Assembly (NCBI GenBank): GCA_964612685.1
Contig: CAZTCF010000001.1
Span: forward strand, 19,399-83,398
Direction of reading: 5' to 3'
Length of the DNA: 64,000 nucleotides
Origin: Candidatus Woesearchaeota archaeon
Lineage (GTDB): Archaea > Nanobdellota > Nanobdellia > Pacearchaeales > GW2011-AR1
Shown here: positions 1-64,000 of the stretch, in pieces
Numbering within the stretch: position 1 is the first letter of the stretch
How the letters are laid out: each line of letters opens with the position of its first letter
Program-made: the position numbers and the translations under genes
The notes under the pieces: model-generated
What the model was told of the DNA's origin: nothing
The model's input: the letters and a program-made list of their open reading frames with translations, nothing else
The model's database searches: none

Positions 1-150
1 GAGAATTCCACCTGTGAAGATTACCCATCTATTGATATCCGAGGACAATCCAGTAAACTTTGGGATAAATGTAATTCCAAAATTAAGGAAATATATGCCT
101 AAAAGTAGGTATAATATGAAAAAGAACATCCCACCTCCACTTCTTACCAT
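1..150 (-). CDS. hypothetical small membrane protein, partial (continues beyond window edge)
   Basis: Own translation of the minus strand from the ATG at 150-148 gives MVRSGGGMFFFILYLLLGIYFLNFGITFIPKF... It is hydrophobic and open to position 1. It is absent from the ORF track because it is truncated. Confidence 0.3.
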   Translation of the reverse strand, partial: MVRSGGGMFFFILYLLLGIYFLNFGITFIPKFTGLSSDINRWVIFTGGIL

Positions 151-205
151 AATTAGAATAGAAAAGAAGTATATTTAAATATTTTTGTTAATGTTATCTT
201 TGAAA

Positions 206-340
206 GGTCCCATAGTTTAATGGTAGAACATGTCCTTGACGATGTAAGGCACCAAGGTTCCTTGACAATCAACCTCCTTTAAGGAAAGTGAGATAAACAT
301 CAAAATGGACAGGGTTGCAGTCCGATTCTGCATGGGACCA
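206..340 (+). tRNA. tRNA-Val(GAC) with 64-nt canonical intron (242-305)
   Basis: Acceptor GGTCCCA/TGGGACC plus A; D arm GTTT-AATGGTA-GAAC; anticodon stem TGTCC/GGACA; T arm TGCAG-TCCGATT-CTGCA. The intron follows position 37. A bulge-helix-bulge is readable: TTGA (236-239) pairs with TCAA (300-303), flanked by 3-nt bulges CGA and AAT. Confidence 0.8.
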
Positions 341-344
341 TTTT

Positions 345-623
345 CTAATTTCTTTTACTAATTTTTCCTCCCTTAACTTGCCCCCAGTTTTCTTCTAAGT
401 ATTCTACATCTAATTCGCTTTTATTTATTTTAGATATAAAACATAAATTGTCGAAGATGTTTTCAGGTAATAATCTTTCTTCTACAATATAATTTTTTAG
501 AGTAGAATAATTTATAGATAGTCTGTTTGCCAATTCTTTTATTGAGGGGGAGTTTATATTTTTTAATACATCTTTAATAAATTTTCTTTGTTCTCCTTTT
601 TTGAATTTAATTCTCCTAATCAT
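345..623 (-). CDS. hypothetical small HTH-like protein
   Basis: 92-aa ORF. SIKELANRLSINYSTLKNYI looks like a helix-turn-helix. No family recognised. Confidence 0.45.
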   Translation of the reverse strand: MIRRIKFKKGEQRKFIKDVLKNINSPSIKELANRLSINYSTLKNYIVEERLLPENIFDNLCFISKINKSELDVEYLEENWGQVKGGKISKRN

Positions 624-683
624 AATATAACTGCGGGACTAGGATATAAAAAACTTTTTAAACCAAGTAAAACAAGGATTTCT

Positions 684-995
684 ATGAAAATTCCAAAAAC
701 AACTAAAAGATTTTGTCCTTATTGTAAGAAAAAGACAGAACAGAAAATAAAATTAGTTGGAACAGGATTCCAGAGAGGGACACTTACAAGAGGTTCAAAA
801 TATAGGGCTAAATTAAGGGGATTAGCTAGAGGAATAGGAAATAAAGGAAAATGGGGTTCTAAGCCTGCAGCTTCTAAATTCAAGAGAAAATCAAAAACAA
901 CTAAAAAAACAAATATGATGTACACCTGCAAAGTCTGCAATAAATCTAAATACCAAAAGAAAGGTATCAGACTAAGCAAACAAGTACAGGAGTAA
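684..995 (+). CDS. rpl44e: 50S ribosomal protein L44e (eL42)
   Basis: MKIPKTTKRFCPYCKKKTEQK...YTCKVCNKS has two CxxC pairs and very basic composition, typical of archaeal L44e. The internal ATG at 684 is chosen over the upstream extension of ORF 588..995. Confidence 0.85.
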   Translation: MKIPKTTKRFCPYCKKKTEQKIKLVGTGFQRGTLTRGSKYRAKLRGLARGIGNKGKWGSKPAASKFKRKSKTTKKTNMMYTCKVCNKSKYQKKGIRLSKQVQE

Positions 996-1011
996 ATAAA
1001 AATAAACTAAA

Positions 1012-1713
1012 ATGGCACAGGCAAAAAAGAAAAAAAGGTTTTTCGATGTGGAAATGCCTTTGATAAACAAGCAAACCCAAATATTTGCATATGAACTTTC
1101 AGAATTGGAAGGGAAGTACATAAAATATGATTTAACAAGAATATTAAGAGGAAAGAGCATACTTGTTCAATTTAAGGTATCTGTAAAAGAACATCAGGCA
1201 ATTGCATCTCCGAGGGGAATTCTTTTAATGCCTTATTTTTTAAGAAGAATGATAAGAAAGGGAACAGATTATGTTGAAGATTCTTTTGTTGCTGATTGTA
1301 AGGATGCTTCTCTTAAGATAAAGCCTTTTTTAATAACAAGAAGAAAAGTTTCTAAGAGAGTTAGAAGAGGATTAAGAGATAAAGCAAGAGAAGAGATAAA
1401 GAAATATCTAAAGGACAAACTCGCTTCAAGAATTTTTGAAGAAATATTAAAGAATAAGATGCAGAAGGAATTAAGTTTAATGTTAAAGAAAATTTATCCT
1501 CTTTCACTTTGTGAGATTAAATCTTTGGAAATTGAAAAAGATTTAGAAGTCAAGGAAAAATCAAAGAAAGAAGAAGTTAGTGAGGAAAAGAAAGAAGAAA
1601 TTAAGGAAGAAAAGGAAGCCGAAGAAAAACCTAAAAAGAAAGAGAAGAAGTTAAAAAAGAAAGAAGAGAAGACAGAAAAAGAAACTAGTTCTGAAGAAGT
1701 TGATGAAGAGTAA
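1012..1713 (+). CDS. rps3ae: 30S ribosomal protein S3Ae (eS1) with Lys/Glu-rich C-terminal tail
   Basis: The N-terminal KKKKRFFDVEMP and the C-terminal core KKIYPLSLCEIKSLEI fit the S3Ae family pattern. The last ~55 aa are a K/E low-complexity tail. Confidence 0.8.
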   Translation: MAQAKKKKRFFDVEMPLINKQTQIFAYELSELEGKYIKYDLTRILRGKSILVQFKVSVKEHQAIASPRGILLMPYFLRRMIRKGTDYVEDSFVADCKDASLKIKPFLITRRKVSKRVRRGLRDKAREEIKKYLKDKLASRIFEEILKNKMQKELSLMLKKIYPLSLCEIKSLEIEKDLEVKEKSKKEEVSEEKKEEIKEEKEAEEKPKKKEKKLKKKEEKTEKETSSEEVDEE

Positions 1714-1763
1714 ATCTCTAGAATACGAAATCTTTTAAAGCATTTAATTATTCATTTTGTTGT

Positions 1764-1819
1764 GCCTGTATAGCTCAGTGATAAGCTCAGATTAACATCT
1801 GGCTAAATCACTTTAGGCA
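1764..1819 (+). other. tRNA-like leader element: copy of the first 20 nt of tRNA-Thr plus a TAAC-loop hairpin and acceptor-like 3' strand
   Basis: 1764-1783 is identical to 1826-1845. Possible pairings are GTGAT/ATCAC, AGC/GCT and CAGAT-TAAC-ATCTG. TTTAGGC+A pairs 6/7 with GCCTGTA. Confidence 0.6.
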
Positions 1820-1825
1820 TAATAA

Positions 1826-1897
<72 letters not shown>

Positions 1898-1951
1898 TTA
1901 TCTTTGCTGAAATCCAATAATATTTATAAATAAATTTATCCTAGTTTATTT

Positions 1952-2572
1952 ATGTCAAAAAAAGAGGAATCTGGCTTCGAGAAAAAGATTATTAATGAGG
2001 CTAAAAGAAAGTATGGAAAAGATATTGAATCGTGGAAAAAGAATTTAGATGAAGCAATAAATGAGAATTATAATTATTTGAAAAAATATCCTAAAAAATC
2101 TGGAACAAAGTTAGATTCTGTTAAACTTTTATTGAGATATGGGTTAATATTATTGGAAGACAGAATATACAAAGAGGATTTTGAAAAAGGAAGAGATATA
2201 TATTATTACATGAAAGATACTTTATCTAAAAAGGAAGGTAAAATAGTTTTATCTAAAGAGGTAGAAGAGTTTAAGCAGGCTTTAGCTTTAAGAGGAGGGG
2301 TTTTGGTGGAAAAATCCCATTTAAAACAAGATTACGGACATAAAGATTCAGAAATTCTTAGATATTATGATCAGCATGTTGGAAATAGAGCAGTTGGATT
2401 GGAAAAATCAATAACTCTTGTTTCCTTATTATCAATGGTTTTAGGTATCTTTATGGGATATCCGGCGTTGACAGGAAATGCCATTGCAAATACTTTAAGT
2501 GGTTCTTTAGATTATGGCGCAATACTTTTCATAGTCGGACTTATTGGAGTATATCTTGCTAATAAAAGATAA
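1952..2572 (+). CDS. hypothetical protein with C-terminal transmembrane helices
   Basis: 206-aa ORF. The C-terminus (LVSLLSMVLGIFMGYPALTG, AILFIVGLIGVYLA) is hydrophobic. No family recognised. Confidence 0.5.
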   Translation: MSKKEESGFEKKIINEAKRKYGKDIESWKKNLDEAINENYNYLKKYPKKSGTKLDSVKLLLRYGLILLEDRIYKEDFEKGRDIYYYMKDTLSKKEGKIVLSKEVEEFKQALALRGGVLVEKSHLKQDYGHKDSEILRYYDQHVGNRAVGLEKSITLVSLLSMVLGIFMGYPALTGNAIANTLSGSLDYGAILFIVGLIGVYLANKR

Positions 2573-2604
2573 TTTAATTAATTTTTAGAGAAGATTTAGA
2601 ATAA

Positions 2605-2934
2605 CTATTTCAACTTTACAGCGGTACCATATGCAAGCATTTCAGATGCCCCTTGCATAACCATTGATGTAGAAAAATTAAATCCTATTATTGCATCCGC
2701 TCCCATTTTTATTGCGTCATTAATCATTCTATTAAATGCTTCATCTCTTGATTGTGCCGTCATTTCCGTGTAAGTTACTATTTCTCCTCCTACTAAGTTT
2801 TTTAGACCTGCCCCAATATCCCTGCCAATATTTCTTGCTCTTACAGTGTTTCCTCTAGCTATCCCGATTACTTTAGAAATTACTCTTCCAGGTATCTCAA
2901 AGGCTGTTGTAACAATTATTTCTTTATTTGTCAT
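2605..2934 (-). CDS. YbjQ/UPF0145 family protein
   Basis: Size of 109 aa, with TTAFEIPGRVISKVIGIARGNTVRARNIGRDIGAGLKNLVGGEI...EMLAYGTAVKL, matches the conserved YbjQ pattern. Confidence 0.8.
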   Translation of the reverse strand: MTNKEIIVTTAFEIPGRVISKVIGIARGNTVRARNIGRDIGAGLKNLVGGEIVTYTEMTAQSRDEAFNRMINDAIKMGADAIIGFNFSTSMVMQGASEMLAYGTAVKLK

Positions 2935-2935
2935 A

Positions 2936-3142
2936 TTATTTTTTATATTCTTTTTCTTTTAAATCCTTTCTTTTTTCTATTTGGTCTTCTTTTTTATTGA
3001 ATATTATAACAATCCCAAGTATTATTAAGGGTATTCCATATATTAGCATAAATAATGTTACTAAAATAGATATAATTGTAAATATTAATCCTAATATTAT
3101 TAATCCTATTCCAATAATGAGTCTACTTTTGCTGGTTGTCAT
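2936..3142 (-). CDS. small membrane protein
   Basis: 68-aa ORF with two hydrophobic stretches and a basic tail. It ends 1 nt before the start of the ybjQ-like gene downstream on the same strand. Confidence 0.45.
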   Translation of the reverse strand: MTTSKSRLIIGIGLIILGLIFTIISILVTLFMLIYGIPLIILGIVIIFNKKEDQIEKRKDLKEKEYKK

Positions 3143-3174
3143 AGTATTATTTATATAACTGTATTTAATAAATT

Positions 3175-3732
3175 TTACTTGTCGATTATCTCAACTTTTT
3201 TTCCATCTGAGAGTATTTTTGCTATTTCTCTAGGAAGATTAGCAATGTCTCCCTTTTGATAGGGGCCCATCTTGTTTTCATCTGCTCCCAAAAATTCTTC
3301 AACATCATCGAGGAAAACAACTAAATCATTATTTTTTGTTACCTCTCCTTTGATTCCACTTAAAAGCTCATTTAGTTTTTTTTCAGAAGAATCCATACAG
3401 TTCATTAAACCTTCAAATAATTCTTTTTCTATAGCCAGCATATTTTCAAAGTCTTGTTTTGAAATGCCTGTTTCTGTAGCTATAAGTACAAGATTTAATA
3501 TCTTTTTTCTTCTTCTTATTATTAATTCTTTAAACAAAGTGGTTGCATTTTCTAATTGCTTTTTTGTTTTTATTATTACGTCTGAAAAATCTTCACTATC
3601 TTTTGCGGCAATTTCCTTTTTGTCTTTTATATATTTTGCAACCTCAGATATGAAATTTTTTGGTATTTGTTGTAATTGTTCAGAATATCTTTCTTTTCTT
3701 GCTGCTTCATATATATCATTGTAAGTTATCAT
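3175..3732 (-). CDS. GINS-like replication protein (Gins51/Sld5-like), tentative
   Basis: The N-terminal ITYNDIYEAARKERYSEQLQQIPKNFISEVAKYI and C-terminal VVFLDDVEEFLGADENKMGPYQKGDIANLPREIAKIL resemble the archaeal GINS pattern as I remember it. Confidence 0.5.
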   Translation of the reverse strand: MITYNDIYEAARKERYSEQLQQIPKNFISEVAKYIKDKKEIAAKDSEDFSDVIIKTKKQLENATTLFKELIIRRRKKILNLVLIATETGISKQDFENMLAIEKELFEGLMNCMDSSEKKLNELLSGIKGEVTKNNDLVVFLDDVEEFLGADENKMGPYQKGDIANLPREIAKILSDGKKVEIIDK

Positions 3733-3801
3733 TAAAGAAGAGAAGAACTAACGTTTTTAATAATTGTTGTATTATATAAAAAGAGTTACAGATGAGTATT
3801 T

Positions 3802-4140
3802 TTATTGATAACTAAATTTTTCTTTAAATCCAAAGTAATATATATTCATTTTGTGCATTTTAGTGTCTTCAATATCTCTTGAATTGAATCTTCCCCCTCT
3901 TCTCATCCAATAATTAGTAATTTGTTCTGGGGTAAATATCTCTCCATTAGGGGAAACAATAGAAAAGCTTTTGTCTATATTTCCAGGATTATCTTTATCT
4001 TCAAGCATACCGAATCCTTCTTCTTCTAATCTTGTGCAACTATGAATGATCTGTTTGTTTAAGTGGCTTGAGTTGTTTCTCTCATCAAAACTATAAGCCC
4101 ATAGAATTTTTTTTGTTAATTTGCTATCTTTTTCTTCCAT
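3802..4140 (-). CDS. hypothetical protein
   Basis: 112-aa ORF, last gene of a tightly packed three-gene minus-strand cassette. Confidence 0.5.
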   Translation of the reverse strand: MEEKDSKLTKKILWAYSFDERNNSSHLNKQIIHSCTRLEEEGFGMLEDKDNPGNIDKSFSIVSPNGEIFTPEQITNYWMRRGGRFNSRDIEDTKMHKMNIYYFGFKEKFSYQ

Positions 4141-4141
4141 T

Positions 4142-4492
4142 TTACAAATCTATAACGCCTTCTTTTGTCAAGGCAGCAAATCTTATTCCAACGGGGAGGT
4201 TAATTAATGCAGATATAAGGGCCATATGCTCTTTTCCTTCTCCACTAGCAATAGATAGAGCAACTTCAGTCCCATCTATTTTATTTTTAAGTTTTTTTAG
4301 AAATTCTTCTCTAAGTTCTTTTATTTTTGCCTTTAAGTCTACTTTTATGAATTCAAACTTCTTTTCATGGGTAAACCCTGTACCAAATTCGTCACCAATG
4401 ACTATTATTTTGTCCCATTCCCCGTGTTTCATAAGTCCTGAAACCTGTCCCCAGCTTCCTTTCCCTGTTGAGAGTAGAGCAACCAATTCCAT
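4142..4492 (-). CDS. hypothetical protein (small Rossmann-like/CARF-like look, unassigned)
   Basis: 116-aa ORF. MELVALLSTGKGSWGQV...IIVIGD has an alternating beta-strand/Gly-loop pattern. It lies 1 nt from both neighbours. Confidence 0.5.
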   Translation of the reverse strand: MELVALLSTGKGSWGQVSGLMKHGEWDKIIVIGDEFGTGFTHEKKFEFIKVDLKAKIKELREEFLKKLKNKIDGTEVALSIASGEGKEHMALISALINLPVGIRFAALTKEGVIDL

Positions 4493-4493
4493 T

Positions 4494-4751
4494 TTATAGT
4501 GCGTTAACCACCCTTTCTATTTTACTGTCCATTTTTTTTGAAATCTCTTGAAGAGCAGTAATTTTATCTATTTTCTTTGGAGGATAGAAATATTTTGGAG
4601 CGGATATTTCACCATTAGCTTCTAATTTAAGACCAAGCTTTTTTGGGGAAAGTGGGCTTGTCAGGTTGTTAAGTTTATTTCCTTCTTTATGCAATACATA
4701 TGCCACGTTTTCTGGAGAAGATTTATATCTTAAAGTGTAATAACCATCCAT
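4494..4751 (-). CDS. hypothetical protein
   Basis: 85-aa ORF, first gene of the three-gene cassette. Confidence 0.45.
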   Translation of the reverse strand: MDGYYTLRYKSSPENVAYVLHKEGNKLNNLTSPLSPKKLGLKLEANGEISAPKYFYPPKKIDKITALQEISKKMDSKIERVVNAL

Positions 4752-4923
4752 GTTAATGGGTAAAATTCTTTGTTTTTAAGGATTATTGTAATATCTAGTT
4801 ATATTCATGAGAACCCAACATTTAAAAACCCAAAATAACATAAAAAATTAGCCGTTTGAACCATATCGTGCTGGAATATGTTCTATATCCAGGACGCATA
4901 ATTTGGGAGGCTAAAACAGAAAA

Positions 4924-5556
4924 ATGGCAGAATTAGAGACAGAGTTAAAGAAAGCTTTAACTGAATTAAGAAGAGCTAAAGAAAGAAAGTTTGATCAGAC
5001 TGTGGATTTAATTGTAAATCTACAAAAATTTGATGTTAAAAAAAGCAATGTAAATCTTTTTGTTAGTGTTCCGCATAAGATAAAAGATAAAAAAATTGCA
5101 GGATTCTTAGAGGTTAAGAACACGAATATAGATACAATTACTCCAGATGAATTTAAGAAGTATGGTGATAAAGGCAAAATGAAAGGTTTAGTTAACCATT
5201 ATGATTTCTTTATTGCTCAGGCAAGTCTTATGCCGAGCGTTGCAACAAACTTTGGTAGAGCTTTAGGTCCAACAGGAAAAATGCCTTCTCCTCAGTTGGG
5301 AATTATAATGAATGCCGATGAAAAAACTTTGAGAGAACTCACAACCAAGATAAATACTAGTATAAAGATAAAGGTAAAAGAACCAAGTATAAAGATTCCA
5401 ATAGGAAAACAGACTATGAAAGATGAGGATATAATTGAAAATGTTCTTGCTGTTTATAATTTGCTTCTCAAAACTCTTCCAAGAAATAAAGAGAACATAA
5501 AGAATATTGAAATTAAATTAACAATGACTAAACCTTATAAGATATCCGTTAAATAA
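4924..5556 (+). CDS. rpl1: 50S ribosomal protein L1 (uL1)
   Basis: FDQTVDLIVNLQ...GRALGPTGKMPSPQ is the L1 pattern. It is the first gene of an L1-P0-P1 operon. Confidence 0.9.
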   Translation: MAELETELKKALTELRRAKERKFDQTVDLIVNLQKFDVKKSNVNLFVSVPHKIKDKKIAGFLEVKNTNIDTITPDEFKKYGDKGKMKGLVNHYDFFIAQASLMPSVATNFGRALGPTGKMPSPQLGIIMNADEKTLRELTTKINTSIKIKVKEPSIKIPIGKQTMKDEDIIENVLAVYNLLLKTLPRNKENIKNIEIKLTMTKPYKISVK

Positions 5557-5557
5557 A

Positions 5558-6412
5558 ATGAAAGATAAAAAATCAGACAAATCAGTTAAGACAACGCATG
5601 TTTCAGATAAGAAGAAAAGTGCAGTTGCAGAACTATCAAAACTTTTGAAAGAAAAGAAAACTTTGCTTATCGCTTCTATAAAAAATATTCCCGGTTCTCA
5701 ATTTCAAGAGATTGTTAAAAAGATGAGAGGAAAAGCAGTTGTTAAGGTGCCTAAGAAAAATCTTATTATTAAAGCAATTGATTCTTCAAAAGAAGAAGAG
5801 ATAAAAAAAGTAAAGGAGAGAATAACAAGTGATTTTGCTTTATTATTCTCGGATATAGATTCTTTTGAGTTAGCTATTGAATTAATAAGAAAAAAAAGTC
5901 CTTCTAAGGCAAAAGCGGGACAAATAGCTCCAGATGATATAGAAATCCCAGCGGGTCCAACCGATTTGGTTCCGGGTCCAGCAATCAGTGAATTAGGCGC
6001 TTTAGGAATACAAATTCAAATTGAAGGGGGGAAGATAACAATCAAAGCTCCAAAGGTGGTTGCAAAGAAAGGGGAGAAGATAAGTCAGGGTGCTGCAGAT
6101 ATGATGGGGAAATTGGATATTAAACCATTTACAATAGGGTTTATTCCGGTTGCAGCATTTGATAACGAAAAAAAATTATTTTATCCTGAAATCAATTTGG
6201 ATCCAGAAAAGACTTTAGAGGATTTCAAAGTAGCTTATGGAAAAGCTTTACCTTTCGCAGTTAATATTGGATATGCAACTCCCGAGACTATTGCTTTCTT
6301 GATTGGAAAAGCTGGAAGGCAAGAATTGGCTCTTGAAAGATTACAGAATAAAGAAAAAATAGCTGCAGAAACAAATACTCCTGAATTAAATTCTACAGGA
6401 GAAGGAAATTAA
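5558..6412 (+). CDS. rplP0: 50S ribosomal protein L10/P0 (uL10)
   Basis: Position between L1 and P1, 284 aa, with an L10-like N-terminus ([26 protein letters not shown]). Confidence 0.85.
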
Positions 6413-6413
6413 A

Positions 6414-6698
6414 ATGGAATACATATATGCGGCACTTTTGTTGCACAAACTTGGAAAAGAAGTTAGTGAAGCAAACATAAAAAGTGTTGTTGTAGCTGCT
6501 GGTACAAGTGCGGATGATTCAAAAATCAAATCGCTTGTCGCTAGTTTGAAAGACGTGGATATAGCAAGTGAATTGGCTAATGCTAGTTTAGTTGCTGCTG
6601 CTCCTGCAGGTGCTCCTGCTGAAGCAAAGAAGGAAGAAGTTCCAAAGGAAGAGAAACACGAAGCTGCAGCAGAGGGACTTAGTGCACTTTTCGGTTAA
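6414..6698 (+). CDS. rpl12: 50S ribosomal stalk protein P1 (L12)
   Basis: [11 protein letters not shown]..., an Ala-rich hinge, and the acidic tail ending GLSALFG are characteristic of archaeal P1. Confidence 0.9.
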
Positions 6699-6804
6699 TT
6701 TTAAATTTTTTTAAAAAGTAACTAAGCCCTTTACACTTTTCTAGTTTGTACACGAACTGAACGGCAAGCGCTAAATGTATTTTAAATTCTAGAGAAAATT
6801 AGAA

Positions 6805-7449
6805 TTACTTTTTTAGATAATCGGGAATTTCAAATTTATTGAATTCTTCAAAAAGATTCTTTCCAAATTTTAACCTATAAATTGCTTCACCTTCAAGCGC
6901 ACAATCTTCTAGGGCTGTATGATACTTCCCTTCTCTAACAATTTCATTACCTTTAACATTAATTCTTTCATCGGGAATCCCACAAAATTCTAGGATCTTC
7001 CCAAGATTAAATGCACTTTGACCTGTTTCTTTCAAGAGATATTTTTTATTTATTTCAAAATATCTTTCTTGTGCTAAAGTATGTAAATCCATACCTCTTT
7101 GCATATGAATCTCAAGAAATTTCTTATGTAAATCATACTTAATTGATTTAGCTTGAATCATGCTTATATCCCAAGCAACATTTTGTCCATAAAATAATTT
7201 ATTTTCTTGCATACTCACCCAATCAAGATAATTTTCAATTAATTGATTTTGAGGTTGTTTATTTTTATCTTTTAGAATATCTAAATTCCTTCCATTAACT
7301 CTCATAGCCCCTTCAGTAATCAAGTCATCATCATCAATTTTACAATCCTGAAGAAAAGTGTTAGAATGATCATCTGTATTTATTGCACCTATCTCGCAAA
7401 TACCACAATCATTAGTTAATCCTGTTGTTTCAATATCTAAAATAATCAT
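6805..7449 (-). CDS. DEDD-type 3'-5' exonuclease (DnaQ/RNase T-like)
   Basis: MIILDIETTGL (ExoI), NVAWDISM (ExoII-like) and YHTALEDC (ExoIII with His). Confidence 0.7.
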   Translation of the reverse strand: MIILDIETTGLTNDCGICEIGAINTDDHSNTFLQDCKIDDDDLITEGAMRVNGRNLDILKDKNKQPQNQLIENYLDWVSMQENKLFYGQNVAWDISMIQAKSIKYDLHKKFLEIHMQRGMDLHTLAQERYFEINKKYLLKETGQSAFNLGKILEFCGIPDERINVKGNEIVREGKYHTALEDCALEGEAIYRLKFGKNLFEEFNKFEIPDYLKK

Positions 7450-7497
7450 GTTTTTATAAAAAAATTATAGTTTTAATATATTTATGCAATAAATAAT

Positions 7498-8742
7498 TTA
7501 TTTTGTAAATCCAACTTTCTGCAAAAGTTCTTGTCCCATTATTCTTCCCAATTCTCCTTTTCTACATTCTTTTTCACAGAATTTCTTTGCAACTGGGAGA
7601 GGTCTGCAATCATAAAACAAAACTGGAACAGGGTCTGCTGAATGTGATTTAAGTTTACAGGGAGTTGAATGATCTCCTGTAACAACAATTTTTATTTTGT
7701 ATTGTGGAGCGATACTTCTTAAATATTTAAATAAAGTAATATCAATATATTCCAACATCAATTTCTTTTCAACAGGTTTATTATCATGTCCTGGAAGATC
7801 TGTTTCTTTTATATGTATATATGCATAATCTGCTCTCTTGATATTTTTTTTAATTACATTTGCAGAATGTTTACAAGCTTTGCGGAGGCCTTTCCACAAG
7901 TTTTCATATGCGTCTATCCCGGTAAGTTCGGGATAATCGAAGGAGTAATTTTTCATCCCACAGGTATTTGCAAAACCTATTTCTAATGGCATATAGTTTG
8001 AAGCTATCCATTTTTTATATTGCTTTAATTTAGGGTATTCTATTCCTGCTCCTCTTACTAATAAAAAGTTTGCTGGGAGTAATCCTCTTTTTACTCTTTC
8101 AATATTTACTGGATGTGAGTTTAATACTAAATGTGCTTTTTCAAGAAATTCATTTACGATGTTTGAACTATATTGAGAATTTTCATCATCATCTAAGGGC
8201 TTACATTTAACAATTTTGTTTGAAATAAGAGTCATACCCTCCGTATAGGTGGTATCGTTTCCAGACACATTATCTGAAAATCCCCCTCTAAAAACAAGTG
8301 CTGCTCGGTGTTGTACGGTTGGTTTGAAAATAAATTCACATGGAAGTTTTATTTTATTTATAGCCTTTGCAAGAAGATTTGCCTCTGTTGTGGTTAAAGT
8401 TCTTCCTGCTCTTCTGTCTAGAATATTTCCTTGTTCTAGAGAATCAATTGTTCCGAAATTAACCCTAAAAGCTAAATCTCCCCGAGTTAGTTTTAAATCA
8501 CTCCCTCTTGCTTCTAATTGACCTCTTGTGCTGGATATTAATTCATTTCCAAATATAGAAACTATTGCTTCATCAGATTCTGGGATGAAACCCGGTTTCA
8601 CGGTGTACATATATCCTAATTGGCCCCTTGCAGCTAAAAAATCAAGATTTGGTGTCTGGGCAGCTTCCAATGGAGTTTGTTCATTTAGGAGTTTATGGGG
8701 TAAATCTCCTAATCCGTCTAATATTACAAGTATGCCTTTCAT
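7498..8742 (-). CDS. apgM: cofactor-independent phosphoglycerate mutase, archaeal type (ApgM)
   Basis: MKGILVILDGLGD...TPNLD...GSDEA...DLPGHD...TGDHSTP is the metalloenzyme pattern. The start is moved to the internal ATG at 8742 (the ORF track starts at 8760). Confidence 0.8.
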   Translation of the reverse strand: MKGILVILDGLGDLPHKLLNEQTPLEAAQTPNLDFLAARGQLGYMYTVKPGFIPESDEAIVSIFGNELISSTRGQLEARGSDLKLTRGDLAFRVNFGTIDSLEQGNILDRRAGRTLTTTEANLLAKAINKIKLPCEFIFKPTVQHRAALVFRGGFSDNVSGNDTTYTEGMTLISNKIVKCKPLDDDENSQYSSNIVNEFLEKAHLVLNSHPVNIERVKRGLLPANFLLVRGAGIEYPKLKQYKKWIASNYMPLEIGFANTCGMKNYSFDYPELTGIDAYENLWKGLRKACKHSANVIKKNIKRADYAYIHIKETDLPGHDNKPVEKKLMLEYIDITLFKYLRSIAPQYKIKIVVTGDHSTPCKLKSHSADPVPVLFYDCRPLPVAKKFCEKECRKGELGRIMGQELLQKVGFTK

Positions 8743-8842
8743 TATACTATAATAAAGCATCCTTTCTTTATAAAAATTTAGATTAGCTGGTTAAAATACC
8801 TTGAACCAAAACCTTAATAACTAATTCTTTGCTTGTAAAAAT

Positions 8843-10093
8843 ATGTTTGGAAAACTCAAGGAAAAGTTAAAAAGTTGGACACAGGGTATAATTAAAAAAG
8901 CAGTTGTAGACGAGGTTCAAGAAGTTGCAAAGAAAGAGAAATCCAAAAAGAGTGAAAAATCTGTTAAGGAAAAGAAGGAAACAAGGGTTAAGGAAATATC
9001 TAAAAAAGAGAAGAAGGAAGGCAAAAAAAGAGAGAAGGAAGCGGAAGAGATAGTTAAGGAAATTGAGGAAAAAGAAAGAGTAAAGGAAGAAATAAAACCG
9101 ATAGAAGAACATGAATATGTTGAACCTGCTCTTAAGACATTTGATAAGGAAGAAAGAAAAATAAGTGAGAATATAATCAAAGATATAAAGGTTGAAGAGG
9201 AAGAGAAAAAAGGATTCTTTAAGAAGATTTTTTCAGGTATAAATAAGGTAAAGATTTCTGAAGAGGATTTTGAGGTATATTCTGGAGATTTGGAGATGAT
9301 TTTACTTGAAAATAATGTAGCACTCGAAGTTTCCGATAAAATAATAAAACAATTGAAAGATACACTTGTTGGAAAGGAATTTTTAAAGAAAGAAATAGAA
9401 GGACAAATAATAGAGTCTTTGAAAGATATAATTTACAATGTTTTGATTGAGCCCTTTGATTTGATTGAGAAGATAAAAGATAAAAAACTTTCTGAACACA
9501 AGCCATATGTTATTCTTTTTTGCGGTATTAATGGAACAGGAAAAACAACAAGTATTGCAAAGTTTGGTAATTTATTGAAGGAGAAAAAATTATCCTGTGT
9601 TTTTGCTGCAGGAGATACTTTTAGGGCCGCTTCAATTGAACAGCTTAAAAAACATGGAGCAAAGTTAGGGATAGAAGTTATAGCGCATGATTATGGTTCT
9701 GATCCTGCTTCTGTTGGTTTTGATGCAATAAAATATGCTGAGAAAAATCATATTGATGTTGTTTTAATTGATACTGCGGGAAGAATGCACACTGAGAAAA
9801 ATTTAATGGCACAGGTTGAAAAGATTGCAAAAGTTTGTAATCCAGACACGAAATTATTTGTAGGGGAGAGCATAACTGGTAATGATATAATTGAACAGAT
9901 TAAAACCTTTAATCAATCTGTTAAAATTGATGGAATAATTTTAAGCAAAGCAGATATTGATGAAAAGGGCGGGACAGCTTTGAGTGTTGGATATACTACC
10001 GAAAAACCAATTCTTTATCTTGGAGTAGGGCAGGAATACAAGGATTTACAGAAGTTTGATAAGAATAAGTTTGTTGAAAGTTTAGGGTTGTGA
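8843..10093 (+). CDS. ftsY: signal recognition particle receptor FtsY with Lys/Glu-rich N-terminal domain
   Basis: GTPase motifs GINGTGKTTSIAK, DTAGRMH and LSKADIDEKGG. Confidence 0.9.
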   Translation: MFGKLKEKLKSWTQGIIKKAVVDEVQEVAKKEKSKKSEKSVKEKKETRVKEISKKEKKEGKKREKEAEEIVKEIEEKERVKEEIKPIEEHEYVEPALKTFDKEERKISENIIKDIKVEEEEKKGFFKKIFSGINKVKISEEDFEVYSGDLEMILLENNVALEVSDKIIKQLKDTLVGKEFLKKEIEGQIIESLKDIIYNVLIEPFDLIEKIKDKKLSEHKPYVILFCGINGTGKTTSIAKFGNLLKEKKLSCVFAAGDTFRAASIEQLKKHGAKLGIEVIAHDYGSDPASVGFDAIKYAEKNHIDVVLIDTAGRMHTEKNLMAQVEKIAKVCNPDTKLFVGESITGNDIIEQIKTFNQSVKIDGIILSKADIDEKGGTALSVGYTTEKPILYLGVGQEYKDLQKFDKNKFVESLGL

Positions 10094-10094
10094 A

Positions 10095-10231
10095 CGCCGT
10101 AACCAGGAATCGAACCTGGAAATCCTTTCGGATCACGATATTTGGGTTTACCCTGGATAGGAAAGCTTACAAAAGAAACTGGGGGTGTCTTTTGTTTCCA
10201 ATCGTGTGGAGTACCATTGTCCCATTACGGC
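10095..10231 (-). tRNA. tRNA-Ser(GGA), type II, with 56-nt canonical intron (10195-10140)
   Basis: Minus strand: acceptor GCCGTAA/TTACGGC plus G; 3-bp D stem; anticodon stem CACGA/TCGTG with loop TTGGAA|intron|A; variable arm ATCC-GAAA-GGAT; T arm CCAGG-TTCGATT-CCTGG. The BHB helix TTGG/CCAA is flanked by bulges AAA and ATA. Confidence 0.75.
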
Positions 10232-10316
10232 ATGCAAAAGATTAGAAATTCTTTATTTTAAAATCTATTTCCAATTTACTAAATGGTTATAAACCAATTC
10301 TTTTTTTAGTAAGTTC

Positions 10317-10787
10317 ATGAATAATCTTGAGATGATTGGGGATATTTTTGAAAGAACAAGATTAATTATTGGTTCTATACAATCTAATAAAGAAAATCCT
10401 CAAATAGTTCCAATAATGAATTATCTTCTTGTAACAGCTACCTATTTGAAAGGTGGAGATGAGGTCAATTATTTTAAGAAAAATTGGGTAGAAATTAATG
10501 ATAAGATTAAGCAAGGGTTGGAAGAAAACATTTGGAGAGAGTACTACATGTCTATTAATAGAATTATTAATCATGGGTTAAATCAAAAGAGAATATTTGA
10601 TAACGAACTTGCTAATTTTTATGATAACACTTTTTTGAGAATGTATGGAGAGGCTAAGATGAAGCACGATTCTTATAATAAAAATTTTGGAGATAAAAGA
10701 AGAGAACATTACGAGTATATTTTTAGTACAAAAGCAAGATTTGAAGAAGCATTATTTAATGGAGACCCAGCTGCTTTCTGTGATTAA
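10317..10787 (+). CDS. hypothetical protein
   Basis: 156-aa ORF, apparently helical. No family recognised. Confidence 0.5.
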   Translation: MNNLEMIGDIFERTRLIIGSIQSNKENPQIVPIMNYLLVTATYLKGGDEVNYFKKNWVEINDKIKQGLEENIWREYYMSINRIINHGLNQKRIFDNELANFYDNTFLRMYGEAKMKHDSYNKNFGDKRREHYEYIFSTKARFEEALFNGDPAAFCD

Positions 10788-10845
10788 TTTTTTACTTAAT
10801 TTGCCAAACCACAAATTTATTAACCCTAAATAAACTCGTTTTAGT

Positions 10846-12228
10846 ATGTTAGAGAAGTTAGGAGATGCATTAAGGAAAGCAAGAGATAAGCTAGCTAATG
10901 CCCTATTTTTAGATAAAAATGTTGTTGAGAGTGTTGTAAAGGATTTACAAAGAGCACTAATTGAGGCGGATGTTAATATTCTTCTTGTAAAAGAAATTTC
11001 GGATAAGATAAAGAAAGCAGCATATGATGAAAGAATAAAAGATATTGAGAAAAAAGAACATGTTATAAAGTTGCTTCATGATGAATTAATAAAAATTCTT
11101 GGGGAGCACAAATCTCTTGAATTGCCTTCTGGAAAACAATCAAGAATAATGTTTTTAGGTTTGTATGGGGCTGGAAAAACAACTACCATCGCAAAGATTG
11201 GAAATTGGTATGCTAAGAGGGGGAAAAAAGTAATTCTTGTAGGGTTGGATGTTCATAGACCTGCTGCAAAAGAACAATTAGAACAGTTAGCTAAGAAAAA
11301 TAATATACCTTATTTTGTGGATTTTGAGGAAACAGATGCTGTTAAGACTTGGAAGAAGTTTGAGAAGAAAAATGATTTGAAGAAATATGATTTAATTCTT
11401 GTGGATACTGCTGGGCGTCATACACTTGATAAAGAATTAATTAAAGAGATAAAAGAGTTGAATAAGGAGATAAAACCTACTGAGACAATTTTGGTTATGC
11501 CTGCAGATATTGGACAGGCTGCAAAAAAACAAGCTAGTGAATTTCAGGAAGCCTTGAAGATTTCAGGGGTGGTAATAACAAGAATGGATTCTACCGCAAA
11601 GGGGGGAGGGGCTTTAACTGCATGTGCTGAAACAAATGCAGGGGTTTATTACATAACAACTGGCGAAAAAATAAATGATATAGAAGAATTCAATCCTGAA
11701 AGTTTCCTTTCAAGACTTTTGGGAATGGGGGATTTACAAGCTCTTATAGAAAAGATACGTTTAGTTACGGATGAAAAACAGCAGGAGAAAATGCAGAAGA
11801 AACTTGAGGATGGGAAACTTTCTTTGGAGGATGTTATTGAACAGGTAAAGTCAATGAATCAGCTTGGAGGGTTCGATAAAATAAAGGGGATGATTCCCGG
11901 ATTGGGTAAGGCAAAGATTCCAGAGAATATGCTTGAATCTCAACAGGAGAAAATCGCAAAATGGGAACATATTCTTAAATCAATGACTCCGGAAGAAAGA
12001 GAAAATCCAGAATTATTTGATAAACAAACTTCTAGAATTGGAAGAGTTGCAAAAGGGGCAGGAGTTAATAACAGCGATATTAGAGCATTATTAAAACAGT
12101 ACAAAATGCTTCAGGATATGATTAAGGGTGGAATTGATAATATGGATATGTCTAAAGGTTTTTCTCAAAAGCAAATGCAAAAGATGATGAAGAGTTTTGG
12201 GAAGAAGAGAATGAGACGATTTAAATAA
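10846..12228 (+). CDS. srp54: signal recognition particle protein SRP54
   Basis: GLYGAGKTTTIAK, DTAGRH, TRMDSTAKGGGAL and a Met-rich M domain at the C-terminus. Confidence 0.92.
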   Translation: MLEKLGDALRKARDKLANALFLDKNVVESVVKDLQRALIEADVNILLVKEISDKIKKAAYDERIKDIEKKEHVIKLLHDELIKILGEHKSLELPSGKQSRIMFLGLYGAGKTTTIAKIGNWYAKRGKKVILVGLDVHRPAAKEQLEQLAKKNNIPYFVDFEETDAVKTWKKFEKKNDLKKYDLILVDTAGRHTLDKELIKEIKELNKEIKPTETILVMPADIGQAAKKQASEFQEALKISGVVITRMDSTAKGGGALTACAETNAGVYYITTGEKINDIEEFNPESFLSRLLGMGDLQALIEKIRLVTDEKQQEKMQKKLEDGKLSLEDVIEQVKSMNQLGGFDKIKGMIPGLGKAKIPENMLESQQEKIAKWEHILKSMTPEERENPELFDKQTSRIGRVAKGAGVNNSDIRALLKQYKMLQDMIKGGIDNMDMSKGFSQKQMQKMMKSFGKKRMRRFK

Positions 12229-12231
12229 AGA

Positions 12232-13368
12232 TTATTTTTCTATTTTTTCAATCTTGTCTAAATTTTGTGAAGCTTCAATCAAATTTGCAAGTTTTTTTGA
12301 AGGTTCCCCCATACTCAATATAACATATTTTAGATTAAGCTTAGATGCTTTCTTGTTAGCATTTATTATATCTGTGTCTAAAATCTTTTTCTTATTATAT
12401 GCAACTAAAAGTTTTTCAGTTCCTTCTGATTTTATTCTTAGATGTATCTCATTTTTATTAAAGCTTTCAACACCAAGTATTTCTACGGTCTCATTTGATA
12501 AAAATTCTTTTATTTTATTAAAAAACTTATCATCTTGTTTTTCTGTTGCTTTTTTCTTTATTGGTTTTACTGATTTTGTTTTTGGTTTTTGTTTTTCTAT
12601 CTTTTCTTTTTTTATTGGCTTTTCTTTCTTTTTTTCTTGAGAAGGTTCTTCTTTTTTCTCTATCTCTTTCGGTTTTTCTTGAACAGGTATCTGTAATAGT
12701 GCTTCCTCTTCATTTTCATCTTCAGTTACTTCTTGTTTTATTTCTTTTTTTTCTTGAATTTCTTCTTCCTCGATTTCTTCTTCAATCTCTTTTTCCTTTT
12801 CGAGATCTTCTTTTTCTTTTCTTATTTTTTCTATCTCTTTTATATCAATATCTTTAATCATTTTTTCACCTATTTTTCTTTCTTCTTCATTGAATGCTTT
12901 TGGTTTTGCTTGTACAAACTCATGTTCTTCTATTGGCTTGAAATCATTTTTGTATTCTGATTCTTTTGAGGTAAAATATCTCCATATGATTTGATTATCT
13001 TTTCTAAATGGAACTGCGAAATCTTTTATTTCCCTTAGAGCAACTCTTATTGCAGGGGGTTGTTCAGAATCTCTAAGAAATTTTTTTTCTTGAAGGAGAA
13101 AAAAAGCATCTTTTTCTTTACTTTTAAGGTAACTTCCAAATCTTTCTAACTGAGGTTCTTGTCCCGGGATATAATAGATGGGAGAATTTCCAACCCTCAT
13201 ATGACTTAATTTTATTTGTTTATCTGAAAGAAGTTCAGATAAGAAAGCAGAAGCAAAAAGCATGCTTATTCCGGTATCTTGCGATATATATACTGGAAGG
13301 GTCGGGCCTTTCATCCTTAGTATTGAAAGTATCTTTTCTCTTATTTTTGAAGCATCTTGTGGGGGCAT
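12232..13368 (-). CDS. hypothetical protein: N-terminal winged-helix-like domain, acidic/Lys-rich centre, C-terminal globular domain
   Basis: 378-aa ORF. The N-terminus (KILSILRMKGPTLPVYISQDTGIS...) looks like a winged helix. Residues 144-174 share a 31-aa module with FtsY. The C-terminus (EILGVESFNKNEIHLRIKSEGTEKLLVAYNKKK...KYVILSMGE) is vaguely nuclease-fold-like. Confidence 0.5.
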   Translation of the reverse strand: MPPQDASKIREKILSILRMKGPTLPVYISQDTGISMLFASAFLSELLSDKQIKLSHMRVGNSPIYYIPGQEPQLERFGSYLKSKEKDAFFLLQEKKFLRDSEQPPAIRVALREIKDFAVPFRKDNQIIWRYFTSKESEYKNDFKPIEEHEFVQAKPKAFNEEERKIGEKMIKDIDIKEIEKIRKEKEDLEKEKEIEEEIEEEEIQEKKEIKQEVTEDENEEEALLQIPVQEKPKEIEKKEEPSQEKKKEKPIKKEKIEKQKPKTKSVKPIKKKATEKQDDKFFNKIKEFLSNETVEILGVESFNKNEIHLRIKSEGTEKLLVAYNKKKILDTDIINANKKASKLNLKYVILSMGEPSKKLANLIEASQNLDKIEKIEK

Positions 13369-13414
13369 TAATTTAGAAAAGTCTTACTGATTATAAATAT
13401 TTATGTTTGTATTT

Positions 13415-13939
13415 TTAGGTTCTTATCCAGCTTACTTCATAATAGGAAACATCTGATTCTTCATCAATTATTGCTAAAAGGAGATTCTTTTTTGTAGAGT
13501 GTGCAACCCTGTTTTTTGAAGCAAACTCGTGCCAGGAGAATTTTTTGGATTCATGTTCACAAAATACAATCCACTTTGCATGTTCTTCATCTGGGGTTGT
13601 TCCTTTTTCATAAACTCTGAAATCTGCTCCAAATTTTAAAGCAGTTTTTACAACATATCCTTTATCTCTTAAATCTTTGAATACCGGATATTTTAATTGT
13701 ATTTTTGAATCAATCTTTTTGAAAGTCTTTAATAACTCTTCAAATGGGATGCTCTTTTTTCCTTTTATAATCTCTATTTTCCCCTTTTCAACAAGGTATA
13801 ATGCTTCAGCTAGAGCGTATTGAATTTTTTGGTTTATAGGTTGTCCAAAATTTGATTTTTTATACAATGTAAAAGCATCAGCTTCATTTGTTGAAACAAT
13901 TTCTCCCAGCAGGTATGTTTTTATTTTGTTCATCCACAT
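13415..13939 (-). CDS. endA: tRNA-splicing endonuclease EndA
   Basis: LAEALYLVEKGKIEI...FKDLRDKGYVVKTALKFGADFRVYEKG...HAKWIV matches the catalytic domain pattern. At 174 aa it is the size of a single-unit enzyme. Confidence 0.85.
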   Translation of the reverse strand: MWMNKIKTYLLGEIVSTNEADAFTLYKKSNFGQPINQKIQYALAEALYLVEKGKIEIIKGKKSIPFEELLKTFKKIDSKIQLKYPVFKDLRDKGYVVKTALKFGADFRVYEKGTTPDEEHAKWIVFCEHESKKFSWHEFASKNRVAHSTKKNLLLAIIDEESDVSYYEVSWIRT

Positions 13940-13985
13940 AATATATTAGAAGAATATTTAAAAGTTCCTGAATAATGGTTTAAAC

Positions 13986-16469
13986 ATGGGAGAAGATAAG
14001 AAGAATAAGATAATTAACTTTCATAAAATAGAGCAGAAGTGGCAGAAGAAATGGGAGGAAAAAAAAGTATTTGAGGTTAAGGATAATTCCAAGAAACCTA
14101 AATTTTATAACCTTGAAATGTTCCCTTACCCTTCTGGAGCAGGTCTTCATATGGGTCATGCTTTGAATTATACTATTGGGGATATTTATGCTCGTTTTAA
14201 GAGAATGAAAGGGTTTAATGTGCTTTATCCTATGGGATATGATGCATTAGGATTACCTGCTGAGAATGCCGCGATAAAAGATAAAACTCATCCAGAAGAT
14301 TATACAAAGAAATCCTCTGCAAATTTCATGAAACAACAGAAAACTCTTGGTTTCAGTTATGATTGGTCAAGAATGGTTAATACTTCTAATTCTGATTATT
14401 ATAAGTGGGATCAATGGATTTTCCTTAAGATGCTTGAGAAAGGAATAGCCTATAGAAAAAAAGCTCCCGTTAATTGGTGTAGTTCATGTAAGACAGTTTT
14501 GGCTAATGAACAAGCACAGGGAGGGATTTGCGATAGATGTAAAACCCCTCTAGAAATAAAACATTTGGAGCAGTGGTTTTTCAAGATAACAAATTATGCC
14601 GATGAAATTTTGGAGGATCTTGAAGATTTAGATTGGCCTACAAAGACAAAGGCTATGCAAAAAAACTGGATAGGTAAATCTTATGGAACCGAAATAGATT
14701 TTGAGATTGATGGAAAAAAATGGCCTATATTCACAACACGTCCTGACACTTTATTTGGGGTAACATTTATGGTTGTTTCAGCACAACACGCGAGACTTTT
14801 TGATTTGGTTACAGATAAACAAAAAAAGGAAGTTGATAAATTTTTGAAAAAATTAAAATCAGTTAGTGAGAAGGAACTTGAAGATATGGAAAAGGAGGGG
14901 GTTTTTACAGGCAGTTATGCAGTTAATCCCCTAACAAAAGAAAAAATTCCTGTTTATGCGGGTAATTTTGTTATTGCAGATTATGGTTCAGGCATGGTTA
15001 TGGCAGTTCCGGCTCATGATCAAAGAGATTTTGAGTTTTCTAAAAAATATAATATTCCAATAAAAATAGTTATTGATCCAATTGGACAAGAAATCGAAAA
15101 AACAGAGAAGATGACTCATGCTTATACCGAAAAAGGGAACCTGATAAATTCTGGAGAATTTAATGGAATAAATAATGAAGAGGCAAAGAAAAAAATAACA
15201 GAACATCTGGAAAAAAAGAAATTGGGTAGAAAAGTAATTCAATTTAAGTTGAGAGACTGGTTGATTTCAAGACAAAGATACTGGGGAACTCCTATCCCTG
15301 TTGTTTATTGTGAAAAGTGTGGAATAGTTCCTGTCGAAGAAAAAGATTTACCAATTAAACTTCCAAGAGAGGTTAAATTTGGGGAAGGGAATCCTTTATT
15401 GACAAATGAAAAATGGGTAAATATAAAATGTCCGAAATGTAAAGGGAAAGCTAGAAGAGAAACAGATACAATGGATACTTTTGTTAATTCTTCTTGGTAT
15501 TTTTTAAGGTATTGCGATCCTAAGAATGATAAAGAGATATTTGATAAAGGTAAGGTTAAACATTGGATGCCAATTGACCAGTATATTGGGGGAGCCGAGC
15601 ATGCTTGTATGCACTTGATTTATTGTAGGTTTTATACAAAGTTCTTAAGGGATTTAGGGTTTATTAATTTTGGAGAACCCATTAAAAAACTTTTCCATCA
15701 GGGGATGTTACATGGGGCGGATGGAAATAAAATGTCTAAAAGTTTGGGAAATGTAATTGATCCTCTTGACATTATCAAAAATTATTCTGCAGATTCTTTA
15801 AGATTAGCTCTAATGAGTTTTGCATCCCCAGATTCTGATACTAATTGGGATGAGAAAGTTTTAATTGGAAGTTATAGATTTTTAAATAAAGTATATGAAT
15901 ATTTTGAAAGTGTTAAGATTATAAAAAATTCTGATGCGAAGACAGAGAGTAAATTAAACAAAATAATTAAGGAAGTGACAAATCAAATTGAAAATTTTAA
16001 ATATAATCTCGCTATAATTAAAATTAGAGAATTGTTTAACTCATTACCTGAAGAGTGTTCAAAAGATATTTTGGAAAAAAGTTTAAAATTATTACACTCA
16101 TTTTGTCCACATATTACAGAAGAATTGTGGGAGAAAATAGGAAATAAAGGTTTTATAAGTCTTGAGAGTTGGCCTGAAGTCGATGAGAATAAAATCAATG
16201 ATAAGTTTGATAAACAGGAAGAGGCTACAGAAAAAATTGTTTCTGATATATTAAATATATACAAAATAGTAGAATCAAGAGGGGAGAAAAAGAATAAAGT
16301 TTATGTTTATGTTCTTCCAAATGAAAAAGAATTTTATAATTCTTCTGAGATAAGTTTGAGAGTAGGTAAGGAGGTTTATATTTTTGCTGTCAATGAACCT
16401 AAAAAATATGATCCAAATAATATATCAAAGAAATCTAAGCCAGGGAAACCCGGAATTTATATGGAATAA
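13986..16469 (+). CDS. leuS: leucyl-tRNA synthetase (bacterial-type motif pattern)
   Basis: MFPYPSGAGLHMGHALNYTIGD, GYDALGLPAENAAIK, KMSKSLGN; 827 aa. Confidence 0.9.
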   Translation: MGEDKKNKIINFHKIEQKWQKKWEEKKVFEVKDNSKKPKFYNLEMFPYPSGAGLHMGHALNYTIGDIYARFKRMKGFNVLYPMGYDALGLPAENAAIKDKTHPEDYTKKSSANFMKQQKTLGFSYDWSRMVNTSNSDYYKWDQWIFLKMLEKGIAYRKKAPVNWCSSCKTVLANEQAQGGICDRCKTPLEIKHLEQWFFKITNYADEILEDLEDLDWPTKTKAMQKNWIGKSYGTEIDFEIDGKKWPIFTTRPDTLFGVTFMVVSAQHARLFDLVTDKQKKEVDKFLKKLKSVSEKELEDMEKEGVFTGSYAVNPLTKEKIPVYAGNFVIADYGSGMVMAVPAHDQRDFEFSKKYNIPIKIVIDPIGQEIEKTEKMTHAYTEKGNLINSGEFNGINNEEAKKKITEHLEKKKLGRKVIQFKLRDWLISRQRYWGTPIPVVYCEKCGIVPVEEKDLPIKLPREVKFGEGNPLLTNEKWVNIKCPKCKGKARRETDTMDTFVNSSWYFLRYCDPKNDKEIFDKGKVKHWMPIDQYIGGAEHACMHLIYCRFYTKFLRDLGFINFGEPIKKLFHQGMLHGADGNKMSKSLGNVIDPLDIIKNYSADSLRLALMSFASPDSDTNWDEKVLIGSYRFLNKVYEYFESVKIIKNSDAKTESKLNKIIKEVTNQIENFKYNLAIIKIRELFNSLPEECSKDILEKSLKLLHSFCPHITEELWEKIGNKGFISLESWPEVDENKINDKFDKQEEATEKIVSDILNIYKIVESRGEKKNKVYVYVLPNEKEFYNSSEISLRVGKEVYIFAVNEPKKYDPNNISKKSKPGKPGIYME

Positions 16470-16504
16470 TCAGGTTTTTATATCCTGTTTTTCTATTTAT
16501 TTTT

Positions 16505-17605
16505 ATGGATGATAATAGAGGTGCATCTCCGGGTTTTTATAGGAAAATGAAATTTTCTTCTTATAAGAAATATCTCGTGTTAACTTTATTTGTTTTGGTA
16601 TTACTCTTTCTTTTTTCAGGAGGTTTCGGACTTATTGAATCTCCAAATATAGAAATTCCTATAGAAGAAGACAATCTGTGTGGAGATGGTACTCCTTATG
16701 AGAGTTGTTCTCTTACAAAACCGTATTTTTGTAAAGAGGGAAAACTTATAGAATTTCCTTCTGCTTGTGGTTGTCCGGAAGGTTTTGCAACTAAAGTTAA
16801 AACCTGTTTATCACCCTATCAAAACGGTTCTAAAAAAATAGTTTTAAATTACACTCTTTCTGGAAAATCCAATTCTATAAATTTTGTTGTCTATGATGCA
16901 TTTGAGAAATATATTTCAAATGTTCCGCGTTCAATAGTTTACTTTTCAAATGGGAGTTCTTCAAGAGTTGATTTTACTTTGAAGGCAATAAATGAAGAGG
17001 AACAAAGAAAATTTCTTATGCCTCTTGTTATTAAAATACAAAATATAACAGATGATGAAGATGATCAAATGAGGATTGCAATAAGTCTTGTTCAGAATAT
17101 TCCCTTTGGAGCATCAAATAAAACTGCTTACTTCGGAATGAATAAAATTAATTATTCTAGATATCCTTATGAGGTTCTTTATGATATGCAAGGAGTTTGT
17201 GGAGAGAAAACTGATTTGTTAGCATTTTTATTAAGGGAATTAGGATATGGAACTTCATTCTTTTATTATGCGGATGAAAATCATGAGGCATTAGGTTTAA
17301 AGTGTCCTGTGGAGGAAAGTTTAATTGAGAGCGGGTATTGTTTTGTAGAGACAACCGGACCTTCTATAATTACAGATAATAAAATATCTTATATCGGAGT
17401 TGGTAAATTGCTTTCTACACCAGATATTTATTTTATAAATCATGGGAAATCAATAAGCTTTAATCTTGAAGAATATGAAGATGCCGATAGGCTGATTAAA
17501 ATAAGAAATTCTATAGAAAATACGGGTTTGGTTGGTCCTATAAATAAAATTTATTTTGAAAAAATTAAGAAGAAGTATGGTTTAGCAGAAGAATATTATG
17601 GGTAA
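16505..17605 (+). CDS. membrane-anchored transglutaminase-like protein (tentative)
   Basis: N-terminal TM helix, a Cys-rich stretch, and a core QGVCGEKTDLLAFLLRELGY...ENHEAL that resembles the Cys-His transglutaminase-like core. Confidence 0.45.
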   Translation: MDDNRGASPGFYRKMKFSSYKKYLVLTLFVLVLLFLFSGGFGLIESPNIEIPIEEDNLCGDGTPYESCSLTKPYFCKEGKLIEFPSACGCPEGFATKVKTCLSPYQNGSKKIVLNYTLSGKSNSINFVVYDAFEKYISNVPRSIVYFSNGSSSRVDFTLKAINEEEQRKFLMPLVIKIQNITDDEDDQMRIAISLVQNIPFGASNKTAYFGMNKINYSRYPYEVLYDMQGVCGEKTDLLAFLLRELGYGTSFFYYADENHEALGLKCPVEESLIESGYCFVETTGPSIITDNKISYIGVGKLLSTPDIYFINHGKSISFNLEEYEDADRLIKIRNSIENTGLVGPINKIYFEKIKKKYGLAEEYYG

Positions 17606-17609
17606 AAAT

Positions 17610-19316
17610 CTATTCAAGTTTAGCTTTAATTCTTCTTACCCCTCCGGATGAAGACTCTTCTTTTATTATTTTGAATTTTCCTAATTCGCATGTATTTTTT
17701 ACGTGTGGTCCAGTACAAATTTCTTTTGAACATCCCTCAATAGTATATACAGATACGATTTCTCCATATTTATGTTCAAATACTCCGCTTATCCCTCTTT
17801 TTTTTGCTTCATCAAGAGTCATTTCTTCTCGAATAACATTACATCCTTTTTGAATATTGTAGTTCACTTCTTTTTCTATTTGTTTTATTTCTTCTTCTGT
17901 TAATTTTCTTGGAAAATTAAAATCAAATCTTAGTCTTTCTGCATTGATATTAGAACCTTTTTGATGTATTGAGTTATCCTTTAGAATTTTTCTTATTGAT
18001 GCCAAAAGAATATGTGCGGCAGTATGTAATCTTGTTGTTTCTTTGGAATTGTCTGCAAGTCCTGATTTGAATCTTCCTTCAGCAGCAGTTCTGGATAATT
18101 CTTGATGAATTTTACATTCTTCTTCAAACTCTTTTTTTGAGAACTTTATTTTTCTTGATTTGCATTCTTCTTCAATCATTTCTACAGGAAAACCATAGGA
18201 TTGGTATAAAAGAAAAGAATCTTTACAGGAAATTTCTTTTTTATCCTTAGTTATTTTTTCAAAAATATTTATCCCTCTTTCAAGAGTTTGTCTAAATTTA
18301 TTTTCTTCTCTTTCTAACTCAGTTATTATATTGTTTCTATTGCTTTTTAATTCTAGGTAGTCCGGGTAGATTTCAATAACTGCATCAACTAATTTATACG
18401 TGAAGTTTTCTTTTATCCCTAATTGGTGTCCATATCTTATTGCTCTTCTTATTAATCTTCTTAAGATATATCCCTGTTCTGTATTGCTTGGAATTGTTCC
18501 ATCCGAAAGGATGAATATTGCTGCTTTAATGTGATCTGCAATTATCCTCATCTCTTTTTTATTTTTAGTATAATCTTTTTTAGATACTTCTTCAATTTTC
18601 TCTATAATTCTTTTGAAGCAACTTGTCAGATAATTATCTTTGATGTTGTTTAACAACGCAATTGTTCTTTCAACGCCCATACCAGTGTCAACACATTTTT
18701 TTTCTAATGGTTCAAATTTTCCTTCTTGAGTTTTATTATACTCCATAAATACTCCAACATTCCATATTTCCACATTGTTTACAAATATCTCGGTATCTGG
18801 ACCACATGGTCCCGTTTTTCCCGCAGGCCCCCACCAGTTATCTTCCTTTGGAAGGAATTTTATTTTCTTTATTCCTTGAGATTTCCAGATTTCTTCAGAT
18901 TCTTTATCTTTTGGAGCATCTTTATCTCCTTTGAAACATGTTACTGAGATTTCTTCTTTTGATATCTTAAGCTGTTTTGTTAAAAATTCTATTCCGTATT
19001 TTATTGCATCTTCTTTCCAATAATCCCCTAAACTCCAGTTTCCTAACATTTCAAAAAAAGTATGGTGAACCTCGTCTCCTACGGATTCAATATCTCCAGT
19101 TCTTATGCATCTTTGGACTCCCACGAGTCTTGTTCCAAGAGGGTGTTTTTGTCCAAGTAAAAAGGGAACTAGAGGATGCATACCTGCCGTTGTAAATAAA
19201 ACCGTTGGATCATTTTCGGGTATTAATGAAGAATTAGGTATCTTTTTATGTTGTTTGGAAATAAAAAAATCAATATACTTTTTAATTAATTGTTCACGAT
19301 TTATCATACTATTCAA
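17610..19316 (-). CDS. alaS: alanyl-tRNA synthetase, short form (568 aa)
   Basis: FTTAGMHPLVPFLLG, RCIRTGDIESVG, HHTFFEMLGNWSLGDY, editing-domain HTAAHIL and CTGPHV. Confidence 0.85.
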   Translation of the reverse strand: MNSMINREQLIKKYIDFFISKQHKKIPNSSLIPENDPTVLFTTAGMHPLVPFLLGQKHPLGTRLVGVQRCIRTGDIESVGDEVHHTFFEMLGNWSLGDYWKEDAIKYGIEFLTKQLKISKEEISVTCFKGDKDAPKDKESEEIWKSQGIKKIKFLPKEDNWWGPAGKTGPCGPDTEIFVNNVEIWNVGVFMEYNKTQEGKFEPLEKKCVDTGMGVERTIALLNNIKDNYLTSCFKRIIEKIEEVSKKDYTKNKKEMRIIADHIKAAIFILSDGTIPSNTEQGYILRRLIRRAIRYGHQLGIKENFTYKLVDAVIEIYPDYLELKSNRNNIITELEREENKFRQTLERGINIFEKITKDKKEISCKDSFLLYQSYGFPVEMIEEECKSRKIKFSKKEFEEECKIHQELSRTAAEGRFKSGLADNSKETTRLHTAAHILLASIRKILKDNSIHQKGSNINAERLRFDFNFPRKLTEEEIKQIEKEVNYNIQKGCNVIREEMTLDEAKKRGISGVFEHKYGEIVSVYTIEGCSKEICTGPHVKNTCELGKFKIIKEESSSGGVRRIKAKLE

Positions 19317-19344
19317 AGAAGAGGTTTATTTTTAAAAATATTGT

Positions 19345-19728
19345 TTATCCTAAGCGCCTGAGTTTTTCTTGTATCTCTTTTAACTGTCTCTCTAAATCAT
19401 CTTCATTTTGAGATTGTTTTATTCTTACAGGTATTTTTATTGGTTCTTCCTCTATTTCTTTCTTCTCAGGTTCATTTCTTTTTTTTAGTATGTCAGGAAG
19501 TCTTATCTTTGGAAGAATATTATTTATTCTGGTAAGATTTATTTTAAGCTCTCTTATTTTATTTTGTATTCTTAACTTGTTTGTTAATTCCTCTCTTCTT
19601 AAAAGTTCATATCTTTTTATTATTTTAAGTACTCTTAAAAAATCTCTTTCGGCAGAAAGTATATCCTTTTTAGATTGAATTGCTTCATCATAATTAACTT
19701 TTATATGAAAAATGCTTTCTTCTTTCAT
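19345..19728 (-). CDS. hypothetical coiled-coil protein
   Basis: 127-aa ORF. Its start overlaps the upstream gene's stop by 4 nt (ATGA). Heptad-like charged sequence. Confidence 0.5.
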   Translation of the reverse strand: MKEESIFHIKVNYDEAIQSKKDILSAERDFLRVLKIIKRYELLRREELTNKLRIQNKIRELKINLTRINNILPKIRLPDILKKRNEPEKKEIEEEPIKIPVRIKQSQNEDDLERQLKEIQEKLRRLG

Positions 19729-20480
19729 TCTACTCTTGAGAAGATGTCGTTATCTACTTTCTCTATCTCATTTTTTATTTTTTGTATTTCCTTTTCCCAA
19801 GAAACAAGCTCCTGTTCTTCCTTAGCTTTTATTTCCTTGGTATCTTTAATGAGACTCTCTATTTCAGATATTTGTGACTTTATTGTATGGAATATTTTCA
19901 TACTTTCTTCAAACTTGTCTATTCTTATGAAAACTGGTTCTGCTTTTTTTGTCATATAACTCCTTACTGCAAATTCTTGTGTTATTTCCTTTGTTTTAAC
20001 CGGTTTTGGAGGAGGTAATCTCTTTTCTTCTACTTCTTCATTTTCCTCCAGAATTATCTCTTCACCATCTTCCTCTTCTGCAAATGATTTTTGAGGCATT
20101 CCATTCTCATCATAGTTTTGAGTGAAATTTTTCTTTACTAATTTTGCTGGAGGTCTATCCTGATAATTTTCATATTCCTGGCTGAAAGATCTCTTCAGAG
20201 GTTTTTGCATCATTCCATGTTGTTCAGGGAAGTCCTCTGCATCAAAAACCTCTTTTTCCTCTTTTTTCCCAGCTACAGCTTCTTTAATAGTATTTTGAGA
20301 AAATTTATTTCCCAATTGGTTATTAGGGAATGTGGGTAATTGAGGAAGAGTATTCTCCTCATGAGAAATATTATGCATTGGAGGCAATTCTGGAAGCTTT
20401 GGAAGCTCAGGTAATTCTGGAGCACCCATTACACTTCTTTTCATCTCCTCTTTTTTGTCTTTTTTGTTGAATAAACCCAT
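19725..20480 (-). CDS. hypothetical protein with Pro-rich N-terminal half and C-terminal coiled coil
   Basis: 251-aa ORF with MGLFNKK..., PELPELPKLPELPP, and the C-terminal EPVFIRIDKFEES...coiled coil. Confidence 0.5.
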   Translation of the reverse strand: MGLFNKKDKKEEMKRSVMGAPELPELPKLPELPPMHNISHEENTLPQLPTFPNNQLGNKFSQNTIKEAVAGKKEEKEVFDAEDFPEQHGMMQKPLKRSFSQEYENYQDRPPAKLVKKNFTQNYDENGMPQKSFAEEEDGEEIILEENEEVEEKRLPPPKPVKTKEITQEFAVRSYMTKKAEPVFIRIDKFEESMKIFHTIKSQISEIESLIKDTKEIKAKEEQELVSWEKEIQKIKNEIEKVDNDIFSRVE

Positions 20481-20603
20481 TTTTAGTTTGTTCTTGATAT
20501 ACTCTTTTTGATATATATAAGAGATAATATAGGTTTAAAAACTTTTATCTTTGATAGTTTTTGAAATAGAAAACTATATAATAGGATTATTTTTATTATT
20601 TTT

Positions 20604-21413
20604 ATGCTGAAAAATTTTCTTAATGAGGTGATATCTATTGTTGTTGGTAAGCCTGCCGAATCAATTGTTAATCTTCTCGAGGGAGATAAATATGTTAATG
20701 AATTTATAATTGCAAAGAAATTAGATTTAACAATAAATCAAGCAAGGAATATTTTATATAAAATTTCCGACAATGGTCTTGTTTCATCTATAAGAAAAAA
20801 AGATAAGAAGAAAGGATGGTATACCTATTTTTGGAAAATTGAAGTCTTGAAGTCTTTGGAATTTTTGAGAGAACTTGTGTTAAAGAATCTTACTCAGATG
20901 AAGAACCAAATAAAGAGCAGAGAAACAAAAAGATTTTATGTTTGTGAAAGATGTAATATAGAATTTAATGAAGAGAATGCAATGCTTCATGATTTTACAT
21001 GCAACGAATGTGGTGAAGTATTCTCTGTCAAGGATAACGAGAGAGTTCTTAAAGAATTTAAAAAGAATGAAGAAAAATTAGAGAGTAAATTAAAAATGAT
21101 TAATGAACAGATAGAAATTGAAAAGGAAAAGCTTGAGAAGATAAAGATGAAGGAAATTAAAAAAATTCAGAACGATAAAATAAAACAGAGGGAAGAAACA
21201 AGAAGATTGCAGAAAGAGGCTAGAGATAAAGAAAAAAAGAAAAATGAATCGTTAAAGAATAAATCTTCCAATAAGTCAATTAAAAAAAATAATACCTCTA
21301 AGAAAGATAGTAAAACCTTGGGACAAAAAAAATTCTTGAAGAAGGATGTAGATAAGAAACCCAAGAAAGTTTTAACAAAGGATAAAAATAAAAAAATTCC
21401 TAAAAAGAAGTAA
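20604..21413 (+). CDS. tfe: transcription factor E (TFE/TFIIE-alpha homolog) with long Lys-rich tail
   Basis: Winged helix (EFIIAKKLDLTINQARNILYKISDNGLVSSIRKKD...WYTYFW) followed by a zinc ribbon CERC...CNEC. Confidence 0.8.
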   Translation: MLKNFLNEVISIVVGKPAESIVNLLEGDKYVNEFIIAKKLDLTINQARNILYKISDNGLVSSIRKKDKKKGWYTYFWKIEVLKSLEFLRELVLKNLTQMKNQIKSRETKRFYVCERCNIEFNEENAMLHDFTCNECGEVFSVKDNERVLKEFKKNEEKLESKLKMINEQIEIEKEKLEKIKMKEIKKIQNDKIKQREETRRLQKEARDKEKKKNESLKNKSSNKSIKKNNTSKKDSKTLGQKKFLKKDVDKKPKKVLTKDKNKKIPKKK

Positions 21414-21430
21414 ATTTAATTTTGTTTAAA

Positions 21431-22102
21431 ATGACGTATGTTTATCAAGTCCATCCAAATAAGAAAAGAAGTTTTTTTGATTCTTTAAGTTTAAACACCA
21501 TTCTTATTATTATAAATGTGACATTATTCTTCATTTTTACTATTTTGATAAAGTTAGGGTATTTATCTATAGATTTTGTTGCAATAAGACCTTCAAATAT
21601 AGTTGGAGGTAAATATCTTTGGACATTTTTAACTAGTATGTTTATGCATGCGGGTTTTTTCCATTTACTTGTTAATATGTTTTCTTTATTTTTTGTAGGT
21701 TCTCTAATTGAGAAGATTATTGGTAGAAAGAGATATTTTTATTTTTATTTAATTTCAGGTATTTTTGCTGGGGCTTTTTTTGTGTTGTTAAGTTTGTTTT
21801 TTCCAGGTGATTTTGGAGTTTATGCAGTTGGAGCTTCTGGAGCATTGTTTGGGCTTATTGGTTTACTTATGTTGTTGACACCAAATCTTCCCGTATATGT
21901 AATGTTTATCCCAATTCCAATTAAGATGAAATATGCAGCTCCGGGTATGCTTATTTTATTATGGATTATATCTATCGCTGGAAATATATCAATAGGGAAT
22001 ACTGCCCACTTGGGAGGATTAGTAGCCGGTCTTATCTATGGGGTTTTCTTGAGAAGCAAGTACAAAAATAAAACAAAGTACATACGGAAGCATTTTAGTT
22101 AG
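21431..22102 (+). CDS. rhomboid family intramembrane serine protease
   Basis: Multiple TM helices, GASGALFGLIG (catalytic Ser) and AHLGGLVAGL (catalytic His). The ATG at 21431 is preferred to the TTG at 21422. Confidence 0.8.
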   Translation: MTYVYQVHPNKKRSFFDSLSLNTILIIINVTLFFIFTILIKLGYLSIDFVAIRPSNIVGGKYLWTFLTSMFMHAGFFHLLVNMFSLFFVGSLIEKIIGRKRYFYFYLISGIFAGAFFVLLSLFFPGDFGVYAVGASGALFGLIGLLMLLTPNLPVYVMFIPIPIKMKYAAPGMLILLWIISIAGNISIGNTAHLGGLVAGLIYGVFLRSKYKNKTKYIRKHFS

Positions 22103-22132
22103 GTTTATATATAATTCTTGGATATTTTAATT

Positions 22133-22762
22133 ATGAAGAGGATTGAAAAGAAAAGCAAGAGTAAAAAAAGAGAAGAGGTAAACAAAATAGATTTTTTTAA
22201 GGAAAATTATTCAAAAAGCTGGAAGTATATAAAACAATCAAAGAAATTTATATGGGCTATAACATTCATCTTTTTTTTATCTGCATTTATTGGTTTTGTG
22301 TTTCAGCCCTCAGAGGTTGTTAATCTAATCTTAGAGTATATTCAAGAAATATTAACAAAAACAGAAACAATGTCTTCTTCTGAGATGATTTTCTTCATCT
22401 TTTTTAATAATCTTAGAATTGCATTTATGGGAATAATTTATGGTTTTGCATTAGGTATATTTCCAGTTTTGTCCACTTTTATTAATGGATATGTCGTGGG
22501 ATATGTCTCTTCTTCTGCAGTATCTTCTTCAGGCATCTTTTCTCTGTTAAGTCTTCTTCCACACGGAATATTTGAATTGCCTGCAATCTTTATTTCGTTT
22601 GGTCTCGGATTGAAGTTTGGAACATTCTTATTTTACAAAGAAAAGATGAAGAAATTTTCAGAATTCTTTACAAATTCTTTAAGAGTATTTGTGTTTGTAA
22701 TTATTCCACTTCTGGCAGTCGCTGCTATAATAGAAGGATGCTTAATTTTTCTTTTTAAGTGA
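22133..22762 (+). CDS. SpoIIM-like (DUF95) membrane protein
   Basis: FFNNLRIAFMGIIYGFALGIFP...LLPHGIFELPAIFISFGLGLKFG. ATG at 22133. Confidence 0.65.
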   Translation: MKRIEKKSKSKKREEVNKIDFFKENYSKSWKYIKQSKKFIWAITFIFFLSAFIGFVFQPSEVVNLILEYIQEILTKTETMSSSEMIFFIFFNNLRIAFMGIIYGFALGIFPVLSTFINGYVVGYVSSSAVSSSGIFSLLSLLPHGIFELPAIFISFGLGLKFGTFLFYKEKMKKFSEFFTNSLRVFVFVIIPLLAVAAIIEGCLIFLFK

Positions 22763-22771
22763 ACTCTAGAT

Positions 22772-22963
22772 TTATCCTTTTATTTCACTTATTCCAAGAA
22801 TTATAAGAATTAATCCTGTTAATGCAACAATCCAAGTTAATGCTCCTTTTAGGACAATCCATGCTGCAAGTCCCCAAGAACCTAAAGGCATTCCTGGAAA
22901 TACTAGTGCTATGACTCCCACAAGAAGAACTACTCCTAGAATTAATTCTAACCATTTGTTCAT
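22772..22963 (-). CDS. small membrane protein
   Basis: 63-aa ORF, almost entirely two hydrophobic helices. Confidence 0.4.
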   Translation of the reverse strand: MNKWLELILGVVLLVGVIALVFPGMPLGSWGLAAWIVLKGALTWIVALTGLILIILGISEIKG

Positions 22964-23046
22964 TGTACTTTTATAGAGTATATTTTGTTTAAAAAGATTT
23001 TGATAGTCAAAGATAGATTTTTAAGTAGATTTAATTAATTTATTTG

Positions 23047-24048
23047 ATGGAAAAACCTAAAATGGATAAAAAAAAATTAGTAGCAGACAATATTCTGAAG
23101 AAATCTGGAAAAGTTGAGGGAAAAGTTATTGAAGGATATGAATTTAATCAGGGAATTAATTATGAAAAGATAATTGATAGTTTTGGATCTACGGGTTTTC
23201 AGGCATCAAATCTTAGCCAGGCAATTGGTATTGTTAATGAAATGATTAGAGTTAATTCTAAAATTTATTTAGGATATACCTCAAATATGGTTAGTTCTGG
23301 TTTAAGAGAGGTAATAAGATACCTAATAGAACACAAGAAAATAGATGTTTGTGTTACAAGCGGGGGAGGGTTTGAGGAAGATATAATTAAGTGTTTAGGA
23401 GATACAGTTCTTGGAGATTTTAGGCTTCCAGGTAAAGAACTTAGAGAGAAAGCAATAAATAGAATTGGCAATCTACTTGTTCCAAATAATAATTATATTC
23501 AGTTTGAAGAATTCTCAATGCCTATTCTTGAGGAGATGTATAATGAACAGAAAAAAACAGGAAAAGTTTATACCCCTTACGAGATAATCTGGAAGTTTGG
23601 AGAGAAGATAAATAACAAGAAAAGCATTTGTTATTGGGCATGGAAAAATAAAATACCCATATATTGTCCAGCTATACTTGATGGGAGTTTTGGGGATATG
23701 GTTTATTTTTTTAAGTATAAACATGAAGATTTCAAGGTTGATATAGCTGAAGAGACAAGAATGTTAAATGAATCTACGACAGGTTTAAAGAAATCGGGAG
23801 TTTTAATACTTGGGGCAGGTATAGTTAAACATGCTATTTTAAATGCTCATCTTTACAGAAATGGGGCAGATTATGCGGTTTACATAAATAATGCTCAGGA
23901 ATTTGATGGAAGTGATGCAGGAGCCTTACCTGAAGAGGCAGTGTCTTGGGGAAAGTTGACTCCTGAGTCAAAAAGGGTTAAAGTTTATGGGGACGCGACA
24001 ATTTTATTCCCATTATTGGTTGCAAAGACATTTGCTAAGAATAATTGA
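23047..24048 (+). CDS. dys: deoxyhypusine synthase
   Basis: GYTSNMVSSGLREVIRYLIEHKKIDVCVTSGGGFEEDIIKC...EAVSWGK. Confidence 0.88.
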   Translation: MEKPKMDKKKLVADNILKKSGKVEGKVIEGYEFNQGINYEKIIDSFGSTGFQASNLSQAIGIVNEMIRVNSKIYLGYTSNMVSSGLREVIRYLIEHKKIDVCVTSGGGFEEDIIKCLGDTVLGDFRLPGKELREKAINRIGNLLVPNNNYIQFEEFSMPILEEMYNEQKKTGKVYTPYEIIWKFGEKINNKKSICYWAWKNKIPIYCPAILDGSFGDMVYFFKYKHEDFKVDIAEETRMLNESTTGLKKSGVLILGAGIVKHAILNAHLYRNGADYAVYINNAQEFDGSDAGALPEEAVSWGKLTPESKRVKVYGDATILFPLLVAKTFAKNN

Positions 24049-24133
24049 ACTTTTAAGATCATACAATTCTAAAAAATTAATTCTTGTTATTTTGTATAAT
24101 AATCTATTTAAGGAGTGTAAAATTTCTCCTAAT

Positions 24134-24661
24134 ATGAATATTGCAATAGGGACTGAAAATAAGGCTAAGATCCAAGCAGTAGAAAATATTATAAGAGAAG
24201 TGTGGAAAGATGTTGAGTTTTCATATCACCAAACAAATTCTCTTGTTAATTCTCAGCCACTTAGTGATGAAGAAGCAATCAAAGGGGCAATTAATAGGGC
24301 AAAGCAGGCTATTAGCGAGGGGAGTGCAAATTATGGTGTAGGGCTTGAAGGAACTGTAAATACAAATAATTATGGGATGTTTCTTCATGGATGGGTTGCT
24401 ATTGTGGATAAAGAAGGTAATTTTGGTTTGGGGCAAAGTGCAAGCGTGCATATCCCAAAGGGTATAGAACAAAGAATAAAGAAAGGTGAGGAATTGGGTC
24501 CAATAATGCGGGAATTAATGAATGATGAAAAGAATTCTATACGAAATAATGAAGGTACAAATGGGATTTTAACAAATGGGCTATACACCCGAGTTAAAGA
24601 GTTTGAAGATGCTACAAGATGTGCCTTATCAAGGTTCATAAATGCTAAATGGTACACTTAG
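24134..24661 (+). CDS. inosine/xanthosine triphosphatase-like NTPase (YjjX/DUF84 family)
   Basis: MNIAIGTENKAKIQAV...SQPLSDEEAIKGAINRAK...GVGLEGTV fits the YjjX pattern. The internal ATG is chosen because the upstream part of ORF 23987.. overlaps the dys gene. Confidence 0.7.
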   Translation: MNIAIGTENKAKIQAVENIIREVWKDVEFSYHQTNSLVNSQPLSDEEAIKGAINRAKQAISEGSANYGVGLEGTVNTNNYGMFLHGWVAIVDKEGNFGLGQSASVHIPKGIEQRIKKGEELGPIMRELMNDEKNSIRNNEGTNGILTNGLYTRVKEFEDATRCALSRFINAKWYT

Positions 24662-24719
24662 TCGGATTTTATTTAATTTTATATAAAAGTTTATATATCT
24701 CTTCTTAATACATTTTTTT

Positions 24720-25811
24720 ATGGATGAGAATGAAGAAATAGGTGATTTGTTCGTCCCACATAACGAACAAGAAAAGATAATCATAGAAAAAGATTTTATG
24801 GACGTTCTTAAGATGGTTGCACCTGGAACATCAATAAGGGTTGCAATGGACGATTTACTTAATGCAGGGATGGGTGCATTGATAGTTATTGATAATGGTA
24901 ATCTGTCTTCTGCTTACCAAAAGGGTTTTGCTATCCATTCAAAATTTAGTCCTCAAAAACTTGTTGAGCTTGCAAAGATGGATGGAGCAATTATTCTTTC
25001 AGGAAATGTAAAAAAGATATTATATGCAAATTCTTTTCTTTCTCCTGATTCAGAGATAACTACAAGAGAAACTGGAACAAGGCATAAATCTGCTGAGAGG
25101 ACTGCAAAACAGACTGGGGCAATAGTGGTTGCTATTTCAGAAAGAAAAAAGAAGATTACAATTTATCAGGGAGATAAAAGACATGAACTTAAAGAAAGCT
25201 CGGAGATATTGAGAAGAGCTGCAGAAACATTACAAATTTTAGAGAAACAAAAAGAGAGTTTTAATGAAGCTATAACTCACCTTAATCTCATGGAATTGCA
25301 AAGAATCGTTACTGTTAAAGATGTTTGTGGAGTTATACAAAGGTTTGAGATTATAAAAAGAATATCCGAAATTGTAAAAAGATATTTAATTGAACTTGGA
25401 AGAGAGGGAGCAATTGTTAGTATGAGTTTAAAAGATTTAACAAGGGGTCTAGATAGAGAAGAGGAATTACTTCTGAGAGATTATTTTGGATCTAATTATG
25501 CTTATGCCGAAAAAGTTCTTGAGAAGATGGATTTTGATTTTCTTTTGGAACCGCTTAATATATCAAGAATGCTTTTTGAAGAATTGCATGACAAACAAAT
25601 TTCTCCAAAGGGATTAAGGATATTGAGCAAGACAAATATCTTAGAGAGATATATTAGTTCTTTAATTGCTCATTTCCAATTTTTAGATAAGATTCTTCTT
25701 GCAAATGATGAAGAGTTGCTTAGGGTATTTCAAAACGAGGGGATGCTAGCATTTTTTAAGGAAGAAATATATAGTCTTAGAGAGAAGCTTGTTGTAGGAA
25801 AACCCATATAA
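24720..25811 (+). CDS. disA: DisA-type diadenylate cyclase (DAC domain protein)
   Basis: GALIVI..., DGAIILSGNVKKILYANSFL and TGTRHKSAERTAKQTGAIVVAIS are DAC motifs. The 363-aa length and helical C-terminal half resemble DisA. Confidence 0.8.
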   Translation: MDENEEIGDLFVPHNEQEKIIIEKDFMDVLKMVAPGTSIRVAMDDLLNAGMGALIVIDNGNLSSAYQKGFAIHSKFSPQKLVELAKMDGAIILSGNVKKILYANSFLSPDSEITTRETGTRHKSAERTAKQTGAIVVAISERKKKITIYQGDKRHELKESSEILRRAAETLQILEKQKESFNEAITHLNLMELQRIVTVKDVCGVIQRFEIIKRISEIVKRYLIELGREGAIVSMSLKDLTRGLDREEELLLRDYFGSNYAYAEKVLEKMDFDFLLEPLNISRMLFEELHDKQISPKGLRILSKTNILERYISSLIAHFQFLDKILLANDEELLRVFQNEGMLAFFKEEIYSLREKLVVGKPI

Positions 25812-25812
25812 A

Positions 25813-26853
25813 ATGTTAACAGAAAAACAGATAGAAGAAATAAAAGAGCATCTCAACAAAGCACAAAATCCTGTTTTCTTTTTTGATAATGATCAAGATG
25901 GTCTTTGTAGTTTTTTGTTGTTACAAAAATATATTGGAAGGGGGAAAGGTTTTCCAATAAAGACATCTCCTGCTTTAACTAAGGATTATTTTAGAAAAGT
26001 TGAAGAATTTAATTCGGATTATATATTTATTTTGGATAAACCAGAAGTTTCAGAAGAGTTTGTCTTGGAAGTAGAGAAGATAAATATTCCTATAGTTTGG
26101 ATAGATCATCACTCTATTGATAAGGAAAAAATACCCAAATATGTAAATTATTATAATCCTCTTTTTAATAAAAATAAAAATAATGAGCCGGTAACATATC
26201 TCTGTCAAAAGATAACGAATAAAAAGGAAAACTTATGGATAGGGGTTGTTGGATGTATTTCGGATAATTTAGTCCCAGATTTTTATAAGGATTTTATGAA
26301 GGATTACCCGGATTTGTGTAAAGATGAGAAAGAAGCATTCAGTATTTTTTATGGTTCGGAGATAGGTAAGGTTGCAAGAATTATTGGTTTTGGTCTGAAA
26401 GATAAAATAAGTAATGTTGTTAGTATGATTAAATTTTTAATCTCTTGTAACACTCCCTACGACTTTTTGGAAGAGAATAACAAAAACAAATCAATTCATA
26501 AAAGGTTTCAGGAAGTCGATAAAAAATATCAGAAGATTCTGAATAAAGCTAAAAAAATTTCAACATCCAAAAAACTTTTATTTTTTAAATATGAAGGAGA
26601 CACAAGTATGAGTTCAGATGTTGCAAATGGTTTAAAATATCTTTTTCCAGATAAATTTATTGTTGTTGTTTATACAAAAGGGTATAAGGCTAATGTCTCT
26701 GCAAGAGGAAAGGACATCAAGAAATTTATTTTGCCCGCTATAGAAGGACTTGAGGGTGCAACAGGGGGAGGGCATGATAATGCTGTTGGAGCTCAGATTA
26801 ATAAAGAAGATATTGAAGAGTTTGAGAAAAGAATTCAGAGATTAATTTTGTAG
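25813..26853 (+). CDS. DHH/DHHA1 family phosphoesterase
   Basis: Motifs FDNDQDG, ILD, WIDHH and GGGHDNAVG. It starts 1 nt after the disA stop. Confidence 0.8.
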   Translation: MLTEKQIEEIKEHLNKAQNPVFFFDNDQDGLCSFLLLQKYIGRGKGFPIKTSPALTKDYFRKVEEFNSDYIFILDKPEVSEEFVLEVEKINIPIVWIDHHSIDKEKIPKYVNYYNPLFNKNKNNEPVTYLCQKITNKKENLWIGVVGCISDNLVPDFYKDFMKDYPDLCKDEKEAFSIFYGSEIGKVARIIGFGLKDKISNVVSMIKFLISCNTPYDFLEENNKNKSIHKRFQEVDKKYQKILNKAKKISTSKKLLFFKYEGDTSMSSDVANGLKYLFPDKFIVVVYTKGYKANVSARGKDIKKFILPAIEGLEGATGGGHDNAVGAQINKEDIEEFEKRIQRLIL

Positions 26854-27084
26854 TTTTTTGTTTCATATAAATATTTATAAACTTGTTATTCTTGGAAAAT
26901 ATATGAAGGATAGACTGAACAGACTTAATTGGATGATAGTCGATAGATGTTCTTGTTTAGTTTATACTTTCAATATTAAACTAAACTCAATTTAATTCGG
27001 TCATTTAGATCTGGATTGAGTTGAGGAATGAATTCTTTCTAGATTTGAATGTTTGGATTAAGCTGATGTTTTGTTTCCGTGAAG

Positions 27085-27204
27085 ATGGAAAAAGAAAAGA
27101 TAAAAATGGAAGAAAAGACAGTTGAGCAGGAGTTAAGTAAATTGATAGCCTTTACTATACAGCTTGAAGATGAACTTAACAATTGCATAAAGTCCGATCA
27201 ATAG
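27085..27204 (+). CDS. possible 39-aa small ORF
   Basis: Own translation gives MEKEKIKMEEKTVEQELSKLIAFTIQLEDELNNCIKSDQ*. No convincing ribosome-binding site was seen. Confidence 0.2.
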   Translation: MEKEKIKMEEKTVEQELSKLIAFTIQLEDELNNCIKSDQ

Positions 27205-27256
27205 TGTATTTTTTATATGTAAGCTAGAGCTTAGTTGTTACTATGCTTTATATTAC

Positions 27257-28726
27257 TTAGTAACTTCTTCCGATATATACTATTTTTGTTGCGGTTTTAC
27301 CGCAGAACAAACATTTTCCTGAAGCCTTTTCATTTTTATTTGCTAGAGTTCCTCTAACATCCCCAGAAAATTCCTTTTCTATTATTTCCGCACATTCTAT
27401 TCCACTTTTGTCAGTTGAACAAAAGTTAATTTTTGCCAGTTTTCCTGAAGAAAGAGCATCTTTTATTTCTTTTTTGGTTGAACAAGGTTGTATTCTATTA
27501 TCCATAAATCTGTCTGCTTTTTCTTTTAACCTTTTATCAAACTCAATTCCTAGAGAGTTTATTTTTTTTAAATCAGTTATTTTTAGTTTTTCCTTCTTTT
27601 TTGTATCTCTTGTAAAAAGAAGAATTTCATTGTTCTTTAATTCTTTTTCACCCAATTCAATTCTAAATGGAACCCCTTTTAATTCCCATATATGGTATTT
27701 TTCTCCAGGACGTTTATATTCTCTTTCGTCTATTTCTGCTTTAATATTTTCTTTTTCAAGTTTTTCTAATATTTCTCTGGATTTTTTAAGTATTTTATCT
27801 TTGTTTTCTAAATTGAATATTGGAACAATAATTACCTGAATTGGAGAAATTGAATAAGGTAGAATCATTCCAGAATCATCTCCATGAGTTGCAATAACCG
27901 AAGCTAGTATTCTCGAAACAGCTGGACCATATGCGGTTGTCCAAAGATATTCTTCTTTTTCTTCTTTATTTTTAAATGTAGCTTCAAACGCTTTTGAGAA
28001 TTTTTGTCCCATTAAATGGGTCGAGGGTTGTTGGATTAATTTTCCATCTGGCATGAAACAGTCTGAACCCACAGTGTATTCTGCTCCTGCAAATTTATCC
28101 CACTCTGGTCTTTTCATGGGTAGGAAAGGAACTCCATAAATTTGGTGCATTACTTTTTCTGTAGTATCTATATCCTCCTGGACTTGTGCTTCTGCTTCTG
28201 CTTTGGTTGAGAAAGCATCATGACATTCAATCCATATAAATTCTCTTCCTCTTATTAATGGACGTGTGGCTTTGGTATCCATTCTAAAGACAGAACCTCT
28301 TTGATATAATTTTAATGGTAAGTCTCTATGGCTTCTTATCCAAAGTTTAAACATAGGGGTGTATAATGTTTCAGATGTTGGTCTTAAAGCTAGTTCTTTG
28401 TTATCTCCAATATCTTTTAGCCAGAAAACTTCCGGGGTGAATCCTTTTACGTGTTCTGATTCCCTCATTAAATTTTCTTTTGGAATTACAGAAGGCATGA
28501 ATGTCGGTCTATGCCCTTTTTTTTGGAGTTCTTTTTCCAAATGTTCAAACATATTTTCGATGGTTAATGCTGCCCAGGGGCGGATAATTGTAAACCCTTT
28601 AACATCCAATCTTAAGTCAACTAATTCTGCTTTCTCTAAAACTTGAGTAAACCATTCTGAAAAGTTTTCTTGCTTTTTTACTGTAATCCCTTCTTGGGAT
28701 TTATCTTGATTTTGTTTTTCTTTCAT
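27257..28726 (-). CDS. proS: prolyl-tRNA synthetase (archaeal/eukaryotic type)
   Basis: Class II motifs (FRMDTKATRPLIRGREFIW, YGVPFLP...), a C-terminal Cys cluster, and the terminal ...IGRSY. Confidence 0.9.
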   Translation of the reverse strand: MKEKQNQDKSQEGITVKKQENFSEWFTQVLEKAELVDLRLDVKGFTIIRPWAALTIENMFEHLEKELQKKGHRPTFMPSVIPKENLMRESEHVKGFTPEVFWLKDIGDNKELALRPTSETLYTPMFKLWIRSHRDLPLKLYQRGSVFRMDTKATRPLIRGREFIWIECHDAFSTKAEAEAQVQEDIDTTEKVMHQIYGVPFLPMKRPEWDKFAGAEYTVGSDCFMPDGKLIQQPSTHLMGQKFSKAFEATFKNKEEKEEYLWTTAYGPAVSRILASVIATHGDDSGMILPYSISPIQVIIVPIFNLENKDKILKKSREILEKLEKENIKAEIDEREYKRPGEKYHIWELKGVPFRIELGEKELKNNEILLFTRDTKKKEKLKITDLKKINSLGIEFDKRLKEKADRFMDNRIQPCSTKKEIKDALSSGKLAKINFCSTDKSGIECAEIIEKEFSGDVRGTLANKNEKASGKCLFCGKTATKIVYIGRSY

Positions 28727-28774
28727 TATTAAATAAAATAAGAAGTGTATTTAAAATTATTCAATTACCCTCCA

Positions 28775-28807
28775 AAACCTTTTAATATCAAAGTATAAAA
28801 AGGTTTT
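28775..28807. promoter_or_regulatory. 10-bp perfect inverted repeat in the proS / tRNA-Arg divergent intergenic region
   Basis: AAAACCTTTT (28775-28784) and AAAAGGTTTT (28798-28807) are separated by 13 nt. Confidence 0.25.
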
Positions 28808-28830
28808 CAGGTTTTATTTATTGTTAATTT

Positions 28831-28902
28831 GGGCCCATAGTTCAACGGATAGAATTTCGGGTTTCGGCCCCGGTGATGGAGGTTCGATTCCTCCTGGGCT
28901 CA
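28831..28902 (+). tRNA. tRNA-Arg(TCG)
   Basis: GGGCCCA TA GTTC AACGGATA GAAT T TCGGG TTTCGGC CCCGG TGAT GGAGG TTCGATT CCTCC TGGGCTC A. Confidence 0.85.
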
Positions 28903-28955
28903 TGTCTCATTTTAATGAACATTAAGTTTTTAATTGAACATTCTTTAATTTAATC

Positions 28956-30290
28956 ATGGTTAAAAGTTTAAAGGAAAGAGCAAAACAGAGAGTAAAGCAT
29001 TTGGATGTTTTATCTAAAAAAGAACAGGCAAAACCTGGAGATTTAGTTGAGGTTCATTTAGGAAAGATAATTTATGAAGGGGTTCTTCTTGAGAGCCCTG
29101 AATCTGAAAAGGGTTTAGTTTTATTGAAATTAACAAATGGATATAATATTGGTTTGAGCAAGAAAGAGATATTTAAAATGGAGGTTTTAAAGAAATTTAA
29201 TTCTTCAAAAGAGGAATTAATTATCAAGAAGGATTCTTCTAAATTGAATATTGCTTTGGTAATTACGGGAGGTACAATTTCTTCTAGGTATGATTCTAAA
29301 ACAGGAGGGGTTCATCCTTTGGATAGTCCAGAAAGTTTATTTAAATTTTATCCAGGGTTGTTTGAAAAAGTAAATGTTTTGAAAGTTGAAGTTCCCTTTA
29401 TGAAATTTTCTGAAGAAATGAATTTTAAAGATTGGCAAAAGATTGCAAAAACATGTGAAGATTTGCTTAATGATCCAAACATTCAAGGAGTGATTGTTAC
29501 TCATGGTACAGATTTTTTACATTACACTTCTGCTGCATTGAGTTTTATGCTTGGAAAATTGAATAAACCGGTTGTTTTAACTTACTCTCAAAGGAGTATT
29601 GATCGGGCTAGCTCTGATGCTAACTTAAATTTAATTTGTTCTGCATTTGTGGCTGGGATGAGCGACATTGCAGAGGTAGTTTTGGTGGGCCATGCAGATT
29701 CAGAAGATAATTTTTGTTATGCTCTTCCTGGAACAAAAGTTAGAAAGATGCACACTTCTAGAAGAGATGCATTCAAGGCAATAAATGGAAAACCTCTTGC
29801 AAAGATTTTCCCAGATGGTAAATTAGAAGTACTTGAGAAATATAATAAAAGAAATAATGGTAAAAAAGTTAAGGTTGATAAAAATATTGAGGAGAATATA
29901 GCTCTTGTTAAATTTTATCCAGGACAGTCTCCAGGTATTTTAGATTATTATCACAAGAAGAACTACAAGGGAGTTGTTTTGGAGTTAAGTGGAATAGGAA
30001 ATGCTTCCCCAGAGTTTATAACTAAGATAAAAGAACTTTCTTCTAAGGGGATGATCTTTTGTGGAACTTCTCAGTGTATTAATGGGAGGGTAGATGGACT
30101 TGTTTATTCTAGTGGAAGAAAATTGATTGAAGCAGGGGTTATTTATCTTGGAGATATGTTGTCTGAAACTGCTTTGGTTAAATTGGGGTGGGTTTTAGGA
30201 CATCTTGATTGGTTGAAATCAAAAGAAAAAATAAAAGAAAAGATGCTTGAAAATATTGCAGGAGAATTAAGCAATAGATTAGAGGATTAA
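28956..30290 (+). CDS. gatD: Glu-tRNA(Gln) amidotransferase subunit D
   Basis: Asparaginase-like core IALVITGGTISSRYDSKTGGV...VTHGTDFLHYTSAAL preceded by an N-terminal extra domain, as in GatD. Confidence 0.88.
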   Translation: MVKSLKERAKQRVKHLDVLSKKEQAKPGDLVEVHLGKIIYEGVLLESPESEKGLVLLKLTNGYNIGLSKKEIFKMEVLKKFNSSKEELIIKKDSSKLNIALVITGGTISSRYDSKTGGVHPLDSPESLFKFYPGLFEKVNVLKVEVPFMKFSEEMNFKDWQKIAKTCEDLLNDPNIQGVIVTHGTDFLHYTSAALSFMLGKLNKPVVLTYSQRSIDRASSDANLNLICSAFVAGMSDIAEVVLVGHADSEDNFCYALPGTKVRKMHTSRRDAFKAINGKPLAKIFPDGKLEVLEKYNKRNNGKKVKVDKNIEENIALVKFYPGQSPGILDYYHKKNYKGVVLELSGIGNASPEFITKIKELSSKGMIFCGTSQCINGRVDGLVYSSGRKLIEAGVIYLGDMLSETALVKLGWVLGHLDWLKSKEKIKEKMLENIAGELSNRLED

Positions 30291-30694
30291 TACTCTTTTT
30301 TATTTAATGAACTTTCAATTCTATCTAGTTGTATTTTTATTTGTTTAATTTCCTTCTCTGTTCTTTTGTCAACCTGGTAGTCATATTCCATTCTTTGCCT
30401 ATCTTTTTGGTTTGCTCTGTTCTGGGACATAAGGATTATTGGAGCTTGGATTGCTGCAATGCATGAGAGTGTTAAATTTAGTAGAATATAAGGGTAGACA
30501 TCCCACGAATTCACAAAGGCATAAGCATTTAAGAAAATCCAAATAAGGATAAACATTACAAAAGCAATTATAAACGTCCAACTTCCAATTAATTTAGTTA
30601 ATTTATCTGAAGCCTTTTGTGCAAATGTTGGGGAGATCCTAATCGGATGTACTGGTTTATTTGACTTTATAGGTATTATTCCTTCATTGTCCAT
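30287..30694 (-). CDS. DUF1003 family membrane protein
   Basis: SWTFIIAFVMFILIWIFLN...YPYILLNLTLSCIAAIQAPIILMSQNR...D. Confidence 0.7.
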   Translation of the reverse strand: MDNEGIIPIKSNKPVHPIRISPTFAQKASDKLTKLIGSWTFIIAFVMFILIWIFLNAYAFVNSWDVYPYILLNLTLSCIAAIQAPIILMSQNRANQKDRQRMEYDYQVDKRTEKEIKQIKIQLDRIESSLNKKEY

Positions 30695-30800
30695 ATTTTA
30701 TTTAAGAAAGGTTAAGTTATAAGTTTAATTATTAATTAGTTGTAACTAATGAAAGGTAACAAATAGAAAGGTTTAAATAAACTTTTAGGTAAATTATAAT

Positions 30801-31082
30801 ATGGAAAAAGGACATAAACCCCACATGTTGGAATATTTTCCTTATTATTCATTTAGCAAGGGCTCTTTTATTCATTATACATGTAATTCCCCTTCAATCG
30901 AAGTTTTAAAGAAAAATAAAATAACCTCTTTGGGTAATTTTTTTGGATGTGTTAACGAGACAGAGGTATTAGAGATTCCTTTAGAGACTTATAAAAAAGC
31001 AGGATTTAGCGGTAATCTGGGAAGAATTGATAAGAATACCTTAACTTTAAACTTGGAAAGGCTAATGAGGGATTTAAAATGA
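30801..31082 (+). CDS. hypothetical protein (first of an overlapping small gene pair)
   Basis: 93-aa ORF. Its stop overlaps the next start (ATGA at 31079-31082). Confidence 0.45.
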   Translation: MEKGHKPHMLEYFPYYSFSKGSFIHYTCNSPSIEVLKKNKITSLGNFFGCVNETEVLEIPLETYKKAGFSGNLGRIDKNTLTLNLERLMRDLK

Positions 31083-31345
31083 AAAGATATTTTTTGTCTT
31101 ATAATGGTTTGACTAAAGAATACTATCTGGATTATGGGTGTTTTGATAGACAAAGGCAATTTCTTGGTAAAGCTGATAAAGAGAAGTTAGTAAAAAAATT
31201 AGTTGAAATACTACCCATGCAAAGATCAATAACAATTTATGCTCAAAAGGATCTTGACGATTCTTTGAAGTCCTTTTTGTTAAATAATTTTAAGAATACC
31301 CGTGTTAATGTACAATTTGAGAAGAATTTAGAGAGTTTATGCTAA
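31079..31345 (+). CDS. hypothetical protein (second of an overlapping small gene pair)
   Basis: 88-aa ORF with a 4-nt overlap with the upstream ORF. Confidence 0.45.
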   Translation: MKRYFLSYNGLTKEYYLDYGCFDRQRQFLGKADKEKLVKKLVEILPMQRSITIYAQKDLDDSLKSFLLNNFKNTRVNVQFEKNLESLC

Positions 31346-31376
31346 AATTTAATAATGCATTTTTCTTGGTGTTTTT

Positions 31377-32822
31377 ATGTCAAATATTGATTATGATAAA
31401 TTAAAATTTAAATCAGGTTTAGAAATTCATCAGCAGTTGGATACTTGTAAGCTTTTTTGTAACTGTCCATCTATATTAAGAAGTGATAAACCCGATTTTT
31501 ATGTTGAAAGAAAACTTCATGCTGTTGCAGGCGAATCGGGGGAGGTCGATAGGGCAGCAGAATATCAGGCTTCTTTAAAGAAAACTTTTGTTTATCAGGT
31601 TTATAAAGATAATAATTGTTTAGTTGAACTTGATGAGGAACCCCCCTATGAGATAAATCAAGAAGCATTAAAGATAGCTTTACAGATTTCTTTGCTTTTA
31701 AATTGTAAGATTATAAACAATACCCAAATTATGAGAAAAACAGTTATTGATGGAAGTAATACTTCTGGATTTCAAAGAACCGTTTTAATTGCTAGGGGAG
31801 GGCATGTTGAAACTAAACAAGGAAGGGTAGGAATAGATACTATTTGTTTAGAGGAAGATTCTGCTAGAAAAGTTAAGACTGAAGGAGATAAAATTTATTG
31901 GAATTTGGACAGATTAGGAATACCCCTAATCGAGATAGCGACTTCTCCAGATATAAAATCTGCAGAGCAGGCTAAAGAAGTCGCGTTACATATAGGAGAT
32001 GTATTGAGAAGCTGTAAAGTTAAGAGGGGGATAGGAACGATAAGACAGGATGTTAATATTTCTATCTTAAGTGGGAATAGAATTGAAATGAAAGGAGTAC
32101 AGGATATGAAGATGTTTGTTAAAACTATTGAAAATGAGGTTACAAGACAAAAATATCTTTATGATAATGGTAATCCTACTAATGCCGAAGTTAGAAATGC
32201 ACTTCCTGATGGGAGTTCTGAATTCTTAAGGCCCATGCCAGGAGCAGATAGAATGTATCCCGAAACTGATTTACCTTTGCTTAAAATTTCAAGGGATTTT
32301 ATTAATGAGATTAAAAAAGATTTGCCTAAGTTGAGAAGCTCTATTGCTGGGGAATTAAAAGAAAAGGGATTAAACGAAGAGATGGTAAAGTTGATATTAA
32401 GTGAAGATAAAATTGAAGAACTTAAAGTACTGTCAGGAATATATGATAATATCAACTTTATTGCAAAGATGATTGTTCTTTTTCCAAAAGAGATAGCAAC
32501 CAAGGAAAATAAAACATTTGAAGAGATTGAGGGAGTTGTTGTAAATTATTATGAAGATATTTTAAGAGCAATAACTAAAAAGAAAATATCAGAAGGAGAT
32601 GTAAAGGATATTTTTGTGAAACTTGTTAGAGGAGAAAGTTTTGAGAAGGCAATAAAATCTGAGAAAGCTGATAATTCTGAAATGGAAGAAGAGATACTTA
32701 AATTGATTAAGGATAAACCAGGATTAAATGCAAATGCCTATATGGGATTAGTTATGGGCAAGTTTAAAGGAAAGATTAATGGTAAAGAAGCAATGGATAT
32801 AATAAATAAAATTTTGAAATAA
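31377..32822 (+). CDS. gatE: Glu-tRNA(Gln) amidotransferase subunit E, short form (481 aa)
   Basis: GLEIHQQLDTCKLFCNCPS..., DGSNTSGFQRT, RPMPGADRMYPETDLP. Confidence 0.85.
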   Translation: MSNIDYDKLKFKSGLEIHQQLDTCKLFCNCPSILRSDKPDFYVERKLHAVAGESGEVDRAAEYQASLKKTFVYQVYKDNNCLVELDEEPPYEINQEALKIALQISLLLNCKIINNTQIMRKTVIDGSNTSGFQRTVLIARGGHVETKQGRVGIDTICLEEDSARKVKTEGDKIYWNLDRLGIPLIEIATSPDIKSAEQAKEVALHIGDVLRSCKVKRGIGTIRQDVNISILSGNRIEMKGVQDMKMFVKTIENEVTRQKYLYDNGNPTNAEVRNALPDGSSEFLRPMPGADRMYPETDLPLLKISRDFINEIKKDLPKLRSSIAGELKEKGLNEEMVKLILSEDKIEELKVLSGIYDNINFIAKMIVLFPKEIATKENKTFEEIEGVVVNYYEDILRAITKKKISEGDVKDIFVKLVRGESFEKAIKSEKADNSEMEEEILKLIKDKPGLNANAYMGLVMGKFKGKINGKEAMDIINKILK

Positions 32823-32856
32823 CAATATTAAAAAACCCTATTTTTCTTTAATCTTC

Positions 32857-34128
32857 ATGGAAAGGACTTTAGTTAAAGACATTAAAGCAGGAAAGGAAGT
32901 TTTGTTGAAAGGTTGGGTTTATGAGATTAGATTATTAGCTAAATTAGGTTTTGTTCTTTTGAGAGATAAAACCGGTATTGTTCAGTGTGTTGTTCAAGGA
33001 AAAGAATTGGAAAAATTGTCTGATTTGAGTCTTGAAAGTGCAGTTGAAATAAAAGGAAAAACAAAATCTGCAAAAGTTAAAGCGGAATTTGCTAGAAGTG
33101 ATGTTGAGGTTGATGTTGAAAGTTTAGAAGTTATAAGTAAGGCTGAGAAATTGCCTATTCATGTTAATGAGAAAACAACTACAACTGAATTTCAAAATAG
33201 ATTGGATAATAGATTTTTAGATATAAGAAAACCAAAAATTCAAGCAATATTCGAGATTCAAACAGTTATTGCAAATGCATTCAGAGAACATTTTTACAAT
33301 AAAGGGTTTATTGAAATACAACCTCCTTGTATAATTAGTGCATCTTCAGAAGGGGGAACAGAATTGTTTTCTGTTCAGTATTTTGAACAGAAGGCATATT
33401 TGGCACAATCTCCTCAATTGTATAAACAAATGCTTGCATGTTCGCTTGGAGACACGTTTACTATAACTCCTGTATGGAGAGCAGAGAAACATAACACTAC
33501 AAGGCATATAAATGAAATAAGACAGATGGATATTGAATGTGCTTTTACAAATCAAATGAGTATTATGAAAGAACTTGAAGAAGTTGTTAAGTTTATTGTT
33601 AAACAGGTTTTAGAAAAATGCAAGAAAGAACTTGAAATTTTGGGAGTTAAAAATTTAAAGATTCCTAAAGGAATTTATTTGAGTTATGAGGAAGCACTTA
33701 AAAAAGTTGGAGGTAAAATAGGAGAGGATTTTACACCAGAAGAAGAAAGGAAGCTTTGTGAAATGTATCCTGGAGATTTAGTTTTTACACATTCATGGCC
33801 AACTTCAATTAAACCCTTTTATATTATGACCAAAGATGAAAAGAAAGATGCTAAATTAAGTGAAGGATTTGATGCTCTTTATGGTGGAATTGAAATTTCT
33901 TCTGGGGGTCAAAGAATTCATATCCCTGATTTATTGATTGCAAGACTTAAAGCTAAAGGACTTAACCCGGATAATTTCAAATCCTATGTTGATAGCTTTA
34001 GATTTGGAGCCCCTCCTCATTCAGGATGGTCAATTGGTTTGGAAAGAATAACCCAGATTATATGTGGATTAGATAATGTTAAGGAAGCAACAATGTTTCC
34101 AAGAGATAGAACAAGATTGACACCTTGA
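32857..34128 (+). CDS. aspS: aspartyl-tRNA synthetase (archaeal type)
   Basis: N-terminal OB, WRAEKHNTTRHINEIRQMDIECAF, GAPPHSGWSIGLERI, and the C-terminal FPRDRTRLTP. Confidence 0.88.
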   Translation: MERTLVKDIKAGKEVLLKGWVYEIRLLAKLGFVLLRDKTGIVQCVVQGKELEKLSDLSLESAVEIKGKTKSAKVKAEFARSDVEVDVESLEVISKAEKLPIHVNEKTTTTEFQNRLDNRFLDIRKPKIQAIFEIQTVIANAFREHFYNKGFIEIQPPCIISASSEGGTELFSVQYFEQKAYLAQSPQLYKQMLACSLGDTFTITPVWRAEKHNTTRHINEIRQMDIECAFTNQMSIMKELEEVVKFIVKQVLEKCKKELEILGVKNLKIPKGIYLSYEEALKKVGGKIGEDFTPEEERKLCEMYPGDLVFTHSWPTSIKPFYIMTKDEKKDAKLSEGFDALYGGIEISSGGQRIHIPDLLIARLKAKGLNPDNFKSYVDSFRFGAPPHSGWSIGLERITQIICGLDNVKEATMFPRDRTRLTP

Positions 34129-34143
34129 TTAGGATTTAATTTA

Positions 34144-35283
34144 TTATTCTTTATACTTCTTTTCAACTTCTTTTTGAAAATCTTTGAATTTACCTTGCTT
34201 TATTTTTTGTTTTGCAGTTTCTATTAATTTTGTTAAGAAGTATATGTTGTGGTAAGTTGTAAGTTTTTTCCCTGTTAATTCATCGTTAATGATAAGATAC
34301 CTTATGAATGCTCTACTATAATTTTTACAAACAAAACAATTGCAATTTTTGTCAATGGGAGAAGTATCGAATTTGCAATCTTCTTTTAAAATTCTTAATT
34401 TTCCTTCCGAGGTAAATAAAGAGCCCCTTCTTGCATTTTGAGTTGGCATTCTGGAATCAAAAATATCAACACCTAATTCTATTCCTTTTAATATTTCAAT
34501 TGGATTTCCAATTCCCATTAGATAAACTGGTTTGTTCTCTGGGAGAAGTTGTTTTAATTGCTTTACAATATTGAATTCTTCTTGAATTGTTTCTCCTAAA
34601 CCAAATCCTCCAATTGAATATCCATCAAAATCTATCTCTAGTAATGACTTTGTTGAGGTTTCTCTTAAGTCTTCGTATTTTCCTCCCTGGATTATACCAA
34701 ACAAAAGTTGACGTTTGGATTTTGGAATATTTTTTTGTAAGGTTTCGTGATGAAGTTTACATCTTTTTGCCCATGCAGTTGTTTTTTTAACTGAGTCTTC
34801 TATTTGTAATTTAGAATGAGTATACATAGGCATAGAATCCAAACACATTGCAACCTCGCTTCCTATATCTAATTGTACTTTCATATTTTTTTCAGGAGTC
34901 ATGAATATTTTTTCTCCATTTAAAGGATTTTTGAATTGCACCCCTTCTTCATTTGATTTTATGTAAATTGTTGGAGTGTACATCTGAAAACCTCCAGAAT
35001 CTGTGAAATTAATTCCATTGTAATTCATGAATTTACCAATTCCACCTAACTTGTTTGTGATTACTGAACCTTCTCTTAGATAGAGTATCAAAGCATTGGA
35101 GATAACTGCTGGAACTTTCATTTGTTTAAGTTCTTCTGAAGTTAAAGTTTTAACACTTCCACGTGTTGCAACTGGCATAAAAAATGGAGTTTCTACCTTT
35201 CCTTTCTTTGTTTGAAGTAAGCCAATTCTTGCATTTGTTGATTTGTCTTTGTGAGTTATTGTGAAAGTTTCCTTAATTGCCAT
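34144..35283 (-). CDS. tgt: tRNA-guanine transglycosylase, single catalytic domain (bacterial/eukaryal-like motif pattern)
   Basis: VETPFFMPVATRGSVK, TDSGGFQ and the zinc site CNCFVCKNYSRAFIRYL. The internal ATG at 35283 is chosen because the 14-aa hydrophobic extension looks spurious. Confidence 0.85.
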   Translation of the reverse strand: MAIKETFTITHKDKSTNARIGLLQTKKGKVETPFFMPVATRGSVKTLTSEELKQMKVPAVISNALILYLREGSVITNKLGGIGKFMNYNGINFTDSGGFQMYTPTIYIKSNEEGVQFKNPLNGEKIFMTPEKNMKVQLDIGSEVAMCLDSMPMYTHSKLQIEDSVKKTTAWAKRCKLHHETLQKNIPKSKRQLLFGIIQGGKYEDLRETSTKSLLEIDFDGYSIGGFGLGETIQEEFNIVKQLKQLLPENKPVYLMGIGNPIEILKGIELGVDIFDSRMPTQNARRGSLFTSEGKLRILKEDCKFDTSPIDKNCNCFVCKNYSRAFIRYLIINDELTGKKLTTYHNIYFLTKLIETAKQKIKQGKFKDFQKEVEKKYKE

Positions 35284-35363
35284 TAAAATGAGTAAAATGA
35301 GGGATATATAAAGATTAGCAAGCATAGATAAAATTTATTAAACCTCTTTTTCTATAAAACACC

Positions 35364-36677
35364 ATGACAGGACATACAACCCATAAGTTTATATCAATTC
35401 AAGAAGCTATTGAGAAGAAAAAAGGGGAAGTAGCAGTGCGAGGATGGGTGTATAGGGAAAGAGGAAGTAATGCTATGAAGTTTATTGTATTAAGAGATAG
35501 TTCAAATATAATTCAATGTGTTCTTGAAAGTAAAAATTTTGAAAAACAATGGAAAGATATTGATAAAATTAAGATTGAAAGTTCTTTGGAGATCATGGGG
35601 GAGATAAAAGAAGATAAAAGGGCTCCAACTGGTTTCGAGATTCAAGTTAAGAAAATAAATATAATCCAGATTGCAGAAGATTTTCCAATAAACAAAGATT
35701 TGAATGAAGAATTATTAGGAGATAGAAGACATTTGTGGTTGAGGAGCAGAAAAATGACTGCAATAATGAAGATTAGAAGCACCGTATTTAATGCAATACA
35801 TGAATATTTCAGAAAAAATAAATTTTATGAATACCAGAGTCCAATTTTCCAATCAGTTCAGTGTGAGGGAGGTTCAAGTTTGTTTAAGGTTGATTACTTT
35901 GGAAGAAAAGGAGTTTTTTTAGCTCAGACTTGGCAGTTATACGCTGAACCTGCAATTTTTGCATTAGAGAAAATTTATACTCTTGCTCCTTCATTTAGAG
36001 CAGAGGAAAGCAAGACTTCAAGACATTTAACAGAATATTGGCATGCTGAAATGGAAGTTGCTTGGGCTGCATTCAAAGATATTCAAGATTATGGTGAAGG
36101 TTTAATTAAAAATATTGTTAAAAGAGTTTTGGAAGAAAATAAATTTGAACTTGAAATTTTAGAAAGAGATGTTAAAAAATTAGAACCAACTGTTAAAAAA
36201 CCATTTCCAAGAATGACTTATGATGAAGCTTTGAAAGTTTTAAAAGAAAAATGTAAAATTAAAATTCCTTGGGGAAAAGATCTTAGGACAATTGAAGAAG
36301 ACGAATTAAGTAAATTGTATGATACTCCAATAATCGTTACAAATTATCCTAAGGAGGTTAAAGCATTTTATATGAAAGAAACAGATGGAAATACTAAAGT
36401 TGTAAATGGATGTGATTTTATTGGTCCCGAATGTTATGGCGAATTAATTGGAGGAAGTGAAAGAGAAGCTGACCCTGAAAAAATTAAAAAAAGATTAATT
36501 GAGATGGGAGAGAAGTTAGATCAATATTCTTTTTATTTAGATACAAGAAAATATGGTAGTGTTCCTCACGGAGGATTTGGTATGGGTGTTGAAAGAATTG
36601 TTTCATGGATATGCGGGTTAGATACAATAAAAGATGCCATTCCTTTTCCAAGAACAATGACAAGAGTTACTCCTTAA
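35364..36677 (+). CDS. asnS: asparaginyl-tRNA synthetase
   Basis: FRAEESKTSRHLTEYWHAEMEVAW, GGFGMGVERIVSWICG, and the C-terminal PFPRTMTRVTP. Confidence 0.85.
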   Translation: MTGHTTHKFISIQEAIEKKKGEVAVRGWVYRERGSNAMKFIVLRDSSNIIQCVLESKNFEKQWKDIDKIKIESSLEIMGEIKEDKRAPTGFEIQVKKINIIQIAEDFPINKDLNEELLGDRRHLWLRSRKMTAIMKIRSTVFNAIHEYFRKNKFYEYQSPIFQSVQCEGGSSLFKVDYFGRKGVFLAQTWQLYAEPAIFALEKIYTLAPSFRAEESKTSRHLTEYWHAEMEVAWAAFKDIQDYGEGLIKNIVKRVLEENKFELEILERDVKKLEPTVKKPFPRMTYDEALKVLKEKCKIKIPWGKDLRTIEEDELSKLYDTPIIVTNYPKEVKAFYMKETDGNTKVVNGCDFIGPECYGELIGGSEREADPEKIKKRLIEMGEKLDQYSFYLDTRKYGSVPHGGFGMGVERIVSWICGLDTIKDAIPFPRTMTRVTP

Positions 36678-36724
36678 ATTTTTGTTTAATTTTGTAATAT
36701 TTTTTTATTTAAAATAATTATTAT

Positions 36725-37156
36725 TTAATCCCACTGAGAATACATTTCGTCTTTAGTATTGTGCTTAAGTCTAAGTTCTTTGAATAAGTTAACTTCTTCA
36801 TCTTCTGATTTTTTCTGTTTTGCTTTTTCTCTTTCTCTTTCAGATTCTCTTGTTTTTTTTACTTGTTTAACTGGATTTTTTCCTAAAGTAAAAAAGCATG
36901 CAGAACAAATAGCCCTTGTTCCTTTTGAAGGTAATCCGGTGTTCATATCTGGTCCTTCAATCTCTGCAAAATAACACATTGCATTACCTAAAGATTTCTC
37001 ACACATATAACATTTTTCTTTTTGTTCTTTTACAATTTGTCTTTTTGGAGAAAGAATTGTTTGCGTCTTATTTTCTCTTCCTCTTAACGCATCAACATAA
37101 CTGTTTGTCATTTTGGTTAGTTTAATCATAGGACTTCCTTTTTTAAGCTTTTCCAC
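36725..37156 (-). CDS. hypothetical zinc-ribbon protein with basic/acidic tail
   Basis: CYMCEKS...CSAC pairs. 143-aa ORF; the true start may be internal. Confidence 0.45.
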   Translation of the reverse strand: MEKLKKGSPMIKLTKMTNSYVDALRGRENKTQTILSPKRQIVKEQKEKCYMCEKSLGNAMCYFAEIEGPDMNTGLPSKGTRAICSACFFTLGKNPVKQVKKTRESEREREKAKQKKSEDEEVNLFKELRLKHNTKDEMYSQWD

Positions 37157-37239
37157 TCTATTTTATCTATTTTTTAGTGTATCAATAGATTTAAAAATGT
37201 TGGAGAAAAGTAATGATATTTAAATTTGGAGGTATAACA

Positions 37240-37341
37240 ATGCCTAAACTTAATGAAGAGGAATCACTTGACGAGGATGAAGATGAAGGTTTAGAAGAAG
37301 ACGAAGACTTTGATGGTGGTGACTCTGATGATGAATATTAA
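37240..37341 (+). CDS. possible 33-aa extremely acidic micro-protein
   Basis: Own translation gives MPKLNEEESLDEDEDEGLEEDEDFDGGDSDDEY*. It is preceded by GGAGGT 7 nt upstream of the ATG. Confidence 0.35.
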   Translation: MPKLNEEESLDEDEDEGLEEDEDFDGGDSDDEY

Positions 37342-37460
37342 CGATATTCAAAAAATATTTTTAGAGATTCTATATTTTCATTTTTAATATAGAATCTATT
37401 TTATTTTTTACATGTTTCTTAGTAATAATCTTTAAAAAACGTCTTTGTTTGTTTAATAAC

Positions 37461-38126
37461 ATGAGGATAGGAGAAGTTGAATTAAATTGGTTGGGACATT
37501 CTGGATTTTTTGTTGAGAACTCCAGAAAAATATACATAGATCCATACAATATTAAGGAAGGGATGGAAAAGGCAGATATAATTCTAATAACTCACAGTCA
37601 TTATGATCATTGTAGCGTTGCAGATATTCAGAAAATTGTCCAAGAGGGTACAAGAATAGTTTTAACAGCAGACTGTCAGAGTAAGATTACAAGATTTGAT
37701 GTTCCAGTAAAAATGGATATTGTTGAACCTGGAAGTGAATTGGACATAGGCGATGTTAAGATATCTATTCTTCCTGCTTATAATGTTGATAAACATTTTC
37801 ATCCTGCAGATGAGAATTGGGTAGGATATCTTTTGAAGATTAATAATCTGATTATCTACCACGCTGGAGACACAGATTTAATACCAGAGATGCAAAAACT
37901 TACTGGATATAAACAATCGGGAAAGGAATTTGTTGCATTGCTTCCTATTGGAGGGAGGTTTACAATGAATGTGGAAGAAGCTGCGGAAGCTGCCAAACTG
38001 ATAAAACCTACAATTGCAATTCCAATGCATTATGGTTCTATTGTCGGGGGTAATGATGATGCCAAGGAATTCAAAGAACTATGCAAAGAAAACAATATAA
38101 GGTGTGAGATATTGGAAAAGATATAA
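37461..38126 (+). CDS. metallo-beta-lactamase fold hydrolase (UPF0173-like)
   Basis: ILITHSHYDH, HAGDT, IPMHYG. Confidence 0.75.
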   Translation: MRIGEVELNWLGHSGFFVENSRKIYIDPYNIKEGMEKADIILITHSHYDHCSVADIQKIVQEGTRIVLTADCQSKITRFDVPVKMDIVEPGSELDIGDVKISILPAYNVDKHFHPADENWVGYLLKINNLIIYHAGDTDLIPEMQKLTGYKQSGKEFVALLPIGGRFTMNVEEAAEAAKLIKPTIAIPMHYGSIVGGNDDAKEFKELCKENNIRCEILEKI

Positions 38127-38140
38127 AAGAGGCGAAGTAA

Positions 38141-38842
38141 ATGCATATAGAAAACATCTATATAAAAAAAATTGGAAAAGTTTCTGGATTTAAAGTTTGG
38201 ATTGTTAATGGTAAATATATTCGAGACAACATTGAGGAAGAATTCACTAATTATGCTCAACATTACAATTTTAGTTTTATACCTCAAGATGAGTTTTGGA
38301 TAGATAAAGAAAGAAATCCAGGAGAAGAGAAATATTTTATTGATTTTATGCTGGCTTTTCATAGGTTTTTTTCTAAGGGGATATCTTACAATAAAGCCTG
38401 GGATATGGCAAACAAGATAGAGAAAAGAAAAAGGGGCAAGTCTAAACTGATGAAACAGGAAATGAAAATAAAAAAGGGTAAGGGAAATTTATTGAAAGGA
38501 GTTTATAAAAAATTATTGAAAGAATATGGTGGAAATAAATTAAACATTTGGATTGTCAATGGAGAGTTGGTCAGAGATTTGTTTTTTTTGGATTTTACAG
38601 AGGGAGGACATGACAAAGTTTATAGTTTTATACCCAAAAATGAAATCTGGATAGATGATGATTTAGATTTTGAGGAGATAAAATTTGTTCTTTTACATGA
38701 AGTTCATGAAAGAAATTTGATGGCTAAAGGAATGAATTACGATTCCGCACACAAATCTTCAAGTAAAATGGAGTATTATTGTAGAAAACACCCTAAAAAA
38801 TTAGATAATTATCTAAAGAAAGAATTTAACAAAGTGAAGTGA
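38141..38842 (+). CDS. hypothetical protein with internal two-fold duplication
   Basis: FKVWIVNGKYIRDN...FSFIPQDEFWIDKE is repeated as LNIWIVNGELVRDL...YSFIPKNEIWIDDD. Confidence 0.5.
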   Translation: MHIENIYIKKIGKVSGFKVWIVNGKYIRDNIEEEFTNYAQHYNFSFIPQDEFWIDKERNPGEEKYFIDFMLAFHRFFSKGISYNKAWDMANKIEKRKRGKSKLMKQEMKIKKGKGNLLKGVYKKLLKEYGGNKLNIWIVNGELVRDLFFLDFTEGGHDKVYSFIPKNEIWIDDDLDFEEIKFVLLHEVHERNLMAKGMNYDSAHKSSSKMEYYCRKHPKKLDNYLKKEFNKVK

Positions 38843-39407
38843 TATCTTCTGTGTATATAACTTTAATTCCTAATTCTTGGAAGTGAGAATTTATCTTTTC
38901 TATTTTTCCTGTTAAATAATATGCAGGTTTTCCATACTTTTTTATTAATTTATCTAATAGAATTTTTTTATCTGGTTCTTCTTCTGTCTCACTTGCAATT
39001 ATTTTATCATATATATTTTCTAATTTTGATACTTTTAAGAGGTCATAAATATAATCTTTGGTGTTTGTTGTCAATAAGATTAATTTATATTTATCTTTAA
39101 GAGATAATAATCTTTTTGTGATATCTTTTTTGACAACTTCTGGATGTATTGAGATATATTTTATTACATCTTCCTGATACCATTTTCTTGCTTGAGAAGT
39201 TCTTTCTTCTTTTGTAGCATTTGGAAGTATCTTTTTCATAGCTTCATTAACCCCTAAAAAATAATCTTCTTTTCCAATCCACCTTTTGAGAGAATTATCC
39301 TTTGTTTTATTTATTGCTCTTTCAAACCAATATTTATGTGGTTCAATGAAAGCTGAGTGATCTATAGTTAAACCATCGATATTTGTTGTAATTATTGGTT
39401 TTTCCAT
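38826..39407 (-). CDS. HAD-superfamily-like hydrolase (tentative)
   Basis: The N-terminal TTNIDGLTID and the later KLILLTTNTKD are reminiscent of HAD motifs I and II. Confidence 0.4.
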   Translation of the reverse strand: MEKPIITTNIDGLTIDHSAFIEPHKYWFERAINKTKDNSLKRWIGKEDYFLGVNEAMKKILPNATKEERTSQARKWYQEDVIKYISIHPEVVKKDITKRLLSLKDKYKLILLTTNTKDYIYDLLKVSKLENIYDKIIASETEEEPDKKILLDKLIKKYGKPAYYLTGKIEKINSHFQELGIKVIYTEDITSLC

Positions 39408-39440
39408 AAGTTTAAAATATCTTTAAAATATTTAAGTTTT

Positions 39441-40013
39441 ATGCCACGTGATAGATTTCTTCAAAGAAAAACAGCAGTTCTTTCAAAATTAGATAAATCT
39501 TCAATTGGAGGATGGGATAATAGAATTAAACCTTTATGTGATAAAATAAATGGTTTAGATGATTTTTATACTACTAGTAGTTGTTCTGGAAGGATAATTT
39601 TAATGATACAACAGAATAAAAAAGGAAAAGATTTATTTTTAAAGACTTGGCATGAGAAAGTTTTTTTTGATGAGTTAAACGAGACATTAAATATACTTTT
39701 AAACAAAAAGGAGATTATCAAATTTAAGGTTGAACCTCCTATAATCCATATTGCCTGTAGGGATTTGAAAAAGGCAACCTATCTTCTTGAAAAAGCAAAA
39801 TATGTTGGATTTAAAAGAAGTAGCATATTAACTTGTGATAAGAACATTATTCTTGAATTAAATAGTAGCGATAGGATGGAATTCCCAATAATAAAGAACA
39901 ATAAAGTTTTGGTTAACGAGGAATTTTTGAAACTGGCTCTTGAAATGTCTAATTATAAGTTAGAAAGAGGGTGGGAGAAGATTAAACTGTTGGACAAAAA
40001 ATTGGTGGCTTAA
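39441..40013 (+). CDS. taw3: tRNA wyosine-derivative methyltransferase Taw3/TYW3 family
   Basis: FYTTSSCSGRIIL signature and ~190 aa size. Confidence 0.75.
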   Translation: MPRDRFLQRKTAVLSKLDKSSIGGWDNRIKPLCDKINGLDDFYTTSSCSGRIILMIQQNKKGKDLFLKTWHEKVFFDELNETLNILLNKKEIIKFKVEPPIIHIACRDLKKATYLLEKAKYVGFKRSSILTCDKNIILELNSSDRMEFPIIKNNKVLVNEEFLKLALEMSNYKLERGWEKIKLLDKKLVA

Positions 40014-40473
40014 TCAATATATCCCTTAAATCATTTAGGTTATCATTTATGAGATAAAAATGACAAGGAACTGCATACATTTTATATTCATGTTCTTTTT
40101 TACCTATTTTTAAAATAGATTCTATATTTAGAGGTGCTCCTGCAGCTAATCCAAAATATTGAGTTTTTCCATCATCTCTTTTTGAAAGAGTAAATTCAAC
40201 TTGTGCTTCTCTTAAATAATTATCTAATGGGCTGAAGGGGTTGTATAAATCTTTGAACTCTTGAGTGTGTTTAAATGGATGATCACTATAATCATTGCCC
40301 AATACTTCTAAACTTTTTTTTGTTATCATAAAAAAAGGTATCCCTAACACTCCCACCTCTTTTATGTACCTTATCTCTTCTGTGTTGGGTATTCTTATCT
40401 TAAATATATTTGAGTGTAATTTATCTAAAAAGACAAATTTTGTGTTGGGTATAAAAAGGGGTTCTTTTTGCAT
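39982..40473 (-). CDS. hypothetical protein
   Basis: 163-aa ORF. No family recognised. Confidence 0.45.
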   Translation of the reverse strand: MQKEPLFIPNTKFVFLDKLHSNIFKIRIPNTEEIRYIKEVGVLGIPFFMITKKSLEVLGNDYSDHPFKHTQEFKDLYNPFSPLDNYLREAQVEFTLSKRDDGKTQYFGLAAGAPLNIESILKIGKKEHEYKMYAVPCHFYLINDNLNDLRDILIKPPIFCPTV

Positions 40474-40663
40474 GTATTTTTATGGATGTTTTATTATTTA
40501 AGGATTTATTTTATTCAAAATAGAGGTATATTTTTTCTCATTTTAGAGTAATATTCTCTATGTTTTATTTCCATAATTCTTATAAATAGATGTTGTTTTA
40601 TCTTTGGATGAAAATCTGCTTAGTGGATTACTTATATACAGTTGAAAGGAGGACGAAAAAGAG

Positions 40664-41755
40664 ATGGTTTTAGATTTTGCAAAAGAAGCAATCGCAAATA
40701 CTGCTACACATAGTATTAATTTTGATGAATTGAAAGCTGGAAAAGCAAACATCAAGGTTATGGGATGTGGAGGTATGGGTAGTAACGCAATAACTTGGCT
40801 TTTTAACAAGGGTATAAACGGTGCTACAATCTATGCTTGTAATACAGATGCACTTCACCTTAGTGTTACTAAATCTGATGAGAAAATCCTTATTGGTAAG
40901 GAATTAACCAGAGGACTTGGTGCAGGCGGAAAACCAAAGATTGGTAGAGAAGCAGCTAAAGAAGCTTTATCTGAGCTTAAAAGAGCAGTAGGAAGTGCTG
41001 ATATGGTTTTTATCTTAGCAGGAATGGGTGGTGGAACAGGAACTGGTGCAGCTCCAGTTGTAGCCCAAATAGCCAAAGAATCGGGTGCAGTAGTTATTGG
41101 TGTTGTTACAATGCCATTTGAATCTGAAAAAGCTAGAATTGATAAAGCAGAATTTGGATTGCAAGAGTTGAGAGAAGTTACTGATACTTGTATAGTATTA
41201 GATAATAACAGACTCGTTGATATCGCAGGTCAATTGCCTATTGAACAGGCATTTGCTGTTGCAAATGAACTTGTATCTACCATGATTAAGGGTATTGTTG
41301 AAACAATTACATTACCTTCATTAATCAATTTGGATTATGCTGATGTTTCAGCAATTATGAAGAACGGTGGAGTTTCGGTTATAGGTATTGGTGAAAGCGA
41401 TTCTCAGGACAAAGTTAATGAAGCAGTCAGGCAAGCCCTTACTCATCCTCTACTTGATGTGGATTACAGAGGTGCTAGCGGTGCATTGATTCATGTAACT
41501 TGTGGACCTGATTTGAAATTAGAAGAGTTTGATCTTATCGGTAGAACAGTTTCAGAAAACTTGGGTCCTGAAGCACAAGTTATTATTGGAGCGAGAATTA
41601 GTAAAGATTTCGCTGGAAGAGTAAGAGTTATTACAATAATGACTGGAGTTAAATCTCCTTACGTGCTTGGAAAGGATATTGAAGATCAATATTCCTCATC
41701 CTCTTCTCATGGGTCAAGAGAAATGAGCGATTTAGGAATAGAAGTCTGGAGATAA
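40664..41755 (+). CDS. ftsZ: cell division protein FtsZ
   Basis: GCGGMGSNAI, GMGGGTGTGAAPVVAQIAKE; GGAGG ribosome-binding site upstream. Confidence 0.93.
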   Translation: MVLDFAKEAIANTATHSINFDELKAGKANIKVMGCGGMGSNAITWLFNKGINGATIYACNTDALHLSVTKSDEKILIGKELTRGLGAGGKPKIGREAAKEALSELKRAVGSADMVFILAGMGGGTGTGAAPVVAQIAKESGAVVIGVVTMPFESEKARIDKAEFGLQELREVTDTCIVLDNNRLVDIAGQLPIEQAFAVANELVSTMIKGIVETITLPSLINLDYADVSAIMKNGGVSVIGIGESDSQDKVNEAVRQALTHPLLDVDYRGASGALIHVTCGPDLKLEEFDLIGRTVSENLGPEAQVIIGARISKDFAGRVRVITIMTGVKSPYVLGKDIEDQYSSSSSHGSREMSDLGIEVWR

Positions 41756-41788
41756 ACTCAAAACTCAATTAATTTATTTTTTATTTTT

Positions 41789-41809
41789 TTGAGGGGGTTT
41801 TCCCCTCAA
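41789..41809. terminator. GC-rich hairpin between convergent ftsZ and the nitroreductase gene
   Basis: TTGAGGGG (41789-41796), GTTTT, CCCCTCAA (41802-41809), flanked by T-runs on both strands. Confidence 0.45.
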
Positions 41810-41830
41810 GATATTTTTTCAAGATTATTT

Positions 41831-42385
41831 TTAAGCACTTAACTTAGGTTTTTCTTTCATAATTTTATTTCCGTATCTGTTGAAGTAAAGAACTGTGTCC
41901 AAATCAATATATCTTTTTTCTTTTGGCTTTTCATAAGCATACCCTATTGGGAACATTGCTTCGACTTGGGTTTCTTTTGGTATTTGCAATATTTCTTTTA
42001 CTTGTTCATCTACAAAATGTCCTACCCAACACGTTGATAGTTTCTCTTCTGTTAATCTTAAAAGGAAATTTTGTATTGCAGCTCCTGCCTGTTGTTTTAA
42101 ATAATTAGCTCCTCTTTCTCCATATGCAATTTCAGTTCTTCCAGGATTTGTACATACTACAACAACGTATTTAACATTAGAAACGAACTTTTGTTGGGCA
42201 GCCTCTGCCAATTCTTGTATTTTTTTTTCATCATCTATTAGAATGAATTTTAAAGAAAAATTATTTCCAGCCATCGGGGCATAACGCATGGAATCAATAC
42301 ACTCAATTATTGTTCTCCAATCCGGCTTGTCAGATTTGAATTTTCTTATGCTCCTTCTTGCTCGTATTAACTTATCTACACCCAT
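41831..42385 (-). CDS. nitroreductase family protein
   Basis: IRARRSIRKF near the N-terminus, 184 aa. Confidence 0.75.
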   Translation of the reverse strand: MGVDKLIRARRSIRKFKSDKPDWRTIIECIDSMRYAPMAGNNFSLKFILIDDEKKIQELAEAAQQKFVSNVKYVVVVCTNPGRTEIAYGERGANYLKQQAGAAIQNFLLRLTEEKLSTCWVGHFVDEQVKEILQIPKETQVEAMFPIGYAYEKPKEKRYIDLDTVLYFNRYGNKIMKEKPKLSA

Positions 42386-42479
42386 ATTTAATTATAATAA
42401 AAGGATTATTTAAATTTAAGGTTTTAAGGGTTTACGCTTTTCTGAATATATTTATAAATTATTTAATCTTAATTTTTTA

Positions 42480-43637
42480 ATGGATTATTTGCAGGAGGAG
42501 CAGATAGCTCAAGCAGCTTCAGGGTCAAAAGGTAGTAGGATTTTTTTCTTTATATTTCTGGGCGTTATCTTGATCATTCTAGCTATTATAGTTTATCTCG
42601 CCTTTATTGCAAGTCACAAAAATATTTCAGATAAAAAACTGATGGAAGGGGTTGCTATGGAAGTAGGAGAAAGTGATTCTGTTAAGTTTAATCTTGATGA
42701 GGAAGAACACGGTATGAGAATAAACTTTGTTGGTTATGATTCTGTCCAGTTAACAATTTCAAGCGATCCTATTAATTTAAGTTTAAAGATTAATGAGGTT
42801 AAGGAAGTGGATTTGACAAATGATGGAACATATGACATAAGGATAAAACTAGTTAGCATTATTGAGGGTAAGGCGACAATTGCGGTTAAGAGAATTGATA
42901 AAGATAATTGTCAGGAAGATTGGGCGTGTTCTAATTGGGGAAGTTGTAATAAAGGTATTCAAACAAGGGTTTGTAAGGATTCAAACTCTTGTGGAACAAT
43001 ATTCTATAAGCCTTCAGAAAAAAAAGATTGTTTAGAGATGGAGTTTGTTTATGAGGATAATTCTCAAGAAAAGGTTGTGAATAAAAGTGTAAATAATACT
43101 TCAATAAACGAGACAATAAATATCTCATTAATGACAGATTCGGATAATTCAACTATTCCTATAGAGAATACTACAAATATCTCATTAACAACAGGTTCAG
43201 ATAATTTGACAATTTCTGTAGAGGAGAATACAAATGTGAATCTTACAGAGGATTTAGATAATACAACGGATACTTCTTCGATTATATATGGCCTTTCTGA
43301 AAATACGACTACTTTAACAGATAATGAGGTAACTAATATAATCCCTTATCCGGTTTGTTCTAATGGAGGTTATCCTTGTTATGAGCCACAAGGTTTGTTT
43401 TGTGCAGATTATTACAGTTATTATATGTTTAATCCTTTTTGTTGTCCAGAAGAATGCTTAAAATTTGAATCTGTGGAACAATTCTGCCTTGCAAGAGGGT
43501 ATTTCTCCTTTTTTGAGAATGAAACTCATGTTTGTAAAGTAAGAACGTATTCTCCATTTAATGGAACTAATATAATATGCTGCGCTTCTATTGAGATTAA
43601 AAGAGATATATACTCTGGTATTTCTACTCAAATGTGA
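42480..43637 (+). CDS. membrane-anchored extracellular protein with Cys/Trp module and many N-x-S/T sequons
   Basis: N-terminal TM helix (IFFFIFLGVILIILAIIVYLAFI), CQEDWACSNWGSCNKGIQTRVCKDSNSCG, and a Cys-rich C-terminus. Confidence 0.55.
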   Translation: MDYLQEEQIAQAASGSKGSRIFFFIFLGVILIILAIIVYLAFIASHKNISDKKLMEGVAMEVGESDSVKFNLDEEEHGMRINFVGYDSVQLTISSDPINLSLKINEVKEVDLTNDGTYDIRIKLVSIIEGKATIAVKRIDKDNCQEDWACSNWGSCNKGIQTRVCKDSNSCGTIFYKPSEKKDCLEMEFVYEDNSQEKVVNKSVNNTSINETINISLMTDSDNSTIPIENTTNISLTTGSDNLTISVEENTNVNLTEDLDNTTDTSSIIYGLSENTTTLTDNEVTNIIPYPVCSNGGYPCYEPQGLFCADYYSYYMFNPFCCPEECLKFESVEQFCLARGYFSFFENETHVCKVRTYSPFNGTNIICCASIEIKRDIYSGISTQM

Positions 43638-44748
43638 TCTCTCCCCCGCCAATTACTTTTTCTTTTTGATACAAAACTATTGCTTGTCCTTCACTTATAC
43701 CCGTTATTTTTTCATTTAAGATTACATTAAATTGTTTTGATTTTTTATCGTAGAAAAGTGTGCTTGGAAGCAATTCTCCAACATGACGTATTCTAGACAA
43801 TACTTTAGTTTTTTTGCCTTTGAACTCATTTTTATTGTTGGAAATAAGATGTAAATCTTTGATTATTATTTTTTTTCTAAAGTTTAATTGGTGATCTTTT
43901 GGAGCAGCAACAAGGATATTTTTTTTGATGTCTTTCTCTGCAACATACCATTTGGAAGGTTTATTTTTATTTCCCCGGTCTAATTCAAATCCATATCTTG
44001 GACCTAAACGTTGTCCTATTGTGTAATAGTAAATTCCATCGTGTTCCCCAATTACTTTTCCATCTGGGTCTAATATTTTTCCTTTTTTGGGTTTTATCTT
44101 TTTTTGTAAAAATTTTTTAAGGTTAACTTTTCCTATGAAACATATGCCTACAGTACCTTTTTTATCGTAATTTGGAAGATGATTCTTTTTTGCTATATCT
44201 CTAATTTGTTGTTTAGTATATTCTCCTATGGGGAATAAACAATGAGAGAGTTCATTTTGTGTTACCTTATATAAAAAATAAGATTGATCTTTAGATTCAT
44301 CTTTTCCTCTAAGTAATTCGTATATGTTTTTTTTGTTTTTTTTAACTCTTGCATAATGTCCTGTTGCTATTAAATTAATTTTTCTTTTTTTTGCTTCTTC
44401 AAGAAGAAGGGGGAATTTTATTTTTTGATTACAGTCTATATCTGGGTTAGGGGTTATTCCTTTTTTGTATTTTTCAAACATCTTTTCAATAACTTCCTTT
44501 CGGTATTGTTTTTCAAAGTCAAGTGTAATTAAAGGAATATTCAATTGAGATGCAATTTTTAATGCCATCTTTCTTTCGGTTCTCCAGGCACATCTTCCTG
44601 TTAATGGGTCTTTTGTATCGCTCCAATTTTTCATAAACGCTCCTATTACTTCGTATCCCTGTTTCTTTAGAAGAAGAGCAGCTATACTTGAATCTACTCC
44701 CCCGGACATTGCAAGGAGAATTTTTTGCTTTTGATTTTTTGATATCAT
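43624..44748 (-). CDS. mnmA: tRNA-specific 2-thiouridylase MnmA
   Basis: ILLAMSGGVDSSIAALLL PP-loop, and ITPNPDIDCNQKIKF. Confidence 0.88.
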   Translation of the reverse strand: MISKNQKQKILLAMSGGVDSSIAALLLKKQGYEVIGAFMKNWSDTKDPLTGRCAWRTERKMALKIASQLNIPLITLDFEKQYRKEVIEKMFEKYKKGITPNPDIDCNQKIKFPLLLEEAKKRKINLIATGHYARVKKNKKNIYELLRGKDESKDQSYFLYKVTQNELSHCLFPIGEYTKQQIRDIAKKNHLPNYDKKGTVGICFIGKVNLKKFLQKKIKPKKGKILDPDGKVIGEHDGIYYYTIGQRLGPRYGFELDRGNKNKPSKWYVAEKDIKKNILVAAPKDHQLNFRKKIIIKDLHLISNNKNEFKGKKTKVLSRIRHVGELLPSTLFYDKKSKQFNVILNEKITGISEGQAIVLYQKEKVIGGGEITFE

Positions 44749-44838
44749 TAAGTAGTTTAGTTATTAAGTATTATAAGGTTTTTTAATAGGGGTAAACTTT
44801 AAATAAGGTTTTAATTTTCAATTCTTAAATAAGTATAT

Positions 44839-44898
44839 GCCCTGGTTGCTCAGTTGGTTAAAGTTCTAACGAACAAACCATCTTCACCACCTAAGGTA
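44839..44898 (+). other. tRNA-like leader element: copy of the first ~22 nt of tRNA-Asn plus a GTTC-TAAC-GAAC hairpin and acceptor-like 3' strand
   Basis: 44839-44860 matches 44909-44930 at 21/22. TGGTT (44855-44859) pairs with AACCA (44876-44880). CTAAGGT+A pairs 6/7 (including 2 G-U) with GCCCTGG. Confidence 0.6.
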
Positions 44899-44908
44899 AT
44901 AAATATGT

Positions 44909-44982
44909 GCCCTGGTAGCTCAGTTGGTTAGAGCGCACGACTGTTAATCGTGAAGTCGTAGGTTCGAGTCCTACCCGGGGCG
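44909..44982 (+). tRNA. tRNA-Asn(GTT)
   Basis: GCCCTGG TA GCTC AGTTGGTTA GAGC G CACGA CTGTTAA TCGTG AAGTC GTAGG TTCGAGT CCTAC CCGGGGC G. Confidence 0.9.
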
Positions 44983-44984
44983 CT

Positions 44985-45497
44985 TTATTTTTTCTTAACT
45001 CCTTTTAACCCCAAGTCTGTAATTGGTTCTATCTTATGTTTTTCAAGGTAGGAGTATACATTAGAATGTTTTGAACCTTTTATCAGAAGTTTGCAAGCTT
45101 CTTCTACGTTTCTAATACTTTCAGAATCTCCTATAATTCCTAACTTGTTTCCAGAAAGTTCAACATGACAATTGCTTAAGTTTGAAATTGTCTTTAGGGC
45201 TTTACCATCCTTACCTATTACTCTTCCCCTTACCCTCTCAAAATCTTTCTGATTAGTAAATTCTTTTATATTTAATATTTCAAACAAAAAATCTTCTTTT
45301 TTTATGTTAAGAGCATCTGAAAAAGGGAAACCAAAATCAAGAGCTTCAATAACTCTTTCTGCGATATACTCATTTTCAGATTCTCCTGAAATTGAGACTT
45401 CTTTTCCATTAATTTCTAGAAGTACATCTAACTCTTTTTCAAGATTTTTTTTATTCTTTATTATCCTTATTATCTTTTCTGAGATTATTTTTTTCAT
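44985..45497 (-). CDS. KH-domain RNA-binding protein (archaeal Dim2/Pno1-like)
   Basis: RGRVIGKDGKALKTI is the GxxG KH motif, and a second KH-like half is present. 170 aa. Confidence 0.65.
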   Translation of the reverse strand: MKKIISEKIIRIIKNKKNLEKELDVLLEINGKEVSISGESENEYIAERVIEALDFGFPFSDALNIKKEDFLFEILNIKEFTNQKDFERVRGRVIGKDGKALKTISNLSNCHVELSGNKLGIIGDSESIRNVEEACKLLIKGSKHSNVYSYLEKHKIEPITDLGLKGVKKK

Positions 45498-45527
45498 ATT
45501 AAAGAATATTTTGAAGCATTAATAAGC

Positions 45528-47066
45528 TTAACTCTGGCATCCAGCTAAGGTTTCCCATAACTGATAGCTATCTCCTATTTCAATATCGGTTATTCCTGTT
45601 GAGACTTGTATAACTGTATATTGTCCTGGATTAATTGGGTAGTCCATTTTTAATACAGGATAACAACGAGAGTATATACTTGTTATTCTTACATAATGTG
45701 CATCATTTAGTATGGTTTGTTCTGATGTTTCTCCAAATTCAGGTAAGTTACTTCCTGTAAGGAAATTGTGTCCTATTGGTACTGGCCAGACAGAAGTTAC
45801 AGTTCCGGAATTTAAACTTGTTTCTGGAGCTACACAAATACCATTTATACAGGTTTCTGGTAGGGTACATTCCCCACAAGATTCTCCACACCCATTCGGA
45901 ACATCTCCACATTCAGTTCCGGTTTCAAGACAGTTATCATCACACATTACACATATCCCTGTTGTAAAGTTACATTCTTCTGGCAAGATGCAATTTCCAC
46001 AAGTTCCACCACATCCATCCTCTCCGCACTCTTTACCAATACAATCAGGAGTACATAGTTCACATATTCCACTTTCATTACAAAAATAATTTGAACCATA
46101 TTCATATTCGCAATCTCCTCCAAATGTTCCACAAGTTCCACCACATCCATCCTCTCCGCACTCTTTTCCTATGCAATTTTCTATAGGGTTACAATCCGCT
46201 TGACATATTCCTCCTACGTTGTGTTCTCCTACTAAACAACAAATTCCCCCATCACACCATCCGCTACTACATGTTCCACATTCATTTTCGTCTCCGCATC
46301 CATTTGGAGCTGCACCACACATTTGATCTCCACAATTTGGTTGAATTATTCCAGGACAGCTTCCTTCACATCCGTCTGAGCAGCTTGTTCCAGTACAAAT
46401 TGTTGATGAGCAAGCACAGTTTGCCACACAAGGTTCGGTTGTTGTTGTACAACTTCCTGAAACGCACTCTTCCGGACTTGTACAGCTTCCGCAACTTCCA
46501 AAGCATCCATCATCTCCACAATCTTTTCCTGCACAATTCGGAACACAACCCGGGTCTGGCTCTCCCTCTCCTTCTCCAGGGTCTCCTTCTCCTCCAGAAC
46601 CAGTGTAATAAACATAATATGTATCTTGAACATCTCCTGTTATTGTTTTTCCAGAACTGGTTGAGAATACCGGAGAGATAGACACACTAACTATATTTCC
46701 AGTATATGGGACGGGAAACGTTGTTACTTCAAATTCATCAAATGTCTCTCCTGGAGGTATATTATTTGTAAAGACATATGAATCTCTCCCATCAAATATA
46801 GATATAATTATATCATTTAATTCTCCCGCACCGGCATTTCTTCTTATTTTTATTCCTGTAGAATTTGGATCAGAATAAACATCTGAGGGATAAACTTTTA
46901 CTATTTCTAGACTAATAGTGAATTGTCCTAATGAAATTGATTCTGCATTGTTTTTTATAACTGTTCTTATAACCCCCCAAACTATTGCAATTGCAACTAT
47001 AACAAGAAGAATTATTAAAAGGGTTGCGACAACTGTTGAGAGACCTCTGGTATCACCTTTTTTCAT
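45528..47066 (-). CDS. surface protein with archaeal type IV pilin-like (class III) signal peptide and Cys-rich CGxDGCGGxCG repeats
   Basis: MKKGDTRG|LSTVVATLLIILLVIVAIAIV is pilin-like. The central region carries at least five repeats such as CIGKECGEDGCGGTCG. Confidence 0.7.
   Translation of the reverse strand: MKKGDTRGLSTVVATLLIILLVIVAIAIVWGVIRTVIKNNAESISLGQFTISLEIVKVYPSDVYSDPNSTGIKIRRNAGAGELNDIIISIFDGRDSYVFTNNIPPGETFDEFEVTTFPVPYTGNIVSVSISPVFSTSSGKTITGDVQDTYYVYYTGSGGEGDPGEGEGEPDPGCVPNCAGKDCGDDGCFGSCGSCTSPEECVSGSCTTTTEPCVANCACSSTICTGTSCSDGCEGSCPGIIQPNCGDQMCGAAPNGCGDENECGTCSSGWCDGGICCLVGEHNVGGICQADCNPIENCIGKECGEDGCGGTCGTFGGDCEYEYGSNYFCNESGICELCTPDCIGKECGEDGCGGTCGNCILPEECNFTTGICVMCDDNCLETGTECGDVPNGCGESCGECTLPETCINGICVAPETSLNSGTVTSVWPVPIGHNFLTGSNLPEFGETSEQTILNDAHYVRITSIYSRCYPVLKMDYPINPGQYTVIQVSTGITDIEIGDSYQLWETLAGCQS
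45995..46166. repeat. 40-nt perfect direct repeat (45995-46034 and 46127-46166), 132-nt period, inside the pilin-like gene
   Basis: TTCCACAAGTTCCACCACATCCATCCTCTCCGCACTCTTT occurs twice. On the minus strand it encodes the duplicated KECGEDGCGGTCG module. Confidence 0.9.
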
Positions 47067-47104
47067 TATTTAAGATGGCAAATAAGGTTAATAAATATTA
47101 GGTT

Positions 47105-47455
47105 TTAGAATTCTTTTTCTTCACTTTTTAGATGCCCATTTCTCTTTAACCATTCAATTTGGTTTGAAGGATATTTGAAAATTACATCTCCCTTTGAGTT
47201 ATCTAATTCCCAAGGTTCAACTAATACAGTATCCCCCGGACGAAGCCAAAGTTTTCTTTTTAATCTTCCAGGAACACGAGAATTTCTCGTTTTTCCATCT
47301 AAACATTTAACTTTCATTTTATTTCCTCCAAGTCTTTCTTCGATTATACCTATTACTTCTTGACCTCGGGGTATTTTAGCTCTTGTTATATGTACTTCTT
47401 CACTTGGATTATCTTCACTTTCTTCTTCTGAGAATTCATCAATTTCTTCTGGCAT
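47105..47455 (-). CDS. eif1a: translation initiation factor 1A (aIF1A)
   Basis: S1-like OB: GQEVIGIIEERLGGNKMKVKCLDGKTRNSRVPGRLKRKLWLRPGDTVLVEPW. Confidence 0.88.
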   Translation of the reverse strand: MPEEIDEFSEEESEDNPSEEVHITRAKIPRGQEVIGIIEERLGGNKMKVKCLDGKTRNSRVPGRLKRKLWLRPGDTVLVEPWELDNSKGDVIFKYPSNQIEWLKRNGHLKSEEKEF

Positions 47456-47536
47456 GTTTTAGAGAAAATATTACATTTTATAAATATATAGTTTAAGAGA
47501 CTATATCTTTATATTTTAAATCAACTAGTTGGAATT

Positions 47537-47767
47537 ATGAAAGAGGAAGAAAATAATTTAGAAGAAAAATCTAAAGAGTTATTGAATCTAAGAGATGTAA
47601 CTGGAAATGAAATTTATTTATCTAATATTAAACCTCTAGAGGATTATATCTTATCCATTAATTATCTCATAAAAAAACATTATATTATTGAAGTTGGGAG
47701 TACTGTTAAAGATTTTCATTATGAACTAACTTCTAAGGGTAAGCAGTGGATTGAAAATAATAATTAA
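47537..47767 (+). CDS. hypothetical small protein (possibly winged helix)
   Basis: 76-aa ORF. Confidence 0.4.
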   Translation: MKEEENNLEEKSKELLNLRDVTGNEIYLSNIKPLEDYILSINYLIKKHYIIEVGSTVKDFHYELTSKGKQWIENNN

Positions 47768-48060
47768 ATAAGAACCAGGGCAAAGGGGATGTTTGCAATC
47801 CTTCCTACCCCTTCTTTTGTAATTATCCCAGATTCTATAGCGGTTTGGATTGACTTTTCTCCAATTATATTAAATGTAGAATCTTCCATTTTCATATCTC
47901 TCATTATCTCAGAAGCTTCTTCTTTTGATAGTTCTCTTCCTTTAAAGAAGCTTTCCTTAACATCGAGCTGGAGATTCCCATCTTCAAATTTTTTCCCTAT
48001 CAATTCTTTATCGCAAACAGCTACAACATCTCTATAGGATTTTATTACATTTACAAACAT
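47764..48060 (-). CDS. DUF424 family protein
   Basis: VAVCDKELIGKKFEDGNLQLDV...FKG fits my memory of archaeal DUF424. Confidence 0.55.
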   Translation of the reverse strand: MFVNVIKSYRDVVAVCDKELIGKKFEDGNLQLDVKESFFKGRELSKEEASEIMRDMKMEDSTFNIIGEKSIQTAIESGIITKEGVGRIANIPFALVLI

Positions 48061-48062
48061 TT

Positions 48063-48257
48063 TTAGTAACCCTTTTTAGCTTCACCAGACTTCATAGCCT
48101 TTTCTGCATTTGCTGCAGACATCATAGCACACATTACTGTACCACAATCAGGACATTTTCCTTTTGCCATAAAACCACCTTTTGCAGTTTGTGTCATTAC
48201 AGCATCTTTCATTTTTTGCCCTTTCTTCTTACATTTTACACAATAAGCTTCAACCAT
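48063..48257 (-). CDS. small zinc-ribbon protein (DUF5679-like)
   Basis: AYCVKCKKK...GKCPDCGT. Confidence 0.55.
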   Translation of the reverse strand: MVEAYCVKCKKKGQKMKDAVMTQTAKGGFMAKGKCPDCGTVMCAMMSAANAEKAMKSGEAKKGY

Positions 48258-48349
48258 TTTTTACCTCCCTTAGTTTAATTGAGATAGGGTTCTCACGAAA
48301 TTTTCTTTTATAAATATTTAGATTTTTGATTTTTTATCTTTTATGAGCA

Positions 48350-48631
48350 TTAACTCTCGCAGATTATGATTTTAGATAAATTTTCGTATTTAATTATTTC
48401 TGGACAAATATATTTTTCTTTGTTTTCAATTACATTTAATCCAAAGAATATTGTATTTTTTGGTTCTATTATTCCGAATATATATTTATTTGGTATATCT
48501 TTAATTTCTATTAAAGCTAGCTTATTTCTATTTTCTTCGATTATTTTTCTTTTGTATTCTACCGAATCTTCTAAGTTTAATTTAACCTTTTCGAATACAT
48601 CGAATTTTCCTTTTATATCCTCTAATTTCAT
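48350..48631 (-). CDS. hypothetical protein
   Basis: 93-aa ORF. Confidence 0.4.
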   Translation of the reverse strand: MKLEDIKGKFDVFEKVKLNLEDSVEYKRKIIEENRNKLALIEIKDIPNKYIFGIIEPKNTIFFGLNVIENKEKYICPEIIKYENLSKIIICES

Positions 48632-48663
48632 TAGAATTTAATTAACACTTTTTTAATTATTTT

Positions 48664-49074
48664 TTATATTTTATCTCTTACTGGATGTTTTGCTCCACAA
48701 GCTAGACAATGAATAAAATTCAGTCTGTTTTCTTTTTTGAGTTCTGTATCCGGTTTTCCACATTCTTTGCATATAACAAATTCTTTTACATATTGGTCTA
48801 TTTTTGCATTTACTTTTGCACTAGGTATTTTATTATTAAGAACAAGTCTCTCTCCTTCTTTTTGTCCGGATGTTGCTAGCTCTTTTAGTATAAACTTTTG
48901 AAAATGTTCGGAGTTTCTTCTTATATATGATGAAATGTTGAAAAAATTAGTTAAAATTGTTTTTTTCCCTTCTATGTGTCCTTCTATAGGGGGGATTTCA
49001 AATCTTCCTTCTCTTCCCTCAACTAGTTTTACTTTGGTGTATGCTTCATCAAGAAGTTTTTCGTAGTCTGTCAT
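48664..49074 (-). CDS. eif2b: translation initiation factor 2 subunit beta (aIF2-beta)
   Basis: YEKLLDEAY..., GKKTILTNF, and the zinc ribbon CKECGKPDT...CLACGA. Confidence 0.88.
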   Translation of the reverse strand: MTDYEKLLDEAYTKVKLVEGREGRFEIPPIEGHIEGKKTILTNFFNISSYIRRNSEHFQKFILKELATSGQKEGERLVLNNKIPSAKVNAKIDQYVKEFVICKECGKPDTELKKENRLNFIHCLACGAKHPVRDKI

Positions 49075-49080
49075 TAATTT

Positions 49081-49641
49081 CTAAAAAGGAACGTCTTTAT
49101 AAGTATTTTGTTGAACAGAATTCCAATTTATCTTGAATTTTTCTGGGTCAACCCCCTCTGTGAAATAAACTTTTCCAGTTTTAACATCTTTAGAAGAGAT
49201 TATCTTTGGGATTAATTTAAATTTTGGGTAACCAATATAATGATCCCACTCAGATATTTTTGTTTTTCCTTTTTGATGGTATAATGGAAACTGATTCATC
49301 CAATCCCAATTCACTAAGTATATTTCTCTGTAGTCTACAATCTTCTCCAAATTTATTAAATCATTTCTTTTTACGTCTTTAACTTTCTTGTTTAAAATAT
49401 AAAATCCTAATCCCCAATAAATCTCTGAAAATTCTTTATTATATTCTAATTGATGTCCCAAAAATCTCCAGCATTTATGGTTTTTTATTTCCGGGTATAT
49501 TCTTTCAAATTTTATTTCTACTGCTTTTTCATCATCTATTAAATCTGGTCCCCTATTCGGGTTAATTTGCATGTTTAGAGCATTTGCAGCCCAATTTTCA
49601 TTAATAAAATGCATATGCGAATTAAATCTTCTTGGTTCCAT
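49081..49641 (-). CDS. hypothetical protein with PD-(D/E)xK-like motif
   Basis: 186-aa ORF. GPDLIDDEKAVEIKF gives a PD...ExK spacing typical of restriction-endonuclease-fold proteins. Confidence 0.4.
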   Translation of the reverse strand: MEPRRFNSHMHFINENWAANALNMQINPNRGPDLIDDEKAVEIKFERIYPEIKNHKCWRFLGHQLEYNKEFSEIYWGLGFYILNKKVKDVKRNDLINLEKIVDYREIYLVNWDWMNQFPLYHQKGKTKISEWDHYIGYPKFKLIPKIISSKDVKTGKVYFTEGVDPEKFKINWNSVQQNTYKDVPF

Positions 49642-49695
49642 TAAAGTCGTAACTTTAATCCTTTTTTAAGAATTATTGTGTTATTTTAATCTTGT

Positions 49696-50325
49696 TTATC
49701 CCAAATATCTTACTTTTCCTGGTCTGGGTTCAAATATTATTCCTTCCTCAAGGAATTTCTTTATTTCTTGATTTATTATATCTGGAGATACATCTTTTAA
49801 TCGGAGTATTATTTGTTCTTTTTCAATTCCCCCCTCTTCCTCTGCTTCTTTTATTATATTAATTATGCTATCTTTTATTGCTACAATCTTGCTTTTTTCT
49901 ATTGGTGGAGATTTTTTTGGAGAAGCTTTTTCAAGTTCCAACTTTCTAATTAATAGGTATTTGGTGTTTTGTTCTTTTATTATTTCTGGTTGAATATATG
50001 TTTCGTTATTCCAGTATCTTAAGGTTCCTATAACTAGTACTGTTAATCCTTGGGTAATCTCTTTGAATTTTGCTATGTCGTCTCCAAATACTTTTAGACT
50101 TATTTGTCCAGAACCATCATCTAATTTGAAGAATATATATTTTCTCTCACCATCGTTTTCAAATTTGTCAACAATATTTCCAATTATATTTGCCCTTACT
50201 ATTTTTTTATCTCCTAATTCTAAGAATGAAAATCTTTCTCCATTAGTTACTGGTTTTCCAAGAAGAATATCTCCTATTTTTAGTTTGTATGCAACATTCC
50301 TTTTGAATTGTCCTTCTTCTGCCAT
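49696..50325 (-). CDS. OB-fold plus C-terminal winged-helix protein (RPA32/Stn1-like ssDNA-binding subunit), tentative
   Basis: VRANIIGNIVDKF...FKLDDGSGQISLKVFG...VLVIGTLRYWNNETYIQ is an OB fold. The C-terminus GIEKEQIILRLKD...LEEGIIFEPRPGKVRYL is a wH. Adjacent to mcm. Confidence 0.5.
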   Translation of the reverse strand: MAEEGQFKRNVAYKLKIGDILLGKPVTNGERFSFLELGDKKIVRANIIGNIVDKFENDGERKYIFFKLDDGSGQISLKVFGDDIAKFKEITQGLTVLVIGTLRYWNNETYIQPEIIKEQNTKYLLIRKLELEKASPKKSPPIEKSKIVAIKDSIINIIKEAEEEGGIEKEQIILRLKDVSPDIINQEIKKFLEEGIIFEPRPGKVRYLG

Positions 50326-50372
50326 CTTTTAATGTTTTCTGAAATTTTTACAGGTTTATAAGTTTTTATGAG

Positions 50373-52445
50373 TTAGAAAACTCCAATATATCCTTTTTTT
50401 GGTCTGTAAATCTCATTGTCTTTTATTAATCTGTTTATTATTTCTTCTAATTCGTCTTTTCCAATCTTGTCTTCTAATTCTTTTTCTATCTCCTCATAGG
50501 GAATCATCTTACCCATCTTTCCTTCAAGCGCGGTTATAACTTCTTTAACAGTGAATATTCTTGTTCTTTGGGAGGAAGAAAATTTCCCTGAAATTTTATC
50601 AATATCAAAAGTTTTTGATTCATAATCATATCCTACTTGCATAAGGTAATATTTCATTAATTCTATTGCTTGTTTTGCATCTTCTCTTGAAACTTCTTCG
50701 CTTAGTCTTAATCTTGCAGAGGCTTCTGCCATTCTTACAAGTGCCTGCAATTGTCTTGCTGAGATAGGTATAGGCCTCATAGCACTTTCAGACATAACCG
50801 GTTTGTTTCTTAGTTCAACATAGAATCTTTTAAGCTCTTCAACTGCATCTGAGCTCAATATTGGATTCACTTTTTGTTTCGCATATGCAACATATTTTCT
50901 CAATAAATTTGAATCAATTAGAACTTCTTTGGTGTCTTTTTGATGCTCCTTCAAAACATGGGCAGCAATTCTTTCATCTTTGTTTCTATCTGGCAAATCT
51001 CTTAATGTAAAAATTATATCGAATCTATTTATAAGTGTGGGAGGCAAATCTATTTGTTGTGGAATTGGCATAAAAGGGTCAAATCTCCCGAATTTAGGGT
51101 TTGCAGCTGCAAGAACAGAAGTTTGTGCCTTAAGAGATGCTTGTACATTAGCTTTAGAAATTGTAACTGTTTGCTGTTCCATTGCTTCATGCATGGCGCT
51201 TCTATCTTGAGGGTCCATTTTTTCTAATTCATCTATACAAACTAAACCTTTATTTGCCAGGACCATAGCTCCTGCTTCAAGGCTCCATCCTTTAAGGTAT
51301 TCATCTCTTACTACTGTTGCAGTCAATCCTGCTCCTGATGCCGATTTACCCACAACATATCTTCCTTTAGGGGAGATGTTTGACATAAATACAAGAGTTA
51401 CACTTTTAGCAACTCCTGGATCTCCTATAAGTAGAATATGTATGTCTCCTCTGGATTTTGAACCATCTGACATCTTTTTTTGAACCCCTCCAAATAGTTG
51501 TAAAATTAAAGCTTTTTTTATTTCTTCATATCCCCAAACACTTGGGACTATGCTCTTTGCTAAGTTTTCAAATATTTTTGGATCTTCTGACAATTCATGA
51601 ATTTGTTTTTCATCTTCATCTGTTATATCCAATTCTTCGAAAGTTTCTTCCATAGGAATAATATTGTTAGCTTCTACTGCTAGTTCAAATCTTGTTGATA
51701 ATCCTCCTGTGCTTAAGGGTACAGGAACTTCTTTTAATATCCCTATGACCTTTATCTTTGCTCCAGGGGTAGTTTTATCCTCCATTTTTGGTTCAACTAA
51801 ATCTTCTTTCACAAATATGTTCATTCTCTTTGGTTGTTCTCCTCCAGAAAGAGATTCTGGAGATTCTTCAATTACTAATCTTTGAGTATCAACCATATCT
51901 TTTGATATCAACCTAAATCCCCCTCTTCTACCACAAGAACATCTGCTAGGTTCTCTGAATTTCTTTTCAATTTGTAACACTGCTATCACGGTTCCACAGC
52001 TAGGGCATTCAAATTTAGCATTTACAACCTGTGGACGGACATCCGATGCTTGTCTTATTATTCCTTCAAGGATAACCAACTCGTTTAAGTGTTTTGAACG
52101 TATATTTCTTATTTTTATTTGGTGGGCTTCTGAAAGATTTTTTAAACGTACACGTGCATTTTTTACAAGTCCAAGTTCTTCAACTGCAAGTTCGATTATA
52201 CTTAAGGTTTCTTCAGGGTTAGTTATTATTTCATCTGAGAGTTTATTTGAAAACTCTGTGAGTTTCATAAAATCAAGATAAATTACATTTGTTTTCTTAC
52301 GTATAGATTCTCCCAAATCTTCTTTGTTGAAATTAAAGAAATTCTTTGCTTCTATGATTAATTCTTCTGATCTTGGCTTTTTTTTCTGATCTGTCTCAAA
52401 ACTTTCTCTAGAACTTTCCTCTTCTGAATAACTACCTTCTTCCAT
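50373..52445 (-). CDS. mcm: MCM replicative helicase
   Basis: Zinc motif CPSCG...CSCG, Walker A ILLIGDPGVAKS, Walker B CIDELEKM, and the arginine finger region SRFDIIF-like (NRFDIIF). Confidence 0.93.
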   Translation of the reverse strand: MEEGSYSEEESSRESFETDQKKKPRSEELIIEAKNFFNFNKEDLGESIRKKTNVIYLDFMKLTEFSNKLSDEIITNPEETLSIIELAVEELGLVKNARVRLKNLSEAHQIKIRNIRSKHLNELVILEGIIRQASDVRPQVVNAKFECPSCGTVIAVLQIEKKFREPSRCSCGRRGGFRLISKDMVDTQRLVIEESPESLSGGEQPKRMNIFVKEDLVEPKMEDKTTPGAKIKVIGILKEVPVPLSTGGLSTRFELAVEANNIIPMEETFEELDITDEDEKQIHELSEDPKIFENLAKSIVPSVWGYEEIKKALILQLFGGVQKKMSDGSKSRGDIHILLIGDPGVAKSVTLVFMSNISPKGRYVVGKSASGAGLTATVVRDEYLKGWSLEAGAMVLANKGLVCIDELEKMDPQDRSAMHEAMEQQTVTISKANVQASLKAQTSVLAAANPKFGRFDPFMPIPQQIDLPPTLINRFDIIFTLRDLPDRNKDERIAAHVLKEHQKDTKEVLIDSNLLRKYVAYAKQKVNPILSSDAVEELKRFYVELRNKPVMSESAMRPIPISARQLQALVRMAEASARLRLSEEVSREDAKQAIELMKYYLMQVGYDYESKTFDIDKISGKFSSSQRTRIFTVKEVITALEGKMGKMIPYEEIEKELEDKIGKDELEEIINRLIKDNEIYRPKKGYIGVF

Positions 52446-52603
52446 TTAGATAACTTCCTCCTTTATCTGAATGTCTGAGAATTCATTCTCTTCCATTATT
52501 TTTAAAGAAATGGTTCTTTTTTATAGATTTGTGTTATATTATGAAATACCTTATTTTATTATATTTTTCAATAAATATTTTTATAACTTAATAATTAGGA
52601 AAG

Positions 52604-53158
52604 TTATTTGTAGTTCTTAAGGGCAGTCTTGACATTTTTCAAGAGCTGGTCCATGCTATCTTCAAGTTGCTGCTTGTTTTTTGTACCAGTACATACAAGT
52701 TTTCCGTTTGAGAAAAGGAGGAAAGTAGCTGTTGGTTCTATTAATTTGTATACTAAACCTGGAAATTGTTCCGGTTCGTATTCTGTGTTTTCCATTTCTA
52801 ATGCTAAAAAATTAAGATTAAGTTTAAGTTCAATACTTCCAGAAGCAACTATATTCTGTACCGTTATCTTTGGTTTTCCGGTAATATTTACACTAATCTT
52901 TTTTAGTTGTTTTATTACTGCATCAATCACTTCTCTAACCTGAGTTAAGGATTTCGTACCCGTACATACGAGATTTCCAGATGAGAATACTAAAACTGCT
53001 GATTTTGGCTCTTTTACTCTTAGAACAAGCCCTGGGAATGTTTCAGGATTATATTCTGTATTTGGTTGAGTTCTTGCAAGCTTCGTTAGAGGAACCGGCT
53101 TTCCAAGGGAAGCGGTTGCAACAATATTTTGTATTTTATAATTGCTTTTTGCTACCAT
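52604..53158 (-). CDS. tbp: TATA-box binding protein
   Basis: Two direct repeats (IQNIVATASL.../VQNIVASGSI...; FPGLVLRV/FPGLVYKL; SGNLVCTG/NGKLVCTG). Confidence 0.93.
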   Translation of the reverse strand: MVAKSNYKIQNIVATASLGKPVPLTKLARTQPNTEYNPETFPGLVLRVKEPKSAVLVFSSGNLVCTGTKSLTQVREVIDAVIKQLKKISVNITGKPKITVQNIVASGSIELKLNLNFLALEMENTEYEPEQFPGLVYKLIEPTATFLLFSNGKLVCTGTKNKQQLEDSMDQLLKNVKTALKNYK

Positions 53159-53212
53159 TTTAATGGTTTATAAAGAAAAATTGAGTTTATAAAGGCTTCG
53201 AGGGAGGTAAAT

Positions 53213-54298
53213 TTACTTCCTCTTAAAATTCTTGTCTATGTAATCAATTAATTCGCTTCCTTTTATTTGAACACTGGAAGGACCAACTCTTATATAAAAT
53301 TCTTCTTCATTTTCTTGTGATCTTATAAACACTGGAGACTTGCTTTTCTCACAATCAATGATTAAAATTGTTTTATCTTCTATCTCATTAAATCTAAAAT
53401 TAACCAATGGAAAGAATTTTTTTCCAATCTTTGTTTTTATCACATTAGTAAGATGAAGGGAATAATTATCTTTGCTCTCAAATTTATCTTTTTCTATACC
53501 CATTATTTTTCCAGAATCCTCAACACCTATTAGAATTGTTCCTCCATTTGAATTCATAAATGCAACTATCGTCTTTAAAACAGAGTATTCTATCTTTCTA
53601 TCTATTTCATTTGTATGGAGGTTTGTTCTTAGTGTAGATTTAAACTCCATCTTTTCATTTTCTCCTTTTTTTATTATGTTGAATATTTCTTCCTTTACTT
53701 TTTCTTGTTTTTTGAATAATTTTGGATTTTTGTCTGTTATTTTATCTACAATATTCCCAATTACCTTAAAGTGATATTTCATATATACATATCCTATTAA
53801 CGAAGAGATTAATGCTCCTAAAACTACAAAAGTCATTGTTTGCATAGAGTATGCATAAATCTCTGTGGAGAGAGTGTGATTAAGCACTATCTTTAGGTAA
53901 TATTTTGCAAGTTCAATAGCAAAGCCAAATGCCACTGCAAAATTAAATGAAAATGCAAGAACAAGAAAATAATTCTTTTTAATTTGTCCACTTGAATACA
54001 ATATTGAGAGAATCATAAATCCTAGCATTGCAATAGCTATACCAAATACAATTGGGGTGATTATTCCTCCTGTCTTTCCAAGTAAAAGAGTTATTACGGC
54101 GAATATTAATAGAAACCACTCAAACTCTGAGGGAATTTTTATTTCATATTTTGTGACTATTTGAGGTATAAATAAAAGAATTATAAGAAATATATTTGTT
54201 GATGCGAGGTGCCAAAGATGATTGTGTATTGAACTCAAAAGAGATAATATCAAAACCAACTTTACCGCTAATGACAGATAATTTCTTGTTTCAGACAT
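53213..54298 (-). CDS. multi-pass membrane protein fused to a C-terminal AlbA_2/Schlafen-like putative DNA-binding domain
   Basis: About 6 hydrophobic helices in the first 190 aa, then ENEKMEFKSTL...VLKTIVAFMNSNGGTILIGVEDSGKIMGI. Confidence 0.6.
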   Translation of the reverse strand: MSETRNYLSLAVKLVLILSLLSSIHNHLWHLASTNIFLIILLFIPQIVTKYEIKIPSEFEWFLLIFAVITLLLGKTGGIITPIVFGIAIAMLGFMILSILYSSGQIKKNYFLVLAFSFNFAVAFGFAIELAKYYLKIVLNHTLSTEIYAYSMQTMTFVVLGALISSLIGYVYMKYHFKVIGNIVDKITDKNPKLFKKQEKVKEEIFNIIKKGENEKMEFKSTLRTNLHTNEIDRKIEYSVLKTIVAFMNSNGGTILIGVEDSGKIMGIEKDKFESKDNYSLHLTNVIKTKIGKKFFPLVNFRFNEIEDKTILIIDCEKSKSPVFIRSQENEEEFYIRVGPSSVQIKGSELIDYIDKNFKRK

Positions 54299-54342
54299 AG
54301 ATTATTCAAGATAAACTTGTTTATATCTTTTTGCAGATATGA

Positions 54343-56253
54343 TTATTTATATCCTTCCGGATAATAATACTCTTCATCGTTTTTGTTAGGGTTATTTACT
54401 GGCTTATTTTGATTTCTAAATGCCCCCATCTGATTTGAAGCATGGTTCTGTTCTTTTTTTGAAGGGTGGCTGGGGTGTTGTTTATAGATTTCATTTTGTA
54501 CTTTTGGATACTCTTTTATGTTTTCATCTTTTATTTTATATTTTTCTTTTGATAAAATTATTATTAATATAATTATACTTGCTATTCCAAATATAACTCC
54601 CAATATTATCCAAATCCAATTGTTTTTTCTTTCACAAATTTGTGTAGTGTCTGGCATACTTCCCTCTCTTCCACAGTTGTTTAAATCTTCACAAGTTCTT
54701 GTTCTTTTTTCAGATTTTGGACATTTTTCTGGAAGGAATTCTGTGCATTCCCAATCAGGGATACAAATTGGACAGGTTTTATATTCAAGAGGTCTTGTTG
54801 ATTCATTGTTGCAGTTATTCAAATCGCTGCATTCCCTATAACCGCATTCTTTTGCTAAATCAGTCCAATCAGTACAAGTCCAGTTTTGTATACAAGGCTC
54901 TTCTGGAGGAGACATTTCTATGACTGCAGAATGTTTTAATCCCGTTACCACAAATTTATCTAAATATTTTTTACAGGTTAAATTTGTTAAATTGGTGTTT
55001 AGGCTGCCTGGACATTTAAGGAGATATTCATCCGTTAGATTACATGTGGGGCTTATTTCATTAATTGAATCTATTTCTTTATCTTTTACACATACTTCTT
55101 CGGACTTGTTATTTAATCTATCAATAGTTATATTTTTTGTGTAATTTAATCCATTGATTATTACGTAGCCTCTGCTTGAGTTGACTTCTTGTTTTTTTAG
55201 TATTATTTTTGTCCAGTCGATGTCTTCTTCTGTGAAGTTTATCTCTGTTTCTATAATGGTTTGATTATTTTGAGTTATTTCTACTTTTTGAATCCCTGAA
55301 TGGGGTTCAGAGAAAATATCCAATTCTTCAGACATTTTTAATCTAGAGTTGTTTATTTCTACCGTTAAATTGTTTAGGGAGGTGTTTATTGGAGATGTCC
55401 AGTTTCCGAATCTTTTTTCTAATTCCTTTGAGTTTAAAATTGAGGCATCCATATAAGTATACATATTTATGCTGTAGTTTTGAAAAACTATCCCTGTCTT
55501 TGCAATTACTCCCCTCGGATCAATCGATTCACCAAAGATTGTTATATTGCCAATAGTTTCGTTTTCAACAAAACCAAATATATTTACATTTGCACCTTCA
55601 AAATCACTTTGCTCCTCTTTTGTCCAATTTGAAGAGGATATTTTGAAGACAGATTCAAATTCTGATTTTGCTTCCTCAGTCGTATTTATATTCCTCTGTA
55701 TTGTATTATTTTCTAGAAATTCTTCCATTACAAATATCTTTCCATCTTCTGCATAGTTTTCAGAGGTTAATTTTTCTGTTAAGTTTGCTATTGCTTCTGG
55801 AGTATATTCTGCATCTATAGCAATAACAGCCTTCATATCCATAATAAACCATACATCTGTTCCAAAGATTATTTTTACATTACTTCCATTTATACGATAT
55901 GCATTGTATATTGGGCATCCCTCATTAAAAAACAGGTTCCAAAGCTCAATATCCTCTTCCGAAAGATTTGTTTCATTATATAAATCATTTATCCTTGATA
56001 AAGTAATATTTTCAGAACTTCCTTTGAAGATAAATTCCCAAGCTTTTTTTATACTCTCATTTGAGCAATTTTCTGGAGTTGTTGGAGTTTCAATTACTTT
56101 GGTTGTTGGAGAGAGATTTTTTAAAAGAATAAAAAAAACTATTAGCACTAGGATTATTATTGCAAGAGTTATAATTATCTTTTTGTTTGGATTGGAATTT
56201 TTCTTAGGAGAATTAATATGATTTATTTTTTTAACTTTTTTCCCTCTTTTCAT
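54343..56253 (-). CDS. large extracellular protein with N-terminal signal anchor, C-terminal TM anchor, many N-x-S/T sequons and two Cys/Trp modules
   Basis: 636-aa ORF with CIQNWTCTDWTDLAKECGYRECSDLNNC, CIPDWECTEF...RTCEDLNNCG, and the TM helix WIWIILGVIFGIASIIILIIIL. Confidence 0.6.
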   Translation of the reverse strand: MKRGKKVKKINHINSPKKNSNPNKKIIITLAIIILVLIVFFILLKNLSPTTKVIETPTTPENCSNESIKKAWEFIFKGSSENITLSRINDLYNETNLSEEDIELWNLFFNEGCPIYNAYRINGSNVKIIFGTDVWFIMDMKAVIAIDAEYTPEAIANLTEKLTSENYAEDGKIFVMEEFLENNTIQRNINTTEEAKSEFESVFKISSSNWTKEEQSDFEGANVNIFGFVENETIGNITIFGESIDPRGVIAKTGIVFQNYSINMYTYMDASILNSKELEKRFGNWTSPINTSLNNLTVEINNSRLKMSEELDIFSEPHSGIQKVEITQNNQTIIETEINFTEEDIDWTKIILKKQEVNSSRGYVIINGLNYTKNITIDRLNNKSEEVCVKDKEIDSINEISPTCNLTDEYLLKCPGSLNTNLTNLTCKKYLDKFVVTGLKHSAVIEMSPPEEPCIQNWTCTDWTDLAKECGYRECSDLNNCNNESTRPLEYKTCPICIPDWECTEFLPEKCPKSEKRTRTCEDLNNCGREGSMPDTTQICERKNNWIWIILGVIFGIASIIILIIILSKEKYKIKDENIKEYPKVQNEIYKQHPSHPSKKEQNHASNQMGAFRNQNKPVNNPNKNDEEYYYPEGYK

Positions 56254-56294
56254 TTTAATCTTAGGATAAGGTATTTTAAAAGCTTATTTGTGTT

Positions 56295-58007
56295 TTATCT
56301 TTTTCTTTGATTTTCAACATCTCTTTCAACGTCTTCTAAACTAGCAATTTCTGAAAGAGGTTTGTCTGGTCGTAGAGCGGTTATCCTTGGAAATCTTAAA
56401 GCCCATCCTGAACTATAGTTTGGAGATTGTTGTATCTCTTGGTATGTGATTGCTACTACTATTTTTGGACTTATTTTTACATCTTTTCCTTCTTCTTTAA
56501 TGATAAGAGGTTTAAGTAAATCATTTAGTTCATTAAAAGATACTCCTTCTTGTTCATCTTTTTCTTTAATGCCTGTTCCTACTTTTCCGATCTCTAGATA
56601 TTTCCCCTCTTCTTTTCCTTTACAAGATAGTGTAAAACTACTCAGCCAACCACTCCTTTTTCCTGTTCCATACTCTGCACCCGTTATCACTAAATCTAAA
56701 TCTTTTTCAGAAGGTTTTACTTTTAGCATGTGCCCTACCCGATTGCCTGGTTGATAAACTGCTGAAAGATTTTTCATCATTACCCCTTCTTGATTGTCTT
56801 TTAATGCTTTCTTATAAAATTCTTCTGCCTTCTTTAGATTATCAGTTATTATTTGCTTTGAGGATATTATTTTGTAAGGAGTTTCTTTTATTATTTTTCT
56901 TATTAATTGAGCACGTTTTTCAAAAGGTTCTTTTATTAGCGATTTTCCATTATAATGTAAGATATCAAATACGTTTATTTCAATAGGAAGTTCCTCTCTT
57001 ACTTTTTCAATATCATACTTTCTTCTTATTCTTTGAGAAATTGCTTGAAAGGGAGTATATTCTTTTGTTTTCTTGTTATATCCAATTGCTTCGCTGTCTA
57101 GTATAAATGAATCTCCTTTTACATATTTTTGTACGTATTCAATAACTTCTGGAAATTGTTTTGTTACATTTTCGAGACTTCTTGTGAATAATTTTATCTC
57201 AGAATCTCTTTTGTGTATTATCAATCTGAATCCATCATATTTGTATTCAATTGCACAGGGTATTCCAACTGCCTTAAAACCCTCCTCAATATTTTTTGCT
57301 TTTTGTGCTAGCATAGCTTTTATTGGTTTTCCTACTTGCATTTCTATTTTTTCAAATTCACTTATTTTTCCTTTTCTTGCTACAAGAAATATATCGGCTA
57401 TATCGTTTAGATTATCAATTGCCTCTTGTATTATTTTAGAAGATTCTTTATCTGAGTTAAAGAATGCCTTTGAAAGGGATTCACGTATTGTTGATTCTTG
57501 AATTCCTATTCTTAAATCTCCGATTAAAGTTCTTGTTAAATAAAGTGCTTCTAGAGGAGAAGCGGAAGTTAATAATTCTGTAATTAAATTTATTTTTTTA
57601 TCTACTGTTCCCTCTCCTTCTAATTCTGGGAGTTTTCTTAAATTCTCAAGTACTTTTTCAGTTGTTAAATGCGACTTAGAAAATAACATTGATTGTTTTT
57701 TAGAATGGATTAATTTTTCAGCAACTTTCCCTAAATCTCCAACTTTTTTCCATTCTTGCATTACTTTCTCTGAAGACACCCCCGAGGCTTTTGAAATTGC
57801 TTTTATTGCAAGCTGGTTGCTTATTCCTATTTTTCTTTCATCATAGTTTGGATATATTTCTCCATTTAAGAGATATAATACATCTTTATCTTTTTCATTA
57901 AGGTATTCTAAAAACTTCGATAAAATATCTATTTTTTCAAGTCTTTTGGTTGTTTTTCCAAGAGCATCATAAGTTTCTGCAAGTTTTAAGTATAACATAA
58001 CATACAA
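56295..58007 (-). CDS. lig: ATP-dependent DNA ligase
   Basis: Adenylation motif AIEYKYDGFRLIIH, EGVMMK, LKVK. 570 aa; the start may be the ATG 9 nt downstream. Confidence 0.92.
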   Translation of the reverse strand: MYVMLYLKLAETYDALGKTTKRLEKIDILSKFLEYLNEKDKDVLYLLNGEIYPNYDERKIGISNQLAIKAISKASGVSSEKVMQEWKKVGDLGKVAEKLIHSKKQSMLFSKSHLTTEKVLENLRKLPELEGEGTVDKKINLITELLTSASPLEALYLTRTLIGDLRIGIQESTIRESLSKAFFNSDKESSKIIQEAIDNLNDIADIFLVARKGKISEFEKIEMQVGKPIKAMLAQKAKNIEEGFKAVGIPCAIEYKYDGFRLIIHKRDSEIKLFTRSLENVTKQFPEVIEYVQKYVKGDSFILDSEAIGYNKKTKEYTPFQAISQRIRRKYDIEKVREELPIEINVFDILHYNGKSLIKEPFEKRAQLIRKIIKETPYKIISSKQIITDNLKKAEEFYKKALKDNQEGVMMKNLSAVYQPGNRVGHMLKVKPSEKDLDLVITGAEYGTGKRSGWLSSFTLSCKGKEEGKYLEIGKVGTGIKEKDEQEGVSFNELNDLLKPLIIKEEGKDVKISPKIVVAITYQEIQQSPNYSSGWALRFPRITALRPDKPLSEIASLEDVERDVENQRKR

Positions 58008-58036
58008 TAGAAGAAGAAGTTTTTAATTATTCTCAT

Positions 58037-58405
58037 TTATTCTTCTTTGCTTTTCCATAGCCCGTGTAAATTACAATATATCCTTGAACTTACTGGTTTA
58101 AAAGAAAATTTAGCTTCGGGTTTTGAATCTGGGTTAAGGTATATCTTTGCTATTTCTCCGGTTTCAGAAGTAGCTTCAATCCATTCAATATAATGTTCTG
58201 CACTCATTGGGTGTTTTTCTGATCCAACTTCTACGGTTTTACCGTTAATTACTGGAACGTGTTTTTCTAGAGAGGCATCAACAGTATTTTCTTTTTCCAA
58301 TTTCATAGGTTGACCGCAACAAATAAGCACTCCTCCGCCCCCATGTACAACTTCTACAATGTTTCCGCAAACATCACATTTGTAAATTTCTGTTTTTTCA
58401 ATCAT
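58037..58405 (-). CDS. dfx: desulfoferrodoxin (2Fe superoxide reductase)
   Basis: N-terminal CDVCGN...CCG desulforedoxin-like site and C-terminal EKHVP...HPM..EHYIEWI...CNLHGLW. Confidence 0.88.
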   Translation of the reverse strand: MIEKTEIYKCDVCGNIVEVVHGGGGVLICCGQPMKLEKENTVDASLEKHVPVINGKTVEVGSEKHPMSAEHYIEWIEATSETGEIAKIYLNPDSKPEAKFSFKPVSSRIYCNLHGLWKSKEE

Positions 58406-58418
58406 TTTATATTATTTC

Positions 58419-59000
58419 TTAGTAATTTTCTTGAAGTATTTCATAATAAGATTGGGGATGCTTGCAAGCAGGACATTCGTCTGGAGCTTCTTCTCCCTCA
58501 TGAACATAACCACAGTTTCTGCATTTCCATTTAACAACTTTATCTTTTTTAAAAACACTTTTTTCTTGAATATTTTCAAGCAGTTTTCTGTATCTTTTCT
58601 CGTGTTCTTCTTCAACTTCTGCTATCTCATGAAAAGATTCTGCTACTTCTTTGAATCCCTCTTTTCTTGCAACTTTTTCAAATTCTGGATATAACTCACC
58701 CCATTCTTCTTTTTCTCCATTTGCTGCTGCGAGAAGATTTTCTTTCGTTGTTCCTATCTTTCCTGCAGGGTAGCTTGCAGTTATTTCAACTGGAAGTCCT
58801 TCAGATTTTTCTAAGTGTTTAAAGAATATCTTTGCATGCTCTTTTTCATTATCTGCAGTTTCCGTAAATATTGCTGAGATTTGTTCATATCCTTCCTTTT
58901 TTGCAACAGATGCAAAATAAGTATATCTCATCCTAGCTTGGCTTTCGCCTGCAAATGCTTTTAGGAGGTTTTTTTCAGTTTCGCTTCCCTTTATTTCCAT
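58419..59000 (-). CDS. rbr: rubrerythrin
   Basis: Ferritin-like ExxH pairs (EKEHAKIF, EEEHEKRY) and the C-terminal rubredoxin CRNCG...CPACK. Confidence 0.9.
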   Translation of the reverse strand: MEIKGSETEKNLLKAFAGESQARMRYTYFASVAKKEGYEQISAIFTETADNEKEHAKIFFKHLEKSEGLPVEITASYPAGKIGTTKENLLAAANGEKEEWGELYPEFEKVARKEGFKEVAESFHEIAEVEEEHEKRYRKLLENIQEKSVFKKDKVVKWKCRNCGYVHEGEEAPDECPACKHPQSYYEILQENY

Positions 59001-59047
59001 AATTATAGGATACCCTATGGGGTTTAAATATATTTTGGGGGTTTAGT

Positions 59048-59350
59048 TTATTTCCTTTTAGCTAATATCTTATTAATCTTTTTTTGGTTTAATATCTCAT
59101 AAGTTCCAGTCCATCCCTCTATCACATCTTTACCTTTTGTATCTCCTATTGCTAAGATATTTTCTCTTTTTACAAACTCGGATAAAGAATGATGTCCGTA
59201 TAGGAAATGGACCAGTACTTCTCTTATTTCTCCTTTTTCTTTATATATCTCGGTTATATTATCTACAATTATTTCGTCTGGTTCTCCCCCGTGGTAGTTA
59301 AAACCAAATGCAATGTAATCTCCATTTGTTAGTTTATCTATTGATTTCAT
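59048..59350 (-). CDS. hypothetical protein
   Basis: 100-aa ORF. Confidence 0.4.
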   Translation of the reverse strand: MKSIDKLTNGDYIAFGFNYHGGEPDEIIVDNITEIYKEKGEIREVLVHFLYGHHSLSEFVKRENILAIGDTKGKDVIEGWTGTYEILNQKKINKILAKRK

Positions 59351-59397
59351 ATTTTTTTGTGGGGTAAACTATTTTTAAGAATTATTGTGCTAAATGT

Positions 59398-60003
59398 TTA
59401 TTTTAAAGGCTTAACATATCTTCTTCCAGAATTGGGTATTGGTTTTTGCCCAGCTCTTCTGCTCGGTCTGTTTTTGTTTGTTGGATCCTTGCTTCTTAAT
59501 CCTCTTGATTTTTTAGCTGAACTTGTTAGTCCTCTAAATACTCTATTTCTATTTGAACCCTTTGCTGTCCAATTTATTGTTTTATCATTTTTTATTTCTG
59601 GTCTTTCAGGGTCGACACAAATTACTTCGTAGAAATAATTTATTCCATCCTTTCCAACTTCATATGAGTTTAATACTTCAAGATTTTTGTGTTTAGCTGC
59701 AACTCTTTGTTCAGCAATCCATTTGTAAGACATTTTCAAGTTTTTTCTAGTATGCATTCTTTTTCCTCTTCTTCCTTTTATAGGTCTAGGACGTTTATGT
59801 CCTCCTCTTTTTACTCTAACTCTTATTATTGTGAATCCTGTTTTGTCTTTATATCCCAAAGCTCTTGCTCTATCTAATCTTAAAGGCTTTTCAACATTTA
59901 TCTGTGTTGGTTGTGCTCTCCATTCTTCCATTCTTTTTGAAAGAACTTTTGAGTCAGGTTTTTTCCAAGCTTCTTTTATATAGTGATACATTCCCTTTGC
60001 CAT
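59398..60003 (-). CDS. rpl15e: 50S ribosomal protein L15e
   Basis: MAKGMYHYIKEAWKKP...RLDRARALGYK...RVRVKRGG. Confidence 0.92.
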   Translation of the reverse strand: MAKGMYHYIKEAWKKPDSKVLSKRMEEWRAQPTQINVEKPLRLDRARALGYKDKTGFTIIRVRVKRGGHKRPRPIKGRRGKRMHTRKNLKMSYKWIAEQRVAAKHKNLEVLNSYEVGKDGINYFYEVICVDPERPEIKNDKTINWTAKGSNRNRVFRGLTSSAKKSRGLRSKDPTNKNRPSRRAGQKPIPNSGRRYVKPLK

Positions 60004-60105
60004 GTTTATTTTAGAAAAAGTTCATTTAAAAAGCTTGAGGTTGTTAAGATTTGGACCATTAAATTTCTCAGAATAATTTATAAAGTTCATTGATTTTTTT
60101 AAGTT

Positions 60106-60627
60106 ATGAAAAAGAGTGTTAATAAAAAAACTAAAGTTGAAAATAAAGAGATTAAAAAAGCAATTAATCTGAATTTTATCAAATTATCTAAGGATGCTGA
60201 AGCTCCAGAATATGCTTTAGAGAGTGATGCAGGTTTTGATTTGAAAGCTCTTGAGAATGTTAGCATATTCCCTTTTGATCAGAAAAAAGTAAGTACAGGG
60301 ATTGCTGTAGAAATTCCAGATGGGTATGTGGGGATTGTTAGAGATAGAGCCGGAATTGTACAAAAGATGAATGTTCATACCGTTGCTGGAACATTCGATA
60401 GTGGTTTTAGAGGAGAAGTCTCTATTATCTTAGTTAATATGAATGATAAAAGTATTGAGATTGAAAAGGGTATGAGGATAGCTCAGATAATTTTAGTTCC
60501 CATAGTTAAGGCTAAGATAACTGAGGTCAAGAAACTTTCCGAGACGAATAGAGGAGAGAAAGGTTTTGGTTCTACTGGAATGAAAGAGATTATAAGAGAA
60601 TTGAACAAGATTTCTAAAATTAAATAA
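60106..60627 (+). CDS. dut: dUTP diphosphatase (trimeric Dut type)
   Basis: SDAGFDL, GIVRDRAG, FDSGFRGE, ERGEKGFGSTG. Confidence 0.85.
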   Translation: MKKSVNKKTKVENKEIKKAINLNFIKLSKDAEAPEYALESDAGFDLKALENVSIFPFDQKKVSTGIAVEIPDGYVGIVRDRAGIVQKMNVHTVAGTFDSGFRGEVSIILVNMNDKSIEIEKGMRIAQIILVPIVKAKITEVKKLSETNRGEKGFGSTGMKEIIRELNKISKIK

Positions 60628-60705
60628 AATTTTTAATTGGAGCAATGTAAGGACACCAGGGTTTCCCTGATAATCAACATTCTTTTTAATTAGTCCAAAA
60701 TTAAA

Positions 60706-60780
60706 TGAGGCTGCACAGATTTGAACTGTGGACCCCGGCCTTATCAGAGCCGTGCTCTAGCCAGACTGAGCTACAGCCTC
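60706..60780 (-). tRNA. tRNA-Ile(GAT)
   Basis: Minus strand: GAGGCTG TA GCTC AGTCTGGCTA GAGC A CGGCT CTGATAA GGCCG GGGTC CACAG TTCAAAT CTGTG CAGCCTC A. Confidence 0.9.
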
Positions 60781-60791
60781 ATTGTTGTTTT

Positions 60792-60853
60792 TGAGACATT
60801 CTTCTCAGGATGGCTTGTTCGTTAGAACTCTAGCCAGACTGAGCTACAGCCTC
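60792..60853 (-). other. tRNA-like leader element: exact copy of the first 26 nt of tRNA-Ile (plus 7 nt of upstream flank) followed by a GTTC-TAAC-GAAC hairpin
   Basis: Plus-strand 60828-60860 is identical to 60755-60787 (33 nt). On the minus strand TGGCT pairs with AGCCA, CTCAG pairs with CTGAG, and ATGTCTC+A pairs 5/7 with GAGGCTG. Confidence 0.6.
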
Positions 60854-60915
60854 ATTGTTGGAATTAATTGAACAATTCAACAGAAAAAAGCATATTAGAA
60901 TCTTTATAAAAGTTA

Positions 60916-61599
60916 TTAATTCCCTTTAAATTCAAGAATTAATAATTCGTCAGATAAACTATATCCTACTATGGGTAAATTAATTGGGATTGATTTTGAG
61001 TATGCTTTATCTGAGGAAATTGCTTTCATTTCTATGCTACTTTCTAGAGGAGTAATTGAAACATCCTCTATAGATTTAACTCCTGGAACTTCAATTTCAT
61101 AGCTTATTTTGTCTGCAATTCTTTTGAGCTCGGTTTTAGGTTGTTTCTTTGGAAGTTTAGAGAATTTTCTTATTTGATCTTCTGAGAATTTTCTAAATTT
61201 AGCAGGTTTCTCTTTTTCTCTTTTTTCCAGATTTCCATTTTGAGGAATACTTTTGTTAAGGTCTATTTCCTTACCATTTATCATTAATCTTATTTTAGTT
61301 TTTGGAAAATTATTACTCTGGTTTTGAGAATTATTTCTTTCTTCTTGCATCCCCTTTTGCATTTCTTTTTCTAGCATTCTCATTGTGTTTGAAAGCATTT
61401 TATTCATAAATGTTCCACTTATTCCTCCAAACATTGAATTGGATAGCGCTTCAAATTCATTTATAGAATCATTTTCTCCAAGCATCCCTAATTCTTCTTT
61501 TCCCTTACTTTTCTTTAAGGGGGTTCCACAATGAGGGCAAAAGCTATTGCTTTTGTTGGTTTTTCTTCCACATCTTTGACAGGTTTTTTTTGAGAACAT
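60916..61599 (-). CDS. zinc-ribbon protein with C-terminal Hsp20/alpha-crystallin-like domain (tentative)
   Basis: N-terminal CQRCG...CPHCG. The C-terminal YEIEVPGVKSIEDVSITPLESSIEMKAIS...IPINLP...DELLILEFKG resembles an ACD. Confidence 0.45.
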   Translation of the reverse strand: MFSKKTCQRCGRKTNKSNSFCPHCGTPLKKSKGKEELGMLGENDSINEFEALSNSMFGGISGTFMNKMLSNTMRMLEKEMQKGMQEERNNSQNQSNNFPKTKIRLMINGKEIDLNKSIPQNGNLEKREKEKPAKFRKFSEDQIRKFSKLPKKQPKTELKRIADKISYEIEVPGVKSIEDVSITPLESSIEMKAISSDKAYSKSIPINLPIVGYSLSDELLILEFKGN

Positions 61600-61699
61600 T
61601 TTAATTTTATAGGGGTCCTATTTTAAAAGGTTTGTGTATCCTGATTTTGAATATATTCTCAAATATAATAAATATTATATATAAAAATTATTTCAAATA

Positions 61700-62062
61700 T
61701 TGATGGCAGATGGCTATGAAGATTATAAAGAAAGGCAGGTAAGGTATAATTATAGAAAGTCTAAAGATAATTTGGATTGTAATGAATGGTGGTTTTTGGT
61801 GGTTAATCAAAACAGAGAGATTGAAGAAATACAGAATAGGATTTTTAATTTATTTGCTCCAATAGTAGAAGGTCCAAATTTTATAGAGGGGAGGGTTTCG
61901 GGAGAGGGTTTAAGGTACAAGTTGGTTAATTTCGAATCTAGTAAAAGGGTTGAGGATTACAAGATTAGGGAGATATATAAGAGGGTTGTAAGAGATAACA
62001 AGTTGTACTCAAGAGACAAGAGAAGCAGTCTTGAAATTTATCTTGATGAGAAATTCAAATAA
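61700..62062 (+). CDS. hypothetical protein
   Basis: 120-aa ORF. Confidence 0.4.
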   Translation: MMADGYEDYKERQVRYNYRKSKDNLDCNEWWFLVVNQNREIEEIQNRIFNLFAPIVEGPNFIEGRVSGEGLRYKLVNFESSKRVEDYKIREIYKRVVRDNKLYSRDKRSSLEIYLDEKFK

Positions 62063-62096
62063 GTAACTTTTTATATTGGTTTTTTATAGTTTTTAT

Positions 62097-63518
62097 ATGG
62101 CAAAAAAATATTATATTACCACTGCAATTGATTATGTTAATGCAAGACCTCATATTGGACATGCATTTGAGAAAACACTAGCTGATGCTTTGGCAAGATA
62201 TCATAGATTGAAAGGAGAAGATGTTTTCTTTTTAACTGGTGTTGATGAAAATGCTCAAAAAAATGTTCAAGCTGCAGAAAAGGAGGGGGTTAATGTTAAG
62301 GAATTTGTTGATAGAAATACAGGATTTTTCTTGGATCTATGTGCCAAACTTAATATAAGCCAAGATGAGTTTGTTAGAACAAGTGCAAAGGAACATTCAG
62401 TTGTTGTTCAGAAGATAGTCAAGAAAATAATTGACAATGGAGACATTTACTTAGGAAAATATGAGGGGCATTATTGTACTGGATGCGAAGAATATAAAAC
62501 AGAGAAAGATTTGGTAGATGGTAAATGTCCAGAGCATAATAGAGAGCCAGAATTCAGGAAGGAGGAGGCCTATTTTTTTAGGCTAAGCAAGTACCGAGAT
62601 AAATTGTTGAAGATAATTCCAAAATATGTAATTCCCGAAGAAAGAAAAAATGAAATAATTAAGAGGGTAGAAGAAGGGCTTAATGATCTTTGTGTAAGTA
62701 GAAAAAGTGTTGATTGGGGAATTAGTTTTCCTGACGATAAAAATTTCAAAGTTTATGTTTGGGTTGATGCTTTGATAAATTATATTTCCGGTTTGAAAGA
62801 TAAAGATAAAAAATATTGGCCTGCAGATGTTCATATTATTGGAAAAGGGATTAATTGGTTTCACTCTGTTATATGGCCTGCTTTGCTTTTATCTGCAGGA
62901 TATAAATTACCCGAAAAACTTTTGGTCCATGGATATTTAAGCTTGGGAGGGAAAAAAATAAGTAAGAGTTTGGGTAATGTAATCGATCCTCTCGAACTTT
63001 TAGAAAAATACAGTTCTGATTCAGTAAGGTATTCTTTATTGAGGTGTTCTGTTTTTGATGATTCAGATTATTCAGAAGAAATTTTAATTGAAAGACACAA
63101 CAATGAGCTTGCAAATAAACTTGGAAATTTAATTTCAAGAGTATCTAGTTTGATAGAGAAAAATGGTATTGAAAAATGTGAAAATAAACTTTTGAAAAAG
63201 TTAAAGTTAAAGGAGATAGAAGAGTTATTTGAGAACTTTGAATTTGATAAATCGCTTGGTGAAATATTTGCATTTGTGGATATATGTAATGAATATGTTC
63301 AAGATAAAAAACCTTGGGAAACTAAAGATAAAAAAGTTTTGTATGAATTAGCCGATTCTATAAAAGCTATTGCAATCTTACTTTATCCTTTTATTCCTTC
63401 CAGCTCAGAGAAGATAGCAAAACAATTTGGGTTTAAGATTTTATTTAAGAATATAAACATTCCTCTTAGTGAAAAAAACAGGATAAAAAAGGGAGAGATA
63501 TTGTTTAATAAACTTTGA
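62097..63518 (+). CDS. metG: methionyl-tRNA synthetase (short form without C-terminal appended domain)
   Basis: YITTAIDYVNARPHIGHAFE (HIGH), a zinc knuckle CTGC...CPEH, and KISKSLGN (KMSKS). ATG at 62097. Confidence 0.9.
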   Translation: MAKKYYITTAIDYVNARPHIGHAFEKTLADALARYHRLKGEDVFFLTGVDENAQKNVQAAEKEGVNVKEFVDRNTGFFLDLCAKLNISQDEFVRTSAKEHSVVVQKIVKKIIDNGDIYLGKYEGHYCTGCEEYKTEKDLVDGKCPEHNREPEFRKEEAYFFRLSKYRDKLLKIIPKYVIPEERKNEIIKRVEEGLNDLCVSRKSVDWGISFPDDKNFKVYVWVDALINYISGLKDKDKKYWPADVHIIGKGINWFHSVIWPALLLSAGYKLPEKLLVHGYLSLGGKKISKSLGNVIDPLELLEKYSSDSVRYSLLRCSVFDDSDYSEEILIERHNNELANKLGNLISRVSSLIEKNGIEKCENKLLKKLKLKEIEELFENFEFDKSLGEIFAFVDICNEYVQDKKPWETKDKKVLYELADSIKAIAILLYPFIPSSSEKIAKQFGFKILFKNINIPLSEKNRIKKGEILFNKL

Positions 63519-63567
63519 TTTTCCTTTTTAACAAAAAGTATTTAAATATTTTTAACTTCATTTATTG

Positions 63568-64000
63568 ATGAAAAAAAAGGTGAAAAGGTTAGATATTTCT
63601 AATAGGCTTTTCTATAGTTTAATTGTATTTGCTGTTTTTATTGGGTTGGCAGTAGGGGTTTTTGCTGCGAGTCCAACAAGTAAACCTGATCCGGGGCATG
63701 ATTATAATCAGGTATATTTAGGTCCAATACATATAACTGCGGATACTGGAAATGTGGGTATTGGCACTACTAGTCCATCCTATAAACTTCACGTTATTTC
63801 TAGTTCTGGTAATGCAATTAGGGGGGATGGAAGTACGGGGGTTTATGGCACAGGTACTTATGCAGCTGTGGAGGCTTGGGGAGGTAGTTATGGTTTAATT
63901 GCTTATGGTAATTCCTATGACATTCGTTCTCTGAATACAGGAATACAATTTCCAGATGGCAAGATACAAAGAGTATCTGCTGCACCTGGCACAGGGGGAA
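63568..64000 (+). CDS. secreted/anchored protein, partial, with tail-fibre-like GIGTTSPSYKLHV motif
   Basis: Own translation gives MKKKVKRLDISNRLFYSLIVFAVFIGLAVGVFAASP...GNVGIGTTSPSYKLHVISSSGNAIRGDGS... It is open to the window end. Confidence 0.5.
   Translation, partial: MKKKVKRLDISNRLFYSLIVFAVFIGLAVGVFAASPTSKPDPGHDYNQVYLGPIHITADTGNVGIGTTSPSYKLHVISSSGNAIRGDGSTGVYGTGTYAAVEAWGGSYGLIAYGNSYDIRSLNTGIQFPDGKIQRVSAAPGTGG

Follow-up and report, generated by a model that had tools for sequence, protein, structure and literature searches.

The functional tRNA-Asn gene (anticodon GUU) of the window, i.e., the whole stretch of 64,000 nucleotides that was analysed, is preceded by a partial copy of its own 5' segment and a short fold-back hairpin. 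Related elements precede tRNA-Ile and tRNA-Thr. The features of the three loci are collected in Table 1.

Table 1. Features of the tRNA-Asn, tRNA-Ile and tRNA-Thr loci in the window
Feature	Position	Strand	Basis or remark
tRNA-Thr TATA box TTTTAAAG	1733-1740	+	ends 23 nt 5' of the copy
tRNA-Thr sister element	1764-1818	+	20-nt exact self-copy, variant hairpin, anti-acceptor UUUAGGC
tRNA-Thr (UGU)	1826-1897	+	ARAGORN, Rfam
TATA box TTTAAATA with BRE-like AAAC bases upstream	44798-44805	+	conserved in orthologous tRNA-Asn loci
Second TATA-like sequence TTTTAATT	44809-44816	+	-30 to -23 of the copy; candidate of the initial annotation
Direct repeat, upstream member (11 nt before +1 and tRNA-Asn nt 1-25)	44828-44863	+	repeat search
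Self-copy of tRNA-Asn nt 1-22	44839-44860	+	21/22; U9, A9 in the tRNA and all orthologs
Fold-back hairpin of the tRNA-Asn leader	44849-44887	+	covariance model R1, 59.1 bits, E = 6e-11
P3 core GTTC-TAAC-GAAC with UNAC-class tetraloop	44863-44874	+	identical at tRNA-Ile and ~30 DPANN loci
Anti-D-loop AACCA	44876-44880	+	complements copied and real D-loop UGGUU; covariation
Weak anti-acceptor CTAAGGT	44891-44897	+	predicted fold; 6/7, two G-U pairs
Short native leader AATAAATATGT, repeated, abutting the tRNA on its 5' side	44898-44908	+	part of the 36-nt repeat
tRNA-Asn (GUU), functional gene	44909-44982	+	ARAGORN; Rfam RF00005, 73.9 bits (gathering threshold 29 bits)
Oligo-T tract TTTATTTTTTCT, likely archaeal terminator	44984-44995	+	sequence
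tRNA-Ile (GAU)	60706-60780	-	ARAGORN, Rfam
tRNA-Ile sister element	60804-60860	-	33-nt exact repeat (7 nt before +1 and nt 1-26), then hairpin; R1 61.9 bits

Self-copies and hairpins in the window

When the sequence was read again, all positions and strings given for the tRNA-Asn locus in the initial annotation proved correct, i.e., TGGTT (44855-59), GTTC-TAAC-GAAC (44863-74), AACCA (44876-80), CTAAGGT (44891-97) and TTTTAATT (44809-16). The copied segment GCCCTGGTTGCTCAGTTGGTTA agrees with the start of the gene (44909-44930, GCCCTGGTAGCTCAGTTGGTTA) at 21 of 22 nucleotides, as had been claimed, and the mismatch is restricted to tRNA position 9. The repeat extends beyond these 22 nt: a repeat search gave 36 nt with 89% identity (44828-44863 and 44898-44933) at a spacing of 70. 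The leader is base-for-base identical across eight independent assemblies, which rules out an assembly artefact. The proposed 39-nt hairpin is also found by folding, with a predicted minimum free energy of -8.2 kcal/mol (z = -2.56); it is composed of a weak P1 (AG/CU), P2 (UGGUU/AACCA) and P3 (GUUC/GAAC) with a UAAC cap, P2 and P3 being separated by a 3x1 internal loop (AAA/A). The further proposal that pairing with the acceptor strand completes a tRNA-like minihelix does not hold in general: the Asn CTAAGGT pairing is weak and spacers elsewhere are as short as 5-7 nt (L035, L007; further loci are designated in this way). A clean 6-bp acceptor pairing, CAAGGG/CCCUUG, is found only in L137, at the same distance from +1 as in Asn (11 nt).

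The 21-nt block behind the copy recurs upstream of tRNA-Ile with one A-to-G change, as first noted, and the Ile P3 core (60817-60828) is identical to that of Asn. Here, the repeat search gave 33 nt with 100% identity at a spacing of 73, and the hairpin CUCAG-UC-UGGCU-AGA-GUUC-UAAC-GAAC-A-AGCCA-UC-CUGAG is predicted to fold with -16.2 kcal/mol (z = -3.8). At tRNA-Thr the repeat is 20 nt long (100% identity, spacing 62) and the hairpin is a variant, in which AGUGAU/AUCACU, AGC/GCU and CAGAU-UAAC-AUCUG are predicted to pair (-15.2 kcal/mol, z = -4.2).

The box TTTTAATT, the TATA-like candidate of the initial annotation, is not the one conserved among orthologs, which is instead TTTAAATA at 44798-44805; this conserved block ends 33 nt 5' of the copy. 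Measured from the end of the 8-bp TATA box to +1 of the copy or of the tRNA, the most frequent distance is 23-25 nt (L134, L137, L140, L141 and L144, tRNA-Thr of the window and many of the Lys loci), with outliers of 28-47 nt (window Asn, window Ile, L135, L136, L014, L138); in window Ile, L014, L020 and L138, the TATA box and the first copy are separated by 30-47 nt or by 18 additional nt. The block AACTTTAAATAAGGTTTTAATTTTCAATT ends 23 nt 5' of the tRNA +1 in L134, which has no element, and 23 nt 5' of the copy +1 in L137, which has one. The same 23-nt distance is found in several element-free orthologs. No TATA-like box is present at -24 to -31 of the second copy in the three window loci or the metagenome loci. 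Because the predicted promoter is located 5' of the copy and none is found between the copies, the element should be part of the primary transcript. Archaeal transcription terminates at oligo-T tracts, and one such tract follows the tRNA-Asn gene (Table 1).

Distribution, covariation and conservation

The 19-mer AGTTCTAACGAACAANCCA has 14 matches in 596 Gb of GTDB genomes, eight of which are in DPANN MAGs, and all eight of these are found directly 5' of a tRNA that has the same self-copy. Pattern scans revealed the same architecture at ~30 further DPANN loci; it is present in 8 GTDB DPANN genomes and at 22 metagenome loci, and a chance origin is ruled out by the ~35 loci elsewhere that share it. 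A covariance-model search, which the initial annotation had proposed as a check, identified 41 units in 412 kb (R1, E < 1e-4); every one of them directly precedes a tRNA, and there were no matches at other places. The original view of three loci was sound as to the loci themselves but understated a large family, in which there are tandem arrays, cores specific to a lineage and polymorphism in presence or absence. The main core is found at tRNA-Lys, -Asn, -Ile, -Thr and -Arg-UCU, often in tandem arrays of 2-3 units, i.e., it is confined to ANN-decoding tRNAs. A strict ANN-decoding (t6A37) restriction was rejected; it is broken by a variant element 5' of tRNA-Glu(CUC), which has the hairpin stem AAAAGUU/AACUUUU and a UAAC loop, and it is confounded with the shared GCUCAG...UAGAGC D-arm. 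Most loci were found using the core as bait, and estimates of conservation are therefore inflated.

Within a lineage, one core is common to different tRNAs: GUUC-UAAC-GAAC in the window (Asn and Ile) and GUGC-UUCAAU-GCAC in L137 (Asn) and L143 (Ile). Occurrence per genome looks all-or-none (3/3 and 2/2 versus 0/2, 0/2 and 0/2). The leaders, which are modular, structured and conserved across phyla, range from 60 to 260 nt in length; the distance from the hairpin to the cleavage site ranges from 5 to >60 nt, and P3 is wholly missing in some units (e.g., the distal unit of L016). Searches against Rfam, covering the window at the gathering threshold and two leaders at E <= 10, returned only tRNAs; since the Asn upstream copy and hairpin have no match even at E <= 10, the leader is not a member of a tRNA or tRNA-like family. 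The self-copy hairpin is a real and widespread kind of pre-tRNA leader. It has apparently not been described earlier, as no description was found in the literature on DPANN/Woesearchaeota tRNA leaders, RNase P and tRNA gene disruption.

Covariation between the hairpin flank and the D-loop, proposed from Asn and Ile, extends far beyond these two loci: the variable P2 position is paired in 24 of 25 distinct units (UA 17, CG 5, AU 1, UG 1, broken 1). Overall, 98% of the P2 cells are paired, compared to 21-52% when the partner is slid, and the covariation score exceeds that of 500/500 shuffles. The D-loop/anti-D pairs observed are UGGUU/AACCA, UGGCU/AGCCA, CGGUU/AACCG, GUGAU/AUCAC and GCGAU/AUCGC, and independent switches are found between orthologs of Asn (UGGUU/AACCA in the window, UGGCU/AGCCA in L036/L137), Ile (UGGCU/AGCCA in the window, UGGUU/AACCA in L143) and Thr (GUGAU/AUCAC in the window, GCGAU/AUCGC in L138). 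The same switch separates L023 from L025/L013, which are Lys-CUU leaders with a common spacer motif (CUGAAUAUUGRGCAA); here, the D-loop and anti-D changed jointly within homologous leaders, which argues for compensation in situ. The compensatory change had originally been offered as an argument for a selected RNA helix. Its repeated occurrence is borne out, but as proof it falls short, as the arms could likewise be repaired by DNA-level template switching at quasi-palindromes.

The helix tolerates G-U pairs (L016, L137 copy 1), while no A-C pair was seen. The UAAC loop caps three stems that are unrelated to one another: GUUC/GAAC at Asn, Ile, Lys and other tRNAs, CAGAU/AUCUG at Thr and AAAAGUU/AACUUUU at Glu. 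These hairpins have a U-N-A-C loop with a canonical closing pair and, by sequence alone, belong to the UNAC tetraloop class (Zhao et al. 2012, as cited in PMC12550061). Loop variants, i.e., UAC in L138 and UUCAAU in L137 and L143, indicate that a UNAC loop is not obligatory. Hairpin z-scores across the loci tested range from -2.4 to -4.2. Together, the G-U pairs without A-C pairs, the UAAC loop on unrelated stems and the z-scores make the signature of the hairpin appear RNA-like. Across seven tRNA-Lys(UUU) loci, identity is 0.60 in the promoter, 0.50 in the spacer, 0.93 in the module, 0.98 in the copy and 0.98 in the tRNA. To judge from this conservation of the module next to a diverging spacer, the module appears to be under purifying selection.

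Syntenic orthologs without the element are found for Asn (L134, L135, L136, L144), Thr (L139-L141) and Ile (L142, L144), and the number of units varies within one species (one in L012 and two identical units in L018/L028/L037). By these comparisons the element appears dispensable and recombinogenic. Copy 1 carries changes foreign to a tRNA, such as U9 in window Asn, where the tRNA and all orthologs have A9; in L031 it has A5, mismatches the 3' strand and is devoid of G18G19, and position 22 of the copy is usually A, not the G that is required by the D-stem. Copy 2 is always a perfect tRNA, and the functional 5' strand would appear to be that of copy 2, not of copy 1. Other inserts, nested or successive, are found at the same place in L005, L020, L016, L031 and L143, and analogous partial copies of the 3' end are present at tRNA-Lys.

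A proposed sequestered leader and its alternatives

The reading that we prefer, with a probability of about 0.45, is that the element is a co-transcribed 5' leader derived from a partial duplication, in which self-folding keeps the 5' copy from invading the tRNA, and which is removed at +1, presumably by RNase P. Transcription would start at the upstream copy or a few bases earlier, such that the first ~21 nt of the RNA would duplicate the 5' strand of the acceptor, the 5' strand of the D-stem and the D-loop. Behind this duplicate would follow the UAAC-capped 4-bp hairpin and then a stretch able to pair with the D-loop and D-stem of the copy; in the leaders of Asn, Thr and Ile, a weaker complement to the acceptor strand would be added. 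Because the complement is located directly behind the copy, the leader would form a rod-like hairpin before the real tRNA is transcribed. The redundant copy would thereby be sequestered and kept away from the 3' half of the tRNA, for which it would otherwise compete with the genuine 5' strand; the tRNA would fold normally, and the entire leader would be cut off at +1 by the 5'-maturation nuclease, probably RNase P. At the DNA level, the unit would be a partial duplication that grows, shrinks and is precisely lost via direct-repeat recombination, a process that would also hold the copy and the tRNA identical. The selective value of the hairpin would then be to neutralise the copy rather than to serve a positive function. 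A hairpin that only neutralises leaves unexplained why an easily deleted element persists across DPANN phyla, why one core serves different tRNAs in each lineage and why genomes are all-or-none.

In the nearest-neighbour ensemble, the 3' strand is predicted to pair with copy 1 (P = 0.63-0.95), so that sequestration must be kinetic or tertiary; equilibrium folding ignores tertiary structure and folding kinetics and is hence not evidence on sequestration either way. Some 5' nuclease is implied because long leaders are found on single essential tRNA genes. An RNase P RNA search gave no match in the ~350 kb scanned, which is a fraction of each genome, and no Pop5, Rpp30, Rpp29 or Rpp21 domain was found among the 40 ORFs of the window and the annotated genes of 20 related loci (partial genomes). 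In many archaea L15e precedes genes of RNase P subunits; here, the L15e gene is followed by unrelated genes in four genomes, and a 100-aa ORF adjoining it matched nothing in Pfam, NCBIfam or PDB. The 23-nt distance from the TATA box is similar to that in the RNase P-free Nanoarchaeum equitans (PMC10100707), which counts against the leader model.

The capped hairpin could instead be positively selected as a binding site for a lineage-specific protein or RNA that enhances or regulates how some of the tRNAs mature, are stabilised or are modified, with the self-copy only supplying one strand of the stem. We regard this as possible but rather doubtful. It would account for the conservation of the core across tRNA types and DPANN phyla, the retention of the UAAC loop on three different stems, the confinement of the main core to ANN-decoding tRNAs and the apparently all-or-none occurrence per genome. 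A core that is each lineage's own and yet common to different tRNAs is expected upon co-evolution with a trans factor, and the element persists although its flanking direct repeats should delete it quickly. However, no candidate factor was found, the same genes in close relatives manage without the element, the hairpin-to-cleavage distance varies and some units are devoid of P3; moreover, the ANN link suffers from the D-arm confounding and the tRNA-Glu(CUC) variant, and the conservation of the core, being the search bait, is inflated. A two-state switch, in which the anti-D would pair either with the decoy copy 1 (tRNA free) or with the genuine D-arm (tRNA unfolded) and thereby time folding, modification (e.g., archaeosine at G15) or processing, is highly unlikely. 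The anti-D complements both copies equally by construction, and at the two loci where the copies differ at the D-loop it fits the real one better: AGCCA in L137 matches the real UGGCU better than the UGGUU of the copy, and AUCCA in L031 the real UGGAU better than AAGAU. In addition, the archaeosine TGT is encoded near the tRNA-Asn locus. Yet L137 is more simply explained by a tolerated G-U pair and copy 1 of L031 is generally degenerate; the order in which the RNA is made favours local pairing with copy 1, there is no link to any signal, and the same tRNAs mature in element-free relatives.

Direct repeats of tRNA 5' segments with a few bases preceding +1 are also the classic signature of integration at tRNA genes (SSV1, pNOB8-type and the Caldiarchaeum tRNA-Thr fragment; PMC3293823), and the element might be mainly a DNA-level phenomenon: either the footprint of a small mobile cassette (or integrative element) that enters tRNA genes in the D-arm region and restores the 5' portion of the gene it hits, or the att-like recombination site of such an element. 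The imperfect palindrome of D-arm copy, core and anti-D would then serve for recombination or target recognition, and the covariation would stem from insertion or from quasi-palindrome template switching. This explanation is unlikely in our view. Both 20-36-nt direct repeats and syntenic element-free orthologs, with precise empty sites, are found, as expected for att duplications, and the nested or successive inserts, the 3'-end partial copies at tRNA-Lys, the sharing of a core between different tRNAs of one genome whose spacers are unrelated and the per-genome pattern would fit as well. On the other hand, the inserts are non-coding and comprise only 35-50 bp, with no integrase or large element between the copies at ~35 loci and no integrase beside any locus examined. 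A virus-borne attP was sought and rejected by comparing cores A, B and C with 2.9 million viral contigs, which returned only chance coding matches or unrelated iterons and no copy-plus-module for any of the three core types. Identical tandem units are better explained by unequal crossing-over than by integration, the D-loop and anti-D switch jointly in leaders of common descent, the module stays conserved next to a decaying spacer, and G-U without A-C pairs together with the UNAC tetraloop suggest RNA. The more specific idea of a small mobile cassette spreading among DPANN tRNA genes, with the anti-D as a base-pairing guide to the D-loop of a gene or transcript to be targeted and insertion regenerating the 5' part of the target, is quite improbable; if true, the family could be a living intermediate toward archaeal tRNA introns or split tRNA genes. 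Least credible is the reading in which the upstream copy is the true 5' exon, transcription starts exactly at the copy +1 and the segment from the hairpin to copy 2 is spliced out as an intron or kept as a D-loop expansion, independently of RNase P. The TATA box does end 23-25 nt before the copy +1 in most loci, as before the tRNA +1 in element-free loci, matching the -26/-27 placement in the RNase P-free N. equitans (PMC10100707); no RNase P component was found in the examined part of each genome, copy 1 is the partner of the 3' strand in the thermodynamic ensemble, and a splicing endonuclease is encoded in the window. In addition, the tRNA-Thr copies can pair into a perfect hBHBh' (CUG-UAUA-[GCU]-CAG, twice), from which excision would remove exactly the 62-nt period. 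However, copy 1 is not tRNA-like (U9 in the window; A22; in L031, A5 and loss of G18G19) and copy 2 is always perfect, the TATA-to-copy distance is 30-47 nt or extended by 18 nt in window Ile, L014, L020 and L138, and arrays of 2-3 units with distal copies of 8-15 nt misfit a defined intron. An exhaustive strict scan for a bulge-helix-bulge (BHB; a 3-nt bulge, a 4-bp helix and a 3-nt bulge with flanking helices, where excision yields the mature tRNA) at Asn (window and L137), Ile and Lys gave no intron length equal to the repeat period; only Thr qualifies, and its match is a coincidence. Among the window genes, the endonuclease is a single 174-aa protein of the alpha type, with N- and C-terminal endonuclease domains, while cutting at non-canonical positions is associated with the (alpha-beta)2 or epsilon2 types.

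Several further candidates were rejected. A leader-trailer BHB that frees the tRNA would be cut near +1, and no such cut was found in Lys precursors having 3' partial copies. Split tRNA genes have their halves at separate loci, each under a promoter of its own, and these are joined via complementary flanks that form a BHB; here, the copy is contiguous with the full tRNA (62-73 nt apart), with neither a promoter between them nor a BHB. A box C/D guide has a kink-turn formed by a C box (RUGAUGA) and a D box (CUGA), and its guide precedes box D; here, neither a C nor a C' box is present, and CUGA follows the anti-D in many units but is replaced by CUGU, CUGG, CUUA or CUUC elsewhere, including window Asn. 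Upon inspection, a kink-turn was dismissed because no G-A/A-G pairs come after the 3-nt bulge. A mimic of the T-arm or anticodon arm was dismissed as well, as no T-stem can be built from the flanks of GUUCUAACG and the loop is of 4 nt instead of 7.

Significance and relation to known systems

If this description holds, a sizeable fraction of the tRNA genes in several DPANN lineages carry conserved, self-complementary self-copy leaders, and the upstream copies are neither pseudogenes nor att scars. A leader of 60-260 nt on essential single-copy tRNAs raises the question of which nuclease forms the 5' end; the element-bearing group is related to the single organism that, to our knowledge, lives without RNase P. 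The origin of disrupted archaeal tRNA genes is a long-standing puzzle. Here, insertion with duplication, inserts complementary to the exon, tandem expansion, precise loss and lineage-specific modules would be visible together in natural populations, such that models of the birth of introns and split genes and of concerted evolution become directly testable on this family. The hairpin, with its arm that tracks the D-loop, would be a small, well-defined and tractable test system.

The element shares with archaeal att tRNA duplications (SSV1, pNOB8-type, Caldiarchaeum tRNA-Thr; PMC3293823) a terminal tRNA repeat beside an intact gene, presence or absence among relatives and repeated hits on the same gene. 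In contrast to these duplications, the DNA between the repeats of the leader is only 35-50 bp long and encodes no recombinase, the insert is conserved, tandem and covaries with the D-loop, and the leader should be transcribed, being located between the promoter and the tRNA. As in BHB introns and the complements of split tRNAs (Nanoarchaeum, Caldivirga), the extra sequence pairs in a helix with an adjacent exon, is sporadic among close relatives and is present in DPANN archaea; unlike in these systems, there is no tRNA-yielding BHB save in Thr, the extra sequence precedes a complete tRNA, which it does not interrupt, and the exon is duplicated, not split. Ordinary pre-tRNA leaders removed by RNase P have the same position between the start and +1 and the same presumed fate, but they are short and unconserved and hold no tRNA copy, whereas the self-copy leader is 60-260 nt long, modular and structured. 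N. equitans (PMC10100707) belongs to the same superphylum and likewise has its promoter box ~26-27 nt before the first base of tRNA sequence, which here is that of the copy or, in element-free orthologs, that of the tRNA; it has no leaders at all, whereas here the real tRNA would begin 60-75 nt past the start and require 5' processing. The likeness of the hairpin to UNAC/GNRA-like tetraloop hairpins, which is one of sequence alone, is that of a 4-nt UAAC loop, closed by a Watson-Crick pair and kept as the stem changes.

Anatomy of the leaders in the window

The gene for tRNA-Asn(GUU) is preceded by a copy of its own 5' end and a fold-back hairpin, which together define a unit (Table). Here, copy 1 refers to the upstream copy and copy 2 to the tRNA's own 5' part, the anti-D is the segment 3' of the hairpin core that is complementary to the copied D-loop, the module is the conserved part of the hairpin, and the spacer is the segment between module and tRNA. 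The sequence strings and coordinates of the initial annotation, which described this leader, were all correct upon re-reading, including the 21/22 match of the copy to tRNA nucleotides 1−22, where the sole change is U for A at position 9. The length assigned to the duplication was, however, too short; the 22-nt match is part of a 36-nt direct repeat (89% identity, spacing 70) found with a repeat finder, and its start shows that 11 bases upstream of +1 are also duplicated. The corresponding repeats are 33 nt at tRNA-Ile(GAU) (100%, spacing 73, with 7 pre-+1 bases) and 20 nt at tRNA-Thr(UGU) (100%, spacing 62). Self-copies are absent at the remaining tRNAs of the window, i.e., Arg-UCG and the intron-containing Val-GAC and Ser-GGA.

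The Asn copy is followed by AAA-GTTC-TAAC-GAAC-A-AACCA, and the 39-nt hairpin segment folds as proposed initially (−8.2 kcal/mol, z = −2.6); those at Ile and Thr fold better (z = −3.8 and −4.2, respectively). The Asn and Ile leaders of the window have only a 21-nt module in common, their spacers being unrelated. An assembly artefact was rejected, since eight independent assemblies, made from different samples, contain exactly the same Asn leader. Upstream of the Asn copy, the sequence TTAAATAAG (TATA-box region) is found twice, 26 nt apart, and the promoter region holds ~10 extra bases relative to orthologs, which makes the transcription start of this locus ambiguous.

Table. Positions of the features in the window.
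Feature	Position	Strand	Detail
tRNA-Asn(GUU)	44909-44982		ARAGORN; Rfam 73.9 bits
Self-copy at tRNA-Asn	44839-44860
Direct repeat at tRNA-Asn	44828-44863; 44898-44933
Hairpin segment at tRNA-Asn	44849-44887
Doubled TTAAATAAG	44799-44807; 44825-44833	+
tRNA-Thr(UGU) element	1764-1818	+
Perfect hBHBh' motif at tRNA-Thr	1764-1845	+
tRNA-Ile(GAU) element	60804-60860	-
tRNA-Val(GAC)	206-340	+	64-nt intron
tRNA-Ser(GGA)	10094-10232	-	56-nt intron; between ftsY and srp54
tRNA-splicing endonuclease	13415-13939	-	174 aa; N and C domains; single alpha-type
L15e region	59048-60003	-	L15e followed by 100-aa ORF and by rubrerythrin and desulfoferrodoxin genes
Cys-rich protein gene	45528-47066	-	internal 132-nt repeats at 45995-46177
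MCM helicase	50373-52445		690 aa; intein-free

A family of leaders and its covariation

The window (31% GC) encodes archaeal FtsZ, aIF1A, aIF2-beta, TBP-type neighbours, SRP54, FtsY, a tRNA-splicing endonuclease and ribosomal proteins S3Ae, L1, L10, P1 and L15e, and the closest relatives of its proteins are labelled Woesearchaeota, Pacearchaeota or Nanobdellota, i.e., DPANN archaea (kingdom Nanobdellati). An exact scan of GTDB species representatives (596 Gb) for AGTTCTAACGAACAANCCA gave 14 matches. Six of these are scattered bacterial chance matches with no tRNA nearby; the other eight, in DPANN MAGs (six Woesearchaeota, one "Diapherotrites" and one Iainarchaeum), all lie directly 5' of a tRNA-Lys gene, each after an exact copy of the first ~21 nt of that tRNA. 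A metagenome scan for GCTCAG-N4-10-AGTTCTAACGAACA, in which the D-loop and its complement were both left free, yielded 23 loci. Of these, 22 are genuine and precede Lys-UUU, Lys-CUU, Asn-GUU, Thr-GGU, Ile-UAU and Arg-UCU. The extended hairpin, CUCAG-YY-UGGUU-ANA-GUUC-UAAC-GAAC-A-AACCA-YY-CUGAG, is composed of P1, in which C13-A14-G15 (with or without U12 and C11) pair with CUG(AG), P2, formed by the D-loop and the anti-D, and P3, the capped core. With a covariance model trained on 25 distinct units, 412 kb of DPANN sequence gave 41 units at E < 1e-4; each lies immediately 5' of a tRNA, and no other match was significant. The element is real and reproducible across dozens of loci; no Rfam family matches the leader, even at E ≤ 10, and no description was found in the searched literature (DPANN/Woesearchaeota tRNA leaders, RNase P and tRNA gene disruption).

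Arrays of at least two tandem units are common (L002, L007, L015/L017, L018, L028, L033, L034, L036 and L037, all loci from other DPANN genomes or metagenome contigs), and one species has a single unit in its GTDB genome (L012) and two identical units with the same flanks in three metagenome contigs (L018, L028, L037). At locus L017 (2696-3000, minus strand), an exact 5' self-copy of 15 nt lies 101 nt upstream of a tRNA-Glu(CUC) with a 127-nt intron and a GUUC D-stem; behind the self-copy come the hairpin AAAAGTT-TAAC-AACTTTT and another partial copy of the D-loop. The architecture thus extends beyond ANN-decoding tRNAs.

Among the 25 aligned units, 98% of the P2/P3 cells are paired, compared to 21−52% when the 3' partner is slid by 1−3 columns, and the covariation score exceeds that of all 500 shuffles. 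At the variable P2 pair, 17 units have U-A, five C-G, one A-U and one U-G, and in one unit the pair is broken; another pair changes once from U-A to C-G (Thr-GGU, CGGUU/AACCG). More telling than the overall score are switches within ortholog series: Asn, UGGUU/AACCA in the window versus UGGCU/AGCCA in L036 (and in the L137 anti-D); Ile-GAU, UGGCU/AGCCA in the window versus UGGUU/AACCA in L143; Thr-UGU, GUGAU/AUCAC in the window versus GCGAU/AUCGC in L138; and Lys-CUU, UGGCU/AGCCA in L023 versus UGGUU/AACCA in L025 and L013. The three Lys-CUU leaders have the spacer motif CUGAAUAUUGRGCAA in common, which indicates that they are homologous by descent and that compensation occurred in place. The initial question of whether the position that differs between Asn and Ile always covaries with the D-loop is thus answered by "nearly always"; a strict rule fails at L024 (C-U mismatch) and at the generally degenerate first unit of L031, while L016 has a G-U pair.

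Template switching at a quasi-palindrome could likewise equalise both arms without any selection on RNA. Three features favour the RNA-level reading: the stems tolerate G-U but contain no A-C pairs, the loop belongs to the UNAC tetraloop class (Zhao et al. 2012, as cited in PMC12550061), and UAAC is retained on three unrelated stems, GUUC/GAAC, CAGAU/AUCUG (Thr) and AAAAGUU/AACUUUU (5' of the L017 tRNA-Glu). At seven tRNA-Lys(UUU) loci the mean pairwise identity is 0.60 in the promoter region, 0.50 in the spacer, 0.93 in the module, 0.98 in the copy and 0.98 in the tRNA; the search pattern predetermined part of the module but left the anti-D and CUGA free in the metagenome scan, and these are conserved too.

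Distribution, functional copy and origin

Syntenic loci were fetched via neighbouring proteins (a KH-domain protein for Asn, S3Ae for Thr, L15e for Ile). The Asn element is found in the window, L137 and L019/L036, and is missing from L134, L135, L136 and L144; that of Thr-UGU is found in the window and L138 (missing from L139, L140 and L141), and that of Ile-GAU in the window and, as two units, in L143 (missing from L142 and L144). Element-free sites are precise. In L134, L140, L141 and L144, the distance from the end of the conserved TATA box to the tRNA +1 is 23 nt, the same as that from the box to the copy +1 in L137 and at the window Thr locus, so the copy sits where the tRNA 5' end is in element-free genes. 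Where 2−3 loci are assignable to one contig or species, the distribution per genome looks all-or-none: 3/3 in the window and 2/2 in the ADurb.Bin253 species, versus 0/2 in each of GCA_054083115.1, Ga0619460_10295477 and GCA_050303855.1. The core is lineage-specific yet common to different tRNAs: the Asn and Ile leaders of the window both have GUUC-UAAC-GAAC, and those of two related genomes, L137 (Asn) and L143 (Ile), have GUGC-UUCAAU-GCAC, with G-C in place of a U-A pair.

Three deviations point to the downstream copy as the functional 5' strand. Position 9 is U in the window copy and A in the tRNA and every ortholog, the first copy of L031 fails to match the 3' acceptor strand and no longer has G18G19, and most units have A at position 22 of the copy, where the D-stem requires G. 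The upstream copy is presumably under a different constraint, pairing with the anti-D. In a strict hBHBh' scan of the Asn (window, L137), Ile and Lys precursors, with or without 3' flanks, no motif was found with an excision equal to the repeat period or a cut at +1, and a BHB intron or alternative 5' exon was rejected for these tRNAs. At tRNA-Thr, the two copies can pair as CUG-UAUA-[GCU]-CAG on both strands, and excision of this motif would remove exactly 62 nt, the repeat period; L138 has the same sequence. The pairing stems from the Thr acceptor sequence, also present in element-free orthologs, and is treated as a coincidence. The window encodes a splicing endonuclease, with no second subunit found there.

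The best-supported interpretation is that the leader is co-transcribed and sequesters itself. Partial duplication would have placed a second copy of the tRNA 5' third behind the promoter; once made, the fold-back module would pair with the upstream copy, blocking competition for the tRNA 3' half, and the leader would then be cut off. Selection on the fold-back would account for the covariation and conservation, and recombination between repeats for the arrays, concerted evolution and precise losses. An equilibrium folding model prefers copy 1 as the acceptor partner, so any sequestration must be kinetic or dependent on tRNA tertiary structure. This account leaves unexplained how an element prone to deletion has persisted, why different tRNAs have lineage-specific cores in common and why the pattern looks all-or-none; these points keep alive both a functional module recognised by a factor and a mobile cassette. 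A cassette would also fit the nested leaders and 3' copies, which resemble repeated insertion-with-duplication at archaeal mobile-element integration sites (PMC3293823). In L005 and L020, a 14-nt copy lies at the promoter and is separated by 140−165 nt from a standard unit; in the distal unit of L016 and in unit 2 of L031, position 14 is followed by a structured insert of 75 nt; and in L143 a distal copy of 8 nt precedes a fragment of a Thr-type module. However, for none of the three core types was there an integrase, a large insert or, in the viral contigs scanned, a free viral form, and the identical tandem units point to unequal crossing-over rather than integration. The element is best filed with known pre-tRNA leaders and partial tRNA duplications, as a variant of both, with a non-trivial chance that it is something more unusual.

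Two tRNA-Lys(CUU) long leaders (L005 ~7330-7400; L020 ~900-970, minus strand) contain a conserved ~34-nt hairpin-like block, GTAGAAATRCTTAAAATRCATTSATTCGCTAC, between the distal 14-nt self-copy and the standard unit. Partial 3' self-copies lie behind short inserts at tRNA-Lys genes (L009 ~1600-1720, L012 ~4366-4480, L002, L013 and L033), either after an ~85-nt insert starting with GATTTGAAC (T-arm complement), as a second CAAATCCCTTCGGGGCCA with the same terminator, or after an ~42-nt insert, as a second TTCGGGGCCA. With the 5' units, these loci read "5' fragment, full tRNA, 3' fragment".

Leader removal and neighbouring features

With no promoter-like box between the two copies, the transcript must include the leader, and because the element-bearing loci are the only visible genes for essential tRNAs, some nuclease must cut at the second copy to form the 5' end, with RNase P as the default candidate. 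No RNase P RNA was found in the ~350 kb scanned, and no Pop5, Rpp30, Rpp29 or Rpp21 domain in 40 window ORFs or in the annotated genes of ~20 related loci, both sets representing partial genomes. In many archaea L15e precedes RNase P subunits (Rpp30, Pop5) in the exosome superoperon; in four genomes (window, L142−L144) it is followed by unrelated genes instead. In the window, the adjacent 100-aa ORF has no Pfam, NCBIfam or PDB match. Coming from partial genomes, these negatives carry little weight. The negative result matters because the promoter spacing resembles that of the RNase P-free Nanoarchaeum equitans (PMC10100707). Several tRNAs, however, lie 28−47 nt from the TATA box (window Arg and Ile, L135, L136, L138, L014), which implies ordinary short leaders and counts against an RNase P-free state.

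The tRNA-Val(GAC) intron is homologous to that of a tRNA-Lys(CUU) on an unrelated metagenome contig (L021 1558-1693). The shared sequence is TGTAAGGnACCAAGGTTCCTTrACAnTCAACCTCCTT-AAGGA, and within the intron the anticodon stem-loop is nearly reproduced (TCCTTGAC), which suggests a second "insert with exon duplication" family common to different tRNAs. The tRNA-Val orthologs in L138−L140 are intron-free. The tRNA-Ser(GGA) was missed at the Rfam gathering threshold and by default ARAGORN, and caught only in ARAGORN intron mode; its orthologs carry an intron in L139 and none in L138 and L140. In L143 (9521-9631), tRNA-Ile(GAU) has a non-canonical 37-nt intron within the anticodon stem, at ~position 30/31; ARAGORN wrongly reports this gene as Ile-UAU and places the intron after position 37.

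The MCM helicase genes of two relatives (L137 1-4299; L143 15507-19964) contain inteins with LAGLIDADG domains. In L136 (19026-20337), a relative without tRNA leader elements, an Rfam RT-16 RNA match (94.5 bits) adjoins a reverse-transcriptase gene. The Cys-rich gene of the window encodes a repetitive secreted or membrane protein, and 7 of 8 independent contigs with the KH-domain gene begin within it, ~500−670 nt upstream of the KH-domain gene; its internal repeat evidently breaks assemblies.

Follow-up and report, generated by a model that had tools for sequence, protein, structure and literature searches.

A hairpin module built on a copy of the tRNA 5' end precedes some ANN-reading tRNA genes in Pacearchaeota/Woesearchaeota-type archaea

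Why should an intact tRNA gene be preceded by an exact copy of its own 5' end, and what becomes of that copy when the gene is expressed? The question is raised by the tRNA-Ile(GAT) locus in a stretch of 64 kb of archaeal DNA, referred to here as the window, with a G+C content of about 31%. The window encodes L15e, S3Ae, an ATP-dependent DNA ligase, MCM, TBP and several aminoacyl-tRNA synthetases, along with the splicing endonuclease EndA, a tRNA-guanine transglycosylase (TGT) and TYW3, and close homologues of its genes carry the source labels Pacearchaeota, Woesearchaeota, Nanoarchaeota or Nanobdellota. These lineages form part of the DPANN superphylum of small archaea, and among small symbiotic archaea tRNA genes are already known for introns, splits and permutations. 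To these oddities the present module adds a structured leader made from the tRNA's own 5' end.

At the tRNA-Ile locus, the 33 nt at 60755-60787 recur without a mismatch at 60828-60860, with a spacing of 73. On the minus strand the repeat unit consists of a 7-nt flank (CAACAAT) and positions 1-26 of tRNA-Ile(GAT), and so runs from -7 to +26. Simple arithmetic gives a chance expectation of about 3e-11 for an exact pair of 33-mers in 64 kb, and the length of the repeat together with its recurrence at three tRNAs rules out coincidence. The 288-nt intergenic region at tRNA-Ile is 100% identical in four further independent assemblies (JGI and ENA samples). Since five independent assemblies agree, and related modules occur in orthologues, an assembly artefact can be dismissed; the tRNA 5'-copy hairpin module is real. 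Its parts are as follows.

60903 to 60910, minus strand: TATA-like box TTTATAAA, directly past the stop codon of the upstream ORF and at -57 to -50 from the copy
60884 to 60889, minus strand: T6 run, downstream of the TATA box and ahead of the predicted transcription start
60828 to 60860, minus strand: decoy copy (CAACAAT plus tRNA-Ile positions 1-26), identical to 60755-60787
60793 to 60853, minus strand: leader hairpin with stems GAGGC/GUCUC, CUCAG/CUGAG, UGGCU/AGCCA and GUUC/GAAC; dG -25.3 to -24.6 kcal/mol, z -4.5 to -4.9
60817 to 60828, minus strand: apical stem-loop GTTC-TAAC-GAAC, with an exact twin in the tRNA-Asn leader at 44863-44874
60804 to 60816, minus strand: 3' arm A-AGCCA-TC-CTGAG, complementary to the copy's D-loop and to the 5' strand of its D-stem
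60793 to 60797, minus strand: basal 3' arm GTCTC, pairing with GAGGC of the copy (acceptor 5' strand) through one G-U pair among others
60781 to 60792, minus strand: linker AAAAACAACAAT, A/C-rich and predicted to be unpaired, between the hairpin and tRNA +1
60706 to 60780, minus strand: tRNA-Ile(GAT), an intact gene with no encoded CCA and a T-rich trailer; Rfam RF00005, 65.2 bits

Read along the minus strand, TTTATAAA (60910-60903) is followed by T6, about 25 nt and CAACAAT-GAGGCTGTAGCTCAGTCTGGCTAGAG (60860-60828). Downstream of the copy comes TTCTAACGAAC-A-AGCCA-TC-CTGAG-AAGAAT-GTCTC (to 60793), then AAAAACAACAAT and tRNA-Ile(GAT) itself (60780-60706). The copy and the next 35 nt form a four-stem hairpin with a GUUC-UAAC-GAAC cap, its loops being a 2x2 UC/UC loop, a 3x1 AGA/A loop and the UAAC tetraloop. 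The RNAfold energy of this leader hairpin is -25.3 kcal/mol (z = -4.5), a value reached by 0 of 200 shuffles. The preliminary description had reported the exact 33-nt self-copy (7-nt flank plus tRNA positions 1-26), and the repeat is found as stated. It had also paired TGGCT (60836-60832) with AGCCA (60815-60811) and CTCAG (60843-60839) with CTGAG (60808-60804), and had proposed a basal pairing beneath them; all are present in the hairpin that RNAfold returns, in which GAGGC pairs with GTCTC (60797-60793). Its further reading of the spacer as a degenerate complement of the tRNA 5' part fits the 3' arm. The basal 3' arm looks like a degenerate version of a tRNA 3' acceptor strand with the discriminator A after it, and its equivalents elsewhere are tRNA-specific, namely AGCUUC and AGUCUU at two orthologous Ile loci (L019 and L020, respectively) and GGGC in the Lys modules.

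The same arrangement is met at two further tRNA genes of the window.

44828 to 44908, plus strand: tRNA-Asn(GTT) module, ahead of the gene at 44909-44982; an 11-nt flank, positions 1-25 copied with 4 mismatches, an apex identical to that of the Ile module and the arm AACCA
1764 to 1825, plus strand: tRNA-Thr(TGT) module, ahead of the gene at 1826-1897; the same architecture, with stems CAGUGAU/AUCACU and UCAGAU-UAAC-AUCUGG

The self-copies previously proposed at these genes are genuine, extending over 36 nt with 89% identity and a spacing of 70 at tRNA-Asn, and over 20 nt, exact, with a spacing of 62 at tRNA-Thr. The Thr module folds with a dG of -24.7 kcal/mol (z -4.7), and the outer stems of the Asn module are partly decayed (dG -14.6 kcal/mol, z -1.3). 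The claim that the apex at 60828-60817 is common to the Ile and Asn leaders is borne out by GTTCTAACGAAC, which has two exact occurrences in the window, at 60817-60828 and at the equivalent position of the tRNA-Asn leader, 44863-44874. Equivalent self-copies were not found at the Val, Ser and Arg tRNAs of the window.

What, then, is the module? A cmscan search with Rfam RF00005 retrieves only the real tRNA genes, and nothing over 60781-60860 even at E values up to 10. The module is neither a tRNA nor a tRNA pseudogene, as it does not reach the RF00005 threshold and has no anticodon arm or T-arm. Nor is it a decayed copy of a full tRNA, its middle 28-40 nt being unlike tRNA positions 27-65 and shared between tRNA species, and the stems of the apex do not fit a T-arm or anticodon-arm mimic. 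A C/D or H/ACA guide or a known ribozyme was rejected on the grounds that Rfam yields no match but tRNA, that there is no tandem G-A K-turn and that the ACA-hairpin spacing is inconsistent, at 2-16 nt. Searches of Rfam and of full-text literature found no family or published description of the modules.

Public collections of species-representative genomes, metagenomes and viral contigs were scanned for the exact motif GTTCTAACGAACAANCCATC. Ten of the 12 matches adjoin tRNA genes of Woesearchaeota/Pacearchaeota-type archaea, and the other two are chance occurrences in bacteria. The species-representative genomes contributed six loci, four in metagenome-assembled Woesearchaeota, directly 5' of tRNA-Lys, and two inside bacterial sequence; the six from the metagenome collection comprise tRNA-Asn, tRNA-Lys, an intron-bearing tRNA-Ile(TAT) and contig ends. 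The motif was absent from 2.9 million viral contigs in this exact-motif scan. A covariance model of the core (R1) scores the modules at 59-70 bits, and over 261 kb each such match adjoins a tRNA; nothing else in those 261 kb exceeds 22 bits, the next best off-target match reaching 12 bits. With every such match at the 5' end of a tRNA, the module does not qualify as a dispersed element. This upholds the earlier suggestion of a tRNA-specific leader as against a generic mobile mini-element, matches to the covariance model in 261 kb being confined to tRNA 5' flanks. A dispersed palindromic repeat of the REP or MITE kind is rejected on the same basis, with no copies away from tRNA 5' ends and no viral matches.

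The order of parts is the same in every module. The tRNA's own upstream flank (0-45 nt) and a copy of tRNA positions 1-25 are followed by a stem of 4-6 bp with a small loop, by an arm directed against the D-loop (ARCCA) and the D-stem 5' strand (CUGAG-like), and usually by a short arm against the acceptor 5' strand and an A/C-rich linker. The right boundary of the copy is fixed at +25/26, whilst the left boundary varies from 0 to -45. Module length ranges from 57 to 103 nt, and a locus may carry from one to at least three modules in tandem. L001 has two 74-nt units that are identical to each other, the two of L010 have diverged, L011 has two of 72 nt, and in L002 at least two units of 57 nt are followed by a 100-N scaffold gap. 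The L002 modules have been amplified even though they lack the basal anti-acceptor arm. First copies often show a D-stem change, TAAAG for TAGAG, and the real tRNA gene is intact in all cases. Each of the 14 distinct modules in hand at that stage folds to the common four-stem hairpin (z -1.7 to -5.2). Contigs end at arrays in L007, L009 and L012, and 100-N gaps are present in L002 and L020; as a practical matter, module arrays break assemblies and can mislead tRNA annotation.

The stems of the module are kept by compensatory changes. Both inner stems are paired in 12 of 12 aligned cores. Double changes are seen within these cores, one pair being U-A nine times and C-G three times and another U-A eleven times and G-C once, with the proviso that 10 of the 12 cores were found by a fixed motif, that only three pairs show double changes and that kinship inflates the shuffle statistics. 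At the orthologous Ile loci, the inner stem reads UGGCU/AGCCA in the window and L019 as against UGGUU/AACCA in L020, and the apical stem GUUC/GAAC as against GUGC/GCAC in L020. A difference between the Asn modules of two lineages is compensated likewise. In modules of the Thr type, 98% paired, a U-A to C-G swap follows a change in the gene's own D-loop, where a U-to-C substitution recurs in the copy and is matched by a compensating change in the 3' arm (AUCACU to AUCGCU); another pair is either G-U or A-U. Base pairs are thus retained via compensatory substitutions, as is expected of a conserved structured RNA. Among related modules, identity is 89-100% in the copy, apex and anti-D arm, 67-71% elsewhere in the module and 52-62% in the flanking intergenic DNA.

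The preliminary description took the apical hairpin to be conserved, and this stands in part. The hairpin is kept by compensatory changes, orthologues having GTGC-TAAC-GCAC in L020 and GTTCT-TGA-AGAAC in L019, and its helix measures 4 to 6 bp, the longer forms of 5 or 6 bp belonging to L019 and the Thr type. The loop, on the other hand, varies: UAAC gives way to UUGAA or a triloop in L019, to UAAU in L033 and to UAC in L030. As the loop is not fixed, the apex looks like a structural cap and not a sequence-specific site.

On which strand the structure acts is a separate matter. Sense and antisense hairpins are equally stable (p = 0.44), so fold energy is uninformative as a strand criterion and leaves room for a palindrome that acts at the DNA level. 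G-U pairs number 23 on the sense strand versus 11 on the antisense strand. There is no sense-strand run of five or more T in 1153 nt of module sequence, and the linkers of 16 modules are 53% A. Taken with the co-orientation of module and tRNA and with the single upstream promoter, the lack of T runs and the sense-strand excess of G-U pairs suggest that the module may act as sense-strand RNA. An oligo-T terminator or attenuator is rejected, given that no T run of five or more occurs in the 1153 nt and that the linkers are A/C-rich.

Constraint of this kind bears directly on the idea that the modules arose as neutral by-products at highly transcribed tRNA genes, through unequal crossing-over or slippage in replication, and have no selected structure. 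Copy number and presence do differ between relatives, contigs and scaffolds break at the arrays, and the Asn modules are decaying, all of which would suit such an origin. Slippage, however, cannot make a complementary arm, and it is at odds with the double compensatory changes, with two inner stems that are 100% paired, with conservation far above that of the flanks and with the avoidance of T runs on the sense strand. This explanation is disfavoured and we consider it very unlikely.

The position of the promoter provides a further clue. From the sequence, the TTTATAAA box is the probable promoter of a transcript comprising leader and tRNA, and the TAACTTTTATAAA motif is also found ahead of tRNA-Ile in L027, L025 and L020. 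The promoter argument had been judged weaker at the Ile locus, and it is so, the nearest strong TATA, TTTATAAA, lying at -57 to -50 from the copy; a TATA some 57 nt upstream implies roughly 25 nt of extra leader ahead of the copy. The tRNA-Ile leader is roughly 25-30 nt both in L025, which has no module, and in the window, which has one. Archaeal termination at oligo-T is a known process, and the T6 run likely serves to terminate the upstream ORF, being placed upstream of the predicted tRNA start site. No TATA is present in the -40 to -20 region ahead of the real tRNA-Ile of the window, and an internal promoter in each module was rejected on this ground. Apex and +1 are separated by anywhere from 20 to 67 nt, and the module is therefore no fixed promoter element or ruler.

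Comparison with relatives, whose Ile neighbourhoods were fetched via homologues of the ORF upstream of tRNA-Ile, shows the module to come and go. The loci are given with the identity of the ORF protein to that of the window.

L019, 75% protein identity: one module at tRNA-Ile
L020, 71% protein identity: at least three modules at tRNA-Ile, an inverted cassette and an intron in the tRNA
L023, 71% protein identity: no module at tRNA-Ile
L021, 67% protein identity: no module at tRNA-Ile
L025, 64% protein identity: no module; tRNA-Ile identical to that of the window
L027, 62% protein identity: no module at tRNA-Ile

L019 and L023 form a clean filled/empty pair, 74 nt apart in length; they have a nearly identical promoter stretch (…CTTATAAATAGTCTCTTTTTTTGAATTTAA.AT), which runs up to the first copy in L019 and to the gene in L023. 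At the Thr locus a module is present in the window, in L030-32 and in L033, and there is none in L028, L029 and L035; here the AAATCTTTTAAAGC promoter keeps a constant distance to whichever GCCTG comes first. One genome has the Thr module (L033) and lacks the Ile module (L027), and another lacks the Thr module (L029) and has the Ile module (L019). Gain or loss must accordingly proceed locus by locus, as the two states differ inside one genome. In the module-less L021, L023 and L035 the same TATA lies at about -26 to -36 of the tRNA, and in L019, L033 and the Thr locus of the window it lies at that same distance from the first copy. Thus the promoter abuts the first copy in most loci, the Ile locus of the window being the exception, and a module placed between promoter and gene would be transcribed. 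Since the tRNA-Ile of L025 is identical to that of the window and yet has no module, the module is dispensable.

Empty and filled sites also fit an explanation at the DNA level, in which the module would be a scar or mini-cassette left where an element integrated site-specifically into the 5' portion of a tRNA gene. The element, mobilised by a recombinase and bearing a 5' core of the tRNA, would insert and leave the order core, element end, core, and the palindrome would be a recombinase site or a folded single strand resembling an integron attC. Such an origin would account for a direct repeat of part of a tRNA around foreign DNA, with a right boundary fixed at +25/26 and a left boundary at 0 to -45, for the same block of roughly 20 nt ahead of different tRNA species, for the clean pairs L023 versus L019 and L035 versus the window, for tandem arrays and for a hairpin stability that does not depend on strand. 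There is precedent for a 5' tRNA fragment derived from an integrated, recombinase-bearing element (PMC3293823; PMC9897764). Repeat-flanked non-tRNA DNA with empty sites was indeed found, but a recombinase gene between the repeats was not, and the insert is just 34-42 nt (40 nt between the repeats at Ile). The scan of 30 window ORFs lying at 6.8-42.4 kb yielded no Pfam-recognisable integrase or transposase, and none appears in the Pfam lists of the gene tables of the related loci. Besides the lack of a recombinase among the scanned ORFs, integration is countered by the lack of any viral or plasmid-like counterpart in the searches and of any copy outside tRNA leaders, by the host tRNA's own acceptor sequence in both copies, and by covariation from arm to arm with conserved internal mismatches, which is unexpected in a dead scar. 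We regard integration as rather improbable.

The reading that we prefer, tentatively and with a confidence somewhat short of even, is that the module is a co-transcribed, cis-acting pre-tRNA 5' leader whose duplicated 5' segment is locked in a hairpin, that RNase P removes this leader, and that recombination expands and deletes the modules. Transcription would begin ahead of the first copy, at the only TATA promoter, there being no TATA between module and tRNA. In the emerging leader, the duplicated acceptor 5' strand and D-arm would be captured by a dedicated complementary arm to give a stable hairpin of about 60 nt, and this would prevent the decoy 5' strand from pairing with the later-made 3' acceptor strand of the real tRNA. 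The A/C-rich unpaired linker would then expose the authentic +1 to RNase P, so that the entire leader is removed. At the DNA level, the direct repeats of 20-70 bp allow precise deletion, tandem duplication and, through concerted evolution, identity between copy and gene. In L033, for example, copy and gene both read GCCTGCA.

When the full precursor is folded at equilibrium, the decoy holds the acceptor strand in 71% of the ensemble, and insulation would consequently have to be kinetic. With the 3' arm shuffled in silico, decoy capture rises from 0.71 to 0.985 and the decoy wins almost completely (0.985 versus 0.013). Because the leader hairpin can fold before the tRNA 3' end exists, sequestration would work kinetically, and the modelling points to the leader hairpin as what may keep the decoy out of the way. 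Against the insulated leader stand the L002 modules, amplified without a basal anti-acceptor arm, the module-free tRNA-Ile of L025 and the equal stability of sense and antisense hairpins. Removal of the leader by RNase P would be in keeping with the placement of the promoter, with the lack of internal TATA boxes and T runs, and with what has been published on the distribution of the enzyme. RNase P ribonucleoprotein subunits are encoded in all archaeal genomes surveyed, and HARP, the minimal protein-only RNase P, was not found in DPANN archaea by published surveys (PMC6380272).

The fold of the precursor lends itself to another interpretation, in which the mature 5' end comes from the first copy, and the stretch up to the same position of the gene is cut out in the manner of an intron by splicing endonuclease and ligase. 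The fold of lowest energy has the 3' acceptor strand paired to the first copy, the promoter lies at a leaderless distance from the first copy in most loci, and the EndA protein is encoded in the window (13415-13939). Alpha4-type EndAs of DPANN archaea have an L3 loop that has been linked to relaxed specificity (PMC5829648), so the EndA subunit type is no argument against splicing. In the folds inspected, though, no bulge-helix-bulge joins equivalent positions of copy and gene. An archaeal intron or split-tRNA junction of that type was rejected, as the sole candidate, a 3-nt bulge, 4-bp helix and loop at the apex, is not conserved and its excision, of about 8 nt, yields no tRNA. The TAAAG for TAGAG change common in first copies, the position of the Ile-locus copy away from the transcription start and the invariably intact real gene also speak against splicing, which we rate as scarcely credible.

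The insulated leader leaves two observations unaccounted for, namely the shared block of about 20 nt, GTTCTAACGAACAARCCATC, ahead of Lys, Asn and Ile genes, and the restriction of the modules to ANN-reading tRNAs. Modules were seen only on the Ile, Lys, Asn and Thr tRNAs, all of which read ANN codons. They occur in 7 of 14 lineage-by-tRNA cases for ANN-reading tRNAs versus 0 of 12 for others (Fisher p = 0.006), the cases having been found via gene neighbourhood in lineages that are not independent, and the bias is confounded with a D-arm of the GCUCAG type shared by the module-bearing tRNAs.

A further alternative is that the modules have a positive function of their own, either, along the lines of the preliminary description, as a conformational switch or titrating decoy that tunes the maturation of high-demand ANN tRNAs, or as a small RNA which RNase P releases to act in trans, in this case a stable hairpin with a built-in tRNA 5' fragment of 22-26 nt. 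In Haloferax, a 26-nt 5' fragment of tRNA-Val reportedly regulates translation, which would favour such a role. The modules persist across lineages in which the neighbouring protein is only 71-75% identical, although precise loss between the repeats should be easy. They are confined to Ile, Lys, Asn and Thr tRNAs, their stems are maintained through compensatory changes, and the acceptor strand has two nearly isoenergetic pairings. Close relatives with the same tRNA nevertheless lack modules (L025, L023 and L035), copy number and length (57 to 103 nt) vary, the apical loop is not conserved and the Asn modules are partly decayed. The ANN statistic comes from non-independent lineages whose carrier tRNAs share the GCUCAG-type D-arm, and the sole basis of a switch is the identity of copy and gene, which is trivial. 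We hold a function of this kind to be unlikely. The broader proposal, that recombination-amplified, ANN-specific RNA modules in Pacearchaeota/Woesearchaeota-type archaea would constitute a tRNA maturation gate or a released trans-acting small RNA or decoy, is likewise unlikely, though its chance is a real one.

Each outcome would have its own interest. If insulation is correct, it shows a cell tolerating, and then conserving, a duplication expected to poison tRNA folding, and it provides a natural system for the study of kinetic competition in tRNA folding and of substrate choice by RNase P. If the modules have a function of their own, a new RNA device would be tied to the amount of Lys, Asn, Ile and Thr decoding that AT-rich genomes require, and a maturation gate or released small RNA would represent a tRNA-linked class of regulatory RNA with no described counterpart.

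A number of parallels can be drawn with known systems. Like REP/BIME and MITE sequences, the modules contain an imperfect palindrome of about 40 nt after GTAG (tRNA positions 7-10 in the module) and are sometimes tandem. REP/BIME and MITE sequences occupy hundreds of dispersed intergenic sites, however, whilst the modules are found only at tRNA 5' ends, with a 5' arm that is the tRNA's own sequence. As in T-boxes and attenuators, there is a structured leader with an arm able to pair with either of two identical partners, but the modules have no terminator, anti-terminator or T run, are archaeal and stand ahead of a tRNA gene instead of an mRNA. In Escherichia coli, the 178-bp repeats distal to tyrT (rtT RNA) are tandem copies of a tRNA end that are co-transcribed and processed with the tRNA; they are bacterial, lie 3' of the gene at a single locus, copy its 3' end and are not known to have a self-complementary arm. 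The modules resemble them as tandem units beside a tRNA gene, each with a short copy of a tRNA end, and differ in their 5' location, their self-complementary arm and their spread as a family across several tRNA species.

Closer at hand, in the same broad archaeal group, the split tRNA genes of Nanoarchaeum equitans have complementary leader and trailer sequences (PMC4033280) and share with the modules a tRNA-specific pairing by flanking sequence. There the halves pair in trans, form a bulge-helix-bulge and are spliced, whereas the modules precede an undivided tRNA gene, pair inside the leader and contain no bulge-helix-bulge. Integrating elements have left a 5' fragment of tRNA-Thr 1.8 kb upstream of the gene in Caldiarchaeum, as a partial duplication (PMC3293823), and partial duplications of tRNA genes in Thermococcaceae (PMC9897764). 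As in these archaeal integration duplications, the modules have a repeat of part of the tRNA that flanks an insert, an intact gene, and empty and filled alleles among relatives. Unlike them, the insert measures 34-42 nt instead of kilobases, carries no recombinase, complements the repeated tRNA segment, forms a conserved hairpin and occurs in tandem. The module thus relates to two known kinds, the partial tRNA-gene duplication and the structured pre-tRNA leader.

Arrays of the module, a tRNA 5' leader unit in which a decoy copy of tRNA positions 1-25/26 and a complementary arm form a hairpin, break short-read assemblies, and module copy counts there are thus lower bounds. Scaffold gaps of exactly 100 N lie within the arrays at two loci, one found by motif scans of public collections (L002, about 1469-1568) and one tRNA-Ile locus orthologous to that of the window (L020, 10906-11005). 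Three metagenome contigs from the same scans (L007, L009 and L012) terminate within modules.

Intron content varies among the orthologous tRNA-Ile(GAT) genes, those of the window, L019, L021, L025 and L027 being intronless and two others interrupted:

L020 10683-10803, tRNA-Ile(GAT), intron of 44 nt
L023 10748-10840, tRNA-Ile(GAT), intron of 16 nt

ARAGORN miscalls these two genes as Ala and Ser. The window, L019, L021, L023 and L027 share one orientation of the promoter-tRNA-Ile cassette; in L020 (10682-11099) and L025 (10700-10856) the entire cassette is inverted, between the same pair of flanking genes. Promoters at this tRNA-Ile locus are of two types, TAACTTTTATAAA and AAACTTATAAATAG. A small palindrome, TTGAATTGTTCAATTAA (window 60862-60878, minus strand), found at the window tRNA-Ile locus only, lies in the predicted additional leader sequence that immediately precedes the decoy copy.

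Introns interrupt two tRNA genes of the window. The anticodon loop of tRNA-Val(GAC) (206-340, plus strand) carries a 64-nt intron, within which the exon motif CCTTGAC recurs (GTCCTTGACgatg ... gttCCTTGACaatc) and which is absent from the orthologous genes of L028, L030, L033 and L035. The tRNA-Ser(GGA) gene (10094-10232, minus strand), with a 56-nt intron, was detected only by ARAGORN with intron search, and was picked up neither by the first tRNA scan nor by Rfam at gathering score. The same intron is present in L028 and absent from L030-32 and L035; in L029 another Ser gene occupies this position.

Genes for tRNA processing are abundant in the window, which also holds seven aminoacyl-tRNA-synthesis genes:

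13415-13939, minus strand, EndA, 174 aa
34144-35325, minus strand, TGT protein, 393 aa, matching the catalytic-domain family only
39441-40013, plus strand, TYW3
43624-44748, minus strand, MnmA-like thiouridylase, as judged from sequence

The 512-aa product of a gene at 45528-47066 (minus strand) is cysteine-rich and bears a hydrophobic segment at its N-terminus; internal 51-nt repeats of the gene (45995-46045 versus 46127-46177, 94% identity) encode CGxDGCGGxCG-like motifs. Inteins (Pfam Intein_splicing, LAGLIDADG) occur in the eRF1 and MCM genes of the relative L021 (1-890 and 17249-20702), the window orthologues being without them.

Position 15, the archaeosine site, is G in the module-bearing tRNAs and A in tRNA-Val and tRNA-Arg. 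The tRNA-Thr genes compared were as follows:

window 1826-1897, tRNA-Thr(TGT) with module
L030 10797-10870, tRNA-Thr(TGT) with module
L033 10776-10847, tRNA-Thr(TGT) with module
L028 11118-11190, tRNA-Thr without module
L035 10466-10537, tRNA-Thr without module

The two module-less genes have GG and UUCAAAU. In the three module-bearing genes the D-loop reads AGUGAUA or AGCGAUA and the T-loop UUUGAAU, which implies an A19:U56 elbow pair in place of the usual G19:C56.
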